Assembly (NCBI GenBank): GCA_964638585.1
Contig: CAZXAN010000001.1
Span: 23,454-87,453, forward strand
Origin: an uncultured Candidatus Saccharibacteria bacterium
GTDB lineage: Bacteria > Patescibacteriota > Minisyncoccia > Phycocordibacterales > Phycocordibacteraceae
Length of the DNA stretch: 64,000 nt
Direction of reading: 5' to 3'
In this document: one piece after another, positions 1 to 64,000 of the stretch
Numbering within the stretch: position 1 is the stretch's first letter
How the letters are laid out: every line of letters begins with the position of its first letter
The notes under the pieces: model-generated
Database searches by the model: none
What the model saw: the letters and a program-made list of their open reading frames with translations, nothing else
Told to the model about the DNA's origin: nothing
Program-made: the position numbers and the translations under genes

Positions 1-987
1 CATATTATGAAAGACTCAATCCCGCGTTCTCTCGCTCTCGGTATGGGTTCTATCACTGCACTTTTCCTCACGTCGCTCGCTTCAAGAGTAGGCACTGGCT
101 CTGTATCTGTTTTTACACTTGCCAGCAATCTAGAAGCGGTACCTTTATCGTTAATCGGTGCTTCATATGCTGTAGCGGCGTTCCCAGCGCTCTCTGAAGC
201 ATCGGCGCTTAAGAATAAAGATGAGTTCACGCGCGTTCTCTCATCAAGCGCGCGCCACATAATCCTCTGGTCTGTCGTGGCTGTAGGGCTAATTGCAGTT
301 TTACGCGCTCACATAGTCCGAATTATTCTTGGTAGCGGTGCATTTGATTGGAACGCGACGCGTCTCACGGCAGCTCTGTTAATTGTTCTTGCTGTCGGCT
401 TAGTCGCGCAAGGCCTTGTTCTTTTATTTTCTCGTGCGCTCTATGCCGCTAAGCAAAGTTGGCGACCGTTCTTTTATCAGCTTGCCGGAGCAGTGTTTAC
501 TGTGACGCTCGCTATCACGTTCTTGTCTATGGAAAATACTGCCATGCATTCTTCAATAAATTCTCTCCTGCGAGTTAGCGATGTGAGCGGAACAGCCATA
601 ATCCTAATCGCGCTTGCTGCCGCTCTCGGTCACATATTCCTTGTACTACTCTCTCTCGTTGCTCTAAAGAACATCGCTCCAGGACTGTCTTCTGGGCTAG
701 TTCTCCCGTTACGAGACGGAATTATTTCTGCTGTTGTTGGTGGTATTGCAACGTATGTCACTCTCTCTCTTCTTGGCGGTATAGCACCGCTCACGACTCT
801 CGCATCTGTCTTAATACAAGGAGTCATAGCTGGAGCAGTTGGGTCCGCATTTGTTGGCCTAACATTGTACTTATTGAAGAACCAAGAGTTTCTTGTAATG
901 GCTGGAGCACTTGATAGATTATTGCATTTGAATAGCGGACGCTCAGCTGTTCTAGAGCCATCGGCCGAAGAGCCTAAACAACCATGA
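1..987 (+). CDS. murJ: MOP-superfamily flippase, MurJ/MviN-like, C-terminal part (5' end runs off the window)
   Basis: The ORF is open from the window edge. It encodes a polytopic membrane protein with many hydrophobic helices, and its C-terminal region resembles MurJ-type lipid II flippases. Its stop overlaps the lepA start (ATGA). Confidence 0.45.
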   Translation, partial: HIMKDSIPRSLALGMGSITALFLTSLASRVGTGSVSVFTLASNLEAVPLSLIGASYAVAAFPALSEASALKNKDEFTRVLSSSARHIILWSVVAVGLIAVLRAHIVRIILGSGAFDWNATRLTAALLIVLAVGLVAQGLVLLFSRALYAAKQSWRPFFYQLAGAVFTVTLAITFLSMENTAMHSSINSLLRVSDVSGTAIILIALAAALGHIFLVLLSLVALKNIAPGLSSGLVLPLRDGIISAVVGGIATYVTLSLLGGIAPLTTLASVLIQGVIAGAVGSAFVGLTLYLLKNQEFLVMAGALDRLLHLNSGRSAVLEPSAEEPKQP

Positions 988-2801
988 ACACAGAACACAT
1001 ACGAAATTTCTCTATAGTTGCGCATGTTGACCACGGTAAATCTACGCTTGCTGACCGGTTACTGGAGCGCACTGGCACTATCCCAGACAGACTTATGCGT
1101 GACCAATTTTTGGACAGAATGGATCTGGAGCGCGAGCGCGGTATCACGATTAAGATGCAACCAGTCCGGATGAAATATAAAGAGTACGTGATGAATCTAA
1201 TAGACACGCCAGGACACATAGACTTTTCATATGAAGTTTCGCGTGCATTAAAAGCAGTTGAGGGGGTGCTTTTGCTCGTTGACTCTACACAAGGTGTTCA
1301 GGCGCAGACTCTGACGACTCTCGGCGCAGCAAGGGCTGCAAATTGCACTATCATCCCTGTCGTCTCAAAGATAGATTCTCCCGCAGCGAGAGTTCATGAG
1401 GTGAGCGCGGAGCTGGCAAAACTTTTAAAAGTATCTGTAGACGATGTGATAGCTGTGTCAGGTAAGACAGGAGAAGGTGTTGAGGAATTGCTAGAGGCAA
1501 TAATTAAGCGTATACCGCCGCCGACAAGGTTAAACCTTGCGAATTCTAAAGGTTTAACCTTGTCGGCGGAGCCACGTGGAATTATTTTTGATTTCTCATA
1601 TTCAACACACAGAGGTATCGCAGTGTACTTGCGCGTCTTAGATGGCACGTTCAAAAAAGGTCAACAATTAAGATTCCATTCGGCTCATAATGAGTTTATT
1701 GCACTAGAAACAGGCATATTTGCCCCAGAAGAAAAGGCTTCAGAAGAGCTGTCTGCAGGCGAAATAGGATACATCGTGACCGGCATCAAAGAGCCAGGTA
1801 TCGTTGGGGTAGGTGACACCATAGGTGCTGTACATGGCAAGCTAGCAGCTCTAGATGGCTATGAGAAGCCTAGACCGGTCGTATGGGCGTCTGTGTATCC
1901 AGAAAATCAAGATGATTTGCCGTTACTAAGAAAATCTCTAGAGAGACTGCGTCTCTCGGATTCTTCACTCTCGTTTGAGGAGGAATCGTCCGGAGTCTTG
2001 GGTAGGGGATTCAGATGTGGTTTTTTGGGCCTTCTGCACCTAGAAATAATCACAGAACGTCTGCGACGCGAATATAGTTTAAAACTGGTTGTCACAATTC
2101 CCACTATTTCATACGTAGTCACTAGAACAAACGGAACGCGAGAAACCATATACACTCCGTCACGGTTTCCAGAGCACGGCGACATAGCGAAGATAGAAGA
2201 GCCGTGGGCTAGAGTCATCATCATCACGCCTCCGTCGGTCGTCAGTTCTCTGATTCAACTTCTCTATGATCACGAGGCAAATACTATGGCAACAGAGTCG
2301 TACCAAGATGGGAGAATAGAGATGACTATAGAGATGCCGCTTCGCGAGCTCATGCGCGGATTCTTTGATAAATTAAAAAACATTTCTTCTGGTTATGCGT
2401 CTCTCTCATATGAGATACTCCCAGAGCGCGAGGCAGATGTAGCGAGACTAGATGTGTTGGTGGCCGAAGAGCCGGTCGCCGCATTTGCGCGCGTGGTCGC
2501 GCGCAGAAGGATAGTAGAAGAGGGAGAAAAAATGGTAGAAAAATTGCACTCAATCCTGCCGAAACAGCTTTTCAATACAAAGATTCAAGCAAAAGTAGAA
2601 GGGAGAATAGTCTCGTCACGTACTCTCTCTGCAATGCGAAAAGACGTTACTGGTTACTTATATGGAGGAGACGTCTCGCGCAAAAACAAGTTGCTTGATA
2701 AACAGAAGCGCGGTAAGAAGAAAATGCTAGAAAGGGGAACGGGTAAAGTAAATATACCCGAAGACGTCTTTATGAAAATGGTGCAGTCTTCTTCAGAGTA
2801 G
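984..2801 (+). CDS. lepA: Translation elongation factor 4 (LepA/EF4)
   Basis: The N-terminus reads NFSIVAHVDHGKSTLADRLL, a G1 P-loop, followed by DTPGHIDF. A full EF-G-like domain order is present and the length is about 600 aa. Confidence 0.95.
   Translation: MNTEHIRNFSIVAHVDHGKSTLADRLLERTGTIPDRLMRDQFLDRMDLERERGITIKMQPVRMKYKEYVMNLIDTPGHIDFSYEVSRALKAVEGVLLLVDSTQGVQAQTLTTLGAARAANCTIIPVVSKIDSPAARVHEVSAELAKLLKVSVDDVIAVSGKTGEGVEELLEAIIKRIPPPTRLNLANSKGLTLSAEPRGIIFDFSYSTHRGIAVYLRVLDGTFKKGQQLRFHSAHNEFIALETGIFAPEEKASEELSAGEIGYIVTGIKEPGIVGVGDTIGAVHGKLAALDGYEKPRPVVWASVYPENQDDLPLLRKSLERLRLSDSSLSFEEESSGVLGRGFRCGFLGLLHLEIITERLRREYSLKLVVTIPTISYVVTRTNGTRETIYTPSRFPEHGDIAKIEEPWARVIIITPPSVVSSLIQLLYDHEANTMATESYQDGRIEMTIEMPLRELMRGFFDKLKNISSGYASLSYEILPEREADVARLDVLVAEEPVAAFARVVARRRIVEEGEKMVEKLHSILPKQLFNTKIQAKVEGRIVSSRTLSAMRKDVTGYLYGGDVSRKNKLLDKQKRGKKKMLERGTGKVNIPEDVFMKMVQSSSE
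1518..1569. repeat. Perfect inverted repeat inside lepA CDS (21-bp arms ccgccgacaaggttaaacctt, 10-nt spacer containing GAATTC)
   Basis: Read directly: arms 1518-1538 and 1549-1569 are exact reverse complements. The repeat encodes an extra segment (TRLNLANSKGLTLSAEP) between the G domain and domain II, relative to canonical LepA. Confidence 0.8.
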
Positions 2802-3090
2802 AGAGATCGCGTCGACCATCGAACACACGGAGTATTCGAATACTTTCTGAGTCCATTGCTTGTTCATAGAAAACGATCCACGGTTTCATCGTAAAGCTAC
2901 GCGGGTTCCCAGCGAGCTCTTTATGCGTTCGGCCGATATCTGGCCAGTGAGCGAGCAGGGTAAATAGATGGTAGAAGCGCGTGAGAATTTTTTCTGCCAG
3001 AGTATCGTCGCTGACGAGTTCTAGATATTTTGCGAGCAAAGCAAGGTCATTTGTTGCTTCCTCCGAAAGAACAAAGTACGGCTCGCGCAT
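2770..3090 (-). CDS. parE: Type II toxin, ParE/RelE family
   Basis: 106 aa with the ParE-like pattern (..KPWIVFYEQAMDSESIRILRVFDGRRD..). It sits immediately downstream of a small ORF in classic antitoxin-toxin order. Confidence 0.65.
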   Translation of the reverse strand: MREPYFVLSEEATNDLALLAKYLELVSDDTLAEKILTRFYHLFTLLAHWPDIGRTHKELAGNPRSFTMKPWIVFYEQAMDSESIRILRVFDGRRDLSTLKKTAPFS

Positions 3091-3099
3091 GTGCGGATA

Positions 3100-3324
3100 T
3101 TATTTTATAGCAATCGCTCGTCGGAACTCCGCGTGAGTGCGTATCGTGGTTTTCTTGCCTCGCCGAAGCGATGCTCGCGCCGCCTTGAGCGCAGTATCAA
3201 GTGCGCGGAGATTGCGTGTTACGAATCGGCTCGTGAACGCTCCGTCTGCAGACGCTCCACGTCCACTTCCGCGAAGGTCCTGCTGATTGTAAGTAAGTGT
3301 CTTCATATGCAGAAAGTATAGCAT
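3100..3324 (-). CDS. Putative antitoxin partner of the ParE-like toxin
   Basis: 74-aa basic ORF directly upstream of the toxin, with a 9-bp gap. The family is not recognised from sequence; the call rests on position only. Confidence 0.4.
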   Translation of the reverse strand: MLYFLHMKTLTYNQQDLRGSGRGASADGAFTSRFVTRNLRALDTALKAARASLRRGKKTTIRTHAEFRRAIAIK

Positions 3325-3409
3325 ACCCTACCAGGCAAGCGGCACCATCCCCGAAGACGTCTTTATGAAAATGGTGCAGGAATCCAGCAATTGAGCCATT
3401 TTTTGGCTA

Positions 3410-3438
3410 TTGACTTACAGATTAAGGCATGATATGAT
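3410..3438 (+). promoter_or_regulatory. Sigma-70-like promoter (TTGACT-17 nt-TATGAT) for the 3488 gene
   Basis: The -35 TTGACT (3410-3415) and -10 TATGAT (3433-3438) have exactly 17-nt spacing. An AAGGA Shine-Dalgarno lies about 10 nt before the ATG at 3488. Confidence 0.45.
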
Positions 3439-3487
3439 GAACTTAACTCGGAATGGTCCGAGCCTTGCACATTGAAAGGAACAGCTC

Positions 3488-4213
3488 ATGAAAAAGTATG
3501 AGACAGTCCAAAACCCGCTTAGCGCGGGAGAAATTCGTGATTTACACTTGGCGGTCCTCGCGCAAATGCCGCTCAATCTTGATTCGGCAAAAGTGCGTGC
3601 CGATCTAAAAAGCAAGACCGCACTTGGTCGCGACCTCGGGAAGTTCTTCCGTGACCGCTACGCTCTGCAGACACTCGTCGACACTGCCGCGTGGATTGAC
3701 TTCTATCGCCGGACTTTCGGCAAAGAAGTCGACCTGACCAATCTGCACGTGCCAGCTAAGCCAGAGTACGAGTGCTGGCCGATCGTCATTGTGCAAGGCA
3801 TCTCGAACAATGATGCTTTTGACGCTTGCAAGAAACAGTTCGGCAAGGCGTGGCGGTATGTGGACGACCTCAACACGGTCCGCGATATCGTGAAGCGCCC
3901 CGACGGAGCATACGTGGTCTGGGTTAAGGCGAATATCGAAGCTGATCCCGACTGCGCAAATGTTTCGGCGGACATGATCGAGAAGTGTGCGCTCAACACG
4001 CTCACGCTTCGCGAACGGCTCGTCCTTGAGCTTAAGTACTTCGATGAAACAAAGTCGCATCTCGACATCAAAAACTGGACACTCTGCGCGGGCTCTCGGG
4101 ATGCGGGCGGCGACGTCCCGCGCGTGGGCTGGGGCGGCGACGGGTTGGGCGTCTACTGGTGCGGCGTTGGCGGCGCCAGCCCGTACCTCCGTGCCCGTGC
4201 AGCAGTTTCCTAA
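3488..4213 (+). CDS. Hypothetical protein (GC-rich, Gly/Ala-rich low-complexity C-terminus)
   Basis: 241-aa ORF with a good promoter, Shine-Dalgarno and a strong intrinsic terminator. No family recognised. Its GC looks much higher than the neighbours by eye, and the antisense ORFs across it are shadow ORFs. Confidence 0.5.
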   Translation: MKKYETVQNPLSAGEIRDLHLAVLAQMPLNLDSAKVRADLKSKTALGRDLGKFFRDRYALQTLVDTAAWIDFYRRTFGKEVDLTNLHVPAKPEYECWPIVIVQGISNNDAFDACKKQFGKAWRYVDDLNTVRDIVKRPDGAYVVWVKANIEADPDCANVSADMIEKCALNTLTLRERLVLELKYFDETKSHLDIKNWTLCAGSRDAGGDVPRVGWGGDGLGVYWCGVGGASPYLRARAAVS

Positions 4214-4242
4214 CCCTTTGGTCTTTGGGCTTATGCCCTTCG

Positions 4243-4279
4243 GGCCGCATTGGTAATCCAATGCGGCCTGCTTCTTTTA
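4243..4279 (+). terminator. Rho-independent terminator
   Basis: An 11-bp stem (ggccgcattgg / ccaatgcggcc) with loop taat is followed by tgcttctttt. Confidence 0.6.
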
Positions 4280-4312
4280 TGATATGAATAATAATTTTGG
4301 TATAGTAACTCA

Positions 4313-4666
4313 ATGCGCGGGAGACAATTAAGACAGGGATTACTGATAGGGTTTTTGTTGCTCGTCGCAGGCTGGCTGATCTCGCTTATCTGGGGGCTCT
4401 CTGGCAAGGTACAAATAGCTGTCCAAGAGGCTCATAATGCAGAGAGGCAATATAAGGCGCTTGAGGAGCGCAAAGCGGTTCTGCAGGCGAATATTGCCGC
4501 GCTCGCGACTGAGCGAGGGCAGGATGCCGCCATTCGCACCGCTTTCGGGGTCGCGCGCCCCGGAGAAGAGGTTATCGTAGTTGTGCCACCAGAGCCTTCC
4601 ACTACGACACAGTCTCTTTCTTGGTGGCAGAAGATATTGAGTTGGTTCCCAGCCAAAAGCCCATAG
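4313..4666 (+). CDS. ftsB: Septum formation initiator (FtsB/DivIC-like)
   Basis: 117 aa with an N-terminal TM, a coiled-coil segment (QEAHNAERQYKALEERKAVLQANIAAL) and a short Pro/Thr-rich tail. This is the typical FtsB/DivIC architecture. Confidence 0.5.
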   Translation: MRGRQLRQGLLIGFLLLVAGWLISLIWGLSGKVQIAVQEAHNAERQYKALEERKAVLQANIAALATERGQDAAIRTAFGVARPGEEVIVVVPPEPSTTTQSLSWWQKILSWFPAKSP

Positions 4667-4718
4667 GGCATTTAGGCGGGCCCGCCCCAATGGCGCAACG
4701 CCTTTGGGCTGGGTTAAT

Positions 4719-4789
4719 GCGGAATTGGTTTAGTGGTAGAACAGATGCTTCCCAAGCATCGGGCGGGAGTTCGATTCTCCCATTCCGCA
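4719..4789 (+). tRNA. tRNA-Gly(CCC)
   Basis: Cloverleaf read by hand: acceptor GCGGAAT/ATTCCGC, D-arm GTTTAGTGGTAGAAC, anticodon stem GATGC/GCATC with loop TTCCCAA, T-arm GGGAGTTCGATTCTCCC. CCA is not encoded. Confidence 0.85.
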
Positions 4790-4937
4790 CACGGATAGAT
4801 AATGTGCCAGCCACGCAAGTTTTAACGCCAATACGTAAAATAGACTGTCTATGCAGGGTATTTCGTGTACTCAATAACGTGCCTACCAAGAAATTCCGTT
4901 CAGTTTATCCACAGACACAACGAGAATCGAACTTTCT

Positions 4938-4970
4938 GTAAAACAAAAGCACTGGTCGATAACCAGTGCT
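4938..4970 (-). terminator. Intrinsic terminator (hairpin agcactgg/ccagtgct)
   Basis: An 8-bp stem with a T-run on the minus strand (plus-strand A-run 4940-4948). It lies downstream of the minus-strand small gene ending at 4996 and also downstream of tRNA-Gly. Confidence 0.4.
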
Positions 4971-4995
4971 TTGGATGTGGATTCTATGATTCACC

Positions 4996-5235
4996 TTATT
5001 TTTCAGGAGATGAAGGCTCTTTCTTATTCTCCAGCGCCGCCAGCATAAGGATGGTCCCAATAAAGGTTACGACTATCCCGATGTATGGATGACCAGTGAA
5101 AAAAGCGATTCCCCCCAATATTAAGGTGGTCATGAGAACGATGAAGCCCCCGACTTCATTTTGGAAAGAGCGATCGTCACCGCTACACTTTTCTTCAGAT
5201 TGTTGCGTCATCATTTCCTCCGCATGGAACGTCAC
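4996..5235 (-). CDS. Small hypothetical membrane protein (2 predicted TM helices)
   Basis: 79-aa ORF with two hydrophobic helices and a terminator hairpin downstream. Confidence 0.35.
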   Translation of the reverse strand: MTFHAEEMMTQQSEEKCSGDDRSFQNEVGGFIVLMTTLILGGIAFFTGHPYIGIVVTFIGTILMLAALENKKEPSSPEK

Positions 5236-5424
5236 GGGAAAAGTCCTGTGATCGTTTGATACGGGGGAATAGCTTCTGTCTCTAAACTACGCTTGATTTG
5301 ATTACTGTCAAGGACGCCGACTAGGTGGATAACTCCTTGACATGGAAACAGGGCATGATAAGGTAAAGGAACAAATCGCCAAACGGCGTCCGAGAACGCC
5401 CACCGCAAGGTGGGCTTTCGCTTT

Positions 5425-5805
5425 CTAGAAGAGTTCGGTGTACTTGGTTCTCAGTTCTTTGAACTTTCCTCGACTCATACGTCCCAGTTTCCGCTGTAGT
5501 CTTTTGGCGCTCAGCAGTCGTCCTTGGCTCAAGATAACAGAGCCCGCAGTGTCATGCAGTGTGTGAGGGAAATAATACACACTGTCCTTTAGAGCCGAGG
5601 TCAGAGGAAGTCCTATGAAAATATCTTTGTTGAATTTTCTCAGCACGCATACTGGCCGCTCGAAGTTGTCGTTCTTTCCGTCTTCTTCATAACCGATATT
5701 GAGTCCAAGACTGCACCACCAAATATCTCTCTCACTAAATTGTGGAATTGTTTTCTTTGCTTCGATCTCTCCTTTCTGCGAGTGCCAAGCAGCATAATCT
5801 TTCAT
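5425..5805 (-). CDS. MazF/PemK-family toxin (mRNA interferase-like)
   Basis: RDIWWCSLGLNIG..ERPVCVLRKFNKDIFIGLPLTS matches the MazF/Kid beta-barrel core. The C-terminal segment QGRLLSAKRLQRKLGRM resembles the MazF C-terminal helix. No cognate antitoxin ORF of at least 60 aa lies upstream. Confidence 0.6.
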   Translation of the reverse strand: MKDYAAWHSQKGEIEAKKTIPQFSERDIWWCSLGLNIGYEEDGKNDNFERPVCVLRKFNKDIFIGLPLTSALKDSVYYFPHTLHDTAGSVILSQGRLLSAKRLQRKLGRMSRGKFKELRTKYTELF

Positions 5806-6223
5806 TACGCATCAGAATAGCAAGCTGATTGCGTATGTCGAGAGCCTAGTTGGTACATTCTCACCCCTGTACCTAGATCTTCTTGTCATATAGATTGGTA
5901 TGCATGCAAATCGACGACACAGACTTTAAAGAAATCCTCGAACTTCTTCCGCAGGAGAATCTTCCGTCTGATCCAGCTGAAGCTCGTAGGGCAGTCGAGA
6001 ATTTTGTTGACCTCGTTGAACTCTTAATGAGACCACTGCCACTTCCTCCTGCTGGGCCATCCGCACTCAGACAGCCTTCTTCAGATCTTCCGGAACAAGC
6101 GCCTGTATCTCTGCCACGTCCTCAATCAACTTCAGAATTTGAGGGTCGCGATTGATGTATCGGGTTCGAACGTCGTTGATGAGCCTGCACTCGTGTGATA
6201 TACTTACTAAAATAATAAAAAAT

Positions 6224-6466
6224 ATGGATAAAAACATCACCATTTACAGCACGCCGACTTGTCACTTCTGCCAGATGGCAAAGGACTTTTTAAAGGAGAA
6301 GGGCATCGGTTATACCGAGTTTAACGTCGCGAGCGACTTAGAAAAGCGCCAAGAGATGATACAGAAGTCTGGTCAAATGGGAGTACCGGTGATATTTGTT
6401 GGCGATGAGTTGATTGTCGGTTTTGACAAAGAGAGACTCTTCTCTCTGCTTGGCATAACCGCGTAG
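6224..6466 (+). CDS. Glutaredoxin-like protein (NrdH/YruB-type, CxxC = CHFC)
   Basis: The track ORF 6152..6466 probably starts at the internal Met (MDKNITIYSTPTCHFCQMAKDFL..). It has a CxxC thioredoxin-fold motif and is about 80 aa. Confidence 0.7.
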   Translation: MDKNITIYSTPTCHFCQMAKDFLKEKGIGYTEFNVASDLEKRQEMIQKSGQMGVPVIFVGDELIVGFDKERLFSLLGITA

Positions 6467-6472
6467 CGTTCG

Positions 6473-6544
6473 GCCCCCTTAGTTCAATGGATAGAACGGC
6501 TCACTCCTAACGAGCTGATTCAGGTTCGACTCCTGAGGGGGGCA
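6473..6544 (+). tRNA. tRNA-Arg(CCT)
   Basis: Acceptor GCCCCCT/GGGGGGC with a G-U at pair 7-66; D-stem GTTC/GAAC; anticodon loop CTCCTAA; T-arm TCAGGTTCGACTCCTGA. There is an A-C mismatch closing the anticodon stem. Confidence 0.75.
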
Positions 6545-6566
6545 CATGCTGTTATAATATTGACAT

Positions 6567-6839
6567 ATGGACCCTGAGATAAAACGTCAGCTTGAAGAGA
6601 TACACGCACTAGCCAAGGACAATCATCGTTTGCTTCGTTCTATGCGCAGACATCAGCTGTTCGGTACTATCGTGACGATTGTGTTCTGGCTCGTCATTCT
6701 TATCACCCCGTTCTACATCTATCAACAATATCTCCAACCTCTCGCCGCAAAATTTTCCGCGCCCAGCTCTGCGAATTCTGGAGGCCCTACTTTCCCAGAT
6801 ATTCAAAACCTGATAAACTCATTTAAAGCAGGGCAGTAG
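6567..6839 (+). CDS. Small hypothetical membrane protein
   Basis: 90-aa ORF between two tRNA genes with one clear TM helix. No family recognised. Confidence 0.35.
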   Translation: MDPEIKRQLEEIHALAKDNHRLLRSMRRHQLFGTIVTIVFWLVILITPFYIYQQYLQPLAAKFSAPSSANSGGPTFPDIQNLINSFKAGQ

Positions 6840-6848
6840 CCCCGTATT

Positions 6849-6921
6849 GCCTAGGTAGCTCAGCTAGTAGAGCATTCCCCTGAAGAGGGAAGGGTCATCA
6901 GTGCAAATCTGATCCTAGGCA
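6849..6921 (+). tRNA. tRNA-Phe(GAA)
   Basis: Acceptor GCCTAGG/CCTAGGC, D-arm GCTCAGCTAGTAGAGC, anticodon stem TTCCC/GGGAA with loop CTGAAGA, T-arm ATCAGTGCAAATCTGAT. Confidence 0.9.
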
Positions 6922-7051
6922 CAGATATGTATTGGGTACAAGTCGCAGTCCCCTTGTGGGGGAGCGGCAGGGCGAGGGTTTCGACATTGACTATAGACAT
7001 AGATATAGCGTATATTCAGCCTCGGACACATCATCTTATAGAGAGGGGCAA

Positions 7052-7777
7052 ATGGAAACCGAAGGAATTGAACGGTATTTGAAAGTAGAATTTCGAAACA
7101 AGAATCTGCTCACGCAGGCGCTTACTCATCGGTCGTACATCAACGAAAACCGTAAATGGCCAGTCCCTCACAACGAGCGATTGGAATTGCTCGGCGACGC
7201 AGTACTCGAGCTGATTGTTACCGAGTATCTGTTGAAAGCTTTCCCTAAAGAACCCGAGGGGAGGATTACAGAATTGCGATCTGCGCTGGTGTGTACCTCG
7301 ATGCTTTCTCAAGTTGCGGATGACTTACGCATATCCCGCTTCATGTTCCTCTCACGGGGACAGAAGAAAGACAACGAACGTGCACAGCAGAAAATTTATG
7401 CAGATGCGGTCGAAGCCATATTCGGAGCTCTCTATGTCGACCAGGGTATCGCTGAAGTAGAAAAGTTAGTTTCGCGTCTCATTCTGCGCGAGCTAATGGA
7501 CATAATCAAGGCAGGCACAAAACCTGCAAAAAGTTTGGTCCAAGAGTTTGCGCAGGAGCACTTCGGCGTGACCCCCAGTTATAAAACAATAGAAGCAACA
7601 GGCCCAGATCATGCGAAATGTTTCAGGGTCGCCATCTGTCTCGGGAACGACATCCTTACGTCCGCAGTAGGATTATCAAAGAGTGAAGCCGAGACTGAAG
7701 CTGCAAAGATTGGTTATACAGCATTACGATTCAAACTTCGCTCACGAGAGACAGAGGAAGAAGATATAGAGGAATAA
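7052..7777 (+). CDS. rnc: Ribonuclease III
   Basis: The RNase III signature NERLELLGDAVLELIVTEYL is followed by a C-terminal dsRBD. Start placed at METEGIERY, which has a GAGAGGGG Shine-Dalgarno; the track ORF begins upstream at 6932. Confidence 0.9.
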   Translation: METEGIERYLKVEFRNKNLLTQALTHRSYINENRKWPVPHNERLELLGDAVLELIVTEYLLKAFPKEPEGRITELRSALVCTSMLSQVADDLRISRFMFLSRGQKKDNERAQQKIYADAVEAIFGALYVDQGIAEVEKLVSRLILRELMDIIKAGTKPAKSLVQEFAQEHFGVTPSYKTIEATGPDHAKCFRVAICLGNDILTSAVGLSKSEAETEAAKIGYTALRFKLRSRETEEEDIEE

Positions 7778-7779
7778 TG

Positions 7780-7815
7780 CAAAACGACCGCGCCATAAGC
7801 GCGGTCGTACTTCTG
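7780..7815. terminator. Bidirectional intrinsic terminator (10-bp stem acgaccgcgc/gcgcggtcgt)
   Basis: A hairpin sits between the convergent rnc (+) and the 7843..8277 (-) gene. The plus strand has an A-run before it and a T-containing tail after it. Confidence 0.45.
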
Positions 7816-7842
7816 AAAGACGAAACAACTAGTTGGTGCGAG

Positions 7843-8277
7843 TCAGTGAGGTTTGAACCGCCTCCATTCCCCGACCATGATGCGCTCGGGGATCACGCAC
7901 GACATGGTGTTGTAGCGCAGGTGGTAGAGGGCTCCTAGCCCTTGACCCGGGATTTTCCCGACATGCGGTACCATCACCGGTAAGATCGCTGGCAGGTCCC
8001 CCTTAAAGCAAGCGAATTTCACCTCCCTGAAGAACTGCTCCGCCTGGTCGTAGAGAGACCGATAAACAGGAACAGCACTTTCCTTCAGAGCGGCCAAGGT
8101 CTCGCTCAATTTGAGCAATATCTGATCGCGCCCTCGGTAGCGCGCCCAGTTGACGACACCTTGCCGATCCGGAAGGTTATACTCGTTGTTATTGGTACCC
8201 TGCATGGAACGTATGGGCCGAGTTGACGGTGTAATCGTCCTGCCGACCTTTGTTGCAACAGCACTTTGTTGATTCAT
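7843..8277 (-). CDS. Hypothetical protein (GC-rich)
   Basis: 144-aa ORF, no family recognised. GC appears elevated relative to neighbouring genes. Confidence 0.4.
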   Translation of the reverse strand: MNQQSAVATKVGRTITPSTRPIRSMQGTNNNEYNLPDRQGVVNWARYRGRDQILLKLSETLAALKESAVPVYRSLYDQAEQFFREVKFACFKGDLPAILPVMVPHVGKIPGQGLGALYHLRYNTMSCVIPERIMVGEWRRFKPH

Positions 8278-8345
8278 AACCTATCCTTTCTATCGTTAAC
8301 AGACCAAAAACCCACTTCTTTCTACCGCAAAATAGTCAATTTAGC

Positions 8346-8372
8346 AAATAAAAAGCCGCCTGTGACAGCGGC
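8346..8372 (-). terminator. Intrinsic terminator downstream of rpoD
   Basis: On the minus strand the hairpin gccgc-tgtcacag-gcggc is followed by TTTTT. Confidence 0.45.
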
Positions 8373-8396
8373 CTGTCAATACGTCAGAGATATTGC

Positions 8397-10118
8397 TCAC
8401 GGACTTGCCAGATAATCCATACGGATGTTGGCTATTGTCGCACGAAGCTTCTTGTCTCGCTCAACTATCCACTTCATCCGCTGGCAAGCATGGAGCACGG
8501 ACGTATGGTCTCTCTTGAATATCTTTGCTAGCTTGACCAAACTGAAGTTGAAGTCCAAGTTAAGCAAGTACATCACGAGGTGACGTGGCCACACGAATGA
8601 ACGGCGCCGAGACACACCGAGAACGTCATCCACACTTACACCGTACGCTTTAGCTACCGTCTGAAGTACTTTTTGTGAAGCGTCTTCTTTTTCTAATGTA
8701 ACGACAGAGCCGACATCTGCGACGATTGGATCCTCTTCCGGTGGCTCGACTACAACTGCGGGTTCGCGATCAAGCTGTATAGCTCGTAAAACCTTCTTCA
8801 CAGCTCGAGCCGCGACTTGACGAGCATACTCGCGCGTGAAGCCGAACTTGTTTCCGATGTCCTCGAGCGTGAACGACCTGTCGCCGTTAACTCCGGTTCT
8901 GAGACTGAGTACCTCCCGTTCTTGTTGTGTAAGTGTACGGAAGGCTCGCTCTACTTCATCGGCGTTAGCCCTTTCCATCAAGACATCTTCTTGGGTCGGA
9001 CTGGTATCGGCAATGAGATCGAGGAGAGGAGTGTCACTATCTCCAACCTCTTCGTCCAAGGAAACCATATTTTGGAAGCGAAGCGCCTCTTCGAGAAGAT
9101 TGGCCTCGCTGGGAGCGAGCTCCATTGCCGACGTAACCTCTCGGAACGTCGGTTCGCGACCTAGTGTGCTTGTGTACTCGCGTCGTGCCTTAAAGTACTT
9201 GCGCATAGTCTCACACAAGTGAACGGGAATGCGAACTATCCGATCGGTATCCATGATCGCTCGTGTGATGACCTGGCGGATCCACCACGTGGCATACGTA
9301 GAAAACTTGTAGCCGAGATGATAATCGAACTTCTCGACCGCTTTCAGTAGCCCGATGTTTCCCTCCTGAATTAGATCGAGAATGGTGAGACTTTCTGCAG
9401 TGCGAGTGTAGCGTCTCGCGATTGAAACCACGAGCCGCAAATTCGCCTTGATGAATCGCTCTTTGGCGACATTGTCTCCCTTTTCGATCTTTTGCATCAA
9501 TGCCACTTCCTCGTCCCTTGAAAGAATCCTGAACTGTCCGGCCTCCTGCAAGTATTTGTACAAGAGGTCATCGTGGTCCGCCCAGGGCAATTCGTACAAA
9601 GGTTTTGAGGTGACGAGTGGGTCTTCGATATCTTCAATTGCTTCTTCTACCGAGAGATCGACTTCTGCGAGAGTTGAAACATCTTCCGTTGCCGATTCTT
9701 CGACCTCGATTAAAGGCTCGTCGACTCGATTTGTCGGATAGAGTGGTGTGGCGCTAGGCCTCGAAACCACTTGTTTCTTCGGAAACTCCAGTACTTCCGC
9801 CTTGCCCGATACGCCGAGCTTGGCATTTTTCAGATATTCGCCCAGCTGAGTGACAAAGAATGAGAGAAGCTCTCGGTCTTTAATCACGCGAGCTGGCAGT
9901 AGTTCGGTAATTTCCGTAGGAGTTATATACCCGCGGCGTTTCGCGATTTCCAGGATGTGCGAATTCTTTGAGTTTAAGGTCCGTTTATTAAGTTCAGCCA
10001 GGAACGAAGGCACTACTTCTCCCATATTTACGACATTGGTCTTGTTCATTCTTACCCCTGTAAACGTTTGAGTGGTTAGTGGAAAGATCGGGTTTACAAT
10101 CTGATGCAAATCTCGCAT
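8397..10118 (-). CDS. rpoD: RNA polymerase sigma-70 factor (RpoD-like) with a C-terminal DnaA domain-IV-like DNA-binding domain
   Basis: Regions 1.2 through 4 are recognisable ([18 protein letters not shown].. and the 4.2 [30 protein letters not shown]). An extra roughly 100-aa tail, [34 protein letters not shown].., matches the DnaA C-terminal DnaA-box-binding domain almost motif for motif. The true start may be the internal Met at about 10049. Confidence 0.9.
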
Positions 10119-10228
10119 ATCTTACACAGCTTGTCAACGTATAGACAGACTGCCGTTTTAGTGTAAAGTTATTTTCGGAACGGTTTTTTTGACTTCAATC
10201 AAACGCTAGACAACAGGAGAACAAAATC

Positions 10229-12301
10229 GTGCTTACTCCCTTTGGGTACCAGCAGGAATGTCTTGCAGTTACGGAAGCAGCGCGTCGTGACCATGAAAAA
10301 AGAGCTCTCGTCGTAATGGCAAGCGGGCTTGGAAAGACTGTTACCGCCGCGTTTGACGCCAAGTCATGGCGCCAGAAGAACACGGGTCGGTATCTCTATC
10401 TCTGCCACCAGAACGATATTCTCTATCAGGCCAAGACAACCTTTGAGGGTATCGTTGATCAAGGACAGACCTATGGGTACTTCCATGGGCAAGAAAAAAG
10501 CGCCGGGGCTGATTTTCTTTTTGCGTCGCTTCAGACGATGGAGCGCCACAAAGAGTCTTTTGACCCTCGTGCGTTCGCGTATATTCTGGTTGACGAAAGT
10601 CACCATTCTAGTGCGCGGACGTATCGCACCACAATCGAGTATTTTAAGCCGGATTTTTTGTTGGGGGTGACCGCTACTCCCGATCGGCTTGATGAACTTA
10701 ACATCCGCGATATCTATGGTGAGGAGGTGTACTCCTTGCCACTCGACGAGGCTATGGCGAGAAAGTTGGTAACACCAGTGGATTATCGGCTCCTCACTGA
10801 CGAAATACAACTTTCTGGCTACATTGAAACCGGCGGGGGGCGAATGAGCATCAACAAGCTCAATCGGAAGATTTTCATCCCGCGTCGGGATGAGGAGATT
10901 GCGAAAATCATCGCTCGTCATGTCAGTGGTGTGAAAAGTCCTCGCGTTATTATCTTCTGCAATTCGGTTCAGCACTGCGACCACCTGGCCAAGTTTATTC
11001 CGAACTGTTTCGCCATCCACTCGCGCGTTCCGTTAAAAGAGCGCGCCGTACGGTTGGAGCTGTTTCGGCAAGGCTTGGTAGGCACGGTGCTCGCCGTTGA
11101 CGTCTTCAACGAGGGTATAGACATACCACAGGCGAATGTCATCGTTTTCCTGCGGTCAACTGACTCTCCGACAGTCTTTCTCCAGCAATTGGGGCGAGGT
11201 CTGCGGAAGAATGAGGAAAAAGAAAAAGTGATCGTCCTAGATTTTGTCGCTAACTGCGAACGGATCAAGATGGTGCACGACCTCTATCAGTCGGTTGAAC
11301 GAAAAAAACAGCAAGTGCAAAAACAGTCGCAGCAGTCGAGCGGGCTTGAACCGATGACACTCAACATCAAGACGGGTGAATTCAAGGAAAAAATAGTACC
11401 CATTCTTAATCTGTTGGAACGGGTTCATCCGAGCTTCTATCCGACGTGGAAAGAGGCTGCAGAGGCCGCCTGCGAGCTCGGTGTTGGTTCAAAGGACGAG
11501 TACGCGAAGCTGTACCTGAAAGACCCACGCCTCCCGTCTAGCCCGCGCTACACATACCGCACCGATTTCCCAGGCTGGGAAATCTTCCTCGGCAAGCGAA
11601 CGGCAGAACGATACGAAACGTGGCAAGAAGCGAGCAAGGCCGCCATAGCGCTTGGTATAAAAACGCCAGCTGAATATAAAGAGCGATATACCGAGGACAC
11701 TAAACTACCGGCTGACCCGCCGTCATACAAAGAGTGGCCACGGTGGCCAGTGTTTCTGGGAGGCGAATTGAGAGACCTCTATCCTGACTGGGAGCAAGTA
11801 GCGAAGGTGTGCAAACACCACAAAGTTCAGTCGGTGGCCGAGTACTGGGACCTGTGTGATAAGGACAAGCGATTGCCACGACGACCCCATGATGTCTACG
11901 AAGACTTCCCGGGATTTGCGAAAATGCTTGGTACTAAGCGCATCGTTGAGGACCCATATCCGACCTGGCAGGAAGCGAGTAGAGCTGCAAAAGAGCTTGG
12001 CATAAAAAGTTCTTTTGATTACACGAAGAAGTACAAAAAGAATACTCAGCTCTATGCAGCGCCCGCCGATCGGTACCCGGATTTCCCTGGATGGGCTACC
12101 TTCTTAGGTATTCCAGAACGAGAAGTTGTTCAGGATCCATACCCGACGTGGCAAGAAGCAGGAAGAGCCGCAAAGACTCTAGGGATCCAGAGCGGGACTG
12201 AGTATCACCAACGGCGTCGAGAAGATCCACGTCTGCCCGGAGTGGTTCATCGATATAAAGGGTTCCCGGGCTGGAACAAATTCCTGGGTAAATCTCGCTA
12301 A
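10229..12301 (+). CDS. SF2 DEAD/DEAH-box helicase (ResIII-like) with five C-terminal helicase-associated (HA) repeats
   Basis: Walker A MASGLGKT and motif II VDESHH are present, followed by a Helicase_C region (QQLGRGLR). The C-terminal 290 aa comprise five repeats of about 55 aa each, YPTWQEAxRAAKELGIxSxxEY..LPxxPxxY.xFPGWxxFLG. GTG start with AGGAGA Shine-Dalgarno. Confidence 0.8.
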   Translation: MLTPFGYQQECLAVTEAARRDHEKRALVVMASGLGKTVTAAFDAKSWRQKNTGRYLYLCHQNDILYQAKTTFEGIVDQGQTYGYFHGQEKSAGADFLFASLQTMERHKESFDPRAFAYILVDESHHSSARTYRTTIEYFKPDFLLGVTATPDRLDELNIRDIYGEEVYSLPLDEAMARKLVTPVDYRLLTDEIQLSGYIETGGGRMSINKLNRKIFIPRRDEEIAKIIARHVSGVKSPRVIIFCNSVQHCDHLAKFIPNCFAIHSRVPLKERAVRLELFRQGLVGTVLAVDVFNEGIDIPQANVIVFLRSTDSPTVFLQQLGRGLRKNEEKEKVIVLDFVANCERIKMVHDLYQSVERKKQQVQKQSQQSSGLEPMTLNIKTGEFKEKIVPILNLLERVHPSFYPTWKEAAEAACELGVGSKDEYAKLYLKDPRLPSSPRYTYRTDFPGWEIFLGKRTAERYETWQEASKAAIALGIKTPAEYKERYTEDTKLPADPPSYKEWPRWPVFLGGELRDLYPDWEQVAKVCKHHKVQSVAEYWDLCDKDKRLPRRPHDVYEDFPGFAKMLGTKRIVEDPYPTWQEASRAAKELGIKSSFDYTKKYKKNTQLYAAPADRYPDFPGWATFLGIPEREVVQDPYPTWQEAGRAAKTLGIQSGTEYHQRRREDPRLPGVVHRYKGFPGWNKFLGKSR

Positions 12302-12329
12302 CCAGTTGTCCTTTGTTCTCATTCACACG

Positions 12330-12362
12330 CCACAGATGATGAGTCTGTGGTGTTTTCTTTTT
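12330..12362 (+). terminator. Intrinsic terminator of the helicase gene
   Basis: Hairpin ccacaga-tgatgag-tctgtgg followed by tgttttctttttt. Confidence 0.6.
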
Positions 12363-12369
12363 TACATAT

Positions 12370-12401
12370 AAAAACCACAGACTACTTACGAGAGTCTGTG
12401 G
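12370..12401 (-). terminator. Intrinsic terminator of the minus-strand small HTH gene (same stem sequence as the facing terminator)
   Basis: On the minus strand, hairpin ccacagact-ctcgtaagt-agtctgtgg followed by TTTTT. Confidence 0.55.
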
Positions 12402-12606
12402 TACGGAAGTTTTTCTTTTTATGTTTGGCGAGTTTCTTGCGGAAGTAGCCAGCCATTATGGCATTCACTGTGTAGTTATCTAGACCTATTTCTCGTATCT
12501 GTTTCGAAAGTCGAAGAATAGTAGCGACCTCGTCGTCACTCATTCCGTATTCGCGTGCAATGTCTTGAAGTGAAATCATGTCTGATTCTCCATGGAAACC
12601 ATCCAT
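12382..12606 (-). CDS. Small HTH-containing protein (sigma-70 region-4-like helix-turn-helix)
   Basis: 74 aa. The segment ISLQDIAREYGMSDDEVATILRLS looks like a helix-turn-helix. Weakly supported. Confidence 0.3.
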   Translation of the reverse strand: MDGFHGESDMISLQDIAREYGMSDDEVATILRLSKQIREIGLDNYTVNAIMAGYFRKKLAKHKKKNFRTTDSRK

Positions 12607-12682
12607 AGATATAGTACCGAGATAATTCTGTGAAAGTTACTCCTCATATGAAATATTTTGAGTCCATTTTATAGAAACGAAA

Positions 12683-12712
12683 AGCCCACGATGTAGCTTG
12701 GGGCTAATCGTG
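12683..12712 (-). terminator. Putative intrinsic terminator
   Basis: A 7-bp stem (cccacgat/atcgtgg) has a T-rich tail on the minus strand, downstream of the 12734..13231 gene. Confidence 0.3.
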
Positions 12713-12733
12713 GACCTGGTGCAACCTGCGCTG

Positions 12734-13231
12734 CTAGACTGTCGGAAGGAAGTCCGGTGCATCTGGATCTGATGCCAGGAGTGTCGCGTAGTGAGTCGCT
12801 TCAGCGCACAGAGCAGCCGAATTCATTCGTGCGAACATCTCGTCAAAGTACGGCTGAACTCCGCTGACAGCGCTGATGACGCCGTCGACGATAGCGCTAC
12901 CCCAGTACAGCGGATCTCCTGGAAGAAGCATGTGTGGTTTGGTCATGATAACGTCGCGTGACGAGAGTCCCGTTCGCCACGAAATCATGGCTTTGCCGTA
13001 CGCATACTTGCGGTACGGCCACTTCCATTCCGCTTCGACGCCGAATGAGTACTCGAATAGAATCGGGAGGGGCCGTCCGTTTTCATATCGAATGTTTGGG
13101 TCGAGAGCGACTATATGCAAGTCTCCACCTTTGACGTGATTACCGCTGATTGCATTCCTGATGCCAGGGAGTACGAACGCCTCAAAAGCATTATATGCTT
13201 TCGTTTTGTCGAGAAACGGTATTGGATTCAC
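12734..13231 (-). CDS. Hypothetical protein, possibly GlcG/HbpS-like (DUF336)
   Basis: 165 aa and GC-rich. There is a weak resemblance to DUF336 heme-binding proteins (GSAIVDGVISAVSGVQ). Confidence 0.3.
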   Translation of the reverse strand: MNPIPFLDKTKAYNAFEAFVLPGIRNAISGNHVKGGDLHIVALDPNIRYENGRPLPILFEYSFGVEAEWKWPYRKYAYGKAMISWRTGLSSRDVIMTKPHMLLPGDPLYWGSAIVDGVISAVSGVQPYFDEMFARMNSAALCAEATHYATLLASDPDAPDFLPTV

Positions 13232-13457
13232 TTGAAAGTCTCCGGTTTGGGTTATTGAGAAAGTACTATCGTCCGTATTGACGATACTTGCTTTATAATA
13301 TATTGATTGATTATTGTCAAATTCTCTGGATGAAGGATGCTCCCGTTTTTGTTATCGAGTAATCTCTATTAGAAAAAAGCAGTCCCCTTTGGGGTTCAAA
13401 ACTGTTTGGTATGAAAAAGTGAACCGCCTCCCAACGGTTCTGTTGGTGGCGGCTGCT

Positions 13458-13853
13458 CTATTGCCTCAACGTTGCGAAGTAGTCACGCCAGGTGGTTCCT
13501 TTCGTATGGTCACGCGGCACGAATTTTTCGATCAGCATGACCTCGATGTCGATATTAAGCGGAGAGAGTCGCTCCACAATTTTCTCGAGCTCATCAGCCG
13601 ACGCCTTTGACCCAATCACACGAAGAAAGGGTTGACCTCCGCCATCAGTGTCGACTACCGTGTCGTCGTACAGCGTAAGAACGACGTCCTTCTCGTACGA
13701 GGCCCCCTTAAGCAGTCTCTTCGTCGCCAGATATACCGCGCTACAGTCCGATGCTTCGGGAAAGCCGTGGAACTCAATGTTCGGCATTACATTCTCCTTA
13801 AGGATGGTGGATGCAAACCAGTTTCCCGGTTCGCACGTTTGCACTAACGCCAA
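13458..13853 (-). CDS. Hypothetical protein translationally coupled to the upstream XRE regulator
   Basis: A TTG start lies 1 nt after the XRE stop, and an internal Met (MPNIEFHGF..) is an alternative start. No family recognised. Confidence 0.35.
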   Translation of the reverse strand: MALVQTCEPGNWFASTILKENVMPNIEFHGFPEASDCSAVYLATKRLLKGASYEKDVVLTLYDDTVVDTDGGGQPFLRVIGSKASADELEKIVERLSPLNIDIEVMLIEKFVPRDHTKGTTWRDYFATLRQ

Positions 13854-13854
13854 C

Positions 13855-14139
13855 TTATTTTGCCCGATTGAGAATAGGCTGAACAGAAAGTAAAAGTTCG
13901 CGCTGGAGTCTCTTTATCTCGTCCTCGGGATGCTGAATCGATTCGGCGACGAAAACGAGTTGGGAGAGTCTCAGTCCAAGAGCTTTTGCGATTTTTTGTG
14001 CGGTCTGCAACGATATTCCGCGCTGGTCCTTTTCAATTCGTGTGATAGCCGACGGCGACAGCCCAGTTCTTTTTGCAAGATCCTTCCCAGAAAGATCAAT
14101 GTTCTTTCGTGCGAGTCTTATTGCTAAACCGATCTTCAT
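13855..14139 (-). CDS. XRE-family HTH transcriptional regulator
   Basis: LSGKDLAKRTGLSPSAITRIEKDQRGISLQTAQKIAKALG is a canonical Cro/CI-type HTH. Confidence 0.75.
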   Translation of the reverse strand: MKIGLAIRLARKNIDLSGKDLAKRTGLSPSAITRIEKDQRGISLQTAQKIAKALGLRLSQLVFVAESIQHPEDEIKRLQRELLLSVQPILNRAK

Positions 14140-14266
14140 ACGAAACTCCTCGTTCGTTATTGGCGGTGTCTAGGCGAACCCCAGACGTGCCACAACATTA
14201 CCTCTGTAAAGTCCAATGTCAAATGAAAAATAGAACCGCCCGTCTAATGAACCATGAGCGGCTCTA

Positions 14267-14695
14267 TTAGACGGACGGTAAGGGTTTAATGTGGAAGATA
14301 TACTTGAATCCGAAGTACGCCAAGACCGATACGAGAACCGTTAAAATCGCTTGTGCTACAAGATAGTGAAGGTGGAGATATTCCACCAGAACGTAGAGCA
14401 AGCCAGTATTGATGATCCAATTACCAGCCGCCATAAACGTGTACAGGACGAGCTGACGGTTCAACGATTTTCTATCTTTGTTTTTAAAGGTCCAATACTT
14501 CTGACTCAAAAAGTTCACGAAGTAGTAGCCTACAAAAGCTACGGTTGCCGAGGCGATGTACCAGACACCCGCAAACTCTGTAAGTCCATAGAGCAGTGCA
14601 TAATACGTAGCAACGCTCAAACTTCCAACAATAAGAAAGCGACCCACACGGCCACTCTCTTCCACCAGAGCAGGTCGCATGATAGGTTCTCCCAA
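14267..14695 (-). CDS. GtrA-family membrane protein
   Basis: 142 aa with four TM helices and the GtrA-like motif QKYWTFKNK. Confidence 0.65.
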   Translation of the reverse strand: MGEPIMRPALVEESGRVGRFLIVGSLSVATYYALLYGLTEFAGVWYIASATVAFVGYYFVNFLSQKYWTFKNKDRKSLNRQLVLYTFMAAGNWIINTGLLYVLVEYLHLHYLVAQAILTVLVSVLAYFGFKYIFHIKPLPSV

Positions 14696-14829
14696 AGTTA
14701 TCCTTCTTAAGACTCCTATACGTGAACTAGGAAGTCAAATGAGATAGAATAAAGCTAATGACAAATAATGAATTGCCACTTGGTGTGTATGAGCGCTACA
14801 AAGGCAAATCGTGATAATGTAATGCAACT

Positions 14830-15483
14830 ATGATTAAGCTTGTAATTATCGATATTGACGACACTCTCATTCTCACAGAGAAAGCTTGTTTTAAGGTTGA
14901 AAACAGGATTGCAGAAGGAATGGGATTCTTACCTATGAGCAGAGAAACTCATATGAAGAATTGGGGAACGCCGTTAAAAGAAGCTATAATCGAAAGATTT
15001 CCAGGAATTGATGCAGAAGTCTTTGCACAGAAACTAAAAGAACAATTGCCGGATTTGGTGAGAACCGGGGAGATGGACGCTGTAAGCGATACGAACGTTC
15101 AGACTCTAGAAGCTATAAAGAAACTAGGGAAACGACTAGCCATACTCACGTCACGAGAACTATATGAGATGGAACATCTCTTAGACACAACCCATGCGCT
15201 GAATGATAAGATAGAAGCTTTTTTTCACAAGGATAATTCTGACTATACAAAACCAAACCCGAAGGTGTTTGATAAGATTCTTAGTCACTTTAACGTTGCA
15301 CCTTCGGAAGCGGTGTATGTTGGGGATACTCTAAATGATGGTCTTTGTGCCAAAGCCGCAGGACTTCACTTCGTTGCTTTGTTGGAAAGTGGGCTAAAAA
15401 CGAAAATGGATTTTGCATCGGTTCCGGTCGATTATTTCGCGAATATATTCTCTGATGTAGTAAGTTACGTCAACGCCAACTGA
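14830..15483 (+). CDS. HAD-family hydrolase
   Basis: Motif I VIIDIDDTL (DxDxT), a later VGDTLNDGLCAKAAG motif, and a Rossmann-like layout. Confidence 0.75.
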   Translation: MIKLVIIDIDDTLILTEKACFKVENRIAEGMGFLPMSRETHMKNWGTPLKEAIIERFPGIDAEVFAQKLKEQLPDLVRTGEMDAVSDTNVQTLEAIKKLGKRLAILTSRELYEMEHLLDTTHALNDKIEAFFHKDNSDYTKPNPKVFDKILSHFNVAPSEAVYVGDTLNDGLCAKAAGLHFVALLESGLKTKMDFASVPVDYFANIFSDVVSYVNAN

Positions 15484-15490
15484 TACTGCC

Positions 15491-15928
15491 CTAGACTGCT
15501 AGCTCGTCCAGGTCTTTAACTGAAATCCATGCGGCCATCATCCCAAAACCTTTTTTATTGATATCAAAGTTATTTATTCGTGATGGATTTTTAAGAAAAA
15601 TCAGCAAGCAATAGTTTTTATCTTTAAACATTTTATAGTACTTGGGTATTTCTTTTTCTGGAATGCCATCGCAGCCACCGTATTCAGTAAGAATCTGTTT
15701 AACTTTGCTCGGAGTTAAATGAGAAAACTGTAAAACGGAAGCAACATCAGCCTTCAGAGTTATCGGCTCGCCAGAGTTTTTAAAATAGACGGTATCATTC
15801 TTTTGGATTCTGTCCCAAGGCGTATATTTGTTTTTATACCACCGGGACTCAATTGTTTTCTCCCCATTTAAAATCTTGGGCAACAAACCCCATGATTTCT
15901 TCATTATGGCCACATGGTGCATATTCAA
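15491..15928 (-). CDS. ASCH (PUA-like) domain protein
   Basis: MKKSWGLLPKILNGEKTIESRW.. matches the N-terminal ASCH motif, and the protein is of ASCH size. Confidence 0.55.
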   Translation of the reverse strand: MNMHHVAIMKKSWGLLPKILNGEKTIESRWYKNKYTPWDRIQKNDTVYFKNSGEPITLKADVASVLQFSHLTPSKVKQILTEYGGCDGIPEKEIPKYYKMFKDKNYCLLIFLKNPSRINNFDINKKGFGMMAAWISVKDLDELAV

Positions 15929-15994
15929 TTCATTCTACCAACATAAGCTCTGTGGGGTAAAAGAAACACCCCGCCTTGGCGGGGTGTTGAAGCA

Positions 15995-16936
15995 TTAAGG
16001 ATTCGGCTTCTCTTTTGACCTCATTGGGTACGGTATTCTTCGTAACCAACCTCTCGCTGGTTTGTATGAACCCGGTAAAAGGTGCGTAATGACTTCGTCG
16101 TCGTGATATTTTTGTTCTTTCTCCGTTGCGAGTCTGGTCCGATAAAACATTGCCGAAGCCAGTTCTCCGTCCCAGAAGAGGTTCTCCCAACATGCGTAAC
16201 GTCCCGTATCTTTGATTTTCGCGATTACACTTTGAGGAGGACATACCGGAGCATAAAATTTCCACCAACTGTACGGCCGCATCAGTTCAATGCCTTTTTT
16301 CTTTGGCTCTTTAGTTACTGGGTCGTACATACGTTGCTTCGGCACGCGGACAATCACGGTGTCGCCCGCGCTGATATTGCCGGACACATACACGCTCCCG
16401 ACAACGCCACGTTTCCCGATAGCGACATTGGGGAAGAGACGATCAAGTCCCAGAATATCTGGGAACTTCGACTGAATCGCTTCTCCAGGCCACTGACAAG
16501 GAGTGTTTTCAGCCCACACTACGAGGACAGTCGTTCGCTTCTCGGTTTCGCTTTTTTGAAAGAACAGCATCGTGCCTGTTGGGAGCTGAGTGAACTTCGG
16601 AATGCCGCTCACGACAAGATTCTCGCCGAGGCACCCATACGGGATAGTTTCAGGGAGACTCATTGCCATTGCGATTTCCGTTAACTCTTCCAGTGAGACG
16701 GCCGAGAACTCGCGATAATTTGCTATCTCGGTCCCTTTTGACAAACCGAACTTTCGCAACTCACGTTCACGCACATCCAAGAGTCGTGTCCCGGAATGGG
16801 CGTCACCGCGAATGCCGTGAGCGCGAATTGCTTGAAGCTTCTTCACCTGGGTCGATATAATCGAGCCGAAAGTGTTTGCTACCAAGACCGCTTCAACACG
16901 ACCTTGAAGTTCAATGGGTTTCTTCTCCACTTTCAT
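15995..16936 (-). CDS. MOSC-domain protein (YiiM-like) with C-terminal extension
   Basis: RAHGIRGDAHSG and GENLVVSG are MOSC beta-barrel motifs. The last 130 aa or so are unassigned. Confidence 0.5.
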   Translation of the reverse strand: MKVEKKPIELQGRVEAVLVANTFGSIISTQVKKLQAIRAHGIRGDAHSGTRLLDVRERELRKFGLSKGTEIANYREFSAVSLEELTEIAMAMSLPETIPYGCLGENLVVSGIPKFTQLPTGTMLFFQKSETEKRTTVLVVWAENTPCQWPGEAIQSKFPDILGLDRLFPNVAIGKRGVVGSVYVSGNISAGDTVIVRVPKQRMYDPVTKEPKKKGIELMRPYSWWKFYAPVCPPQSVIAKIKDTGRYACWENLFWDGELASAMFYRTRLATEKEQKYHDDEVITHLLPGSYKPARGWLRRIPYPMRSKEKPNP

Positions 16937-17222
16937 TTCAATCTCCTGTGGCGGGATGTTGATGCATTACGGACTTTCGTCATTATTGGTGCCTTCTCGC
17001 AGTTGCTTCAAGCGACGTTCCCAATAGATCGAACGAATCAGCAGGACAACCAGTATAATGACGCCTAAAATGGTAATGGTGGTATCAGACATCTGTGCTA
17101 CCTCCTAATCTCGGTTTCGGCCAATACAGACCTCTACAGTTAGGCTAGCATATCTGCTATTCTTGAGCCATGATTGTTCCAATATCTTCCCATTAAGCCT
17201 AATTATAGTAGAATATACATAT

Positions 17223-17828
17223 ATGCTCGTAGATCTCTCAGTCGAACTCAACGAAAAAACACCAATCTATCCGGGGGATCCCGAGACCAGGATTAATGCG
17301 GCGGGCGTTCTCGAAAATGACGGGTATCAGGACCATTATGTCTGTGTAGGTACCCATGTCGGTACACACATGGACGCACCGTCTCATATGGTAGCGGGAG
17401 GAAAGAATCTAGACGACTTTTCGCTCGCCCAATTTTCTGGTAATGGAGTCTACATAAAAACAGGAAGAAATTTTGATTTAAATGAGATTAGTAAAATTCC
17501 AATCAGTGCTGGCGATATTGTTCTGTTCCATACTGGTATGAGCGACGTGTATCACGAGAAGTCATATTATGACGACTACCCAGCGATTCCAGAAGAGGTC
17601 GCGAATTACCTCGTAGAGAGGAATGTAAAAATCGTCGGGGTTGATATGTGTAGTGTTGACCACCCGCCTTTCCCGGTTCATAAAATTCTGCTTAGTAAAA
17701 ATATTCTCATTATTGAAAATCTTACCAACCTAAGTGCTTTAGCAGAGAGGTCATTCAAGATTTACGCCTTTCCAATAAAACTTCAAATCGATGGGGCACC
17801 AGTGAGGGTGGTTGCTGAAACTGAATAA
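17223..17828 (+). CDS. Cyclase-family protein (kynurenine formamidase-like)
   Basis: GTHVGTHMDAPSHM is the metal-binding His cluster of the putative-cyclase family. Start placed at the internal Met MLVDLSVELN. Confidence 0.75.
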   Translation: MLVDLSVELNEKTPIYPGDPETRINAAGVLENDGYQDHYVCVGTHVGTHMDAPSHMVAGGKNLDDFSLAQFSGNGVYIKTGRNFDLNEISKIPISAGDIVLFHTGMSDVYHEKSYYDDYPAIPEEVANYLVERNVKIVGVDMCSVDHPPFPVHKILLSKNILIIENLTNLSALAERSFKIYAFPIKLQIDGAPVRVVAETE

Positions 17829-17831
17829 AGG

Positions 17832-17857
17832 TTCCAACATCGTCCAAGACGGCCAGC
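17832..17857 (+). promoter_or_regulatory. Conserved intergenic motif copy 1 (ttccaaCATCGTCCAAGACGGCCAGC), 4 nt after the cyclase stop
   Basis: The same 22-nt core recurs at 18551-18576. A degenerate copy at 19351-19377 is located from 7 nt after the proB stop. Confidence 0.6.
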
Positions 17858-17881
17858 TAATCATTTTGCTATACTCACCCA

Positions 17882-18544
17882 ATGAAACTTCTGCTTACAT
17901 CGAACGGTCTCGCTAACAAATCTATTATCGCGGCTCTCTTTGAATTGGCGGGGAAACCCGCCGGAGAGATGAATGTCGTTTTTATTCCAACGGCAGCAGA
18001 TGCCGAGGAGGATGACAAATCGTGGCTTATCAATGATCTCGTAAATATACAGAAACAGGATTTTAAACAAATCGATATTGTTGATATCGCGGCTCTGCCT
18101 AAAGAGTCATGGCAACCGCGTCTTGAACATGCGGACATTCTTTTTTTTGGCGGCGGCCATACTCGTCACCTCGTACACTGGTTTAAGAAATCGGGACTTG
18201 CAGATATTCTTCCTGAACTTCTCAAAACGCGGGTGTATGTTGGAATTAGCGCAGGCAGCCTTGCAACGGGACCATCACTTGCTCTAAGCAGTTCCACTGA
18301 TGCGCCGTTTGACTACAACGACGATATCCCGTACGACGGGAAAGGCCTGCATTTGGTCAACTTTCATGTTCGCCCGCACTTCAACTCACCGGACTTTCCG
18401 AACGCGCGCACAGAGTATCTACGAGAAAAGGCCAAAGAAGTACCTGAAGCCATATACTGTCTCGATGATCAGTCTGCTCTAAAAGTAATTGACGACAACG
18501 TAGAAATCGTAAGCGAAGGGGAAACCCTAGTTTTTAACAAATAA
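17882..18544 (+). CDS. pepE: Peptidase E-like (S51 family dipeptidase)
   Basis: 220 aa with a GISAGS nucleophile motif and an S51 fold pattern (FFGGGHT..). Confidence 0.7.
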   Translation: MKLLLTSNGLANKSIIAALFELAGKPAGEMNVVFIPTAADAEEDDKSWLINDLVNIQKQDFKQIDIVDIAALPKESWQPRLEHADILFFGGGHTRHLVHWFKKSGLADILPELLKTRVYVGISAGSLATGPSLALSSSTDAPFDYNDDIPYDGKGLHLVNFHVRPHFNSPDFPNARTEYLREKAKEVPEAIYCLDDQSALKVIDDNVEIVSEGETLVFNK

Positions 18545-18550
18545 GAATCG

Positions 18551-18576
18551 TTCTAACATCGTCCAAGACGGCCAGC
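18551..18576 (+). promoter_or_regulatory. Conserved intergenic motif copy 2 (ttctaaCATCGTCCAAGACGGCCAGC)
   Basis: Identical 22-nt core, 7 nt after the pepE stop and 6 nt before the proB ATG. Confidence 0.6.
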
Positions 18577-18582
18577 AAATTT

Positions 18583-19344
18583 ATGAAACGAATCATTGTA
18601 AAAATAGGAACTAAAGTTCTCACAAAAAGTGATGGTACACTTGATATTGAATTTCTAAAACACATTGTCGATCAAATAGTGGAGCTGCGCAAAAAGGGTC
18701 TGCAGGTGGTGCTAATAACATCAGGAGCAGGTAGTGCAGGCAAGAGTTTGGTGTCATTGCAGGGCATACAATCTGAGACCGTACGAAAGCAAGTGTTTGC
18801 TGCTGTCGGCCAAGTAAAGATCATGAGTACCTATGCTGAGTTGTTTAGGGAATACGGCTTCTACTGTGCACAAGTATTAGCCACTAAGGAAGACTTCCGG
18901 GATGAACAACATTACACAAATATGCAAAATTGTTTTGAAGGATTGTTGCTCGATAACGTAATACCCGTGGTTAACGAGAACGATGTAGTAGCTACCACCG
19001 AACTCCTCTTTACTGACAACGATGAGCTCGCTGGTCTTGTGTCGCAACAACTAAAAGCCGATTTCCTGGTACTCCTTACCAGCACCGACGGTATTCTGGA
19101 TGCCAACCATAAAACTATTTCCAAGGTGGACTCATCTAATGCCAAGACGGTGATGGGGTATATCACTCCGGATAAGTCCACGGGCGGACGGGGAGGAATG
19201 ACCTCAAAGTTTACTGTGGCTAAAGAATTGTCTGAGAAAGGAATATCTGTACATATAGTTGACGGGAAAAAAGAAAACATCCTCTTAGATATAGCAAATG
19301 GAGAAACTACAGGCACTCACTTTATTCCTCAGGCAGGAGTTTAG
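18583..19344 (+). CDS. proB: Glutamate 5-kinase (PUA-less)
   Basis: Collinear with ProB throughout: RIIVKIGTKVLT.., VVLITSGAGSAG, VIPVVNENDVVAT, TDNDELAGL, GGMTSK. There is no PUA domain, and no proA nearby. Confidence 0.8.
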   Translation: MKRIIVKIGTKVLTKSDGTLDIEFLKHIVDQIVELRKKGLQVVLITSGAGSAGKSLVSLQGIQSETVRKQVFAAVGQVKIMSTYAELFREYGFYCAQVLATKEDFRDEQHYTNMQNCFEGLLLDNVIPVVNENDVVATTELLFTDNDELAGLVSQQLKADFLVLLTSTDGILDANHKTISKVDSSNAKTVMGYITPDKSTGGRGGMTSKFTVAKELSEKGISVHIVDGKKENILLDIANGETTGTHFIPQAGV

Positions 19345-19350
19345 GTGAAG

Positions 19351-19377
19351 TTCCGCGTCGTCCCAAATGGCCATCTC
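19351..19377 (+). promoter_or_regulatory. Conserved intergenic motif copy 3, degenerate (ttccgCGTCGTCCCAAATGGCCATC), followed by TATAAT
   Basis: About 17 of 22 core positions are shared with copies 1 and 2. TTGTTATAAT lies 12 nt before the ATG at 19400. Confidence 0.45.
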
Positions 19378-19399
19378 GTAAATTTGTTATAATTCAAAC

Positions 19400-20020
19400 A
19401 TGAAAAAGAAGATACAAGTGCTCCTCATTCATGGTGGCGAGACCTTTAAGAACAAACGGGATTACATGAAGTATCTAAGGACTAGGCCAGTTGTGGCCGT
19501 GGCGAGAAGGCGTTGGGCGGCCGAGTATCTCGATAAGAATCTGGGTAAAGGATTTGAGATAATCAGGCCACGAATGCCACTTCAAGAGAATGCTCAGTAT
19601 GAGGACTGGAAGATTTATTTCGAACGGCATCTGCCCCTTCTCAGAAGCAAGTTTATCCTCATCGGAAATTCGCTCGGTGGAATATTCCTCGCGAAGTATC
19701 TCTCCGAAAATAAGTTGTCTAAGAAAGCACTCTCGACGTATCTCACCTGCGCACCCTTCGACAATACATTGCCGAGAGAAGATCTGGTTGGCGGGTTCAC
19801 TCTGAAAGCGGACCTATCGCTCATCGAGAAGAACACCAAGAATCTCCACCTACTCTTCTCTGGTGACGACCCCGTGGTGCCCGCTGCTCACGCCGAGAAA
19901 TATAGGAAGAAATTAAAAAATGCACACATTGTCGTTTATAAAAGCAAGAACGGTCACTTTATGGTGCCATCCTTCCCAGAAATCATCAAAATGATCAAAC
20001 TAGATATCAAAGAATCGTAA
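19400..20020 (+). CDS. Alpha/beta-hydrolase (YdeN/RBBP9-like serine hydrolase)
   Basis: GNSLGG nucleophile elbow and an approximately 200-aa esterase fold. Confidence 0.55.
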   Translation: MKKKIQVLLIHGGETFKNKRDYMKYLRTRPVVAVARRRWAAEYLDKNLGKGFEIIRPRMPLQENAQYEDWKIYFERHLPLLRSKFILIGNSLGGIFLAKYLSENKLSKKALSTYLTCAPFDNTLPREDLVGGFTLKADLSLIEKNTKNLHLLFSGDDPVVPAAHAEKYRKKLKNAHIVVYKSKNGHFMVPSFPEIIKMIKLDIKES

Positions 20021-20025
20021 ATCTT

Positions 20026-20364
20026 ATGATCTCCTACGACGATTTCGAGAAAGTAGATATACGAGTCGGAAAGATACTTGAGGTACAAGATTTCCCTGAA
20101 GCGCGGAATCCGGCATTCAAACTGAAGATCGATTTCGGCCCGGAGATTGGCACCAAAGTGTCAAGCGTACAGGCAGTCGGTACACATAAAAAAGAAGAGC
20201 TACTAGGCATGCTCGTCTGCTGTGTCGTTAACTTCCCAAAGAAACGTATTGGTCCGTTTGAATCCGAAGTCCTCACACTCGGATTCAAGAACACTGCAAG
20301 TATCGGATGGGTACTTATCAGTCCGGCGAAATCGAGCGTAGAAATTGGCAGTAAGCTACAATAA
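20026..20364 (+). CDS. tRNA-binding protein (CsaA/EMAP-II-like OB-fold domain)
   Basis: FEKVDIRVGKILEV...KLKIDFG matches the tRNA_bind (Myf) domain. Confidence 0.7.
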   Translation: MISYDDFEKVDIRVGKILEVQDFPEARNPAFKLKIDFGPEIGTKVSSVQAVGTHKKEELLGMLVCCVVNFPKKRIGPFESEVLTLGFKNTASIGWVLISPAKSSVEIGSKLQ

Positions 20365-20371
20365 ATTCATT

Positions 20372-20941
20372 ATGGAAATTGGCATCTGGGGAGATAGCAT
20401 CACCTACGGCGCGGGCGACAGCGAAGCTCTCGGTTGGGTGGGACGTCTGCGTAAATTGTTGGAGAAAGGTGACGATGTAAGCGTCTATAACTTTGGCATT
20501 TGTGGAGATACGACTGACGATTTATTAAAACGATTTTCAGTAGAAGCAGATGCAATCAAACCGAATGTCATTGTATTCGCCGTTGGCATTAACGATTCCA
20601 AATATCCCGCTGGCGAAACTGAAAATGTAATTCAGCTAGATAGATATAAACAAAATATTCGGGAACTTCTAAAGCTCGCAAGAAATTACACTGACAAAAT
20701 TATTATTGTAGGGGCTACAAAAACAGACGAAGCTCTTACAAGGGAGAGTGGTACGCGTTTTGTAAATGCAGTAATTCAGACATATAACGATTTTCTTAAA
20801 GAATTTTCCGAATCAGAAGGTCTGACCTATGTAGATGTTTTTGATGTGATTGATATCGGTACTGACTTGGATGATGGTCTGCATCCGAACGATCAAGGAT
20901 ACGAAAAGCTCTTTGAGGCAATAAAAGGACCCATTGAATGA
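20372..20941 (+). CDS. SGNH/GDSL hydrolase
   Basis: GDS block I IWGDSITYG, then GINDS and a DGLHPN block V. Start placed at the internal Met MEIGIW. Confidence 0.7.
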   Translation: MEIGIWGDSITYGAGDSEALGWVGRLRKLLEKGDDVSVYNFGICGDTTDDLLKRFSVEADAIKPNVIVFAVGINDSKYPAGETENVIQLDRYKQNIRELLKLARNYTDKIIIVGATKTDEALTRESGTRFVNAVIQTYNDFLKEFSESEGLTYVDVFDVIDIGTDLDDGLHPNDQGYEKLFEAIKGPIE

Positions 20942-21669
20942 AAGACTTCTTCCAATTTTCTCGTTACCTCTTTGTTTTTGCTCACCCGGATGATGAGATC
21001 TATACCTGTGCATTTATAAAAAAATTGGTAAGCGAAGGAAAGGACGTTAATATTCTCTACATAACAAGTGGAGATTATCAAGGTCCAGAAATGATTGAAG
21101 TGAGAGAAGAAGAAGTGCAGGAGTCTACACGACTTCTAAATGTCCCCGTGGCAAACGTGCATTTCATGCGTGTTCCAGAGCGGCAATTGATGGGTAAGGT
21201 AAACGAAGTTCGCGAGAATCTTCTGACACAAGCCACCAATCTCTCGCCCGACTGCATAATTGGGCACGATTTTGAGGGAGGACATAACGGTCATGATGCC
21301 GTTAGTTTCTGCGCCTCGCGTGTAGCAGAGGAACTTCATATTCCTTTGTATGCTTTCCCCGCGTATCACGGATGGCCGGAGAAACGACTATGGAATCAGT
21401 TTGCGTCTCACAAAGCAACAGATATTCTCACACTTACGCAAGACATGCAGGTATTGCAAGATCAAGTGATAGCTACTCACACAAGCCAAGCTGGATTTTT
21501 CAACACAATTAGGCAGAGTAGCAGTAACGAACTTCTCTCGACTCGCGAGATATTGAGGCGAGTATCAGAGCCTATAAATTATATGGAGCCACCGACTGTA
21601 CCAGTGGGCTATGAGTACCCAGGTAGCAAAATTCGTTTTGAGGATTTTAAGACCGCAGTAATAAGGTAA
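20938..21669 (+). CDS. PIG-L/LmbE-family deacetylase
   Basis: AHPDDE signature near the N-terminus, plus the HxxH pattern. Confidence 0.8.
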   Translation: MKDFFQFSRYLFVFAHPDDEIYTCAFIKKLVSEGKDVNILYITSGDYQGPEMIEVREEEVQESTRLLNVPVANVHFMRVPERQLMGKVNEVRENLLTQATNLSPDCIIGHDFEGGHNGHDAVSFCASRVAEELHIPLYAFPAYHGWPEKRLWNQFASHKATDILTLTQDMQVLQDQVIATHTSQAGFFNTIRQSSSNELLSTREILRRVSEPINYMEPPTVPVGYEYPGSKIRFEDFKTAVIR

Positions 21670-21670
21670 A

Positions 21671-22099
21671 ATGAAAAATATGTTAAATCACATAACATTG
21701 CGGGTGAACGATTTAGAGAAAAGCAAAAAATTCTTTCTCGCGACACTTGCACCACTTGGATATAAGCTCTTTGTAGAAAAAGAGAAGTCAGCAGGATTTG
21801 GACAGGTAGATGTGGAAGGTAATCGGGATTTTTGGATTCATGAAGGAAAAGTCAGCGAGGTCAAATCTTTTTCGTGCCTAGCCTTTACTGCTTCAAGCAA
21901 AGAAGCGGTAGAAACTTTCTATAATGCCGCACTTGAAGCGGGAGGAAAGGACAATGGTGTTCCAGGGTATAGACCCCAATATCATCGGGGATATTATGCA
22001 GCGTTCGTACACGACCTCGATGGTTACAATATCGAAGCAGTATGGGACGACTTAGAAAAACTAAGAGGGTCTGGGTATATGGCGCCTCATAAACTATGA
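21671..22099 (+). CDS. VOC/glyoxalase-family protein
   Basis: MLNHITLRVNDLEKSKKFF is a typical VOC start, and the protein is about 140 aa. Confidence 0.7.
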   Translation: MKNMLNHITLRVNDLEKSKKFFLATLAPLGYKLFVEKEKSAGFGQVDVEGNRDFWIHEGKVSEVKSFSCLAFTASSKEAVETFYNAALEAGGKDNGVPGYRPQYHRGYYAAFVHDLDGYNIEAVWDDLEKLRGSGYMAPHKL

Positions 22100-22653
22100 A
22101 CATAAAATTAGGTACTCTGAATATTATTCCAGCGACAAAGCATCCGGAATTGCTTGCGACCTCAGTTGCAAGTGCTCTTTCAAGTTTCGCTAGAGCAAAT
22201 GAGATGGGAGTAACAGAAATTGATCCAAACTTATCTGATACGGCAGCTTTCTGTGAGTATTATCAAGTTGGTATGAATCAAGCCGCCAATTGTGTAGTGC
22301 TAGAAGCTAAACGAGCCGATAAAAGCTGGTTTGCCGCATGTGTCATTCTGGGCAGTACTCGAGCAGATGTTAATGGGCTCGCACGGCGTATTCTTGATGC
22401 TCGAAAAGTGTCATTTGCCCAGATGGACAAGGCCGTGGTACAAACGGGAATGGAATATGGTGCCATAACTCCAATTGGTCTCCCAGGTGACTGGCCTATT
22501 CTTATTGATAAAGCCGTGGCCGACTCAGAGTATATAATCATCGGGAGCGGGATCAGAAAATCAAAACTGGTAGTACCGGGGAAACTTCTTGCTAGTTTGC
22601 CGAACGTCCAAGTTCTAGAAGGTTTGGGACGCGAAGTTGTTGTACTGACGTGA
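22096..22653 (+). CDS. YbaK/ProX-like aminoacyl-tRNA deacylase domain protein
   Basis: 185 aa with a YbaK-like pattern (..AITPIGLPGDWPILIDK..). Confidence 0.45.
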   Translation: MNIKLGTLNIIPATKHPELLATSVASALSSFARANEMGVTEIDPNLSDTAAFCEYYQVGMNQAANCVVLEAKRADKSWFAACVILGSTRADVNGLARRILDARKVSFAQMDKAVVQTGMEYGAITPIGLPGDWPILIDKAVADSEYIIIGSGIRKSKLVVPGKLLASLPNVQVLEGLGREVVVLT

Positions 22654-22806
22654 ACTACTTGGTTTCGATAATCGTCGCTCTCGTTGGCATCGCGCTTGGA
22701 ACGTATATCGCGCGACAGAAAGCGAAAGTCGGATTTATCGCCAAGCCCCTCGACTGCGCTCGGGATAAACAGACGGAGCAGAAAGCCGAGAACAAACTAC
22801 CTTCTC

Positions 22807-23265
22807 TCATACCATTGGATTGGACTTTAAAAATTTTGAAGCAAAGAAGAGAACAGGGTACAGAATAACGAGCCCCCAAGGCAGTAAGTCAGAGAAGATG
22901 ATCTCTTGGAAAAGACTCAGCTTCTCTCTCCCTTCGTTAATCGCTAGCCAATCAATAGGGTAGAAGTAAAAGAGCAGACCAAAAATCAAATTTATCACAG
23001 CTATTGCAATTCCCCATGTCAATAAAATAGCATTAGATTGCGGTCGTACTTTGTTTACCACGATCATAAGCAGTGAAATCACCGTCGACAGTACGAGCGA
23101 TAGTAGTAAGAATGGTAACCATCCATCTTTGCCATCAGTACTCTTAAAATAGCCCGTCAAAAGAACCACTAGACTTGAACTCATTATTGGGATAAAGAGA
23201 CAGAGAAATTTGTTCATATATACAGGATAGTATACATCCAATAAGCAGCGCGCTGAATAACTCAA
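22807..23265 (-). CDS. Hypothetical membrane protein (4 TM)
   Basis: 152-aa hydrophobic ORF. It overlaps the weaker + strand 72-aa ORF 22650..22868. Confidence 0.4.
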   Translation of the reverse strand: MSYSARCLLDVYYPVYMNKFLCLFIPIMSSSLVVLLTGYFKSTDGKDGWLPFLLLSLVLSTVISLLMIVVNKVRPQSNAILLTWGIAIAVINLIFGLLFYFYPIDWLAINEGREKLSLFQEIIFSDLLPWGLVILYPVLFFASKFLKSNPMV

Positions 23266-23457
23266 CTCGGTGAGTTATTCGCCCCAGCAGGGCTCAGTTA
23301 TGGGTTAAAATGTATCTATGCCTCCAGAAGAAACCCCAACACCAGACGCTTCGCATTCCGCGGCGGCGAGCCCGCGAGTCTGCGAGCGGGCGAGTAAGCA
23401 TTAGGGCGTGGTATTCTGTATGAAATGAGTTCGAGCGAATTCATATAGACTCACCAT

Positions 23458-24534
23458 ATGTTTCAACGGCTTGTAGCATGGATGCAAAGACGAGAGAGAC
23501 ATCTCTCTGCCTTTGCGATGGTTGCAGGATTTATAGTAGACAGCATATTTTTTGAGCGCATTGACTTGTGGCAGACACAGATAGTTTTTGCTTCTTATAC
23601 TGCTATCTGCTTTGTAGCAATTCCGCTCTTGCACTGGATTGAGTCGCGTCAGTTACCTGCACTACGATTGCGTCTGTTGTTGCCTCTCACGATCCAGTTT
23701 GCGCTTGGCGGGTTCTGGAGCGGGTTCGTCATCTTTTACGGACGCTCGGCAGTTCTCGGCGCGTCTTGGCCGTTCTTACTCTTCTTGTTCTTAGTATTTG
23801 TTGGCAGTGAATATTTTAGTAAGTATCACGCTAGACTCGTCTTCACTAGCGTACTATTCTTCTTCGCTCTTTATTCATACGCAATATTCGCAGTGCCAGT
23901 ATACACAGGTACAATCGGGACAATGACGTTTCTAGGTAGTGGGCTTGTGGCAATATGTGTCTTCGCACTATTTACCATACTCTTGCGCTTCTTAAGCCGA
24001 GATCGTTTTCTAAGTGATTTGTGGAGGATAAGAGCTGGCGCGCTTATTGTCCTCGCGGTTATGAACATTTCTTATTTCACAAATATATTACCGCCGTTGC
24101 CTCTCTCTGCAGTCGCTGGTGGCATTTATAACAAAGTGTGGCGAGTACCTGGCAACTACATGGCTAGTAGCGAGGATCAATCGTGGAAGGTCCGCTATCT
24201 CGGCTTCTCTCCAACAATGCACGTGACTCAGGGCAGATCTCTTTTTGCATATAGTTCTGTATTTGCTCCAACATCTCTAAAAACTAAGATCGTGCATGAG
24301 TGGCAGAGATATGACACTAATCAGAAAAAATGGGTAACAACAGCCACAGTCTCGTATCCAATAGTCGGTGGTCGCGACGGCGGATATCGCGGGTACTCAA
24401 CTGCTTACGTATTTAGCTCTGGCAAGTGGCGTGTAAATATAGAGACATCAGATGGCCGTCTGATAGAACGGCTATCGTTTATCGCTGAACAGACCCTAGA
24501 TCTCCCAGCGCTTAAAACTATAACCCTGGAGTAG
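23458..24534 (+). CDS. Hypothetical membrane protein with C-terminal soluble domain
   Basis: 358 aa with about 6 TM helices, then a roughly 150-aa extracytoplasmic domain. No family recognised. Confidence 0.5.
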   Translation: MFQRLVAWMQRRERHLSAFAMVAGFIVDSIFFERIDLWQTQIVFASYTAICFVAIPLLHWIESRQLPALRLRLLLPLTIQFALGGFWSGFVIFYGRSAVLGASWPFLLFLFLVFVGSEYFSKYHARLVFTSVLFFFALYSYAIFAVPVYTGTIGTMTFLGSGLVAICVFALFTILLRFLSRDRFLSDLWRIRAGALIVLAVMNISYFTNILPPLPLSAVAGGIYNKVWRVPGNYMASSEDQSWKVRYLGFSPTMHVTQGRSLFAYSSVFAPTSLKTKIVHEWQRYDTNQKKWVTTATVSYPIVGGRDGGYRGYSTAYVFSSGKWRVNIETSDGRLIERLSFIAEQTLDLPALKTITLE

Positions 24535-24536
24535 TT

Positions 24537-25037
24537 TTAACCTGCTTTTACGCGGAGTTTTGTTTGTTTTGCCTTATCTAGCTTAGGCATAATGATTGTT
24601 AGTAAACCGTCTTTGGCGCTAGCAGAAGAAGCGTCTACATCTACCTCTTGAGGTAGCATAATTGTTCGCGAGAATGAGCCCCAGAAGAGCTCACGGGTGA
24701 AATAGTCTTGGCCGACTATTTGCTCTCTCTCCATTCGTGATCCGCTTATCTCAACCATGTCACGACTTATAGAAATAGACAGTTCGTCTGGACGCACTCC
24801 GGCTACAAATGCGCGTATAACGATGTCGTCGGCAGTCTGGTGCACATCAACTGGCAGTTGACCGTCGCTTGTCGGCAGATCGTCAGAGAGGGGAGACGGG
24901 CTAGATGAACGGTTAGAAGGTTTTGTATTCGGCGTAATGCGCGTAGGCACTTGCGCTACAGGCGCCTCATCATCAAACGAGTCAAATGCACCGCTCGTTG
25001 TGTTGCTATAAAGACGTTCAAAGAAAGATCTTTTCAT
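24537..25037 (-). CDS. Hsp20/alpha-crystallin small heat-shock protein
   Basis: Alpha-crystallin domain (..VDVHQTADDIVIRAFVAGVRPDELSISI..GLLTIIMPK). Confidence 0.8.
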   Translation of the reverse strand: MKRSFFERLYSNTTSGAFDSFDDEAPVAQVPTRITPNTKPSNRSSSPSPLSDDLPTSDGQLPVDVHQTADDIVIRAFVAGVRPDELSISISRDMVEISGSRMEREQIVGQDYFTRELFWGSFSRTIMLPQEVDVDASSASAKDGLLTIIMPKLDKAKQTKLRVKAG

Positions 25038-25042
25038 ATTGT

Positions 25043-25747
25043 TTAATAAGTTTTTTTAGGGAAATTGCTATACTGAAAATATTTTAATACTTCAAATGCC
25101 GCGAACAAAACAACGGCGACCATCCAAACAAGGAAGAACGCAGTGAGCGCTGTTGAAGTTCCTTCTCTCATGATAAGCATATTAAAGGCAGTGTGCAATG
25201 CGATAGCGAGGATAAGTCCTGTCGCAGATGCGATAGTGCGAATAAAAGGATGATATTTTGCAGAAAATGCGAATGCAAAACCTAGTGAGGCAGACGCTAC
25301 GACGTGGAGAAGTGTCGCTCCAATGAAGCGCAAATTACCAGTGAAGATTCCTGCGGCAAAGTCTCCCATTGAGAGAGGAGAAACCAAAAAGAGCATGTTT
25401 TCGGCAGCCGCAAAGCCTAGAGCGACAGTAATCATGTAAATAACGTAATCTGGAGATTCGTCTACTGCTCTACGCCATAAGATAAATGACGCTGCCATTA
25501 TATATTTCAACACCTCTTCAATTAGCGCCCACGAGAGCAAGACAGAAGATTCAAGCTGTAAGTGCTCTTTTGCATAGATCTCTAGAAGAAGCACGAACGG
25601 GACAGCCGCCATTCCTGCTATAAATGTTAGTGCGATCAACCTTTTGGGTTCTGGGTGTGAGGAATCCTCTTTAAGGAGGAAGTACAGCCAGATAAATGAT
25701 GGCAAGAGCCCTCCCAAAAATGCGTAGCCGAGAGTTGTGAGAGTCAC
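25043..25747 (-). CDS. PrsW-family intramembrane metalloprotease
   Basis: EEVLKY, AAAENMLF and ALHTAFN correspond to the PrsW motifs (EExxK, FxxxE, HxxxN). Confidence 0.7.
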   Translation of the reverse strand: MTLTTLGYAFLGGLLPSFIWLYFLLKEDSSHPEPKRLIALTFIAGMAAVPFVLLLEIYAKEHLQLESSVLLSWALIEEVLKYIMAASFILWRRAVDESPDYVIYMITVALGFAAAENMLFLVSPLSMGDFAAGIFTGNLRFIGATLLHVVASASLGFAFAFSAKYHPFIRTIASATGLILAIALHTAFNMLIMREGTSTALTAFFLVWMVAVVLFAAFEVLKYFQYSNFPKKTY

Positions 25748-25751
25748 TCAA

Positions 25752-27917
25752 CTATTCTACCACGGGCCATTTGGCGATCATTAAGTATTTAGAGTCTTTC
25801 GTTGGCAGGGACTGATATATTTCTTCAGTGATGAATGGCATAAATGGGTGGAGGAGCTTAAGCGAGTTCTCCAAGATATAGTAAAGCGTCGCAGCGTATC
25901 CATCCTTGCCCTTGCTCTCCTCAATAATTTCGTCCGCAAAGCGATGCCAAAGATAGTGATAGAGTTTCTCTCCGGCCATATAAATGCGAAATTCTTCAAT
26001 GTCGTTCGTAACGTCCACAATGAGCGCATCAAATTCGGCTTTCAACTCTTCCTTAATGTCTCCCGAGCGTTCTTGTGAGAGAACAAAACGCGCGATATTC
26101 CAAAGCTTGTTCGCGAAGTGTTTGTAGCCCTTTACCTTGTCCTCGCTGATGCGCATATCTGTACCAGGAGTGTTGCCAACAACTAGCGCCATACGCGCAG
26201 CATCTGCTCCAAACTTCGCCGATACGTCAAGCGGATCCATATTGTTGCCGAGCGATTTGCTCATCTTCCTTCCAGACGCATCGCGCACAAGGCCGTGCAA
26301 GTACACTGTTTTAAACGGGATAGTGCCGAGTGTAAATTTAGTCATAAGTATCATGCGCATGACCCAGAATGGCAAAATGTCATAGCCAGTCTCCAACAAG
26401 TCAGTCGGATGATAATTAACAAAATCATTTTCTGGTCCTGGCTTGCCCCGCGTAGCTTCAGCGAAGTGGGGCCAGCCGAGAGTAGAAAACGTCCACAGAC
26501 CAGAAGAGAACCATGTGTCTAGAGTGTCCTCGTCTTGAGTCCACGTGCCCTCCATAGCTTCAGCGACGGAGGGGCCATCTCCGACTTTTATATCTTCTCC
26601 CTTGTACCAAACAGGCACGCGATGTCCGTACCATATTTGCCTACTGATGCACCAGTCGCGAAGGTTTTCTACCCAGTGTAAGTATGTTTTCTCAAAATAT
26701 TCTGGAATTATTTTTATCTCGTTAGATCGTACAGCATCTATAACAAGCTCTTTCAGCGTCTTATCACGTTCAGGAATTTTTATATTCACATCAATAAACC
26801 ATTGGAGTTTAATCTGCGGCTCGATGATACCGCCAGTTCTCTCTGCAGTAGAAATATTGTGTATGTAGTTCTCATCAACTTTAACCAACAGTCCCTTATT
26901 CTTAATCTTGTCGACGATTTTTGGACGGGCCTCTGCTATTTTCATTCCAGAAAACTCTCCGGCAGCGGGGAGAAGCCTTCCTCTCTCATCAATTATTTGC
27001 TCCCTATCAAGTTCGAATTTTTCAGCCAGCTCGAAGTCGTGTGCAGAATGCCACGGGGTGATGGTCATTGCACCCGACCCGAATTCCATATCCTGCTCCG
27101 GATCGTGTATAACCGTTGCAGTAATCGGGCCGTTGATCCACTCGAGGTCAATCTTTTGACCATGTGCAAACTGTTTGTACCGTGCATCTTTAGGATTGAT
27201 AACGACGTATTTATCACCAAACTTTGTTTCCGGTCTGACGGTGCCAATAACAAATGGTCCGTATTGAAAATAATAAAATGGCGCTTTCTCCTCAACGTAC
27301 ACAACCTCGTCGTCTGAAATAGTTGTCTGGCCCTTTGGGTCCCAGTTCACGATGCGATGTCCGCGATATATAAGGCCGGCGTCATACATCTTTTTAAATA
27401 CCGTATTCACTGCGCGATTACGCGCCGTGTCTAGTGTAAATGCTTCGCGCGACCAATCAAGCGAGGCGCCCATCGTCTTCAGTTGATTCACAATAGTGTC
27501 ATGACTCTCGCTCGCAAATTTCTCAATCCGCTTCAATAGTTCTTCGCGACCCAGTTCGTGTCTGTTTTTCCCCTCCTCTTTTTTAATCTGTTTCTCCACA
27601 ACCGACTGTGTCGCGATGGCGGCATGGTCGGTGCCTGGTACCCAGAGTGTCCTAAAACCTCGCATTCTCTTATAACGCACAAAGACGTCCTCAATCGCGA
27701 GCATCAGCGCGTGACCCATGTGGAGCCTCCCGGTCACATTTGGCGGTGGCAGAACGATTGAATATGTAGGAGCGTCGGCCGTAGTCACTCCCTGTCTCAC
27801 GCACTCGTCGGGGTTGAAGAGTCCTCTCTTCTCCCATTCGGCATAGATGCGCGCCTCGGTGGCGCTCGGGTCGTAGGGCTTTAAAAACTTCTCATCCATT
27901 GAATAAAAATATACCAT
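25752..27917 (-). CDS. valS: Valine--tRNA ligase (compact form, lacks C-terminal coiled coil)
   Basis: PPPNVTGRLHMGHA (HIGH region) and KMSKSLGN, with a class-I editing domain in between. 721 aa. Confidence 0.9.
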   Translation of the reverse strand: MVYFYSMDEKFLKPYDPSATEARIYAEWEKRGLFNPDECVRQGVTTADAPTYSIVLPPPNVTGRLHMGHALMLAIEDVFVRYKRMRGFRTLWVPGTDHAAIATQSVVEKQIKKEEGKNRHELGREELLKRIEKFASESHDTIVNQLKTMGASLDWSREAFTLDTARNRAVNTVFKKMYDAGLIYRGHRIVNWDPKGQTTISDDEVVYVEEKAPFYYFQYGPFVIGTVRPETKFGDKYVVINPKDARYKQFAHGQKIDLEWINGPITATVIHDPEQDMEFGSGAMTITPWHSAHDFELAEKFELDREQIIDERGRLLPAAGEFSGMKIAEARPKIVDKIKNKGLLVKVDENYIHNISTAERTGGIIEPQIKLQWFIDVNIKIPERDKTLKELVIDAVRSNEIKIIPEYFEKTYLHWVENLRDWCISRQIWYGHRVPVWYKGEDIKVGDGPSVAEAMEGTWTQDEDTLDTWFSSGLWTFSTLGWPHFAEATRGKPGPENDFVNYHPTDLLETGYDILPFWVMRMILMTKFTLGTIPFKTVYLHGLVRDASGRKMSKSLGNNMDPLDVSAKFGADAARMALVVGNTPGTDMRISEDKVKGYKHFANKLWNIARFVLSQERSGDIKEELKAEFDALIVDVTNDIEEFRIYMAGEKLYHYLWHRFADEIIEESKGKDGYAATLYYILENSLKLLHPFMPFITEEIYQSLPTKDSKYLMIAKWPVVE

Positions 27918-28274
27918 TACTTGAACAAATGAACGAGTTAAGGCATAGTTGTTATGGGCACAATGTGAACTAATGGAAAGGGCAGATCATGGCAGATAAC
28001 GAGACAGTCAGGTGCTTCTTGACCAACCTGTTCGAGCATCACGCGACAATTGAAGTTCCAGACGGTAAGGCGATTCAGATACCCATCGCCTATCTTCGTT
28101 CGCATACGCACGGTGGCTACACTCTGCTTCCTGGCGCCACAATAGAGCATGTGTTTAAACACAGCACTGGCGTGCGGCAGATGGTTGTGAGGGCGCCGAA
28201 GGAGTTGATCGACAGGATCCCTGCGTGACCAGCAGGAACATCGAAAAGGCCGCGGTGGCGGCCTTTTTTATTTG

Positions 28275-29501
28275 TTACGAAGTGAGTGATCGATTCCCGT
28301 CTGCTTTAAATTCTGTAGAGAACTCGCCTCTGAGTGCTCGGTAGTAGCCGGCCAGCGCAATCATGATGGCATTATCGGTAGTCAAACTAGGAGCAGGAAG
28401 CAGGAGGCGGCAAGCAGGGAATGAAGACGCCATTTCACGAGTAAAGACTCGGCGTATGTGAGTGTTCGCTGAGACCCCGCCGCCAATAACAAGCGTTTGC
28501 GCGCCAGTCTCTTCAAGCGCCTGCGCCGTCTTCTTCCACAGCACATCTGCAACCGCGTTTTCAAATTCGTGCGCTAGATGCTGTTTTTCTTCATCACTCA
28601 AATCTGGTTTATCTTTCAATAAATACAACACTGCTGTTTTCAGCCCCGCAAACGAGAAGTCGCACGTGCCCGAATCTATCATCGGCCTCGGCAATGTGAA
28701 GGGTTTCGTAAATCCTTCATCTAATGAAGGATTTACGAAACCCTTCATGAGAAGTGATTCGGACAGTTTAGAAAGTTCGGGGCCGCCAGGGTAGGGGAGG
28801 CCGAGCATGCGCGCGACCTTGTCATAGGCTTCGCCGACTGCATCGTCGCGCGTCTGACCTATGAGCTCATATTTCAACCATTCTTTCATTAGCACTAGTT
28901 CTGTGTGGCCACCAGAAATGAGAAGCGCAAGCACGGGCAATTTTATATCTTTGATTTTGAGCTCGTCGTCGCTGCCCGCCGAAGGCGGGGCGACATGATT
29001 TCGGCTTGCTAATGCCGAAATCACATGTCCTTCCATATGATTCACCGCCACCAGAGGCTTGTCCCAGACGAGCGCAAGAGCTTTCGCGAAGTTGATGCCC
29101 ACCCATAGCGCAGGTTCTAGACCTGGACCTGCTGTTACGGCTATCGCGTCTATTTCGGGCGGCTCGCATTCAGAAACGAATTCAAAAAAGACTTCTACGA
29201 GGCCGGGCTCACGCGCCAAAATTTCTGAAATTTTGGCGCGTGATTCTTCTGGTATCGCCTGAGCATCTTCATGCAGAAGTTCTGCCTCTTCGAGCGCTGC
29301 TTCCAGAATTGGTACAAGATTCTTCGCGTGCTCGCGCTTCGCGAGAGCAGGGAAGACCCCGCCGTATTCTTTATGAACTTCTATCTGCGAAATAAGTGCA
29401 TTCCCGAGCACAGAGAATGTTGCACTGGACTGGTCTCCACTGCATTCAAGAATCGCAATCGCCGTTTCATCACAACTTGTCTCAATGGCTAGGATTTTCA
29501 T
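28275..29501 (-). CDS. tsaD: tRNA N6-adenosine threonylcarbamoyltransferase
   Basis: MKILAIETSCDETAIAIL.. and a Kae1/TsaD fold throughout, plus the HMEGH metal site. The track ORF extends a further 57 codons upstream; start placed at the canonical MKIL. Confidence 0.9.
   Translation of the reverse strand: MKILAIETSCDETAIAILECSGDQSSATFSVLGNALISQIEVHKEYGGVFPALAKREHAKNLVPILEAALEEAELLHEDAQAIPEESRAKISEILAREPGLVEVFFEFVSECEPPEIDAIAVTAGPGLEPALWVGINFAKALALVWDKPLVAVNHMEGHVISALASRNHVAPPSAGSDDELKIKDIKLPVLALLISGGHTELVLMKEWLKYELIGQTRDDAVGEAYDKVARMLGLPYPGGPELSKLSESLLMKGFVNPSLDEGFTKPFTLPRPMIDSGTCDFSFAGLKTAVLYLLKDKPDLSDEEKQHLAHEFENAVADVLWKKTAQALEETGAQTLVIGGGVSANTHIRRVFTREMASSFPACRLLLPAPSLTTDNAIMIALAGYYRALRGEFSTEFKADGNRSLTS
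28697..28747. repeat. Perfect inverted repeat inside tsaD CDS (24-bp arms tgaagggtttcgtaaatccttcat, 3-nt spacer cta)
   Basis: Arms 28697-28720 and 28724-28747 are exact reverse complements, 51 bp and in frame. The repeat encodes about 17 extra residues (..MKGFVNPSLDEGFTKPF..) in a loop that is short in canonical TsaD. Confidence 0.85.
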
Positions 29502-29523
29502 AATCTGTAGTAGTATAGCTCGT

Positions 29524-30072
29524 ATGCAGAGAAATGACCTACTTGTATGGATAGACCTCGAAATGACCTCGATTCGCGACGCACGAATTGACACGATTAC
29601 AGAGATTGCGATCGTGTTAACGGACAAAGATCTAAACACGGTAGCTGAAATGGAAAATATGGTTGTACACACAGATAGAGAGTTTTACGCGTCGCGTACA
29701 TGGACCAGCGACCCGCAATTAGAAGAGTTAATTGACGAAGCTGCTGCGAGCATCATAACGCTGGAAGAAGCCGATGAGCGAGCGCGAACCTTTCTAGAAG
29801 AACATGTTACGCCTCAGTCGTCACCGCTGTGTGGCAACTCGATTCATTCAGATCGCCATTTTATGAAATTGCAGATGCCTCGGTTTGAGAGTTATCTGTT
29901 TTACCGTTGTATTGATGTGTCAAGTATTAAAGAACTCGCGCGTCGCTGGGCTCCAGCGATCTATGAAGAAGCAGAGCGCCGCAAGGGTGTGAAGCCACAC
30001 CGGGCAAAGGCGGATATTATTAATTCCATTGAAGAGCTGAAGTACTATCGAGATAATTTCTTCAAGCTATAA
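29524..30072 (+). CDS. orn: Oligoribonuclease
   Basis: LLVWIDLEMTSI.. and a DEDDh exonuclease pattern, 182 aa. Its start codon lies only 22 bp from the divergent tsaD start. Confidence 0.85.
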   Translation: MQRNDLLVWIDLEMTSIRDARIDTITEIAIVLTDKDLNTVAEMENMVVHTDREFYASRTWTSDPQLEELIDEAAASIITLEEADERARTFLEEHVTPQSSPLCGNSIHSDRHFMKLQMPRFESYLFYRCIDVSSIKELARRWAPAIYEEAERRKGVKPHRAKADIINSIEELKYYRDNFFKL

Positions 30073-30925
30073 CAGTATCGGGTTCGATAACGGTCCATGG
30101 AATCGGTGAGCCCCACGGGAGTGAGAATGCGGCGGACTTCGGATGGCCGTTGCCACCGTATTTCTGCGCTAACTCTGCCGCGTTGACTGTATTATCACTA
30201 CGAATGGACACTCGGAGGCCAGTCGCGCCTGCTCGAACAATTAGTGCAAGCGGCGGACGCTTCTCCCGTAATTGATTGCCGAGTTCCGTAATGAACATTT
30301 TCTCACCAGCCACCAGATAGCAAGTATGCCCCTCAAATGTGACCAGCTCAGCGCTACCTGCGAGCTGGTGGGAAAGTAACTTAAAATATTCCTGATACGC
30401 ACTTCCGCGTTCAACCATCTTTGAACGTTTATCCGCATCATCCATATCTCGGACAAATGCATCCCACGTATCAAAGTGCCATGGCTGCGCATATGTATAA
30501 GTGATAATTGCTCGCTCATCGTCGGGCATCATGCGAAAGAGGTCAGCATCTTCAACGTATTTAAGAAAGGTTGGGAGCGGTGTTTCTGGGTGAAAATAAT
30601 TCCAAGAAATAGAAGCACCAGAGCGATTTGAATCATAGACATGGTTCGGCATGGATTCGACAACTGCACGAATGCCCTCGTGATGATCCAGAACAACTAG
30701 AGACTTTGAGTTCTTCAATAACTCGTTCATAATCTCTTGGTCATAGCAGAAATCGACCATGTAGATTTGTTTGCCGACAATGTGCGCCGGAACGGGCTGG
30801 CCATACTTAACCGGGATATATTCTGCCGTGTCGCCAAATTTTTTCCACGCGGCGTAGGCGCCACCGAAGCCGTCAGGACATCCGCCGTGATATAGAACAG
30901 CGATTTCTTTACGATGTTCGTGCAT
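30062..30925 (-). CDS. DHH-family phosphoesterase (NrnA-like nanoRNase/pAp phosphatase)
   Basis: LVVLDHHEG is the DHH motif, and the N-terminal DHH-like domain is followed by a DHHA1-like C-terminus. Confidence 0.65.
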   Translation of the reverse strand: MHEHRKEIAVLYHGGCPDGFGGAYAAWKKFGDTAEYIPVKYGQPVPAHIVGKQIYMVDFCYDQEIMNELLKNSKSLVVLDHHEGIRAVVESMPNHVYDSNRSGASISWNYFHPETPLPTFLKYVEDADLFRMMPDDERAIITYTYAQPWHFDTWDAFVRDMDDADKRSKMVERGSAYQEYFKLLSHQLAGSAELVTFEGHTCYLVAGEKMFITELGNQLREKRPPLALIVRAGATGLRVSIRSDNTVNAAELAQKYGGNGHPKSAAFSLPWGSPIPWTVIEPDTVIA

Positions 30926-30942
30926 ATGCTTAGTGTACTTGC

Positions 30943-31824
30943 CTAGCGCACAAAACGCACGTAGATGCCGGCAGAAATAACTCGGTCGGTAGATGATTCT
31001 TTAATGTGCAGCTCGCCTGCTTCGCCGCTTATTTCTCCAAATACACTTTCAACTGCTTGTGCAAAAGAAATAGACGCATAGCCAGCCGCGTAGCCGTTTA
31101 GTAAAAAGAATGAGCCAGTAGAATCAGCTAGCAGTGAGCGGCAAGCGGTAAGCAGGGTATGCAGGTCCTCTTCTATCTTCCACACCTCTCCCTTTGCGCC
31201 ACGTCCGAAGGCCGGCGGATCTAAAATAATGCCGTCATATTTAGCCCCGCGACGTACTTCGCGCTTTACAAATGCTAGTGCATCATCCAGCATCCAACGA
31301 ATCTTATCTTCGCCTATACCAGAGAGTCTCGCGTTTTCATTTGCCCAGTCAAGAGACTGTTTGGACGCATCAACGTGCGTGACGAATGCTCCGGTACGCG
31401 CGGTAGCCACTGTCGCAGCCCCTGTATAGCCAAAGAGGTTTAAAACCTTCATCTCCGCGCGTGCCGACTTCGCGAGCCACTCCCAGTTCGGAGCCTGCTC
31501 TGGAAATATACCGACATGTTTAAAACCTGTGAGTCGAGCAATGAGCGGTAGGCCGGTGCGTATGACAGTCCACGATTCTGGCATTGATTTCTTTATCCGC
31601 CAGCTGGCGGACCCAGAACCTTTCTTTTCTTGTCCGTCAGTGGGTGTAGCAAAGACAGCGTGAGCAGAATCCCATAGCTCTGGCTTTTGCTTCTGCCAGA
31701 GCGCCTGCGTCTCTGGTCGCGCGACGACGACCTCGCCGAAACGTTCCAGCTTCATGTTGTCTCCCGAATCGAGAAGCTCATAGTCTCCGCACGATTTTGC
31801 AACTAGGTGCTGGTCCAACTTCAT
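30943..31824 (-). CDS. Class I SAM-dependent rRNA methyltransferase (RlmI/YccW-like, no PUA)
   Basis: VLNLFGYTGAATVATA (motif I) and ILDPPAF (motif IV). Confidence 0.6.
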   Translation of the reverse strand: MKLDQHLVAKSCGDYELLDSGDNMKLERFGEVVVARPETQALWQKQKPELWDSAHAVFATPTDGQEKKGSGSASWRIKKSMPESWTVIRTGLPLIARLTGFKHVGIFPEQAPNWEWLAKSARAEMKVLNLFGYTGAATVATARTGAFVTHVDASKQSLDWANENARLSGIGEDKIRWMLDDALAFVKREVRRGAKYDGIILDPPAFGRGAKGEVWKIEEDLHTLLTACRSLLADSTGSFFLLNGYAAGYASISFAQAVESVFGEISGEAGELHIKESSTDRVISAGIYVRFVR

Positions 31825-32615
31825 GGTTCGATTTTGCTCACCACAAGTAACGCTTCAGGATGTTTGCGAGACCATTCATAAAAAACGATAGCGGCTGAGA
31901 CTGCAGCATTTAATGATTCGGTCCTTGCATTCATAGGGATGTTCAAAGTGACATCACACGCATCAAGCGTCTTTTCGCGTATGCCAGCACCTTCGTTCCC
32001 GACGACAAATGCGACTGGGGCATCAAAGGCATCTGTACCAAGAGTCGCTGTGCCGTCCATCGCCAAACCATAAACCCAGAAGCCTTTTTCTTTTAGCACT
32101 TTCAGCGTGTTGTTTACATTTCCGATAGAGACGAGAGGAATGCGGAATGCCATGCCGGCCGAAGTCTTCACTACAGCCCCTGTAACACCAGCCTGATGGT
32201 GCTCGGGTATAAGAACGCCGGATAATCCAAAAGCTGCTGCAGAGCGAATGATAGCTCCGACGTTGTGCGGGTCCTGTACCTCACCGAGGACTGCGACTGC
32301 AGGATTAGATTTGATGTCAAGCTTTTCTAAAAAAGTATCAAAAGATAGGAGAAGGGCAGATGGATCCATGATAGCGATGACTCCCTGGTGGGTGGCGTCT
32401 CTCCCGACCAGCTCCTTGCCTTTGTTATGAGCCAGAGGAACGGTAGGGATGCTGTTCTGCTCCAGCAGTTTTCGCAATTCTGTCTCACGTAGATCTGGCG
32501 CTAGAAATACTTTTTTTATCACGCGTGGGGTATTAGAAAGAGCCTCCACGAGCGCATGCTTGCCGTAGATATAGACCTTCCCATCCGTATTTTTTTTGAA
32601 ACGTTTTGGTATCAC
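31821..32615 (-). CDS. rlmB: TrmH/SpoU-family RNA 2'-O-methyltransferase (RlmB-like)
   Basis: N-terminal substrate-binding domain plus a SPOUT core (..DPHNVGAIIRSAAAFG.., VGNEGAGI, ESLNAAVSAAIVFYE). Confidence 0.8.
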   Translation of the reverse strand: MIPKRFKKNTDGKVYIYGKHALVEALSNTPRVIKKVFLAPDLRETELRKLLEQNSIPTVPLAHNKGKELVGRDATHQGVIAIMDPSALLLSFDTFLEKLDIKSNPAVAVLGEVQDPHNVGAIIRSAAAFGLSGVLIPEHHQAGVTGAVVKTSAGMAFRIPLVSIGNVNNTLKVLKEKGFWVYGLAMDGTATLGTDAFDAPVAFVVGNEGAGIREKTLDACDVTLNIPMNARTESLNAAVSAAIVFYEWSRKHPEALLVVSKIEP

Positions 32616-32617
32616 AG

Positions 32618-32691
32618 TGCGCCGTGAGGAATTCGAATCCCCGACCTACCGCACGTCAAGCGGTCGCTCTAACCAACTGAGCTAACGGCGC
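32618..32691 (-). tRNA. tRNA-Val(GAC)
   Basis: Reverse complement gives GCGCCGT..TAGCTCAGTTGGTTAGAGCG..ACCGC-TTGACGT-GCGGT..GGGGATTCGAATTCCTC..ACGGCGC-A. Confidence 0.85.
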
Positions 32692-32696
32692 ATATT

Positions 32697-33389
32697 TTAA
32701 ATATTGGAACCCTTTATTACTTTCTCACAGAATCCATTAGCAATATACATCAGGCGTCGCTGTATATCCACTCGCCCGCACTCTATAAGACAGACGCCCT
32801 TATAATGCGGATAGGTAGCTTTTCCTGCCGTTCTTTTATCTAGCGATGGCTTTCCGAAGTTAGAGAGCGACAATTTGAGTTCTTTGGACCAGAATAGCTT
32901 CATCGCATGTGGATTCTGGTCCGCACGAAGATGTAGATAGCATTTGATTTTCTCTTTAGGCACACCGTAGATTTCTTGGAGACATGTAATATAGAATTTA
33001 GCAATACGATAATCTGAACTTCCAAGCGAAGTCCCAACACTTTTCTTAGAGCCTTCTCCAAGGTAGAGAAAAGCAAGTGCGAGTTCTAGCGTCGTCGTGT
33101 CGTTGGGAATATTCTTTAAGACCGTTGCCCCTATCTGAGCAGCTTTCTTTAGACGGTCGTTCTTTTGTGCGTTGTGCCACTTAACGGCCTCGACACGGGC
33201 ACTTTCAAGTCCTTGTTTCGCTCGCTGTTTCAATTTAGCCTGATGTTTTTTGGAAAGAAGTACAGAATGAAACCATCCGCTTAAGGTTGAACGAGGAATA
33301 CCCAATTCTTTCTCAATGTCTTTAATTGAATTTCCCTTGCGTCGCAGAGCGACTGCCCAAGACTTTTTATTCGCCCATCTTGAAATCAT
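32697..33389 (-). CDS. HTH-domain protein with a LAGLIDADG-like motif (possible homing-endonuclease-like)
   Basis: N-terminal HTH IKDIEKELGIPRSTLSGW, then central LALAFLYLGEGSK, which loosely matches LAGLIDADG. It lies between tRNA genes. Weak call. Confidence 0.3.
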   Translation of the reverse strand: MISRWANKKSWAVALRRKGNSIKDIEKELGIPRSTLSGWFHSVLLSKKHQAKLKQRAKQGLESARVEAVKWHNAQKNDRLKKAAQIGATVLKNIPNDTTTLELALAFLYLGEGSKKSVGTSLGSSDYRIAKFYITCLQEIYGVPKEKIKCYLHLRADQNPHAMKLFWSKELKLSLSNFGKPSLDKRTAGKATYPHYKGVCLIECGRVDIQRRLMYIANGFCEKVIKGSNI

Positions 33390-33438
33390 GTATAAATGAT
33401 ACCATCAAAGGTACGAATAAAATCGTTTTTCCACAGCT

Positions 33439-34089
33439 CTATAGCTTGCTCTTGATAATTGCCAAGGTTTCGTCGCCAGACTTGTCATAGAGCTCTCTAG
33501 ACATCACATTTATGTGTGCGAGATCTCTGTAACGTTTGAGACGTTCTCTTAGCAAAATAGGGTAGCTTCTACGTAGCGCTGATTCTTCAGATTCTTCTGT
33601 CAGTCTAGTAAAATTGCCACACCAAGCGATCGGCTTGGGCTTCTCAAAAAATAGCTCTACCAGTTTGTCTAGCGACTCGTCACCAACGTCTAGATGCACC
33701 ACCAGCGTGTTGTCGCGCAGTAGATCAAGCGTAGACGAATTAACGTGTATAACGCTACCTGTGGTGTCAAAGATAAGATTCTTGCCAGACAGACTCATCG
33801 CCACATTTTCAGTAAACTCATTTTCAAGTTCTAGATATCTGCGTTCTCTCTCTTGGTATGTAGAGCTAGTCGGATGTCCAAGCCACTCTGACATCGCCTC
33901 TTGTCCCTCAATTCCTAAAACTTTTTGTATATCGTCGTCAACCTGATACCAGAGAAAATCTTTCTCGCTCTCAAGCATTTTTGCACGATAGCTCTTACCA
34001 CAGCTCGCCATGCCGACAAAGGAGAGGCGGAGTGTGCGGGCATTTAGGTGCGCATCAAACTCTTCTGGTGTAAGAAGTTCTGGATTCAT
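33439..34089 (-). CDS. P-loop kinase-like protein (shikimate/gluconate-kinase fold)
   Basis: Walker A FVGMASCGKS, then DDDIQKVLG..E..YLELENEF.., matching an AroK/GntK-like layout. Confidence 0.4.
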   Translation of the reverse strand: MNPELLTPEEFDAHLNARTLRLSFVGMASCGKSYRAKMLESEKDFLWYQVDDDIQKVLGIEGQEAMSEWLGHPTSSTYQERERRYLELENEFTENVAMSLSGKNLIFDTTGSVIHVNSSTLDLLRDNTLVVHLDVGDESLDKLVELFFEKPKPIAWCGNFTRLTEESEESALRRSYPILLRERLKRYRDLAHINVMSRELYDKSGDETLAIIKSKL

Positions 34090-34094
34090 AACTA

Positions 34095-34166
34095 TGACCC
34101 TACCGGGAGTCGAACCCGGGTTTAGAGCTTGAAAAGCTCTCGTCCTAACCGTTAGACGATAGGGCC
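34095..34166 (-). tRNA. tRNA-Glu(TTC)
   Basis: Reverse complement gives GGCCCTA..GTCTAACGGTTAGGAC..AGAGC-TTTTCAA-GCTCT..CCGGGTTCGACTCCCGG..TAGGGTC-A. Confidence 0.8.
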
Positions 34167-34228
34167 TTTGCGCACTGGTTTATCCTAGCATTTTCGTGTT
34201 CAAATGCTAGAATCGCGATACAAGGCAA

Positions 34229-34315
34229 GGAGGCGTGGCAGAGTGGTCGAATGCGCTAGTTTCGAAAACTAGTATGCTCGAAAGGGTATCGGAGGTTCGA
34301 ATCCTCCCGCCTCCG
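34229..34315 (+). tRNA. tRNA-Ser(CGA), long variable arm
   Basis: GGAGGCG..GCAGAGTGGTCGAATGCGC..CTAGT-TTCGAAA-ACTAG, long variable arm, GGAGGTTCGAATCCTCC..CGCCTCC-G. Confidence 0.85.
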
Positions 34316-34328
34316 CATTGATAAAACT

Positions 34329-35027
34329 TTAACGGATGGCCTCCCAACCGGCGTGCTTGAGAACGCGTTTTGGCAGTCCTGCCTGCATATTTATGAAGAA
34401 CATTTTCAAGTAACCTTTTTGGATAAAACGGCGCGCAGAGGTGACTACTTGGTCTGTGTTTATAAAAAAATATTTACCATATTTTGCTAGATCTCTTGAA
34501 TATTTCAAGTCTTCTCCGGAGACAAGTTCTTCGTCATACTTTACTTTGTACAACAAATCTTTACGCACTATGTGAGCGCGGTGCATTATCTTTATCAACT
34601 TGTCAGTTACGTTTGTGTACCATGACCAGAACTTGCCTGTGCGAGAGTAGTCATCTAGAATCACTTCTGTTGTGCCGTATCCTACGAGCGGATTGGCATC
34701 TAGATATGCATTAATCTCGTTCAAGACATTTCTTTTTAAAAAAGTGTCTGCGTCTAGCAATATCGCCCACTCCACAGAGGGAGAACATTTGTTAACACCG
34801 AAGTTACGCGCTCTTGATACACCTTTTTCAGATTGGTATACATGACAATTATCTGACTCGTACTTCTTAGCTATTGAGAGAGTAGCGTCGGTTGAACCGT
34901 TTTCTACCAGAACAATCTCGTATTTATCTTTGGGATAATCTATAGAAATGAGGCAATCTAGAGTCTTGCCTATAATGCGCTCTTCGTTGTGTGCGGGGAC
35001 TATAATTGAGAAGAATCTAGTGTGCAT
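34329..35027 (-). CDS. Family 2 glycosyltransferase
   Basis: IIVPAHNEE..LVENGSTD..LLDADT carries the GT-A DxD signature. Confidence 0.8.
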   Translation of the reverse strand: MHTRFFSIIVPAHNEERIIGKTLDCLISIDYPKDKYEIVLVENGSTDATLSIAKKYESDNCHVYQSEKGVSRARNFGVNKCSPSVEWAILLDADTFLKRNVLNEINAYLDANPLVGYGTTEVILDDYSRTGKFWSWYTNVTDKLIKIMHRAHIVRKDLLYKVKYDEELVSGEDLKYSRDLAKYGKYFFINTDQVVTSARRFIQKGYLKMFFINMQAGLPKRVLKHAGWEAIR

Positions 35028-35067
35028 TATGTTACTATAACTTGACTCACGCCTATGCGCTATCGCA

Positions 35068-36168
35068 ATGAAAAAGAGAAAAGTTAACTTAGATTATCTT
35101 AATTTATACCAAGAGATCCCACTCTTTTGTGCTATTGAGATAGGAGCAATTTTTAATAAAAAATCACTCAACAAGACGGGTAAAGTGCTTATCGTGAACA
35201 CGTGTCTAATAGGCGAGTTTGCTGCCTCTGTACCTGCTATGAGCGACTTTATAAAGCGCAATAGAGGAATAACGGTTGACCTGATGGTCTCTCCGCCTAT
35301 CAAATCTCTAGCCGAGAAAATACTTGGAGTAAATAAGGTATATATAGCTAAGTCGCTCTATGGACGGCACAACGAGAGAATAGGTGAGATTGAGCAGACG
35401 TTTACTGCTTATGATGAGATATTTGTAATGAGAGTAAGCAGAGATGCATTCAGGGTCATCCGTAAGATAAAAACGAACAGTCTATCAACCGGTCTCAAAC
35501 AATACAGCGGATATGGGATTCATTTGTGGTGGAACGTATTAACGCGTAAGTTGCCAAAGCAATGGATAGAACTCAACTTTGAAATGCTCGGTGGGCAGAT
35601 GAGAGAAGTGCCATTTGAAGAGATGTTTAAATTTGACGAAGGTGATTACGCAGATGTTACTAGACTTGAAGCTATGCAAACACTTGAGAAGAAAGTCATT
35701 ATTCACACCGGCTCGGGCTGGGTAATGAAGAAGTGGAGTACGAGTAAGTGGGTGGCCCTGATAAGCAGGATGCACGCTCTTGGCAATATGCGTTTTATTT
35801 TTGTCGGAAGCGGAGAAGATGCAGACGACTATGCAGAGATTGCTTCTCGTCTCGGATTCAAAACATACTCTCTAATCGGCGAGATAGATTTATTGAAATT
35901 ACTTTTCGTTTTACGTAAGAGCGACTATTTTATTGGCATTGATAGCGGGCCTATGAACATGGCTCACTTAGCTGACACGCGCAGTCTAGCAATACTAGGC
36001 CCAGGCCCGCACTTTTTTATGCCATGGGATAGTAGAGACATAGCGTTAGACAAATCGCACGGTAGGGGGCTTTACCAAATGTTCTTCTATAAAGAATGCG
36101 GGTTTATTGATAAAATAACTGCTGATGAGGCTTTTGAAGCATTCAAAAATAAAATATGGAATTCTTAA
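35068..36168 (+). CDS. Family 9 glycosyltransferase (heptosyltransferase-like)
   Basis: GT-B two-domain layout, IIHTGSGWVMKKWSTSKWVALI and a GIDSGPMNMA motif typical of GT9. Confidence 0.7.
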   Translation: MKKRKVNLDYLNLYQEIPLFCAIEIGAIFNKKSLNKTGKVLIVNTCLIGEFAASVPAMSDFIKRNRGITVDLMVSPPIKSLAEKILGVNKVYIAKSLYGRHNERIGEIEQTFTAYDEIFVMRVSRDAFRVIRKIKTNSLSTGLKQYSGYGIHLWWNVLTRKLPKQWIELNFEMLGGQMREVPFEEMFKFDEGDYADVTRLEAMQTLEKKVIIHTGSGWVMKKWSTSKWVALISRMHALGNMRFIFVGSGEDADDYAEIASRLGFKTYSLIGEIDLLKLLFVLRKSDYFIGIDSGPMNMAHLADTRSLAILGPGPHFFMPWDSRDIALDKSHGRGLYQMFFYKECGFIDKITADEAFEAFKNKIWNS

Positions 36169-36740
36169 CAACACACACACTTCTTGCATACGCTGTTCTA
36201 TTCTTAGGCTCTTATTTTGAAACGCTGATAGGTGTTGGGTTCTTTATTTACGGCGAGATATTCTTTATCCCCGGCGCTCTCTTAGCGGGTGCAGGTGTGC
36301 TCAACATATGGTTAGTAGCGGTCGCGCTAATAGCAGGTGGAGTTTTAGGAGACAGCTCTAGCTTTGTCCTTGGTAAGAAATACGGGGCTTCAATTTTTAA
36401 AGAGCACAACAAAATTTTCAGCCTTACTAACTATCAAAAAGGTTTAGATTTTTTTGATAAATATGGGACGAAGGCGATATTTTTTGCCCGCCTTCTTGGG
36501 CCCGTGTCGTGGATAACTCCGTTTCTCGCTGGGACATATAACGTGCCGTACAAAAAGTTTATCGGCTACAACATTCTAGGAGTCACAGTCGGCATAGGCC
36601 AGTTCCTCATCGTTGGCTACTTCTTTGGCGCCAACTACGAGACAGTCCTATCTATAATAAAAAACGATGCGATCGTAGTAGGTATAGTCGCAGTCATAGT
36701 TCTCGGCTTGTACTACGTCTACCAAAGAAACAGGGGATAG
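36156..36740 (+). CDS. DedA/VTT-domain membrane protein
   Basis: 194-aa polytopic protein. GEIFFIPGALLAG matches the DedA re-entrant loop motif. Confidence 0.7.
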   Translation: MEFLTTHTLLAYAVLFLGSYFETLIGVGFFIYGEIFFIPGALLAGAGVLNIWLVAVALIAGGVLGDSSSFVLGKKYGASIFKEHNKIFSLTNYQKGLDFFDKYGTKAIFFARLLGPVSWITPFLAGTYNVPYKKFIGYNILGVTVGIGQFLIVGYFFGANYETVLSIIKNDAIVVGIVAVIVLGLYYVYQRNRG

Positions 36741-37667
36741 TTACTGCTTCTTAATCCAGAGATAGATGTCCTCAAGAGCCTTCACTCCGTCGCCTGCGGC
36801 GATATTGTTTTGGTGATATAACTCATCAGTGCAGTCTCCGGCGGCCCAGATGCCGTCAACATTTGTGCGTTGATTACGTGGATCAACTTTTACTCTCTTT
36901 ACAGCGTCCATCTCAACGAGACTCTCAACATAGTCTGTGTTCGGGATAACGCCAGCCTCTACGAAAATGCCAGAAACAGCAACTTCTTTTTCTTCATTTG
37001 TATCTTTGTCTGTATATTTCAAACCGCTTACAAACTTGTCACCCAACACTTCGGTCGGTTCAGCGTGCGCGAGTATTTTCATATTCGGATGCGCACGAGC
37101 TTTTTCTAGTGTGACAGCATCAGCTTTAAAATCTTTATGTCTGTGAATGAGTGTGACAGATTTTGCATATGCCAAAAGTTGCAAGGCAGTTTCAAAGCCG
37201 GCATTACCGCCACCAATCACCGCGACATCCATGCCGCCGAAGAGAGGGCCGTCGCAAGAGGCACAGTAAGTAACACCTTTATTTTCAAATTTCTCTGCGC
37301 CCGGGACATCAAGCTTGCGCCTACCTGCTCCAGAGGCGACGAGCACTGCTTTCCCTAAAAACTCATCACCCTTTTTTGTTTTCACAACAAAAGTACCATC
37401 TGCCTTTTTTGAAAGGGAAGTAACACGCTCGTGGGTCGCGAGCGTGACGAACTCGCCCTTCACCGCGTCTAAGTGTTCAGCAAACGCCTTGGCGAGATTC
37501 ACTCCGCTAATCTTGGGCGACCCTATCCAATTTTCTATGCCGTCAGACACCACAGACTGTCCGCCGATTTCTTCAGCAATAATTACTGTTTTCAGATGTT
37601 TGCGCGCCGCATACACCGCCGCCGCCACCCCCGCGGGTCCGCTCCCGATAATTATGAGATCGTACAT
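36741..37667 (-). CDS. trxB: Thioredoxin-disulfide reductase
   Basis: MYDLIIIGSGPAGVAAA (FAD), CASCDG redox-active disulfide, and GGGNAGFETAL (NADPH). The track ORF starts at GTG 37679; the canonical Met is at 37667. Confidence 0.9.
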   Translation of the reverse strand: MYDLIIIGSGPAGVAAAVYAARKHLKTVIIAEEIGGQSVVSDGIENWIGSPKISGVNLAKAFAEHLDAVKGEFVTLATHERVTSLSKKADGTFVVKTKKGDEFLGKAVLVASGAGRRKLDVPGAEKFENKGVTYCASCDGPLFGGMDVAVIGGGNAGFETALQLLAYAKSVTLIHRHKDFKADAVTLEKARAHPNMKILAHAEPTEVLGDKFVSGLKYTDKDTNEEKEVAVSGIFVEAGVIPNTDYVESLVEMDAVKRVKVDPRNQRTNVDGIWAAGDCTDELYHQNNIAAGDGVKALEDIYLWIKKQ

Positions 37668-37672
37668 AAAAT

Positions 37673-37750
37673 TAGGCACTAGGCACTAGGCGCTAGTAAC
37701 AACAGTATAACTTACTCTAATGCCTAAAGCCTAGCGGTCTAGCGCCTAGT
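37673..37750. repeat. Inverted arrays of TAGGC heptad repeats around the trxB promoter / ftsZ 3' flank
   Basis: Plus strand reads TAGGCAC TAGGCAC TAGGCGC TAG. The mirror-image copies (minus-strand TAGGCGCTAG..GCTAGGCTTTAGGC) lie 30 nt away. ACTAGGCGCTAG and CTAGCGCCTAGT are exact reverse complements. Confidence 0.6.
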
Positions 37751-38989
37751 TTATTTCTTATGTCTGCGGAGAAATGCTGGGATAGCGCCCCAAGCCTCAT
37801 CGTCTTCTGGAGCTGGCAAAGCGTCTTCGCGTTTGTGTGGTAAGGCCGTGACTATAGGCTCTTCTTTTGCCACATGGGAATCTGCTTTTTTATTCTCTGG
37901 CTTTTCGGTCTCAATTTTTTCTTCGCGCTTCAAAACGTCGTGATAAATTCTGCCTTTTTCTTCTTCACGCTTTTCTACCGGCATGGCAAACAGAGAACGT
38001 TCTGGTCCTGTGTGAGAAGAGTGTAATGCACTTTCTGGAAAGCCTGTTGCGATTACGATTATACGTATCTGGCCCTTCTTGAGCTTCTCGTCTCTCATCA
38101 TGCCGAATATGATTCTGGCATTCTTATCAACAGACTCGTTGATAACCTTTGCAGCCTCTTGCACCTCCATAATGCCGAGATCGTCAGAGCCGGCAACGAC
38201 GAAGAGTATGCCCTTGGCACCGCTGATAGAGACGTCCAGGAGTGGGGAATTGACCGCCTCGTGCGCGGCGACCTTGGCGCGATCGTCGCCCTCGGCGACT
38301 CCGATACCCATAAGCGCCGGCCCTGCGCCCTCCATAATCGCCTTAATGTCATTAAAGTCTGTGTTGATGTCTCCAGGTGTCGTGATGATGTCAGAGACTC
38401 CCTCAACCGCCTGACGCAAGATTTCATCGCAGAGTGCGAACGCATCTTTCGCAGAAGTATTTTTATCAACGATAGCGAGCAACTTGTCGTTAGGGATGAC
38501 GATATAGGCGTCTACTTCTTTTTTCAATTCTGCCAAACCTCTTTCTGCAATGTCCTTCCTCTGTGCGCCTTCAAATGAGAATGGTTTGGTGACTACTGCG
38601 ATGACGAGCGCGCCAACTTCTTTCGCAATTTTTGCGACTATTGCTGAGGCGCCAGTGCCTGTGCCGCCGCCCATACCACACGTTATAAAAACCATGTCGC
38701 TTCCCGAGAGTGCTTCTTGAATTTCTTGACGAGTCTCTTCAGCAGCACGCTTGCCGAGCTCTGGGTTCATGCCAGTCCCGAGGCCCCTCGTCAAATTTTT
38801 CCCAATGTGGATCTTTCTCTTCGCGAGAGAGCGATGGAGGTCTTGTGCGTCAGAGTTGACCGCAACGAACTCAACGCCACGCACCTTTGATTCAATCATG
38901 TGGTTTATGGCGTTTTTGCCAGAACCACCAACACCAACGACGCGGATTCGCGCAAATGTCTCAACTTCAGGCTCTATTCGTTTGGACAT
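37751..38989 (-). CDS. ftsZ: Cell division GTPase FtsZ
   Basis: VGVGGSGKNAINHM and GGGTGTGAS (T4 tubulin signature), with a T7 loop. Start placed at MSKRIEPE. Confidence 0.95.
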   Translation of the reverse strand: MSKRIEPEVETFARIRVVGVGGSGKNAINHMIESKVRGVEFVAVNSDAQDLHRSLAKRKIHIGKNLTRGLGTGMNPELGKRAAEETRQEIQEALSGSDMVFITCGMGGGTGTGASAIVAKIAKEVGALVIAVVTKPFSFEGAQRKDIAERGLAELKKEVDAYIVIPNDKLLAIVDKNTSAKDAFALCDEILRQAVEGVSDIITTPGDINTDFNDIKAIMEGAGPALMGIGVAEGDDRAKVAAHEAVNSPLLDVSISGAKGILFVVAGSDDLGIMEVQEAAKVINESVDKNARIIFGMMRDEKLKKGQIRIIVIATGFPESALHSSHTGPERSLFAMPVEKREEEKGRIYHDVLKREEKIETEKPENKKADSHVAKEEPIVTALPHKREDALPAPEDDEAWGAIPAFLRRHKK

Positions 38990-39080
38990 ATAAGTATTAA
39001 ATATAATGAGTACGTGAGGGCTATCATACCAGAACTCTGTAGTATGCAAATCTTGACACTTTCCCGATGCAACTCGTTAT

Positions 39081-40238
39081 TTAAGGCAAAAACTGACGGA
39101 AGAACTTGGTGATGGAGGCGCCGAGTGGGCGCTTCGGAGCATTTGTGTCGCCGGTGAGGCCCCAGAGTGCCAGACCATAGGCGACTGCCCATGTCGCGTC
39201 GCGAATTTTTGTATCCGTAGAAATCTTGAATTCTGCAAGCCGAGCAGGAAGCTTGAGTGAGCCTCGCGCAATGTCGCTGATTGAGCCTACTCCGGCTCCG
39301 CCGCCCGAGATTATTATTCCTGCAGGTAACGGACCTCTACGCCCCAGCGACTTCAAGTGCTTATCAATAAGCGCGAACATTGTGTTAAGTCTATTCCCGA
39401 TAAAGTCGTCAATCTTCTTACGCGGATACATCTGCCCTGAGAGCCTGCCGAGCTTCACTCTCTCTGCTTCTTCAAGAGAGATACGCAGTCCGAGAGCTAT
39501 GTCGTCTGTGATATGGCTAGAGCCCATAGGGAAAACTTTTACAGACATAGGTATGCCCTCGTCATACACGACTATAGAGACGGTCTCGGCGCCTATGTTT
39601 GCAAGCAAGCATCCCTTCATCTTCTGGTCACCTTCTAATAGCACGTACGAGCCGGCGAGAGGGGATGCCATATGGTCAATAACCTCAATATCTGCGTCCT
39701 CAACTGCTTTGAACAGAGCATCTTCGTGTTGTGCAAGGCAAGTGATGAATAGGTAATCTACTTCTACGCGGACACCGTTCATACCGATAGGGTCGCCAAG
39801 AACCTTTGTGCCATCAATCCGATATTCTAGCGGGATAGAGTGGAGCACATGCCTATTTAAAAATCCTGGCGCAGCCGCTTCTCGCGCGGCCTTGCTAGCC
39901 TTCTCAATATCAAGAGCTGTGATCTCTTGGTCTGCGCGAGAGATTATTGCAAAGCCAGTCGCCCTAGCTTCGTCAAGAGAGATGCCTCCGATGGCGAGAA
40001 ACGCAGAGCGTATCGGTACACGAGCAGTTGACTCGGCTTGGCGCTTAGCCTCGCGTATGCTATTTGAAACTTCTTCTTTATTTACTATGTAGCCATGGCG
40101 CAGACCCTTTGATTCTGCAAGTCCTGTGCCGATAATGCGTAACTGATGCGAGCCGTTCTTATCAGACACCTCTTCTACTACGACCATTTTTACTTGGTAC
40201 GTCCCTATGTCTATGCCGGTGGTTATTCTCCGTGCCAT
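39081..40238 (-). CDS. ftsA: Cell division protein FtsA
   Basis: MARRITTGIDIGTYQVKMVVVEE.. Actin-like ATPase with an SHS2 insert; 385 aa. Confidence 0.9.
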   Translation of the reverse strand: MARRITTGIDIGTYQVKMVVVEEVSDKNGSHQLRIIGTGLAESKGLRHGYIVNKEEVSNSIREAKRQAESTARVPIRSAFLAIGGISLDEARATGFAIISRADQEITALDIEKASKAAREAAAPGFLNRHVLHSIPLEYRIDGTKVLGDPIGMNGVRVEVDYLFITCLAQHEDALFKAVEDADIEVIDHMASPLAGSYVLLEGDQKMKGCLLANIGAETVSIVVYDEGIPMSVKVFPMGSSHITDDIALGLRISLEEAERVKLGRLSGQMYPRKKIDDFIGNRLNTMFALIDKHLKSLGRRGPLPAGIIISGGGAGVGSISDIARGSLKLPARLAEFKISTDTKIRDATWAVAYGLALWGLTGDTNAPKRPLGASITKFFRQFLP

Positions 40239-40611
40239 ATTTAGTTACGAGCTTTTGTTCGCATTTATTCATCTTAACACCATGCACCCACCCTTTTATA
40301 TGCAATGCGCCGTGGATAAATAAATAGAGGCAGTAGGCGCTAGGCGTTAGGCCATAGGCAGGGGCTTGTTTCTTTGCTTCGCTAGGACAGATAATAATCT
40401 CGCAATTTTTGTCGCCGACTACATAAGACAGTACATTCGGCACATAAGACTTCTTACGCAACTTCTTATTTAAGGACAATGCTTTAGCTGGGCCTACAAA
40501 AACGAGCGAGACCTCCCAGTCGGGTAGCAGTTCTTTTGCAATTTTAGAAAATGCCAAACGCGATTTGCCGTAGGCAAATCGCGTCTCATTATTTATAGAA
40601 ACGCCCGGCAT
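40162..40611 (-). CDS. ybeY: Endoribonuclease YbeY (overlaps ftsA start by about 77 nt)
   Basis: NVLSYVVGD..IIICPSEA.. and the zinc motif HGALHIKGWVH (H3xH5xH). Confidence 0.65.
   Translation of the reverse strand: MPGVSINNETRFAYGKSRLAFSKIAKELLPDWEVSLVFVGPAKALSLNKKLRKKSYVPNVLSYVVGDKNCEIIICPSEAKKQAPAYGLTPSAYCLYLFIHGALHIKGWVHGVKMNKCEQKLVTKYGTENNHRHRHRDVPSKNGRSRRGV
40328..40364. repeat. Four tandem TAGGC heptads (GCAGTAGGCGCTAGGCGTTAGGCCATAGGCAG) inside the ybeY coding region
   Basis: 7-nt periodicity read directly. On the coding (minus) strand the region encodes AYGLTPSAYCLY in YbeY. Confidence 0.6.
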
Positions 40612-40614
40612 TAT

Positions 40615-40887
40615 CTACTTCTTACCGCCCTTACCTCGCGCATTTCGCTTGGCGGCAGGATCAATCTTGCCTAATTTAACTAGCTCGTTGTATGTTTCTC
40701 TACGCACTTTAGATATGAGAGCGCGTTTAAGGCCAACGTTCTTAGACTTTGAACGTTTAAAATATCGGCGGTCGCGCATCTCGCGCACTAGGCCGAGTCC
40801 CTGCGCACGGCGGGTAAATCGGCGAATAAGCGCGGCGGCACTCTCGTTCTTGCCTCGCTTAACTTCTACTCTTGTTCCTGCTGTCAT
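40615..40887 (-). CDS. rpsU: 30S ribosomal protein S21-like
   Basis: 90-aa highly basic protein. ..LIRRFTRRAQGLGLVREMRDRRYFKRSKSK.. matches the S21 pattern. It lies immediately upstream of ybeY. Confidence 0.5.
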   Translation of the reverse strand: MTAGTRVEVKRGKNESAAALIRRFTRRAQGLGLVREMRDRRYFKRSKSKNVGLKRALISKVRRETYNELVKLGKIDPAAKRNARGKGGKK

Positions 40888-40955
40888 GATTGCTGGATTC
40901 TAACATTCGCAAGAAATAAAGACAATACGCGGGAGAAAGGTGTATTATAGACAAT

Positions 40956-42002
40956 ATGAATGCCAAACTATTGCGACCATACTTCTTGGGGGCTCTAATA
41001 CTTATTTCTCTCACGTTAACGTTTTTTATCCTACGTCCATTCCTCGTCACCCTTGCGCTCGCGGCGGTGTTTGCGGTCATCTTACGGCCTCTGTATCACT
41101 TACTTTCCAAACGCATAAGCAAGTCACCAGGGCTTGCCGCGTTTGTAACTATGGCTGTCACTGTGATATGTATCTTGATCCCATTATCATTTCTATCATT
41201 ACAGATTGTTGAAGAGGCACAAAATCTATACACCTCTCTATCAGATGGCAGTGGAGTAGCGTACCTAGATACAGTATTCAGACAGGCAAATGAATCAATA
41301 AACCTATACGCACCAAGTCTCGCGATTTCTGGCTTTGACTTGTCTGTCTCTATTGATCAATATTTGAAAGACGGTCTTTCATGGCTAATATCTAATATTG
41401 GCGGAGCATTCGGCAGTGCTGCGCAACTTCTTCTAGATCTTTTTGTATTCTTGATTGCTCTCTACTATCTATTACGCGACGGAGAAAAACTCAAACAGAA
41501 GATTATTGAGATGAGTCCGCTTGCTGACACAGAAGACAGTATGGTGCTCTCACGACTTGATGTGGCGGTTACGTCAGTAATCCGTGGGAGTCTCGTGATA
41601 GCTCTTGTACAGGGAGTATTGACCGCAATTGGCTTCACCATATTTGGAGTGCCAAACAGCATCTTATGGGGAGTGGTTGCGATGTTTGCAGCACTTATCC
41701 CAGGCATAGGCACATCCATTATCTTGATACCGGGAGTAATATACTTGTTCATAATAGGAGCGACGGTGCCGGCCGTAGGTCTGTTGATATGGAGCCTTGT
41801 CGCTGTAGGCTTGATAGATAATCTGCTCGGGCCACGTCTAGTCGGTAGGGGTATGCAATTGCATCCGCTTATCGTTTTACTGTCGGTCTTTGGAGGTCTT
41901 GGTCTCATAGGGCCTGCAGGACTATTTCTTGGCCCACTATGCGCCAGTCTGCTATTTGCACTGCTTTCAATCTACCAGCACGTCTCTAAACAACCAACAT
42001 AA
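40956..42002 (+). CDS. AI-2E family transporter (PerM/YhhT-like)
   Basis: 348 aa with 8 TM helices, in the UPF0118 arrangement. Confidence 0.7.
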   Translation: MNAKLLRPYFLGALILISLTLTFFILRPFLVTLALAAVFAVILRPLYHLLSKRISKSPGLAAFVTMAVTVICILIPLSFLSLQIVEEAQNLYTSLSDGSGVAYLDTVFRQANESINLYAPSLAISGFDLSVSIDQYLKDGLSWLISNIGGAFGSAAQLLLDLFVFLIALYYLLRDGEKLKQKIIEMSPLADTEDSMVLSRLDVAVTSVIRGSLVIALVQGVLTAIGFTIFGVPNSILWGVVAMFAALIPGIGTSIILIPGVIYLFIIGATVPAVGLLIWSLVAVGLIDNLLGPRLVGRGMQLHPLIVLLSVFGGLGLIGPAGLFLGPLCASLLFALLSIYQHVSKQPT

Positions 42003-42022
42003 ATACACTAACCATGAACGAA

Positions 42023-43201
42023 TTAATGGGCAAAAGATTTCAGGCGTTCGGCGAGGCCGAGAAGGGGTATGATTGTTTCTTCTTGAGTTGCGCGATTGCG
42101 CAGGATTGCAGAACCCTCAAGAGCCTCTTTGCGCCCCATTATGAGCAGATACGGGCTGTTAAGTTTCTCTGCAAGATACATCTGTTCTGTGAGAGACTCT
42201 GTGCCGATACTCTGAGTGATCGGTACACGTGCATGTCTAAATTCTTCTGCGAGACTTATAGAAAGTCTTTTTGCTTCATCGCCGATATGTACAAACGAGA
42301 ATCGTAGCCGTGAAGGTTTTGCTTTAACAACAACCTTTCCCTCACTGGCTATCGTAAGCACCGCGCCAGTTGCAGTGAACGGAGCAGAGGGGAAGAAGTG
42401 GCGGGCTAGATCGTTGTAACGCGACCCCCACGCTACGCGTTTGTCACCCGATATTAATTCAAAGCATGTGTCATTCCAGATATTCCCTCGGCTGATAAGG
42501 TGTCGAGCAAGCTCGTACGGTGTTTCTGTCAGCTCTAAATATTCAAGCAAATCTTCAAATCGTTTTCTGCTAGCGTCTGAGAGATGTTCGCTTGGAGACG
42601 GCATATCGTCTGTGTACTCTTGTCCACTAGACTCAGAACCATTTAGTGCGGAGGCGAGTAATAATTCGGCAGCTCCAAATGCATCTTGTCTTGCGTGCGC
42701 TACATACTCTTCTGGGAGAGTCGTGGCGCGCTTCTTGAAGAAAACCCCTAGCTCGCGCGCGTAACGAGCTCGTGTCTCCTTGTCTCCCATAGAATTAATA
42801 CGGACGACAGGCTCTTCTCTAAACAGATCGCGAGATAGTGCAATAAGAGCTCTAATAACAACTGCATCAGCGAGCGCGCGGTCAGTGCCTAGAGCGTGGA
42901 ATTGGATAGTCGCCTTTTTTGGTACTGGACGACCGGGAGTTATATTGGTATGCCAGATAAAAAGAGGTTGTCGTGCATTTGGTGCGCAAGATGTGTTTTG
43001 ACAATGTTTTAAGAAGCTTGCCACTGTCTCGGCAACAGGATCTAGTGAGAGACTGGCAAGTGTGTCTGGATATCCTGCTTTGGGTCGTGCACTGCCTCGT
43101 GCCAGCGCCGTGAGTGACGAGAGCGGAGTGAATCCATAATATTGACCAACGAGAGATGCCTTACTTAAGAGTTCTTCGGCCGGAATTGTGTCACGCATCA
43201 T
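42023..43201 (-). CDS. hisS: Histidyl-tRNA synthetase-like class II protein (divergent HisS/HisZ family)
   Basis: ATIQFHALG (cf. RYRQFHQ motif), WGSRYNDLARHF..TATG (cf. GGRYDxL..PAVG), and a C-terminal anticodon-binding-like domain (YLLIMGRKEALEGSAILRN). Several catalytic motifs are degenerate. Confidence 0.45.
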   Translation of the reverse strand: MMRDTIPAEELLSKASLVGQYYGFTPLSSLTALARGSARPKAGYPDTLASLSLDPVAETVASFLKHCQNTSCAPNARQPLFIWHTNITPGRPVPKKATIQFHALGTDRALADAVVIRALIALSRDLFREEPVVRINSMGDKETRARYARELGVFFKKRATTLPEEYVAHARQDAFGAAELLLASALNGSESSGQEYTDDMPSPSEHLSDASRKRFEDLLEYLELTETPYELARHLISRGNIWNDTCFELISGDKRVAWGSRYNDLARHFFPSAPFTATGAVLTIASEGKVVVKAKPSRLRFSFVHIGDEAKRLSISLAEEFRHARVPITQSIGTESLTEQMYLAEKLNSPYLLIMGRKEALEGSAILRNRATQEETIIPLLGLAERLKSFAH

Positions 43202-43752
43202 GGTGAGTATTTTGTAGCACCAGGGAATAGACCTAGGTCTTTGAGAGGGAGCAGACGTAGATCAACTCTGCCGATAATATTTTTGCGCGGTAGAGGTCCC
43301 CAGACTCTGCTATCAGAGCTATTTGGACGGTTATCTCCCATAACAAAATATTCTCCCGGATTCAGCGTCACGTTTTTGGTATATGTCGCATCTTCATTTA
43401 CTGCATATGGTTCAGATAGAGTTAGACTCTCTCCAGAGACCGTGGCAATTGTCACAACACCGCTTTTTATTGAGACTGTCTCGCCTGGCAAGCCGATAAT
43501 GCGCTTGATATAGAAGACGGACGGTTTACCTGGGTAGCGAAATACGACATTCTCTCCTCGTTCAGGAGATTTGAACGCATATAAAATCTCGTCAACGATT
43601 AAATAGTCTAGATTACTAAATGTTGGATGCATTGAGTCGCCATCAACTACGAATGGAGAGATAACAAAGACGCGAATAGGAATAACAACGACTACAATTA
43701 GGAATGCAAGTGTGAAAAGATCCTTCAGTAGACCCTTCCAAGTATCAGTCAT
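43198..43752 (-). CDS. lepB: Signal peptidase I
   Basis: SPFVVDGDSMHPT (catalytic Ser box B), GDNRPNSSDSR (box E), and an N-terminal TM. Confidence 0.85.
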   Translation of the reverse strand: MTDTWKGLLKDLFTLAFLIVVVVIPIRVFVISPFVVDGDSMHPTFSNLDYLIVDEILYAFKSPERGENVVFRYPGKPSVFYIKRIIGLPGETVSIKSGVVTIATVSGESLTLSEPYAVNEDATYTKNVTLNPGEYFVMGDNRPNSSDSRVWGPLPRKNIIGRVDLRLLPLKDLGLFPGATKYSP

Positions 43753-43849
43753 GCAGGCATTGTACGCGTATGTTTGTAGAGCGCAAGCCCAGCACCAAAT
43801 TTTTTAGAAAAAAGTTGGTGCTGGATGAATTTTTTGCTATGATAAGCGT

Positions 43850-44446
43850 ATGAGTATCGTCATAGTAGGCCTTGGTAACCCAGGTAAAGAGTACGAGAAG
43901 ACTAGGCACAACGCCGGTAGAAGCGCGGTAGAGCTAGTGGCTAAGAACGAGGGCTTTGACGGGTTCGTTTTTAATAAAACTGCGAACGCGCTGGTGAGTA
44001 AAGGCGCGGTTGATAGTGAGAACACAACACTTGTTCTCCCAGAGACTATGATGAACCTGTCTGGTAAGGCTGTCGTGGCTTTTGTGAAGTCGCCAAAGGC
44101 CGCAAAAAACTTGTTAGTGATACACGATGACTTAGATTTACCGCTCGGCACGATAAAGATGGTATTTGCGCGCGGCTCGGGCGGGCACAAGGGAGTGGAG
44201 AGCATAATGCGCGCTATTAAAACCGACGCGTTCGCGCGCATCCGCATCGGCATCTCGGGAGTTGGGAAGAAAAATCAGGCGAAAAAAGTTTCTGGAGAAG
44301 AGAAGGTAATAAAAATGGTGATAGGGAAGTGGAAACCCTCTGAAGAGGCAGTTGTGAAAAAAACTCTCAAAAAAGTCGCCGAAACCGTCCGTCTCTACTG
44401 CACCTCCGGCATTGAATCCGCCACCCAATTCGCCAACACCCGTTAA
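43850..44446 (+). CDS. pth: Peptidyl-tRNA hydrolase
   Basis: IVIVGLGNPGKEYEKTRHNAG is the Pth signature; 198 aa. Confidence 0.9.
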   Translation: MSIVIVGLGNPGKEYEKTRHNAGRSAVELVAKNEGFDGFVFNKTANALVSKGAVDSENTTLVLPETMMNLSGKAVVAFVKSPKAAKNLLVIHDDLDLPLGTIKMVFARGSGGHKGVESIMRAIKTDAFARIRIGISGVGKKNQAKKVSGEEKVIKMVIGKWKPSEEAVVKKTLKKVAETVRLYCTSGIESATQFANTR

Positions 44447-44460
44447 TTAATGTTTTTCCT

Positions 44461-44733
44461 ATGAAGACAAAGATAACTCAGTGGAGCATTGTAATCTTGC
44501 TGGTGGTAATGAATACTCTCTGGCTGTATGTAAGTAAGTACGTAGTGTACGTGAACATAGGGATTTTGGTTCTGTCAGTCGGCATCATTTATTTCGTACT
44601 CAAATATAAACAAGAGGATCAGTCTGCCAAGGGCCGGCTTATTTATATCGGTTTGGTCTCTTTCGCTACTATTTTCCTTTTCTTGCTTGGCTTAGCGATT
44701 TTTGACCTAATGTTTTTCGGGTACAAGCATTAA
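44461..44733 (+). CDS. Small hypothetical membrane protein (3 TM)
   Basis: 90-aa hydrophobic ORF immediately after pth. Confidence 0.35.
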   Translation: MKTKITQWSIVILLVVMNTLWLYVSKYVVYVNIGILVLSVGIIYFVLKYKQEDQSAKGRLIYIGLVSFATIFLFLLGLAIFDLMFFGYKH

Positions 44734-44849
44734 CGAGTTTTGAGGATATCAGATGTCCACAAAACTACTCAAAAAAGCCTGATTGGTGCTTGATTTCAAT
44801 ATCGTCGCGCTCATAACGCCCAAGAATCACATCTCTTGAGAATTCTTTA

Positions 44850-45663
44850 GTGAGGGACGTCTAACGTCCCTCACTCGAAGGACCCGGTGCTGTGTAGTGC
44901 AGAGTCGTCAGGTATATTGCGGCCGAGAATCACGTCTCGGGCGTACTCGCGGTAATCATCTGGACTGTAAAGCGATGTAAGGAACTTCTTGTCGACAATT
45001 GGCCGATTGAAAGTTCCAACATAATCACCTAGGCTCGAATACGGATATGCACTCGCCCAGGCATAGGCTTCGTTAAAGTTACTCCGCGCCCAATTGTAGC
45101 CCTTAGGGTGAACATCGAATGCGTTTTTCACTTGGATGTACGCCGATACGTATCGGAAATAATTGTCATCGTCCACAGTTCGCGCACAATATGAACCTTG
45201 GAAGAGGGATCCTTTTTCACAATAGCGTTCGTTAAATTTCTTTGCCATCCCGGTGCCTAGACGATGCATAAAGCGTACGACACCACCTTCCTTGATTTCC
45301 TGGAGCAGAAGGTGAAAGTGATTCTCGACGAGTCCAAAAGCGACTAGTCCAACATGTGAATCACGTTCTGGCCAATGAGGTGGCCGCTCGAAGGTTCGGT
45401 GAACGTGAGCGTCATATAAATCGCGATGCCAATTTGGAGAAGTGAAGCTGTCGTTGAAGTGAGTCAGCATCAGCAAGAATCTGAATCGATCTGCCTCATC
45501 ACGAACGATAGGTAATCCTCGCGTTCCTCGTTGAACGACGTGAACGTACGACCCAATGCTGAACGGCTCCTTCCGCATACACCAATCATACACGACCTGA
45601 GGGACGTTAGACGTCCCTCAAATGTCCTTGTGTGCATAAGTGAGGGACGCTAAGCGTCCCTCA
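44850..45663. mobile_element. REP-RAYT unit: IS200-like tyrosine transposase flanked by three REP palindromes
   Basis: GAGGGACG-N5-CGTCCCTC at 44850-44874 overlaps the RAYT stop. GAGGGACG-N5-CGTCCCTC at 45598-45620 lies 5 nt upstream of the start. GAGGGACGC-N3-GCGTCCCTC sits at 45641-45663. Confidence 0.7.
44871..45593 (-). CDS. REP-associated tyrosine transposase (RAYT; IS200/Y1-transposase-like)
   Basis: YVHVVQRGTRG..FLLMLTH.. and the HUH motif ENHFHLLLQE, then FMHRLGTGMAKKFNERYCEKGSLFQGSYCAR (catalytic Tyr region) and WARSNFN..SSL. Collinear with PF01797-type RAYTs. Confidence 0.75.
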   Translation of the reverse strand: MYDWCMRKEPFSIGSYVHVVQRGTRGLPIVRDEADRFRFLLMLTHFNDSFTSPNWHRDLYDAHVHRTFERPPHWPERDSHVGLVAFGLVENHFHLLLQEIKEGGVVRFMHRLGTGMAKKFNERYCEKGSLFQGSYCARTVDDDNYFRYVSAYIQVKNAFDVHPKGYNWARSNFNEAYAWASAYPYSSLGDYVGTFNRPIVDKKFLTSLYSPDDYREYARDVILGRNIPDDSALHSTGSFE

Positions 45664-46024
45664 GGAAAAAGTATTGAAGCCGCGACCCAGTTTGCCAACA
45701 CGCGATAGTCTTCAAATTGAAAGCCCCGCGACAAAAGTTCATCGCGGGGCGGCATCACATATTTCGTCACATTTGTAAGTAATTTCACGACGATCTGGCC
45801 GACGACCAAGACAGAATCACCGTGCAGACATGAAAGACGTTCGACCGTTGCTTTAGCCACGACAAACAATGCGGCAAGCAATCCGGTGTTCTTCATACCC
45901 ACAAATCTGTCAGTATCCTAGCGCACATGGTTGTTTTTGTCAAGGTATCCCCGCAAACTGAGAGACAGCACGACCTCCCGCTGGGGAGGTCGATGCGTGT
46001 TCCGATATTGCACTTGCCGGAGCG

Positions 46025-47146
46025 TTATTTCTTCTTGCCAGCAAAGGTGAGTGTCATGCGCTGATCTTTTGGTTCAAACAATGAGATTGTGAATGGATAG
46101 GTCTTGCCAAGTTCTAGAGTTGAACGGAGCTCGGCTGGCGTCGCGAATTCGCTGACGTGAACAAGGCCCGCGACGCCCTCTTCAATAGAAGCAAGTGCGC
46201 CATGCTTGTTATATTTAATAACGACGCCCGGCACCTCCATACCCTTACTGTAGCGTTCAGCGGCAGTGTGCCAAGGGTTCTCCTTCAGCGCCTTGATAGA
46301 GAGCGATATCTTGCCGTCTTTTATTTCAATAACTTTTACGCGCACCTTATCGCCCACATTGAAGAGCGCGTGTGGATCTTCTACGAGGCCCCAGTCCAGC
46401 TCGCTTATATGCACGAGGCCTTCAAGACCTTGTTCAATCTTGACGAAGACGCCGAAGTCTACGATGCCCGTTACCTCGCCGTCGGCACTGTCGCCGACCT
46501 GATACTTATCAATTAGCGAAGCCTTCTCGTCTGCTTCGTTGCCTGTGCGCTCAGAGAAAATAAGTTTACCCTCCTTGGCGTCCGCAGTGATGATGCGAAC
46601 CGAGAGTGGATGGCCGACAAGATTCGTGAGTTCACCCAAGATCTTCTCTTTATCGCCTTCGGGGACGCGCGGATAATGATCCTTGGAGAGCTGTGACGCT
46701 GGCAAGAAGCCTTGGATGCCCTGCCATGTGAGAATGAGACCTCCCTTGTTCGCCTCCTCAACGTTGAGAGAGTAAGCAGTCTGCGATAGAATCGCCGTCT
46801 CTGCCTCGCCCCAGATAGCGGCCTGACGAGCTTCTTTCAGCGAGAGCTCTATGTAGCCATCGCGACCGGCTGGGTCGACGACCTTGGCCGAGATAATGTC
46901 GCCCGGATTCGCCTTGCGCAATACATCAGCGGCGTTGAGGTATTCACGACCGTAGATAAGACCGGTGCCAAAGGGCGCTAAGTCGATATAAACGCGTCCG
47001 CGGCTGATGGCGATAATAGTGCCTTCTACCAAGTCGCCAGTAGACGGCGGCATCGGGATAGCATCAATTAAGCCAGCCATCGGATGGTCTTTTTCTAGAT
47101 GTATTGTTGGTAAAGGCAAAGCCTTCACCTTCGTCTCGTCAGACAT
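46025..47146 (-). CDS. rpsA: 30S ribosomal protein S1 (four S1 domains)
   Basis: Repeated S1 OB-fold domains (GDLVEGTIIAI.., GDIISAKVV.., GEVTGIVDFGVFV.., VPGVVIKYNKHGA..). Confidence 0.85.
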   Translation of the reverse strand: MSDETKVKALPLPTIHLEKDHPMAGLIDAIPMPPSTGDLVEGTIIAISRGRVYIDLAPFGTGLIYGREYLNAADVLRKANPGDIISAKVVDPAGRDGYIELSLKEARQAAIWGEAETAILSQTAYSLNVEEANKGGLILTWQGIQGFLPASQLSKDHYPRVPEGDKEKILGELTNLVGHPLSVRIITADAKEGKLIFSERTGNEADEKASLIDKYQVGDSADGEVTGIVDFGVFVKIEQGLEGLVHISELDWGLVEDPHALFNVGDKVRVKVIEIKDGKISLSIKALKENPWHTAAERYSKGMEVPGVVIKYNKHGALASIEEGVAGLVHVSEFATPAELRSTLELGKTYPFTISLFEPKDQRMTLTFAGKKK

Positions 47147-47266
47147 AATATAAAAGCAGTGCGGATTTTTGATAAGGGTTCTGGCTCCTTGCGGAACGCA
47201 GTGTTAGCCACTTACTACTTCTCCAGCACGCAACAAAAAGACTATAGCAGATGATGTAGAAAATGG

Positions 47267-47289
47267 AAAGGCCCGCTTAGTACGCGGGC
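47267..47289 (-). terminator. Intrinsic terminator downstream of the 47353..47688 gene
   Basis: An 8-bp GC stem aggcccgc/gcgggcct is followed by a T-rich tail on the minus strand. Confidence 0.45.
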
Positions 47290-47352
47290 CTGTCTCCTTT
47301 CATAAGAATGTTCAATTGATTGATTTGCTTTCGGTCCCGGAATGATGTGGAC

Positions 47353-47688
47353 CTAGTTCACGTTGCCCGCGCTCGCCCAGAAATTGGCATTGCCGCCGAT
47401 GCTTTCGCGCGTCATGTCGATAGTCGCGGTGTCACCGGATTTCGCATCGAGCTGTGCCGTCTGGCCGACCCTCGTGTATCCACGGAAATTAGCGTTGGGC
47501 TTGCCGGCGCCGGGGCTGATGTACCCGAGCTGACGACTGGGGCCAGTGCTGTGCCGGTCGCGGCGGTTGGTGGCGTCCATGTTGTCGGCGAACGAATTTG
47601 CCGTATTGACGATTGCCTGGGCAGCTCCAGCAACTGTGCCTAGCGCGGCGGCAACGGCGGCATTAATCATTCTTGTCTTGAATCTCAT
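47353..47688 (-). CDS. Small secreted hypothetical protein (signal peptide, GC-rich)
   Basis: MRFKTRMINAAVAAALGTVAGAAQA is a signal peptide with AQA cleavage site. Strong AAGGAGA Shine-Dalgarno. 111 aa, GC visibly above neighbours. Confidence 0.45.
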   Translation of the reverse strand: MRFKTRMINAAVAAALGTVAGAAQAIVNTANSFADNMDATNRRDRHSTGPSRQLGYISPGAGKPNANFRGYTRVGQTAQLDAKSGDTATIDMTRESIGGNANFWASAGNVN

Positions 47689-47816
47689 ACGAGTTTCTCC
47701 TTAAGGTTTGAAACAGGTTGATTTCGCGAAAGGACGCGCCAAGGACGATACAAGCTGTCAAAGGAACGTCTGAGGGTTAATCTACCAGAATCATTTCAAT
47801 TTACAAGACCCAAAAT

Positions 47817-48521
47817 GTGTCGCAGGGGATAACATTTTGTGCTACAATATACGCAATGGTTATCACGCATCACGGGGGTCAATGTATCAAGGTTACCTTC
47901 GGCGATTTGACGCTCGTCTTTGATCCTATCTCTAAAAGTGGCACTCTGCCCGCAGTGCGATTCGGCGCCGATATCGCCCTAGTCTCGCGCGACCATCCCG
48001 ATATGAATGGCGTTGACGAAGTGACTTACGGCGACAAAAAGCCTTTTGTTGTGAACGGCCCCGGCGAGTACGAGAGAGGAGGCGTAGTGATACAAGGATT
48101 CCTCTCACACAGTGCGTACAACTTGGCGGCGAAACACCCAAGCAACTTGGGTGTTTCGCCGCCAAGTTTCGTGAATACTATATATAGTGTGCAACTTGAG
48201 GATATGACTCTAGTGCATCTCGGTGCATTGTCTGACACTGAACTGTCACAAGAGGCGCGCGAGAGCATTGACGAGATAGATGTATTGTTTGTGCCGATTG
48301 GTGGTGAAGGTGTTCTATCTGCTTCAAAGGCGCACGAACTCGCGGTGTCGCTAGAGCCAAAGATAATAGTACCTATACATTGGCAAGGAGTGGGTGCGCC
48401 GAAATCTCTTGAAGCATTTCTTAAAGAGGCTGGTAATGGGAATGAAAAAGTTGATAAGCTCACACTTAAGAAAAAGGATTTGACGACTCTTGAAGGGAGT
48501 ATAATGGTTATAACTCAATAA
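47817..48521 (+). CDS. MBL-fold metallo-hydrolase (UPF0173-like)
   Basis: MVITHHGGQCIKVTFGDLTLVFDP.. and later DVLFVPIGG, consistent with Lactamase_B_3. The start may be the internal Met at 47856. Confidence 0.55.
   Translation: MSQGITFCATIYAMVITHHGGQCIKVTFGDLTLVFDPISKSGTLPAVRFGADIALVSRDHPDMNGVDEVTYGDKKPFVVNGPGEYERGGVVIQGFLSHSAYNLAAKHPSNLGVSPPSFVNTIYSVQLEDMTLVHLGALSDTELSQEARESIDEIDVLFVPIGGEGVLSASKAHELAVSLEPKIIVPIHWQGVGAPKSLEAFLKEAGNGNEKVDKLTLKKKDLTTLEGSIMVITQ
48121..48167. repeat. Perfect inverted repeat inside the MBL-hydrolase CDS (22-bp arms acttggcggcgaaacacccaag, 3-nt spacer caa)
   Basis: Arms 48121-48142 and 48146-48167 are exact reverse complements. The repeat encodes NLAAKHPSNLGVSPPS in frame. 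Confidence 0.85.
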
Positions 48522-48524
48522 GAT

Positions 48525-48863
48525 ATGAAAACTGTCTTTGAACACATAGAACATGTTAAGGGCCAGCCACATCATATCCGCAAGAGCATTGCATTTGTCT
48601 CTGCAACTGTCGGGGCGGGGCTAATCGCACTCGTGTGGCTCGTGGGCTCTGTTGCAAACGGATTGTTCGCTGTACAAGGGTCTTCGTTTGCTGATGCCAC
48701 TGGGGGTGCAGAAGCAGTAGATGTCACAAACAATTCTCAAGGCATCGCAGGTGTTGCTGCGGTACTAGACAACGAGGACGCGCCAGCTCACATTGAGATC
48801 GTAGACACAACAGCAGGCAAGGCCCCTGTTAAGAAGCCAGAGCAGACTACGATACCGTTCTGA
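48525..48863 (+). CDS. Hypothetical membrane-anchored protein
   Basis: 112 aa, one TM helix, Ala/Gly/Val-rich ectodomain. Confidence 0.35.
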   Translation: MKTVFEHIEHVKGQPHHIRKSIAFVSATVGAGLIALVWLVGSVANGLFAVQGSSFADATGGAEAVDVTNNSQGIAGVAAVLDNEDAPAHIEIVDTTAGKAPVKKPEQTTIPF

Positions 48864-48878
48864 TATTAAATATATTTT

Positions 48879-51353
48879 ATGGCGCGTGGAAAAGCAGAAA
48901 AAGAAGACGGTGACGTGACTCCCGTTGCGTTAAATGTCATTAATCAGCCGATAGTCGCCGAGATGCGACAATCGTATATTGATTACGCGATGACGGTTAT
49001 CACCGCGCGCGCTTTGCCCGACGTCCGTGACGGCTTGAAGCCGGTGCACCGCCGTATCCTCTACGCCATGCGCGACATGGGCCTTACTCCGACGGTCAAG
49101 TTCAGGAAGTCTGCAACAGTGGTCGGCGAAGTGCTCGGTAAATATCATCCGCACGGCGATATCGCCGTCTACGACTCTATGGCCAAGATGGCGCAAACAT
49201 TTTCATATCGCTACCCGCTTGTTCTTGGTCAAGGCAACTTCGGCTCTATAGACGGCGATTCGCCTGCGGCTATGCGCTACACCGAGGCCAAGATGTCGCG
49301 CATATCAGACTCTCTGCTTGCCGATCTTGAGAAAGAGACTGTGTCTTGGATACCCAATTATGACGCGACTCGTGAAGAGCCAAGAGTTCTACCAGCCGCT
49401 TTGCCAAACTTGTTGCTAAACGGTACCCTCGGCATTGCGGTCGGCATGGCGACTAATATCCCTCCGCACAACCTACGCGAGGTAGTCGCCGCCACAGTCC
49501 ACTTGATTGAGAATCCTGATGCAACCACTGATGACTTATTACAATTTGTAAAAGGTCCGGACTTTCCACTTGGCGGCGTCGCCTTCAGCCAGACGGACAT
49601 TAAACATGCATACGGTACAGGTAAGGGGCCAGTCGTAGTGCGCGGAGAAGCGGAGATTATTGATGATGGTAAGAAAGACACGAAGATAATCATCACTTCA
49701 ATCCCGTATCGCGTTAACAAGAGTGACTTGATTACGAGGATTGCGGATTTGGTACAAGAGAAAAAGCTGGAGGGTATTCGCGATCTGCGCGACGAGTCCA
49801 CAAGCGATATCCGCGTCGTGGTAGAGCTGAAGGGCACCGCGCATCCGCAAGCAGTTTTGAATAATTTGTATAAACACACAGAGCTTGAGAGCACCTTCCA
49901 CTACAACATGCTCGCTCTTGTAGACGGTGTACCAGAGATGCTCTCACTCTCGGGGATGCTAGAACACTTTGTGCATCACAGACAAGAAGTGGTGAAGCGT
50001 CGTACAGAGTTTGACCTGCGCCAAGCAGAGGCACGCGAGCACATTTTGCTTGGACTCTGCAAGGCGCTTGACCATATAGACGAGGTCATTGCGATTATCA
50101 AGAAGGCAGCTGACGTAGCGTCTGCGAGTCTCGCTCTTCAGAAGAAGTTTGGTTTTTCTGTTCTCCAGGCTGCTGCCATTCTTGAAATGCGCCTCTCTAA
50201 GCTCGCCGGTCTTGAGAGAAAGAAAATAGAAGATGAGTTGACGGAAGTACAGGTGCTTATCGCTAAGCTTAAAAAGATTCTCTCGTCGGCAAAGAATATT
50301 CTCGCCGTGGTTAAGAGCGAGCTCATGGAGCTAGGCGAGAAATATGGTGATGATCGCCGTACAAGAATTGTGAAGGGCGGTGTGCAAAACATTTCAGTAG
50401 AGGACCTAGTTCCAGACGAAGAGAGCATGCTAGTCCTAACAGAGGGCGGATATGTAAAGCGTACTAATCCAGCAGAATATAAAAAGCAGAAGCGTGGCGG
50501 AGTGGGTGTAGTGGATATTGCGACTAAAGAAGAGGACATAGTCACGCACTTCTTGGTCACGTCAGCACATAGCGACCTATTATTCTTTACTAACTTTGGC
50601 AAGGCGTATCAGCTCAAGATGTATGAGATACCAGAGGGCAAGCGCGCCACCAAGGGCAAGAGCATTATGAACTTCTTACCGCTCTCTGGTGAAGAAGCGG
50701 TGACGAGTGTCTTAGCCGTGCCGAAGGGTGCCGCGCTTGACGCATCTTCAGTATTTTTTGTCACAAGAGAGGGCGCAGTCAAGAGAGTCTCTGCAAAGAG
50801 CTTCGCAGACGTGCGTCGCTCTGGCATCATCGCTATTAATCTCAAGAAAGGGGACACTCTTGTCTCGGCGCACTTATCTGCAGAAGGTGACACGGCATCT
50901 ATTGTTACTGCTAAAGGGCAGTCAATAAGATTTGAGGTAGAAGATGTACGCGAGATGGGTCGTACTGCCGGAGGCGTGCGCGGAGTGAGCGTTAAAAAGG
51001 GCGATAAGGTAGTCTCTGCCGAGGTTATATCTGTGGCCGCAAAGGACGCTTCACTTTTGGTAATTATGAGCAAGGGTTATGGCAAACGTACAAAACTTTC
51101 TGAATATAAAGTGCAGGGCCGTGGCGGTTCTGGCATCAAGACCGCTGCCGTAACGCCGAAGACGGGCGAGGTAATAGGCGCCCGAGTTGTGTTTGGTAAT
51201 GCTGAAGACGAAGAGCTAGTAGTTGTATCAAAGAAAGGGCAGGTGATACGCACGAGCGTCAACGAGATACCTCTAATCTCTCGCGCAACACAAGGTGTCC
51301 GAGTCATGCGCCTCTACGAGGGCGACAGCATTGCCAGCATGGTTGCACTCTAA
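48879..51353 (+). CDS. gyrA: DNA gyrase subunit A (compact)
   Basis: [31 protein letters not shown] (catalytic Tyr region) and GyrA-box beta-pinwheel repeats in the C-terminal domain. 824 aa. Confidence 0.95.
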
Positions 51354-51448
51354 TCAGGTCACGAGATCAACCTTGTGAACTGGGCGTGGGCGGTGTAGGG
51401 TTCTGACAGGAGTGACCGGACGGAGCGACACTTTGTCCGTGGCTCTCA

Positions 51449-51751
51449 TTGATGATCTGGCCAGAAAACCAATTGGTGAAAGGAGATGTTATGAGTCAGT
51501 GGAGTGAAAAGAGCAATGCTGAACAGGAAAAGCTCCTTAGGCAGGTAGCTAATAATGTCCTAGAAGCTAAGGATTGGAAGGAATTCGCGGACTTCATGGA
51601 CACCAGCAACGGTAGAGTGCTCATGTTCCTGGAGGCGACGGTTGTCGCCAAATTACGTGAAGGCAGGATAACGCGCACAACTGCGCGGAAGTCATATCTG
51701 AAACTTGGTCTCAAGATTCCAAATGAAATGCAAGAGGAAATACCTTTCTGA
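51449..51751 (+). CDS. Hypothetical protein
   Basis: 100-aa ORF (or 86 aa from MSQWSEKS). No family recognised. Confidence 0.3.
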   Translation: MMIWPENQLVKGDVMSQWSEKSNAEQEKLLRQVANNVLEAKDWKEFADFMDTSNGRVLMFLEATVVAKLREGRITRTTARKSYLKLGLKIPNEMQEEIPF

Positions 51752-51804
51752 ACGAATGGTGGATTGCGCGGCTGCCCTGGGCAGCCGCGTGTTATTTTAT
51801 ATGT

Positions 51805-52341
51805 ATGGCAAATGCATTTAGTTCTCCACACGAAAATGTCCTGCAGATGGGATTGCACAATGGTATGAAGGTAGGCGACCTAGGAGCAGGAAGCGGACAC
51901 TACTCGCGCGCAGCCGCTGGTGTTGTGGGACATAGCGGTAAGGTATACGCGATAGATGTACAAGAAGATGTTTTAAAACACTTGAAGCTGAATTCGCACA
52001 TACATCATCAGAGCATTATTGACACAATTTGGGGCGATATTGAGAAGCCTGGCGGGACGCACCTGCGCGATGCATCTCTTGATGCAGTTATTCTAGCGAA
52101 CACGTTATTCCAAATTGAAAACCGTTTTGGATTATTGAAGGAGATTAAACGCATTTTAAAGCCTGGTGGCAAACTCATGGTTGTTGATTGGGCAGGGAGC
52201 TATGGCGGGATGGGTCCGGTACCTGAAAAGGTTGTTACAGAGAGCGACACAGAAGCTTTTTTCATCAACGGCGGATTCCACAAGGTTAAATCATTTCGTG
52301 CTGGCCCGCATCATTACGGGATAATATTTACTTCGCCATGA
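51805..52341 (+). CDS. Class I SAM-dependent methyltransferase
   Basis: VGDLGAGSGHYS (motif I), AIDVQEDV (motif II), LKPGGKLMVVDW (post-II/III). Confidence 0.7.
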   Translation: MANAFSSPHENVLQMGLHNGMKVGDLGAGSGHYSRAAAGVVGHSGKVYAIDVQEDVLKHLKLNSHIHHQSIIDTIWGDIEKPGGTHLRDASLDAVILANTLFQIENRFGLLKEIKRILKPGGKLMVVDWAGSYGGMGPVPEKVVTESDTEAFFINGGFHKVKSFRAGPHHYGIIFTSP

Positions 52342-53639
52342 AAATATCTCTGTTCCAAGCGATCTTACTCGGAGTGTTCAGTATCGGGGCGCTTATGGGT
52401 CTCTTTGTTTTTGCTACACACACCAACAACAATAGTGGTGGCGAAAACGATATTGGCACAGTAGTTATATGGGGCACTCTACCTAAGACAAGCATGGACA
52501 ACGTTTTGTCGTTAGCGGCGCAGGCAAACGAGGCTCTCAAGAATTTGTCATATGTGCAGAAGAGTCCATCAGTACTGTCATCAGAGCTTGCGTCTGCGAT
52601 AGCCACCGGTGTAGCACCTGACCTAATTCTCGCTTCACAAGAAGAGCTCCGATCAATCGCTAAATATCTATCACCTATACCCCTTGATATGCTCTCACAG
52701 GCTACATTTACCAGCACGTTTATTGAAGAGGGAGACGTATTCGCGACAAATGGCGGGTACTACGGCATACCGTTTCTTGTTGACCCTCTTGTACTCTTCT
52801 CTAATCGCGACATCCTCTCGTCTGCTGGTATCGCACGGCCACCCGCGACTTGGGAGGCGTTAACTGGTCTTGTACCAAGTGTAGCGCAGATGACACCAGC
52901 ACGACAAATAACTCGTGGCCTTATAGCACTCGGCACTTATGACAATGTTCGCAATGCGCGCGGGATACTCTCATCACTCTTTTTACAACAAAGTATTCCA
53001 ATTTCTTCATATAACAACGGTGGTCTAGGGGCCAATATTGGGTCTAATACTTCAAGCGGTCAATCTCCAGGCAAAGCTGTTGTAGGCTTCTACACACAGT
53101 TTGCCGATCCGTCTAAGGTCTCGTATACGTGGAATGCTTCTTTGCAAAGTTCTGACCAAATGTTTCTAGCAGGAGATCTGGCGCTTTACCTTGGCTATGC
53201 ATCTGAAGCACGATATATGACACAGGGCAATCCAAATCTTAACTTCGCGGTTACTGCTTTGCCACAACCTGCCACTGCCAAATTTAGAAATGCTTATGGG
53301 CTACTCTACGCATTTATGATCCCACGCGGAGCCAAGAACTCGTCGGGAGCGTATCAGTCTGCAGAATTCTTCACTACTCCTACAGCACAGATCTCGTCTG
53401 CCTCGGCTACTGGGCTCGCACCGTCTACTCTAAGCCAGCTCGCGAGCGTGCCAGACGACCCTGTCGCTGTGGTTGCGTATGCCGAGGCACTCTACTCAAG
53501 AGGGTGGCTGTCCCCAATGCCTGCCGACACAGACCGCGTCTTCTCGGGTATGATTAGGGATGTGATAAGCGGTCGCTCATCTATAGACAATGCGCTCATC
53601 TCTGCCGAGCGCTCTCTAACCCAACTACTACAACAATGA
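52338..53639 (+). CDS. Membrane-anchored extracellular solute-binding protein (SBP family 1-like)
   Basis: N-terminal TM, then TVVIWGTL.., APDLILAS.., GGYYGIPFLVDPLVLFSNRDILSSAGIARPPATWEAL (the YgvP..YNkdl..PkTWdEl hallmark). No ABC permease or ATPase genes are adjacent. ATGA overlap with the next gene. Confidence 0.55.
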   Translation: MKISLFQAILLGVFSIGALMGLFVFATHTNNNSGGENDIGTVVIWGTLPKTSMDNVLSLAAQANEALKNLSYVQKSPSVLSSELASAIATGVAPDLILASQEELRSIAKYLSPIPLDMLSQATFTSTFIEEGDVFATNGGYYGIPFLVDPLVLFSNRDILSSAGIARPPATWEALTGLVPSVAQMTPARQITRGLIALGTYDNVRNARGILSSLFLQQSIPISSYNNGGLGANIGSNTSSGQSPGKAVVGFYTQFADPSKVSYTWNASLQSSDQMFLAGDLALYLGYASEARYMTQGNPNLNFAVTALPQPATAKFRNAYGLLYAFMIPRGAKNSSGAYQSAEFFTTPTAQISSASATGLAPSTLSQLASVPDDPVAVVAYAEALYSRGWLSPMPADTDRVFSGMIRDVISGRSSIDNALISAERSLTQLLQQ

Positions 53640-54112
53640 AAACTCGTTATTTCGCCGTATTCGCATTCTCACTTTTTGCATTCGTGCCAACTACACACGC
53701 TGCCTGTATTTCTGACCCAGAGGCACCTAGCGTATATTTTGAAACAAGCACGGGTGCTCCATGTACACCGCAAACATCGGGACCAGCAATCACAAATCCT
53801 GGAAATAATCCGCAGATTACAAACCCAGGCACAAGTGTCACTCTCATCAACCCGCTCAAGGGCGGGGCAACACTAGAGTCATTTCTTAGTAGCATCTTAG
53901 ACTTCGTGATACGCATCGGCGCCATCATAGTCGTCTTGATGCTAGTCTTTGTCGGCTTCAAGTTTGTCATGGCACAGGGCAAGGACAGCGAGCTTGTAGA
54001 AGCAAGAAAGATGCTTCTCTGGACTATAGTCGGCGCACTGATCTTGCTTGGAGCCAAGGCTATACAAGTGGCTATAACAGAAACTGTGAAGGCGCTCTCT
54101 GTCGGCGGCTAA
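53636..54112 (+). CDS. Pilin-like small protein P1 (signal peptide, Cys/Pro-rich variable region, conserved C-terminal 2-TM hairpin; TrbC/VirB2-like topology)
   Basis: Signal peptide MKTRYFAVFAFSLFAFVPTTHA, variable region with 2 Cys, then TM1-(QGKDSELVEARK)-TM2. This hairpin is shared with the five downstream paralogs. Confidence 0.6.
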   Translation: MKTRYFAVFAFSLFAFVPTTHAACISDPEAPSVYFETSTGAPCTPQTSGPAITNPGNNPQITNPGTSVTLINPLKGGATLESFLSSILDFVIRIGAIIVVLMLVFVGFKFVMAQGKDSELVEARKMLLWTIVGALILLGAKAIQVAITETVKALSVGG

Positions 54113-54125
54113 ATATGATATTTGC

Positions 54126-54395
54126 ATGACATTTGCTCAATTCGTCGGTAACGGTCAATCAGGCATTATTGGCGCTATCAATACTGCCGTAGTGCCTGTC
54201 ATCTTCGCATTTGCATTCGCCGCATTCATCTGGGGTGTTACGAAATATTTCTTTATCAATGCAGACGATGAGACCAAGCGTGCCGAAGGCAAACAATTCG
54301 TACTATGGGGCATACTAGGCATGGTCGTACTGTTCTCTGTCTGGGCGCTCGTGAATATGTTGTTATCCACTCTAGGCATCGCGCCGAGGGCTTAA
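54126..54395 (+). CDS. Pilin-like small protein P2 (2-TM core only)
   Basis: IIGAINTAVVPVIFAFAFAAFIWG-..DDETKRAEGKQFVLWG-ILGMVVLFSVWALVNML: the shared core motif. Confidence 0.6.
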   Translation: MTFAQFVGNGQSGIIGAINTAVVPVIFAFAFAAFIWGVTKYFFINADDETKRAEGKQFVLWGILGMVVLFSVWALVNMLLSTLGIAPRA

Positions 54396-54412
54396 TATGT
54401 AATACTTAGACT

Positions 54413-54859
54413 ATGCAACAAACATTTACACAAACGTTCTCGTACGGTTTTAGTAGCGGATTTGGTGGTCCATATGCAACTGCGTGTGGGACAAACTATT
54501 TCTGCAGTCTCGCAAACATCATTATTAACACCATTAATGGCGTTCTCGTCCCACTTCTCTTCGCAATTGCATTTATCGTATTTCTATATGGCATAGCCAA
54601 GGCCTACATATTTTCTGGTGGCGAACCAGACAAGGTGAGCGAGGGACATAAGCTGATACTCTGGGGCTTGGTAGCCTTTGCCGTGATGATATCTGTATGG
54701 GGGCTTGTAAATATTGTCGCATACAGCTTCGGCCTCAATGGCTCTTATGCACCGCCAACTCCGACCTCGTATTCTGGGCAAAGTGTTCCTGGCACGTATG
54801 GTGGACAACCGCCAGGGTATTTAGAATGTCCGAAAAAGCCAGACGGGTCTTGTATCTAA
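54413..54859 (+). CDS. Pilin-like small protein P3 (Gly/Ser-rich N-terminus, Cys-containing C-terminal tail)
   Basis: Core IINTINGVLVPLLFAIAFIVFLYG..EPDKVSEGHKLILWGLVAFAVMISVWGLVNIV. Tail ..PPGYLECPKKPDGSCI. Confidence 0.6.
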   Translation: MQQTFTQTFSYGFSSGFGGPYATACGTNYFCSLANIIINTINGVLVPLLFAIAFIVFLYGIAKAYIFSGGEPDKVSEGHKLILWGLVAFAVMISVWGLVNIVAYSFGLNGSYAPPTPTSYSGQSVPGTYGGQPPGYLECPKKPDGSCI

Positions 54860-54875
54860 TCTATATAAATAAAAT

Positions 54876-55397
54876 ATGAAAAAAATCTCACTCCTCATTA
54901 CAATTCTCGCACTAGCTACGTCCTTTTCTATTCCAGTGGCTACCTCTGCTGTAGGTGTTGATGGCGCTTGCGATGACACTCTTGCCAGGTGTGACAGTGG
55001 TCTCACATGTTCTCTCGGTAAATGTTCTGTAGTTGGCGTTGGCCCAGGAAATACAGGAAATACAGGAAATGCTGGCAACAGTGGAACTGGTGGCACCCCA
55101 GGTAGCATCAATCAGACATACCTGACTTATTACTACACCCTCATCTTAACGATAATTAACTCATACCTCGTCCCGATACTTATCGCCATAGCATTTATAG
55201 TGTTCTTGTATGGCGTATACGAATACTTCATCCTCGGTGCCGCAGAAGAGGATAAGCGCAAAGAGGGTAGACAGTTCGTCTTGTGGGGAGTTATCGGCTT
55301 CGTCATAATAGTTTCGATCTGGTCTATTGTGAATATAGTTCAAAGCACGGTGATACCTGCAGGGCAGAACAACCGTCCGACCTATCCGACTCTATAA
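54876..55397 (+). CDS. Pilin-like small protein P4 (signal peptide, Cys-rich plus GNTGNTGNAGNSG repeat variable region)
   Basis: Signal peptide MKKISLLITILALATSFSIPVATSA, 6 Cys, a Gly-Asn-Thr repeat, then core IINSYLVPILIAIAFIVFLYG..EEDKRKEGRQFVLWGVIGFVIIVSIWSIVNIV. Confidence 0.6.
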   Translation: MKKISLLITILALATSFSIPVATSAVGVDGACDDTLARCDSGLTCSLGKCSVVGVGPGNTGNTGNAGNSGTGGTPGSINQTYLTYYYTLILTIINSYLVPILIAIAFIVFLYGVYEYFILGAAEEDKRKEGRQFVLWGVIGFVIIVSIWSIVNIVQSTVIPAGQNNRPTYPTL

Positions 55398-55481
55398 AAC
55401 CTTATCCACACAGGGCGTTATAGAGCATTGACCGCAGTGCTAGAAAAGCTACAATTATCTCATTATTCGTTTATTTGTATT

Positions 55482-55853
55482 ATGAAAAAAACACTTGCCA
55501 TTACTTCTTTAACAATCGCATCGTTTGCCGTACCGCTAGTGTCTATGGCCGCTGTTAGCAACCTTTCAGAGTTTGGAGGGTTTATTATCGGTATCATCAA
55601 CAATATTCTCGTACCGGTACTCTTCGCCATAGCATTTATCGTCTTCTTGTGGGGCGCATTCTCGGTCTTTATTCTTGGACACGACTCTGAAGAGACAAAG
55701 GAGAAGGGTAAGAATCTTATGCTATGGGGTCTTATTGGTTTCTTCGTCATGGTCTCTGTGTGGGGTCTCGTTAACCTGCTTACTGGCTCTATCCAGTTTG
55801 GCAATCCAGCTCAACAGACTCCTCCTGCCGCTCGAGGTACACAGCCTATATAA
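55482..55853 (+). CDS. Pilin-like small protein P5 (signal peptide plus 2-TM core)
   Basis: Signal peptide MKKTLAITSLTIASFAVPLVSMAAVS, then core IINNILVPVLFAIAFIVFLWG..SEETKEKGKNLMLWGLIGFFVMVSVWGLVNLL. The track ORF starts earlier at a TTG at 55428. Confidence 0.6.
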   Translation: MKKTLAITSLTIASFAVPLVSMAAVSNLSEFGGFIIGIINNILVPVLFAIAFIVFLWGAFSVFILGHDSEETKEKGKNLMLWGLIGFFVMVSVWGLVNLLTGSIQFGNPAQQTPPAARGTQPI

Positions 55854-55861
55854 GATAAGTA

Positions 55862-56149
55862 ATGGCTGTTCTAAACGAGTTTCTTGTTAAGGTTGTTACG
55901 CAGATAGTCAATCCGATTATCCTGCTTCTCTCTGCCGCCGCTTTTGTGGTATTTGTCTGGGGCGTGTTTGAGTTCATAGCGCACGCAGGAGACGAGACTA
56001 AGCGTACAGAGGGCCGTAAGGCTATCGGCTGGGGGCTCATCGGGCTAGTGATAATCTTTGGTGCATACGGCATAATCAATGTCGCTCTCGGCACATTTAA
56101 CCTAGGCACTATTGAATCTAAACTCCCTCCAAAATCTGCGACACCGTAA
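55862..56149 (+). CDS. Pilin-like small protein P6 (2-TM core only)
   Basis: VVTQIVNPIILLLSAAAFVVFVWG..GDETKRTEGRKAIGWGLIGLVIIFGAYGIINVA. Confidence 0.6.
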   Translation: MAVLNEFLVKVVTQIVNPIILLLSAAAFVVFVWGVFEFIAHAGDETKRTEGRKAIGWGLIGLVIIFGAYGIINVALGTFNLGTIESKLPPKSATP

Positions 56150-56176
56150 GATAGAATGGGGAAGTAAGGCAAATAA

Positions 56177-56252
56177 ATCCAGCACCTAGTTTTGTTGCAA
56201 AACTAGGTGCTGGATAAAAAAAGGCCACCGCAAGCGGTGGCCTTTGAGTTTG
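56177..56252. terminator. Bidirectional terminator region: an 18-bp perfect palindrome with 3-nt loop (56177-56215), then a GC hairpin ggccaccgc-aa-gcggtggcc plus T-tract
   Basis: atccagcacctagttttg / caaaactaggtgctggat are exact reverse complements. The second hairpin at 56223-56242 is followed by tttgagtttg on the plus strand and has a T-run on the minus strand. The region sits between the convergent pilin-like operon and the 56261 gene. Confidence 0.6.
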
Positions 56253-56260
56253 CTACTGTT

Positions 56261-57001
56261 TCAGCACTGTTTCGTGCCTTCTTGCACGAACCAATACTTT
56301 GGAGGTGTCTGCCCCTCTTTCAGAACGAACCAAAAAGTGTCTGCAATACCTTCAAATCCTTTTTCCGGGCCACCCTTATACGAGGTTTTAATTCCGAAGT
56401 CCTGGATGTTTCTTGGATCAAAGCAGACAGAAGTTCTGTCAGGAATCACAACCTTTACTGTAGAGCCGTTTCCTAACATCGTTGGCACACAACGACTTGT
56501 CGCAGTGCAGTCGTACTTACTACCGTTTTCTTGTTGTGATTGTTGCGTCTGCGACTGTTGCGAGGGTGTTTCCTCTACCCAGAGGTTCACCGCTGGCATG
56601 ATGATTAGGATTGATAACATCACACCAGCGAGTACCAACTGAAGCGTCTTTGTCGCCCCTTCTGCATGAATCGCGATTAGAACGGCTAGAACACCCCAGA
56701 GAACTACAAGCGAGAACCAATACTGTTGCCACTTAGCAACATCGGCGACGCGCACTGGAGAAAAAATCCCCCAAAGAACGAGGCCACCGCCAATAACAAT
56801 GAGCAGAATAGTCCAGACGTTTGATTTCAACTGGTCCGTCATGCTCTGTTTTGTGGAGGGAACTGCTCCAGCACTCGCTCCCGTGGTAGTCCCTGTCGTT
56901 GGAACAGTTGCCGTAGATGTTTTTTCGAACTTCATGCCTGGCAATATAACTCTCCAAGCAATGATCACTGCAAGTAGACCAAAGAAGAGATATGTAATCA
57001 T
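56261..57001 (-). CDS. Hypothetical membrane protein (Thr-rich linker, 4 TM, Cys-containing C-terminal ectodomain)
   Basis: 246 aa. No family recognised. Confidence 0.4.
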   Translation of the reverse strand: MITYLFFGLLAVIIAWRVILPGMKFEKTSTATVPTTGTTTGASAGAVPSTKQSMTDQLKSNVWTILLIVIGGGLVLWGIFSPVRVADVAKWQQYWFSLVVLWGVLAVLIAIHAEGATKTLQLVLAGVMLSILIIMPAVNLWVEETPSQQSQTQQSQQENGSKYDCTATSRCVPTMLGNGSTVKVVIPDRTSVCFDPRNIQDFGIKTSYKGGPEKGFEGIADTFWFVLKEGQTPPKYWFVQEGTKQC

Positions 57002-57999
57002 TTCTGATTTTCCTTGTCAGTAAAACTTTTTGCAATTGCCGCTGCAGTGCCAACCAGGTCAGTGAATCCTCCAGAACCAGCAATAATTGTTCGTTGACTG
57101 GATTTGTCGCCTTCTCCCGCTATTGCACGAGCAGTTTCGGCGCCAAGAACATCATGACCTTTTACATCAAGGTCTTTTGCCATTTTTGTCAATCCAGCAG
57201 TACGACCATCCAAAATCGCTTTTTCTTTACCGCCCAGACCTTCGCCCTCGCGGATGTTGGCCATTTTTTGACGTTCTTGAACTATCACATTTTGAACGGC
57301 AGTATTGAGCGTTTTGGAGAACTTTATTGCCTTGATTTGAGCGCTTTCGATGCGAATTCCCCAGCCAGGATTAGTATTGTTGCCGTGCACCAGTAGCTCG
57401 ATTGCAGTCTGAAGTTCAGTGCTGAATTCACTGATGCGAAGAAGCGCAACAGCAGGGCTAACCTTTGTGAGTCGTTCAGTGAACATTTTCACGCAAGTAT
57501 CTTCCATCTGCTTTCGAGCTTCGTCGACGGAACCAATAACTGTCAAGAAAGTCTTGAAGTCATCTATTCTCCAGCGAATCACTGGCACGACTTCTTCAGT
57601 CATACGATTGTCATAGGGGTCATTCTCTTCGATCAGAGCATCCTTGCTCGCCTGATTCCTGCCACTGAAGGTAACCCTTATTGGCGGTCTCATACCGAGT
57701 GCTTGTAATTCTGGTGGAACAGTACTGCCTTCCGGATCACCCGCACTTGCGCGATAGATTTTTTCCGGTTCAGCAGGGAGCTCGTCTTGTATGACGAGCC
57801 GTGTTTCTGTTACAAGCCAACATATTAGCAGCGGGACAAATACAAGACCGGAAGAGACGTTGAACAATGGTCTGCCCAACAGGAGGACACATCCTTGCTC
57901 CTTTGGACCGACGATTCGTAAACTTCCTGCCAAGTATAGGAGCAGTACGTAGAATGCGATCGTGAAGCCACTATAACTTTCTCCGAATATTTCAACCAT
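56998..57999 (-). CDS. SPFH/band-7 (stomatin/prohibitin-like) domain protein
   Basis: N-terminal TM then LRIVGPKEQGCVLLLGRPL..GLVFVPLLICWLVTETRLVIQD, an SPFH-like beta-strand pattern. Moderate support. Confidence 0.45.
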   Translation of the reverse strand: MVEIFGESYSGFTIAFYVLLLYLAGSLRIVGPKEQGCVLLLGRPLFNVSSGLVFVPLLICWLVTETRLVIQDELPAEPEKIYRASAGDPEGSTVPPELQALGMRPPIRVTFSGRNQASKDALIEENDPYDNRMTEEVVPVIRWRIDDFKTFLTVIGSVDEARKQMEDTCVKMFTERLTKVSPAVALLRISEFSTELQTAIELLVHGNNTNPGWGIRIESAQIKAIKFSKTLNTAVQNVIVQERQKMANIREGEGLGGKEKAILDGRTAGLTKMAKDLDVKGHDVLGAETARAIAGEGDKSSQRTIIAGSGGFTDLVGTAAAIAKSFTDKENQK

Positions 58000-58112
58000 G
58001 ATGATCTCCTTGTTTTGTTGCGATTGATATGCGTTACGGAATGTTCAAAACTAGCCATAAAGCAGGCTAGATTTCTGATACTTATGATACACGAAACTAC
58101 AGAAAAGTCAAG

Positions 58113-58198
58113 TGGTGCTGGGGAGAGGACTCGAACCTCCAATGGGTTGCCCCGCTAGCTCCTAAGGCTAGTGCGTCTACCAATTTCGCCACCCCAGC
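58113..58198 (-). tRNA. tRNA-Leu(TAG), CCA encoded
   Basis: Reverse complement gives GCTGGGG..GCGAAATTGGTAGACGC..CTAGC-CTTAGGA-GCTAG, long variable arm, GGAGGTTCGAGTCCTCT..CCCCAGC-A-CCA. Confidence 0.85.
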
Positions 58199-58234
58199 AA
58201 AATGCACGTGCGAACTTTATTAATCTAACACACT

Positions 58235-60682
58235 TTATTTCAAATACTCGGAGGCTTCGGCAGGAGTGAGAGAGTCTGGAGAGACAGAGTCGGGGAGGTA
58301 GATGCGGCGGAGGCCCTTTTTTAGGAATACACCCTGCTTAGATTTATAGAGTACAAGTGATTTGCCGGTGCGCGGATGTTTACCGATTTCTTTTACTATT
58401 TCTACACCCTTTGGAGGTTTCTTTGGTTCGGCGAGGAGGGTGAGAGCCTGATCAAGCGTGATAGTGTATGGGTCGCCGATCTTGGCCTTGAGCGAGCGGA
58501 ACTCGCCATCGCTGCCGACATAGGGGCCGAATCGGCCGGTGTTTGAAAACACTGCCTTGCCAGTTGATGGATGATTGCCGAGCTCGCGCGGGAGAGATAG
58601 GTAACGCACAGCATCTGCGAGAGTTACCTGCGACAGGTCAGTGCCTTTAGGAATACTTGCTCTCTTGGCGGCAACTCGTGGTCGTCCTCGACCACGTTTG
58701 CCGCCACCCCGCGAAGCTTTAGCGGAGTGGGGTTTTTCGTCACGCGCCCCCTTCGCTGAAGCTTCGGAGGGCCGCAGCATCTCTACATATGGCCCGAATC
58801 TCCCTGTTTTTATGTAGATTGCTTCGCCAGTGTCGGGGTGATTACCAATCGGCTCGTCCTGCTTTAGCTCGTGACCGTCTTCTGTCCGCGCGCCCATACA
58901 ATCCGGATACTTTTTACAACTCATAAAGACACCGCCACGGCCGAGCTTGTTCTCCATCGGGCTCCCGCAGAGCGGGCAGGGGAACTCAGCTCCAGAGTCG
59001 CCGAGCGATGTTGCCTTCGGGAGTTTATCTTTCGCTCGTACTGCCTTTTCAAACGGTCCATAAAATTCCGTGAGCGTTTCTGTATATCCGCGCTCGCCAC
59101 GCGCTATTTCGTCCAACTCGTCCTCCATTTCTGCAGTGAAGGTGTCGCTCACATAGGTGGCGAAATTTTCTTCAAGCCATCCAGATACGACCATACCGGT
59201 GGCAGTGGGCTGGAGCGCTCTCGCCACCTTCTCCACATATCCGCGATCTTGAATCGTCTTCATGATAGAAGCATAGGTTGATGGTCTGCCAATCCCTCTC
59301 TTTTCTAGTTCTTTAATTAATCCAGCTTCGGTGTATCTATTCGGTGGCTCGGTCTGCTTCTCTTCTGCGCCAAGAGAGATAAGAGATAGTGGATCGCCGA
59401 CAGCAAGCTTCGGCAGTTCAACATCTTCGCCTCGCGCTTTTGTGTCCAGCGCGAGCCAGCCGGGGAATAGTAGTCGCGAGCCGTTCGCGGTAAAGATGAC
59501 TCCTTGCTGCAAGGTGTCACCCTTACACACGACACCCGTGCGCATAATTCGCGCAGCCTTCATCTGCGAGGCGAGTGCGCGCGTGCGGATTAGCTCGTAG
59601 AGTTGTGTCTCATCAGGCGTGTTACCAGCGCGCGCGAGCGATGGGTTTGTCGGGCGGACAGCCTCGTGCGCCTCCTGCGCATTCTTACTCGTTGTCTTAT
59701 ACACGCGCACTTGTACATAGTCTTTACCAAAATCTTTTTCAACCACGTTCGCTATTTTCGCGACCGCCTCTGCGCCGAGATTTACCGAATCGGTGCGCAT
59801 GTAGGTGATATGGCCAGCTTCGTAGAGCTTCTGCGCGGCGCTCATTGTCCTTGAAGGCGCGAAGCCGAGTCGTGTAGAGGCAGTTTGCTGGAGTGTAGAC
59901 GTAGTGAAGGGCGGTCGCGGATTTCTGTCCTCTTCTTTCTCTACGACGTCTGCCACACTCCAGTTAGCACTTTTGCCTGCATTTACTATTCTATCTGCCT
60001 CTTCCTTCGTCGCCGGCTGTTCAACGCAGGTCGTGGCTAGCTCGCCAGTTTTTGATTTGAAAAGTGCCGAGAGTATGAAATAGGTGACAGGATCGAAAGC
60101 CTTAATCTCGCGTTCGCGCTCCGCGAGTATCCGGAGCGCGGGGGACTGCACTCTGCCAGCAGACAGCCCGTAACGGACCTTTTTCCAGATTAGCCCAGAC
60201 AAGTCATAGCCCACTATACGGTCCAGTACACGCCGCGCTTCTTGCGCGCGGCGCAGATTCTCATCTATATCGCGCGGATGCGCAATCGCATCTTTAATAG
60301 CATCCTCGGTAATTTCATGATACACAACGCGTTTTATAGGTTTGTTTTTTGACTTTTGAGATTTGGTACTTCCGAGCTCTTCCTGTATTAGCTCGGCGAT
60401 ATGCCACGCTATCGCCTCGCCCTCGCGGTCGGGGTCGGTCGCCAGATATATCTCGTCTGCTTTTTCTGCTGCTCGCTGTATCTTCTCTATTACCTCCAAC
60501 TTCCCAGGTGACACGACATAGCGCGGGATAAACCCGCCTTCAATATCCACAGCGTCTTTATTACTCTTCGGCAAGTCGCGGACGTGACCAACCGAGGCAA
60601 TGACCTCATAGTCTTTACCTAAATATTTCCCTATAGTCCTCGCCTTCGTCGGCGATTCTACTATTAATAATCTCTTACTCAT
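58235..60682 (-). CDS. topA: DNA topoisomerase I
   Basis: [22 protein letters not shown] (TOPRIM), a catalytic Tyr domain, and C-terminal zinc-ribbon-like repeats (CPLCGSPM.., GRFGPYV). Confidence 0.95.
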
Positions 60683-60715
60683 TCATTCACTCATAACGCG
60701 AGTAGCTATATTGTG

Positions 60716-61507
60716 TCAAACGACTTCTACGCAAATCGGGTGATGGTCGGATCCAAATCTATCAGTAATTACTTCTGCTTTTTTTATTGAAAACGTGTGT
60801 GAGACGAGGATGTGGTCTAGCTGTGAGCGCGAGAGCTGGTGCGTGATGGAGCCGGCGAGGGTGTTGACGAGTTCGTGCTGAACAAATCGCTCTTGGATAT
60901 TCGTGCGTTCGCGTCGGTGTAAGAACGCATCGCTCACTTTTCCTCCCAGAATCCAATTTAATATGGAGATATGTGGTGCCTCTATGGTGTTGAAGTCCCC
61001 GCAGACTACCGTCGGCTTTGATGAGTCGCGCTCGGCCATAGCCATTTCAAATTCTTTCAGTCTCCAAGCTGGTTGGGCGAGGATGAGATGTAAGTTAAAT
61101 ACTCGCAAAGACTGTTTGTCTGTCTTTATGTCAACGTAGAGAGCACTGCGATTGCGAATCTTTGTGAATAGTTGATTTGGCATAATCATTACGAACAAAC
61201 GCGTGCGTAGCGGTAAGAAGTGCCAGTATTCAGGGAAGGCGATGCCACCTTGCGAAGTAATCGGATGTTTCGATAATGTCACTACGTAGTTATGAACAGT
61301 ACCCCAAGGATAGAGCAGCTCTCGCTCGCTGCGAAACGCTATGTGATATGGGAGGCTCTGCAAACGTTTTAGAAATTTCTCTGGTACTTCTTGCAGACAG
61401 AAGATATCGAAGTCAGATGTAGATATGAAATCAAAAGCGCGATCCAATTCGCGGTTTCTACAAAGCATGTTCCATGAGTAGATTTTCATTTTTATGTGCG
61501 ATGCCAA
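60716..61507 (-). CDS. Endonuclease/exonuclease/phosphatase-family nuclease (Xth/ExoIII-like)
   Basis: MKIYSWNMLCRN.. and FCLQEV.., with a C-terminal SDHHPI motif typical of EEP nucleases. Confidence 0.65.
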   Translation of the reverse strand: MASHIKMKIYSWNMLCRNRELDRAFDFISTSDFDIFCLQEVPEKFLKRLQSLPYHIAFRSERELLYPWGTVHNYVVTLSKHPITSQGGIAFPEYWHFLPLRTRLFVMIMPNQLFTKIRNRSALYVDIKTDKQSLRVFNLHLILAQPAWRLKEFEMAMAERDSSKPTVVCGDFNTIEAPHISILNWILGGKVSDAFLHRRERTNIQERFVQHELVNTLAGSITHQLSRSQLDHILVSHTFSIKKAEVITDRFGSDHHPICVEVV

Positions 61508-62346
61508 GCGCCGAATTCCTCGCGGATGAGCCCGCGGAGTTCGAGAGCGACGAGGGCGGTGAGAAGCTCTCCTGCGGAAGTTTGACTTCCGCGAAGAATT
61601 TCATCCCGCGTCTTTGGCTCTTCTAGCATATTCCATACAACGAGCTCGGCGTCTTCTAGGTCACTCGGTGCGGTGAGTGAGGCAGACTCACGCGGGGCGA
61701 TATGAAGTGCTTCTAGGATGTGTAGCGGGTCAGACACGAGCGCAGCGCCGAGGCGGATAAAGAGATGCGAGCCGAAGGCGTGTGGGTCGCCGATGCGGTG
61801 GGGGATAGCGAGCAGGTCGCGATTATATTCTCCCGCTAAGCGAGCAGTGATGAGCGTACCGGATTTTTGCCCGGCTTCTATAATTAGCACTGCGTCAGAG
61901 ATCCCGACCATGATGCGATTACGCTCGGGGAAGTAGTAGACGCGCGAGGGTTCGTCAGGTGGATACTCCGACAAGAACCCACCGCCTTTTTCTAGAATTT
62001 CTTTTGCAAAGGGGCGATTACTTCTTGGATAGAGCACATTATCGCCAAGTCCTGAACCCGGCACAACTAATGTATGCAAGCCAGCAGAAAGCGCAGCTTT
62101 GTGCGCGCAAGTATCAGTACCGAGCGCCAGACCAGAAACTATAGAAACTGGATAACCAGATAAACCAGTAATTAATTTCTCGCACGCCTCTTGCCCATAG
62201 CGCGTCATAGCGCGTGAGCCCACTACCGTAAGTAGCTTGTGCCCAGCAGGTGGCAGAGCACCCCTTACCCACAGCCTTTTGGGCGGTTGCGGTATCTCCA
62301 GCAACTGCCCCGGCCACTCTGTGCGTTCAAGTTCGCGAATCTCCAT
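61492..62346 (-). CDS. dprA: DNA-processing protein A (DprA/Smf)
   Basis: VVGSRAMTRYG..IVSGLALGTDTCAHKAAL..GGGFLSEYP is the Rossmann-like DprA core. Confidence 0.85.
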   Translation of the reverse strand: MEIRELERTEWPGQLLEIPQPPKRLWVRGALPPAGHKLLTVVGSRAMTRYGQEACEKLITGLSGYPVSIVSGLALGTDTCAHKAALSAGLHTLVVPGSGLGDNVLYPRSNRPFAKEILEKGGGFLSEYPPDEPSRVYYFPERNRIMVGISDAVLIIEAGQKSGTLITARLAGEYNRDLLAIPHRIGDPHAFGSHLFIRLGAALVSDPLHILEALHIAPRESASLTAPSDLEDAELVVWNMLEEPKTRDEILRGSQTSAGELLTALVALELRGLIREEFGAWHRT

Positions 62347-62369
62347 GTGTGCAGTATAATACGTAGAAC

Positions 62370-63638
62370 ATGCTGGACATACATTTTATACGGGAGAATG
62401 TTGACTTGATTAAGGCGGGCGCCAAGAAGAAGCATATAGATGTAGATATTGATCGCCTTATTAAAGTTGACGACGAGCGAAAGCTTATTCGCCAAGAGCT
62501 TGATGCTAAAAAGTCTGAACAAAATCGCCGGAGCAACGAGATACAGCGCGCCAAGGACAAGGAGCGTGAGGTGATTATTGAGCAGATGAAGCATTTGAAA
62601 GATGGCATGGCCGAGAGCGAGGAACAGTTAAAGAAGGTAATGGAGGAGTGGCATAGGCTGATGCTCGCAGTGCCGAACATCCCTGACATGACTGTGCCAG
62701 AGGGCGACAGCGACGCCAATAATATGGAAGTTAAGAAGGTCGGCGTGCCGATCCAATACACCTTTCCACCCAAGAGTCATGTAGAGCTAATGACAAAGCT
62801 AGATATGGCAGACTTTGAGCGCGGTGCCAAAGTCTCTGGCTTCAGAGGATATTTTTTAAAGGGCGACGGCGCGTTGCTCTCGTATGCTCTCTGGCACTTT
62901 ATCTCTGACTTTTTTGTTAAAAAAGAAGGGTTCACGCCGATGATAGTGCCGAGTCTTGTGCGCAGAGAATCTTTTATGGGCACTGGCTATATTCCACAAA
63001 GCGAAGATGACTTGTATAAAACGCAGGATGATTATTATCTTGCTGGCACAGGTGAAGTCGCGACGATGGGATATCACATGAACGAAATTCTAGATGTGAA
63101 GCAATTCCCGATAAAATACTTCTCATTCTCGCCATGTTTTCGTCGAGAGATTGGAGCTCATGGTAAAGATACCAAAGGTTTAGTGCGCATACATGAATTC
63201 TTTAAATTTGAACAAGTTATACTCTGCGAGGCGTCGCACGAAGCGAGTGTGAAGTATCACGAAGAGTTAACGGCAAATGCAGAAGAGATGCTCCAGCTTC
63301 TTAAAATCCCGTATCACGTTGTAATAAATTGTGGAGGAGATATCGGACTCGGACAGGTTAAGAAATATGACATTGAGTGCTGGATGCCCTCAGAGGGCAC
63401 ATATCGCGAGACGCATTCCTCTTCTTACTTCCACGATTTCCAGACTCGGCGTTTAAACATTCGTTATAGAGATGAAAATGGTGAGATGAAGTTCGCGCAC
63501 TCTCTGAACAACACCGCACTCGCGACACCACGCATACTCGCTGTGATTATAGAAAATTATCAACAGGCTGACGGTACTATTGCAGTGCCAGAAGCTCTTG
63601 TACCGTATGTGGGGAAGAGCATCATCGGAGCGAGGTAG
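62370..63638 (+). CDS. serS: Serine--tRNA ligase
   Basis: MLDIHFIRENVDL.., an N-terminal coiled-coil arm, and class II motifs (..FRRE.. motif 2, GSGLAVPR-like motif 3 region). Confidence 0.95.
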   Translation: MLDIHFIRENVDLIKAGAKKKHIDVDIDRLIKVDDERKLIRQELDAKKSEQNRRSNEIQRAKDKEREVIIEQMKHLKDGMAESEEQLKKVMEEWHRLMLAVPNIPDMTVPEGDSDANNMEVKKVGVPIQYTFPPKSHVELMTKLDMADFERGAKVSGFRGYFLKGDGALLSYALWHFISDFFVKKEGFTPMIVPSLVRRESFMGTGYIPQSEDDLYKTQDDYYLAGTGEVATMGYHMNEILDVKQFPIKYFSFSPCFRREIGAHGKDTKGLVRIHEFFKFEQVILCEASHEASVKYHEELTANAEEMLQLLKIPYHVVINCGGDIGLGQVKKYDIECWMPSEGTYRETHSSSYFHDFQTRRLNIRYRDENGEMKFAHSLNNTALATPRILAVIIENYQQADGTIAVPEALVPYVGKSIIGAR

Positions 63639-64000
63639 TGAGCGTCTCGCAGATCGGCGGCGTAATCGCCGCCGTGTCTGGCTCATTGCATTTTTCATAC
63701 TGCTCCTGCTCCTACTTTCTACAACTATTTACGGTCTTAATCAGAGCGAGGTACGCATCGCGCATGTGAATATAATTGGTGGCGACAACACGTTCTCTGG
63801 ATTGGCTCTATCAGCAATGATCGGGAACTATATGGGGCTTATACCGCGTGATTCAATATTATTCTTTCCTGAAGATAGAATTCGCAGAGATATACTCGCT
63901 AGCAATAGCGACATCGCAGCCGTTTCTATATCTCGCAGTAGCCTCACAAGTATTTCAATAAAAATAGATACGCGCACACCTATAGCGCGCTGGTGCGGGC
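63607..64000 (+). CDS. ftsQ: FtsQ/DivIB-like cell-division protein, 3' end beyond the window
   Basis: Hand-translated frame: MWGRASSERGSERLADRRRNRRRVW-LIAFFILLLLLLSTTIYGL (TM)-NQSEVRIAHVNIIGGDN..LIPRDSILFFPEDRIRRDILASNSDIAAVSISR..IARW, a POTRA-like pattern. The ORF is open to the window end and so is not in the supplied track. Confidence 0.4.
   Translation, partial: MWGRASSERGSERLADRRRNRRRVWLIAFFILLLLLLSTTIYGLNQSEVRIAHVNIIGGDNTFSGLALSAMIGNYMGLIPRDSILFFPEDRIRRDILASNSDIAAVSISRSSLTSISIKIDTRTPIARWCG

What the first reader, a model, noticed from the sequence alone, without database searches (positions are those of the whole stretch)
52338..56252. Operon of a solute-binding-like protein followed by six diversified pilin-like 2-TM paralogs
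Six tightly packed genes (spacers of 8-17 bp, plus one ATGA overlap with the upstream SBP-like gene) encode small proteins sharing one conserved C-terminal hairpin. The consensus is ..(I/L)(I/L)N.(I/L)VP(V/L)LFAIAFIVFL(Y/W)G ... (D/E)E.K..EG+.(L/V)LWG(L/V)IGF...VS(V/I)WGLVN(I/L). Everything N-terminal to it is unrelated between copies. Two copies have only a bare core. Three have Sec signal peptides with Cys-rich, Pro-rich or (GNT)n low-complexity ectodomains. One has a Cys-containing C-terminal tail. The topology (signal peptide, two hydrophobic helices, short charged loop) is that of TrbC/VirB2-type conjugative pilins. No VirB4/VirD4 ATPases are nearby, so the array instead looks like a variable surface-filament or adhesin cassette set, possibly relevant to host attachment in an episymbiont.
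Basis: partly seen in the sequence, partly recalled or inferred. Interest (0 to 1): 0.8.

Follow-up and report, generated by a model that had tools for sequence, protein, structure and literature searches.

The report
VirB2-like pilin array in Patescibacteria
Six small membrane-hairpin genes behind a sugar-binding-protein gene belong to the type IV secretion "pilin array" already described in ultra-small Patescibacteria; this copy is a conserved six-gene version that lies far from any secretion machinery.

Summary
Six co-directional genes (53636-56149, +) follow an SBP_bac_8/1 gene, overlapping it at ATGA, and each encodes a two-helix hydrophobic hairpin. All six hit Pfam PF18895 (T4SS_pilin). 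Five score above the curated cut-off. Gene 1 is a divergent TrbC/VirB2-like member just below it.

The family is large: 13,827 representative clusters. Tandem arrays of it in Patescibacteria are already published: 441 arrays of 2-11 genes, and an essential six-gene array in Southlakia epibionticum. So this is a new member of a known kind.

What I add:
- In about 80 related Kaiserbacteria-like loci the block gyrA / methyltransferase / SBP / six pilins is fixed. Of 43 complete arrays, 41 have six genes and 2 have seven.
- Each position is orthologous across genomes: cores 49-89% identical against 13-52% between paralogs.
- Only the Cys-rich ectodomains at positions 1, 3 and 4 turn over. They sit at either terminus, as expected if both ends face outward.
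- No VirB4/VirD4 lies in the window or within 10 kb in any related locus. That is common in this phylum and does not argue against a T4SS role.

The "variable cassette set" reading is only partly supported. The role of the SBP is unresolved.

The parts
51765..51791 (+). Terminator-like GC-rich hairpin followed by a T-run, just upstream of the methyltransferase gene. It is a possible 5' boundary of the transcription unit.
   Evidence: Consensus scan only: 12-pair stem with 9 GC pairs. Function not shown.
51805..52341 (+). Class I SAM-dependent methyltransferase (178 aa). Its stop overlaps the SBP start by 4 nt. It is syntenic with the SBP in all related loci. Any functional link to the pilins is unproven.
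   Evidence: Pfam Methyltransf_11/31/25. Present directly upstream of the SBP in every related locus that has upstream sequence.
52338..53639 (+). Membrane-anchored solute-binding-protein-like gene (433 aa; N-terminal hydrophobic anchor, no lipobox Cys). No ABC permease or ATPase gene was found among the window ORFs scanned.
   Evidence: Pfam SBP_bac_8 at 1.4e-20 and SBP_bac_1 at 1.1e-15. Weak profile matches to solved sugar/maltodextrin binding proteins. Orthologs are 60-75% identical in more than 190 loci. No transporter partners in the window.
53636..54112 (+). Pilin 1 (158 aa): signal peptide, Pro-rich ectodomain with 2 Cys, conserved TLINPL motif, then a TrbC/VirB2-like hairpin. A divergent subfamily.
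   Evidence: PF18895 at 25.5 bits (cut-off 26.6) and PF04956 at 23.4 bits (cut-off 27.9). Orthologs carry both families, and one is named 'TrbC/VirB2 family protein' by NCBI. An ortholog in L005 passes the PF04956 cut-off (28.3 bits). hhalign to the profile of genes 2-6 gives 95.3% probability.
54126..54395 (+). Pilin 2 (89 aa): bare hairpin, no signal peptide.
   Evidence: PF18895 at 41.3 bits. This position is 84-116 aa in 37 related arrays.
54413..54859 (+). Pilin 3 (148 aa): uncharged 36-aa N-tail with 2 Cys, hairpin, then a Pro/Gly/Tyr-rich C-tail with 2 Cys. This copy has no signal peptide, although 26 of 37 orthologs have one.
   Evidence: PF18895 at 30.0 bits. Sequences; architecture survey.
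54876..55397 (+). Pilin 4 (173 aa): signal peptide, 4-Cys module, GNT-type low-complexity stretch, then the hairpin. This is the most variable position in related genomes (96-409 aa).
   Evidence: PF18895 at 32.1 bits. Length range. Orthologs carry large Cys-rich extensions at the N- or the C-terminus.
55428..55455 (+). Promoter-like site (TTGACC, 16 nt, TACAAT) inside the 84-nt spacer before pilin 5.
   Evidence: Consensus scan, 10 of 12 matches. The number of such sites in the region is not above the shuffled expectation, so this is only a lead.
55482..55853 (+). Pilin 5 (123 aa from ATG 55482): signal peptide, then a short mature hairpin. This is the best-conserved position.
   Evidence: PF18895 at 38.8 bits. 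Core 72-89% identical to its orthologs in L004 and L005, and mean 79.6% across 37 arrays. AlphaFold hairpin model. The same start is called in L001.
55862..56149 (+). Pilin 6 (95 aa): bare hairpin, no signal peptide.
   Evidence: PF18895 at 41.2 bits. This position is 86-101 aa in related arrays.
56177..56245 (.). Two adjacent GC-rich hairpins between the convergent pilin 6 and the downstream minus-strand membrane-protein gene. Likely a bidirectional terminator that ends the operon.
   Evidence: Sequence. The scan flags them as terminator-like on the - strand.

Best explanation
This is the VirB2/TrbC-like pilin array of the Patescibacteria type IV secretion system, in a Kaiserbacteria-like member of the Paceibacteria.

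Shown here:
- Six old paralogs: one TrbC-like and five PF18895-type. Each is a two-helix hydrophobic hairpin with a short charged loop.
- They are co-oriented and tightly packed behind a methyltransferase gene and an SBP-like gene, and are closed by hairpin terminators.
- Number, order and position-specific architecture are conserved across the clade.
- Only the Cys-rich ectodomains diverge quickly.

Inferred:
- Each hairpin inserts with both termini outside. Three use signal peptides; the bare ones insert as N-tail proteins.
- A VirB4-type T4SS encoded elsewhere in the chromosome extracts them from the membrane and assembles them into a heteromeric pilus, or a conduit that spans the cell wall.
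- The conserved short subunits (positions 2, 5 and 6) form the body.
- Positions 1, 3 and 4 display rapidly evolving, disulfide-bonded modules on the outside, where they contact the host.

The SBP and the methyltransferase are co-transcribed neighbours. Whether they take part is unproven.
For: Family assignment: PF18895 hits all six genes, five above the gathering score. PF04956 hits gene 1 and its orthologs. NCBIfam's Mbov_0395 pilin-like conjugal-transfer model is the only recurring secondary hit.

Homology among the six.

Hairpin model. Two hydrophobic helices and a charged loop in each protein.

Conservation:
- Of 43 complete arrays in related loci, 41 have six genes, always after gyrA-MT-SBP.
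- Same-position core identity is 49-89%, against 13-52% between positions.
- Cores are 59-80% identical across 37 arrays, like the SBP at 69%. Extensions at positions 1 and 4 are about 29-30%.

Topology:
- Large Cys-rich extensions occur after a signal peptide at the N-terminus, or after helix 2 at the C-terminus, never both.
- Cys counts are even in most proteins. This fits disulfides outside the cell.

Literature:
- 441 VirB2 arrays of 2-11 genes in Patescibacteria, with mean identity 25% (PMC12102498).
- S. epibionticum SEML1_0014-0019 are six consecutive PF18895 genes, each scored essential, next to the T4SS genes (PMC10633639; PMC12857230).
- Pilins lie away from virB4 in about 40% of assemblies that have both.

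Co-assembly: fused proteins with 2-3 hairpins exist elsewhere in the family. This is the pattern expected if paralogous hairpins assemble together.
Against: - No VirB4, VirD4, VirB6 or PrgI gene lies in the 64-kb window, and none recurs within 10 kb in about 80 related loci. I could not check the rest of the genome.
- No pilus made of these proteins has been seen in any Patescibacterium. The published role is inferred from homology and essentiality.
- Structure searches against solved structures gave only generic helical hairpins. No VirB2 or TraA chain stood out.
- Sequence searches of the PDB found nothing.
- Gene 1 falls just below both Pfam cut-offs in this copy.
- The loops have no net positive charge, so the inside-loop topology is not independently supported.
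Confidence: 0.62

Rival explanations
1. The hairpins never leave the membrane. They are anchors, or a membrane-embedded ring or channel, that display the Cys-rich modules on the cell surface, or that form part of the T4SS translocon. No extended filament is made.
For: Extensions of up to about 300 aa on a pilin would be hard to pack into a canonical VirB2 helical filament. Fused 2-3 hairpin proteins resemble polytopic membrane proteins. Monoderm T4SSs normally lack pili (PMC12102498). No pilus has been observed.
Against: The family is homologous to the true pilins TrbC/VirB2. Three of the six positions are short or bare subunits with nothing to display, which an anchor role does not explain. 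All six are individually essential in S. epibionticum.
Confidence: 0.2
2. The SBP, and perhaps the methyltransferase, is a dedicated part of the system. The pilus or conduit delivers host-derived sugars or glycans, and the membrane-anchored SBP captures them at its base. Alternatively, the SBP acts as an assembly factor or receptor for the pilins.
For: The SBP stop and the pilin 1 start are -4 to +5 nt apart in most of 39 distinct arrays. SBP-pilin adjacency was found in every related locus examined. The SBP is conserved at 69% mean identity, with many invariant aromatic residues. No ABC permease or ATPase partner is in the window. Reviews speculate that the T4SS takes up host molecules (PMC11665869; PMC12857230).
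Against: All the evidence comes from one clade (60-75% identity), where more than 10 kb of upstream gene order, including gyrA, is conserved too. The adjacency may therefore be simple inherited synteny. Four-nt overlaps between unrelated genes are common in this compact genome: 20938/20941, 22096/22099 and 984/987. The essential S. epibionticum array has no SBP beside it.
Confidence: 0.13
3. The genes have nothing to do with secretion. They would be holins, bacteriocin or immunity peptides, or another small-membrane-protein family that merely looks like a pilin.
For: They are small two-TM proteins in tandem, and there is no nearby machinery.
Against: No PHROGs (phage, including holin) or PADLOC (defence) family matches any of the six. 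There are specific PF18895/PF04956 matches. The locus is a conserved core-chromosome site between gyrA and topA, not a mobile or phage context.
Confidence: 0.03

Closest known systems
Essential six-gene pilin array of Southlakia epibionticum ML1 (SEML1_0014-0019; Wang et al. 2023, PMC10633639). The equivalent array in Nanosynbacter lyticus TM7x was first called a Sec-secreted or effector array.
   Same: Six consecutive, co-oriented, sequence-divergent PF18895 genes of about 100-185 aa, some also hitting PF04956, in a Patescibacterium. Same family and the same array logic.
   Different: In S. epibionticum the array sits directly beside the T4SS machinery genes and has no SBP or methyltransferase upstream. 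Here no machinery lies in the 64-kb window, and the array is coupled to MT-SBP. Orthology of individual positions between the two classes was not tested.
VirB2 arrays across Patescibacteria (Quinonero-Coronel et al. 2025, PMC12102498)
   Same: Tandem arrays of 2-11 PF18895/PF04956 genes, with mean inter-paralog identity 25% and maximum 54%. The window's paralogs are 13-42% identical.
   Different: That survey reports arrays as most abundant in Microgenomatia and Saccharimonadia, and discusses versatility towards different hosts. It does not describe a clade-wide fixed six-position architecture, extensions that switch terminus, or an SBP partner; the terms SBP, solute and ABC do not occur in its text.
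TrbC/VirB2/TraA conjugative pilins of Gram-negative T4SSs (Pfam PF04956)
   Same: Leader or signal peptide followed by two hydrophobic helices and a short loop. Gene 1 and its orthologs match the family model.
   Different: Classical systems have one major pilin encoded inside the virB/tra operon, processed by dedicated enzymes (my own knowledge). Here there are six paralogs and no adjacent machinery. Several carry large Cys-rich ectodomains. Genes 2-6 do not reach PF04956.
VirB2 paralog arrays of Bartonella and Anaplasma
   Same: Tandem amplification and diversification of virB2, proposed to give antigenic variation or varied host binding (as summarised in PMC12102498).
   Different: Here the paralogs are ancient and each is conserved across genomes. 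That fits non-redundant subunits better than interchangeable antigenic variants.
Mbov_0395 family pilin-like conjugal transfer proteins of Mycoplasma ICEs (NCBIfam NF045849)
   Same: About 80-aa two-helix proteins from monoderm T4SS contexts. Genes 2-6 match at E 1e-6 to 1e-9.
   Different: All scores (25-38 bits) are below the model's 40-bit cut-off, so these are not members. There is no ICE context.
Sugar-type ABC transporter substrate-binding proteins (SBP_bac_1/8; MalE/GacH-like)
   Same: The upstream gene matches both Pfam models and, weakly, solved sugar and maltodextrin binders.
   Different: No permease or ATPase gene lies nearby. It is anchored by an N-terminal helix. It is followed by pilins in every relative examined.

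Membership tests
Pfam PF18895 T4SS_pilin | Score at or above the curated gathering threshold (26.6 bits) | tested here: met
   Genes 2-6 score 30.0-41.3 bits. Gene 1 scores 25.5 bits, just below. Precomputed PF18895 hits are recorded for all six on the identical contig and for nearly all orthologs.
Pfam PF18895 T4SS_pilin | Two hydrophobic helices joined by a short charged loop | tested here: met
   Hydropathy analysis of all six. AlphaFold model of gene 5 with helices 28-65 and 70-103 and pLDDT 85-92.
TrbC/VirB2 pilin (PF04956) | Score at or above the gathering threshold (27.9 bits) | tested here: inconclusive
   Gene 1 scores 23.4 bits, below the cut-off. Gene 6 scores 10.9, and the others give no hit. 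The position-1 ortholog in L005 scores 28.3, above the cut-off, and the one in L063 scores 26.8. Most position-1 orthologs carry a precomputed PF04956 hit.
TrbC/VirB2 pilin (PF04956) | Encoded within or beside a VirB4-containing T4SS gene cluster | tested here: not met
   No T4SS component was found among 50 window ORFs scanned. No recurrent large ATPase lies within 10 kb in related loci.
TrbC/VirB2 pilin (PF04956) | Fold matches solved VirB2/TraA pilin structures | tested here: inconclusive
TrbC/VirB2 pilin (PF04956) | Leader cleavage, maturation (cyclisation or acetylation) and polymerisation into a pilus | not testable with these tools
   Signal-peptide-like N-termini with small-residue sites (THA/A, TSA/V, SMA/A) are present in genes 1, 4 and 5. 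Processing and assembly need experiments.
Patescibacteria VirB2-like pilin array (PMC12102498; PMC10633639) | Two or more tandem PF18895/PF04956 genes with low mutual identity, in a Patescibacteria genome | tested here: met
   Six tandem genes with paralog core identity 13-42%. Relatives are named Kaiserbacteria, Paceibacterota or Minisyncoccia.
Patescibacteria VirB2-like pilin array (PMC12102498; PMC10633639) | The genome also encodes the Patescibacteria-clade VirB4 and partners | not testable with these tools
   Only 64 kb of a contig of at least 185 kb is available. In the survey's Table S1, one Kaiserbacteria genome is listed with VirB4 and one without.
Type IV pilus (T4P) pilins | Class III signal peptide with a G/(F,M)xxxE prepilin-peptidase site | tested here: not met
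   A regular-expression search of the first 40 residues of all six found no such motif.
ABC transporter substrate-binding protein (SBP_bac_1/8) | Pfam domain above threshold | tested here: met
   SBP_bac_8 at 74.7 bits (cut-off 27) and SBP_bac_1 at 58.9 bits (cut-off 26).
ABC transporter substrate-binding protein (SBP_bac_1/8) | Operonic with cognate permease and ATPase genes | tested here: not met
   None among the window ORFs scanned. In every related locus the genes downstream of the SBP are pilins.
Phage holins / defence-system proteins | Match to a PHROGs or PADLOC family | tested here: not met
   No family at E<=0.01 for any of the six pilins or the SBP.

The most novel reading that the evidence does not exclude
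In this Paceibacteria clade the pilin array has been detached from the T4SS core and joined to an orphan, membrane-anchored sugar-type SBP, and perhaps a methyltransferase, to form one functional module. The VirB2-like conduit would carry host-derived glycans or sugars, which the SBP captures. Alternatively, the SBP would be a pilus assembly or receptor component. Either would be a first concrete handle on the proposed nutrient-uptake role of the Patescibacteria T4SS.
Probability: 0.13. Interest if true: 0.7.

Novelty: new member of a known kind. Interest (0 to 1): 0.33.

Why it matters
The Patescibacteria T4SS and its pilin array are essential for epibiotic growth in the one species tested, yet their function is unknown.

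This locus shows that in a large groundwater clade the array is a fixed set of six non-interchangeable subunits, with fast-evolving, disulfide-rich surface modules at three positions. That points to a heteromeric structure with dedicated host-contact subunits, rather than a pool of antigenic variants.

It also shows that the array can sit far from the machinery, beside an orphan sugar-type SBP. None of this changes the category of the finding. It gives testable detail: which subunits are structural and which are adhesive, and whether the SBP takes part.

Tried and rejected
- **PDB sequence searches.** Profile and single-sequence searches with the pilins found nothing usable.
- **Metagenome scan with the pilin alignment.** It returned only the same clade at 60-73% identity, so the SBP-pilin link could not be tested in independent lineages.
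- **Protein searches.** All three listed only close orthologs in their top 120, for the same reason.
- **Recent gene conversion between paralogs.** Rejected: the best DNA repeat is 71 nt at 65-75% identity.
- **Holin or defence readings.** Rejected.
- **Type IV pilus pilins.** Rejected: no class III signal motif.
- **Known domains in the long ectodomains.** Only sub-threshold DUF7107 and Dickkopf_N-like Cys-rich matches appeared.
- **T4SS genes in the flanks of long related loci.** None recurred.
- **Not used.** I did not use the second structure-prediction job. A model of the SBP could not be inspected at residue level with these tools.

Full report
**What is in the sequence**

A 433-aa gene at 52338-53639 (+) is followed on the same strand by six genes:

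| Gene | Coordinates | Length |
|---|---|---|
| 1 | 53636-54112 | 158 aa |
| 2 | 54126-54395 | 89 aa |
| 3 | 54413-54859 | 148 aa |
| 4 | 54876-55397 | 173 aa |
| 5 | 55482-55853 | 123 aa |
| 6 | 55862-56149 | 95 aa |

- The stop of the first gene overlaps the gene 1 start at ATGA.
- The spacers are 13, 17, 16 and 8 nt, except for 84 nt before gene 5.
- Gene 5 most likely starts at ATG 55482, not at the TTG at 55428 that opens the longest ORF. An independent gene call on an identical contig uses the ATG. The TTG is the first base of a promoter-like TTGACC-16-TACAAT site.
- A terminator-like hairpin at 51765-51791 precedes a 178-aa methyltransferase gene at 51805-52341, which itself overlaps the 433-aa gene by 4 nt.
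- Two GC-rich hairpins at 56177-56245 close the block, facing a convergent gene.

**Are the six genes related beyond chance?**

Genes 2-6 are clearly related.
- Pairwise phmmer E-values are 1e-9 to 1e-19 at a nominal database size of 1e6.
- An HMM built from the other five scores each left-out member at 60-98 bits. The best of 200 shuffles scores below 9 bits.

Gene 1 is a separate, distant branch.
- Its core is 13-21% identical to the others.
- Its leave-one-out score is 17.4 bits.
- A profile of its orthologs still aligns to a profile of positions 2-6 with 95.3% probability (E 2.3e-8, 46 columns covering the loop and helix 2).

Shared architecture:
- Each protein has two strongly hydrophobic segments separated by a loop of mixed charge.
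- Genes 1, 4 and 5 also have a signal-peptide-like N-terminus.
- Genes 2 and 6 are bare cores.
- Gene 3 has Cys pairs in both tails and no signal peptide.
- AlphaFold2 on gene 5 with a 50-sequence alignment gives a signal helix plus a hairpin of helices 28-65 and 70-103, with pLDDT 85-92 in the hairpin.

**What family is it?**

- All six match Pfam PF18895 (T4SS_pilin). Genes 2-6 score above the gathering threshold. Gene 1 scores 25.5 bits against a cut-off of 26.6, and also 23.4 bits to PF04956 (TrbC/VirB2).
- Position-1 orthologs usually carry both families. One is named 'TrbC/VirB2 family protein' by NCBI. One ortholog passes the PF04956 cut-off.
- NCBIfam gives only sub-threshold matches to the Mycoplasma ICE pilin-like family NF045849.
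- No PHROGs or PADLOC family matches.
- No type IV pilus prepilin motif is present.
- The family is large. A profile search of 1.84 billion representatives found 13,827 clusters at E<=1e-3 and 7,079 at E<=1e-10.
- The upstream 433-aa protein is an SBP_bac_8/SBP_bac_1 protein. It has weak profile similarity to solved sugar and maltodextrin binders and an N-terminal hydrophobic anchor.

**Surroundings**

I scanned 50 ORFs of the window against Pfam.
- They are housekeeping genes: gyrA, topA, ftsZ, ftsA, lepA, aminoacyl-tRNA synthetases, tsaD, dprA, a sigma factor and others.
- There is no VirB4, VirD4, VirB6, PrgI, relaxase, ABC permease or ABC ATPase.
- My pilin HMMs find no further copy in the window.

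The organism is a Patescibacterium of the Paceibacteria. The identical SBP occurs on groundwater contigs. Relatives are labelled Candidatus Kaiserbacteria, Paceibacterota or Minisyncoccia.

**Comparative evidence**

The SBP has a dense set of orthologs at 60-75% identity.

- Every locus with enough sequence shows gyrA / methyltransferase / SBP / TrbC-like pilin / PF18895 pilins.
- Of 43 loci with sequence beyond the last pilin, 41 have six pilins and 2 have seven (L016, L021).
- The gap between the SBP and pilin 1 is -4 to +5 nt in most.
- In a three-genome comparison, same-position cores are 49-89% identical (mean 68%). Different positions are 13-52% identical (mean 31%). The six are therefore old paralogs, each under purifying selection.
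- Across 37 distinct arrays the cores are 59-80% identical, comparable to the SBP at 69%. The regions outside the core at positions 1 and 4 are about 29-30% identical.

Architecture is position-specific:

| Position | Architecture | Length range |
|---|---|---|
| 1 | Signal peptide plus variable N-extension | 127-438 aa |
| 2 | Bare core | 84-116 aa |
| 3 | Signal peptide in 26 of 37 | 105-184 aa |
| 4 | Large extension at the N-terminus (9 arrays) or the C-terminus (8), never both | 96-409 aa |
| 5 | Signal peptide plus a short mature hairpin | 122-195 aa |
| 6 | Bare core | 86-101 aa |

- The long extensions are Ser/Thr/Gly-rich with up to 28 Cys, arranged in repeated small modules. They give only sub-threshold DUF7107 and Dickkopf_N-like hits.
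- Cys counts are even in most proteins.
- There is no DNA-level sign of recent exchange between paralogs.
- None of the related loci has a recurrent large ATPase within 10 kb. One further locus on a 387-kb contig shows the same block and no T4SS gene in 20 kb.

**What is already known**

- Quinonero-Coronel et al. 2025 (PMC12102498) searched 3,035 Patescibacteria genomes with PF04956 and PF18895. They found VirB2-like genes in 1,948 assemblies that have VirB4, near virB4 in 1,135 of them. They also found 441 arrays of 2-11 pilin genes with mean identity 25%.
- Wang et al. [quoted passage not shown]
- Their tables list SEML1_0014-0019 as six consecutive PF18895 genes of 103-185 aa. Each is scored essential, and they are divergently transcribed from the machinery genes.
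- In TM7x the equivalent genes were first called six putative effectors.

The kind of feature is therefore known and named.

**How it most likely works**

Shown: the family membership, the hairpin architecture, the fixed six-position array, the placement of the extensions, and the operon-like packing.

Inferred:
- The hairpins insert with both termini outside. This is the only topology that explains why Cys-rich modules are tolerated at either end, and why their Cys counts are even.
- A VirB4-type machine encoded elsewhere assembles them into a heteromeric pilus or a conduit through the cell wall.
- The conserved short subunits (2, 5, 6) are structural. Subunits 1, 3 and 4 carry fast-evolving modules that contact the host.

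Two further observations point to co-assembly of non-redundant subunits rather than interchangeable variants:
- Fused proteins with two or three hairpins exist elsewhere in the family.
- Each of the six genes is individually essential in S. epibionticum.

Weak points:
- The machinery was not found in the sequence available to me.
- No such filament has been observed.
- Fold comparison cannot discriminate so simple a fold.
- 300-aa appendages are hard to fit into a canonical VirB2 lattice. This keeps a membrane-anchor or channel reading alive.

**The SBP**

Its tight coupling to pilin 1 and its universal adjacency in this clade suggest a functional link. But all the evidence comes from one lineage, in which more than 10 kb of upstream gene order is conserved too. 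Four-nt overlaps between unrelated genes are common in this genome. The Saccharibacterial array has no SBP. I therefore treat participation of the SBP as an open, low-probability possibility and the most interesting one.

**Verdict**

This is a new member of a known kind. Its useful extra detail is a fixed six-subunit architecture, extensions that switch terminus, detachment from the machinery, and an orphan SBP neighbour.

Noticed in passing
P0361, P0363, P0364, P0375 (representative-library hits): Many of the top family members elsewhere are single proteins with two or three complete pilin hairpins joined by Ser/Thr/Pro-rich linkers. These look like natural fusions of tandem paralogs, which would imply that the hairpins co-assemble. 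Gene-calling read-through was not excluded.
   Followed up: partly
L004/L025 12428-13612, L037 6912-8141, L018 7032-8195, compared with window 54876-55397: At position 4 the Cys-rich appendage sits after a signal peptide at the N-terminus in some genomes, and after helix 2 at the C-terminus (up to about 317 aa) in others, never both. In one array (L018) position 1 also carries a 307-aa C-terminal extension.
   Followed up: partly
window 54413-54859: Pilin 3 of this genome lacks the signal peptide that 26 of 37 orthologs have. It has instead an uncharged 36-aa N-tail with two Cys.
   Followed up: partly
L016 and L021 (arrays downstream of the SBP): Two related loci carry seven pilin genes instead of six: an extra PF18895-type gene inside the array.
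   Followed up: no
window 51805-52341 (+): A 178-aa class I SAM methyltransferase overlaps the SBP start by 4 nt and precedes the SBP in every related locus. Its only defence-library hit is to the methyltransferase part of PADLOC mad2 (1.3e-18), which is probably generic. Whether it modifies the pilins or the SBP is unknown.
   Followed up: partly
window 8397-10118 (-): A 573-aa protein combines sigma-70 regions 1.2, 2, 3 and 4 with a C-terminal DnaA helix-turn-helix domain (PF08299, 5.9e-18). This is an unusual sigma factor / DnaA_C fusion.
   Followed up: no
window 10229-12301 (+): A 690-aa ResIII/Helicase_C helicase carries two 'Integrase repeat unit' (PF14882) stretches in its C-terminal half.
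   Followed up: no
window 44871-45593 (-): An IS200-like Y1 transposase domain (PF01797) lies in a 240-aa ORF among housekeeping genes. It is conserved in some related loci (7 flank matches).
   Followed up: no
window 56261-57001 (-) and 56998-57999 (-): Convergent with the array are a 246-aa polytopic membrane protein with no family match and a 333-aa SPFH/Band 7 protein. Both recur downstream of the array in a subset of related loci, but that flank is otherwise variable.
   Followed up: partly
window 28275-29672 (-): The TsaD domain covers only residues 168-439 of a 465-aa ORF. This suggests an N-terminal extension or fusion, or an over-extended GTG start.
   Followed up: no
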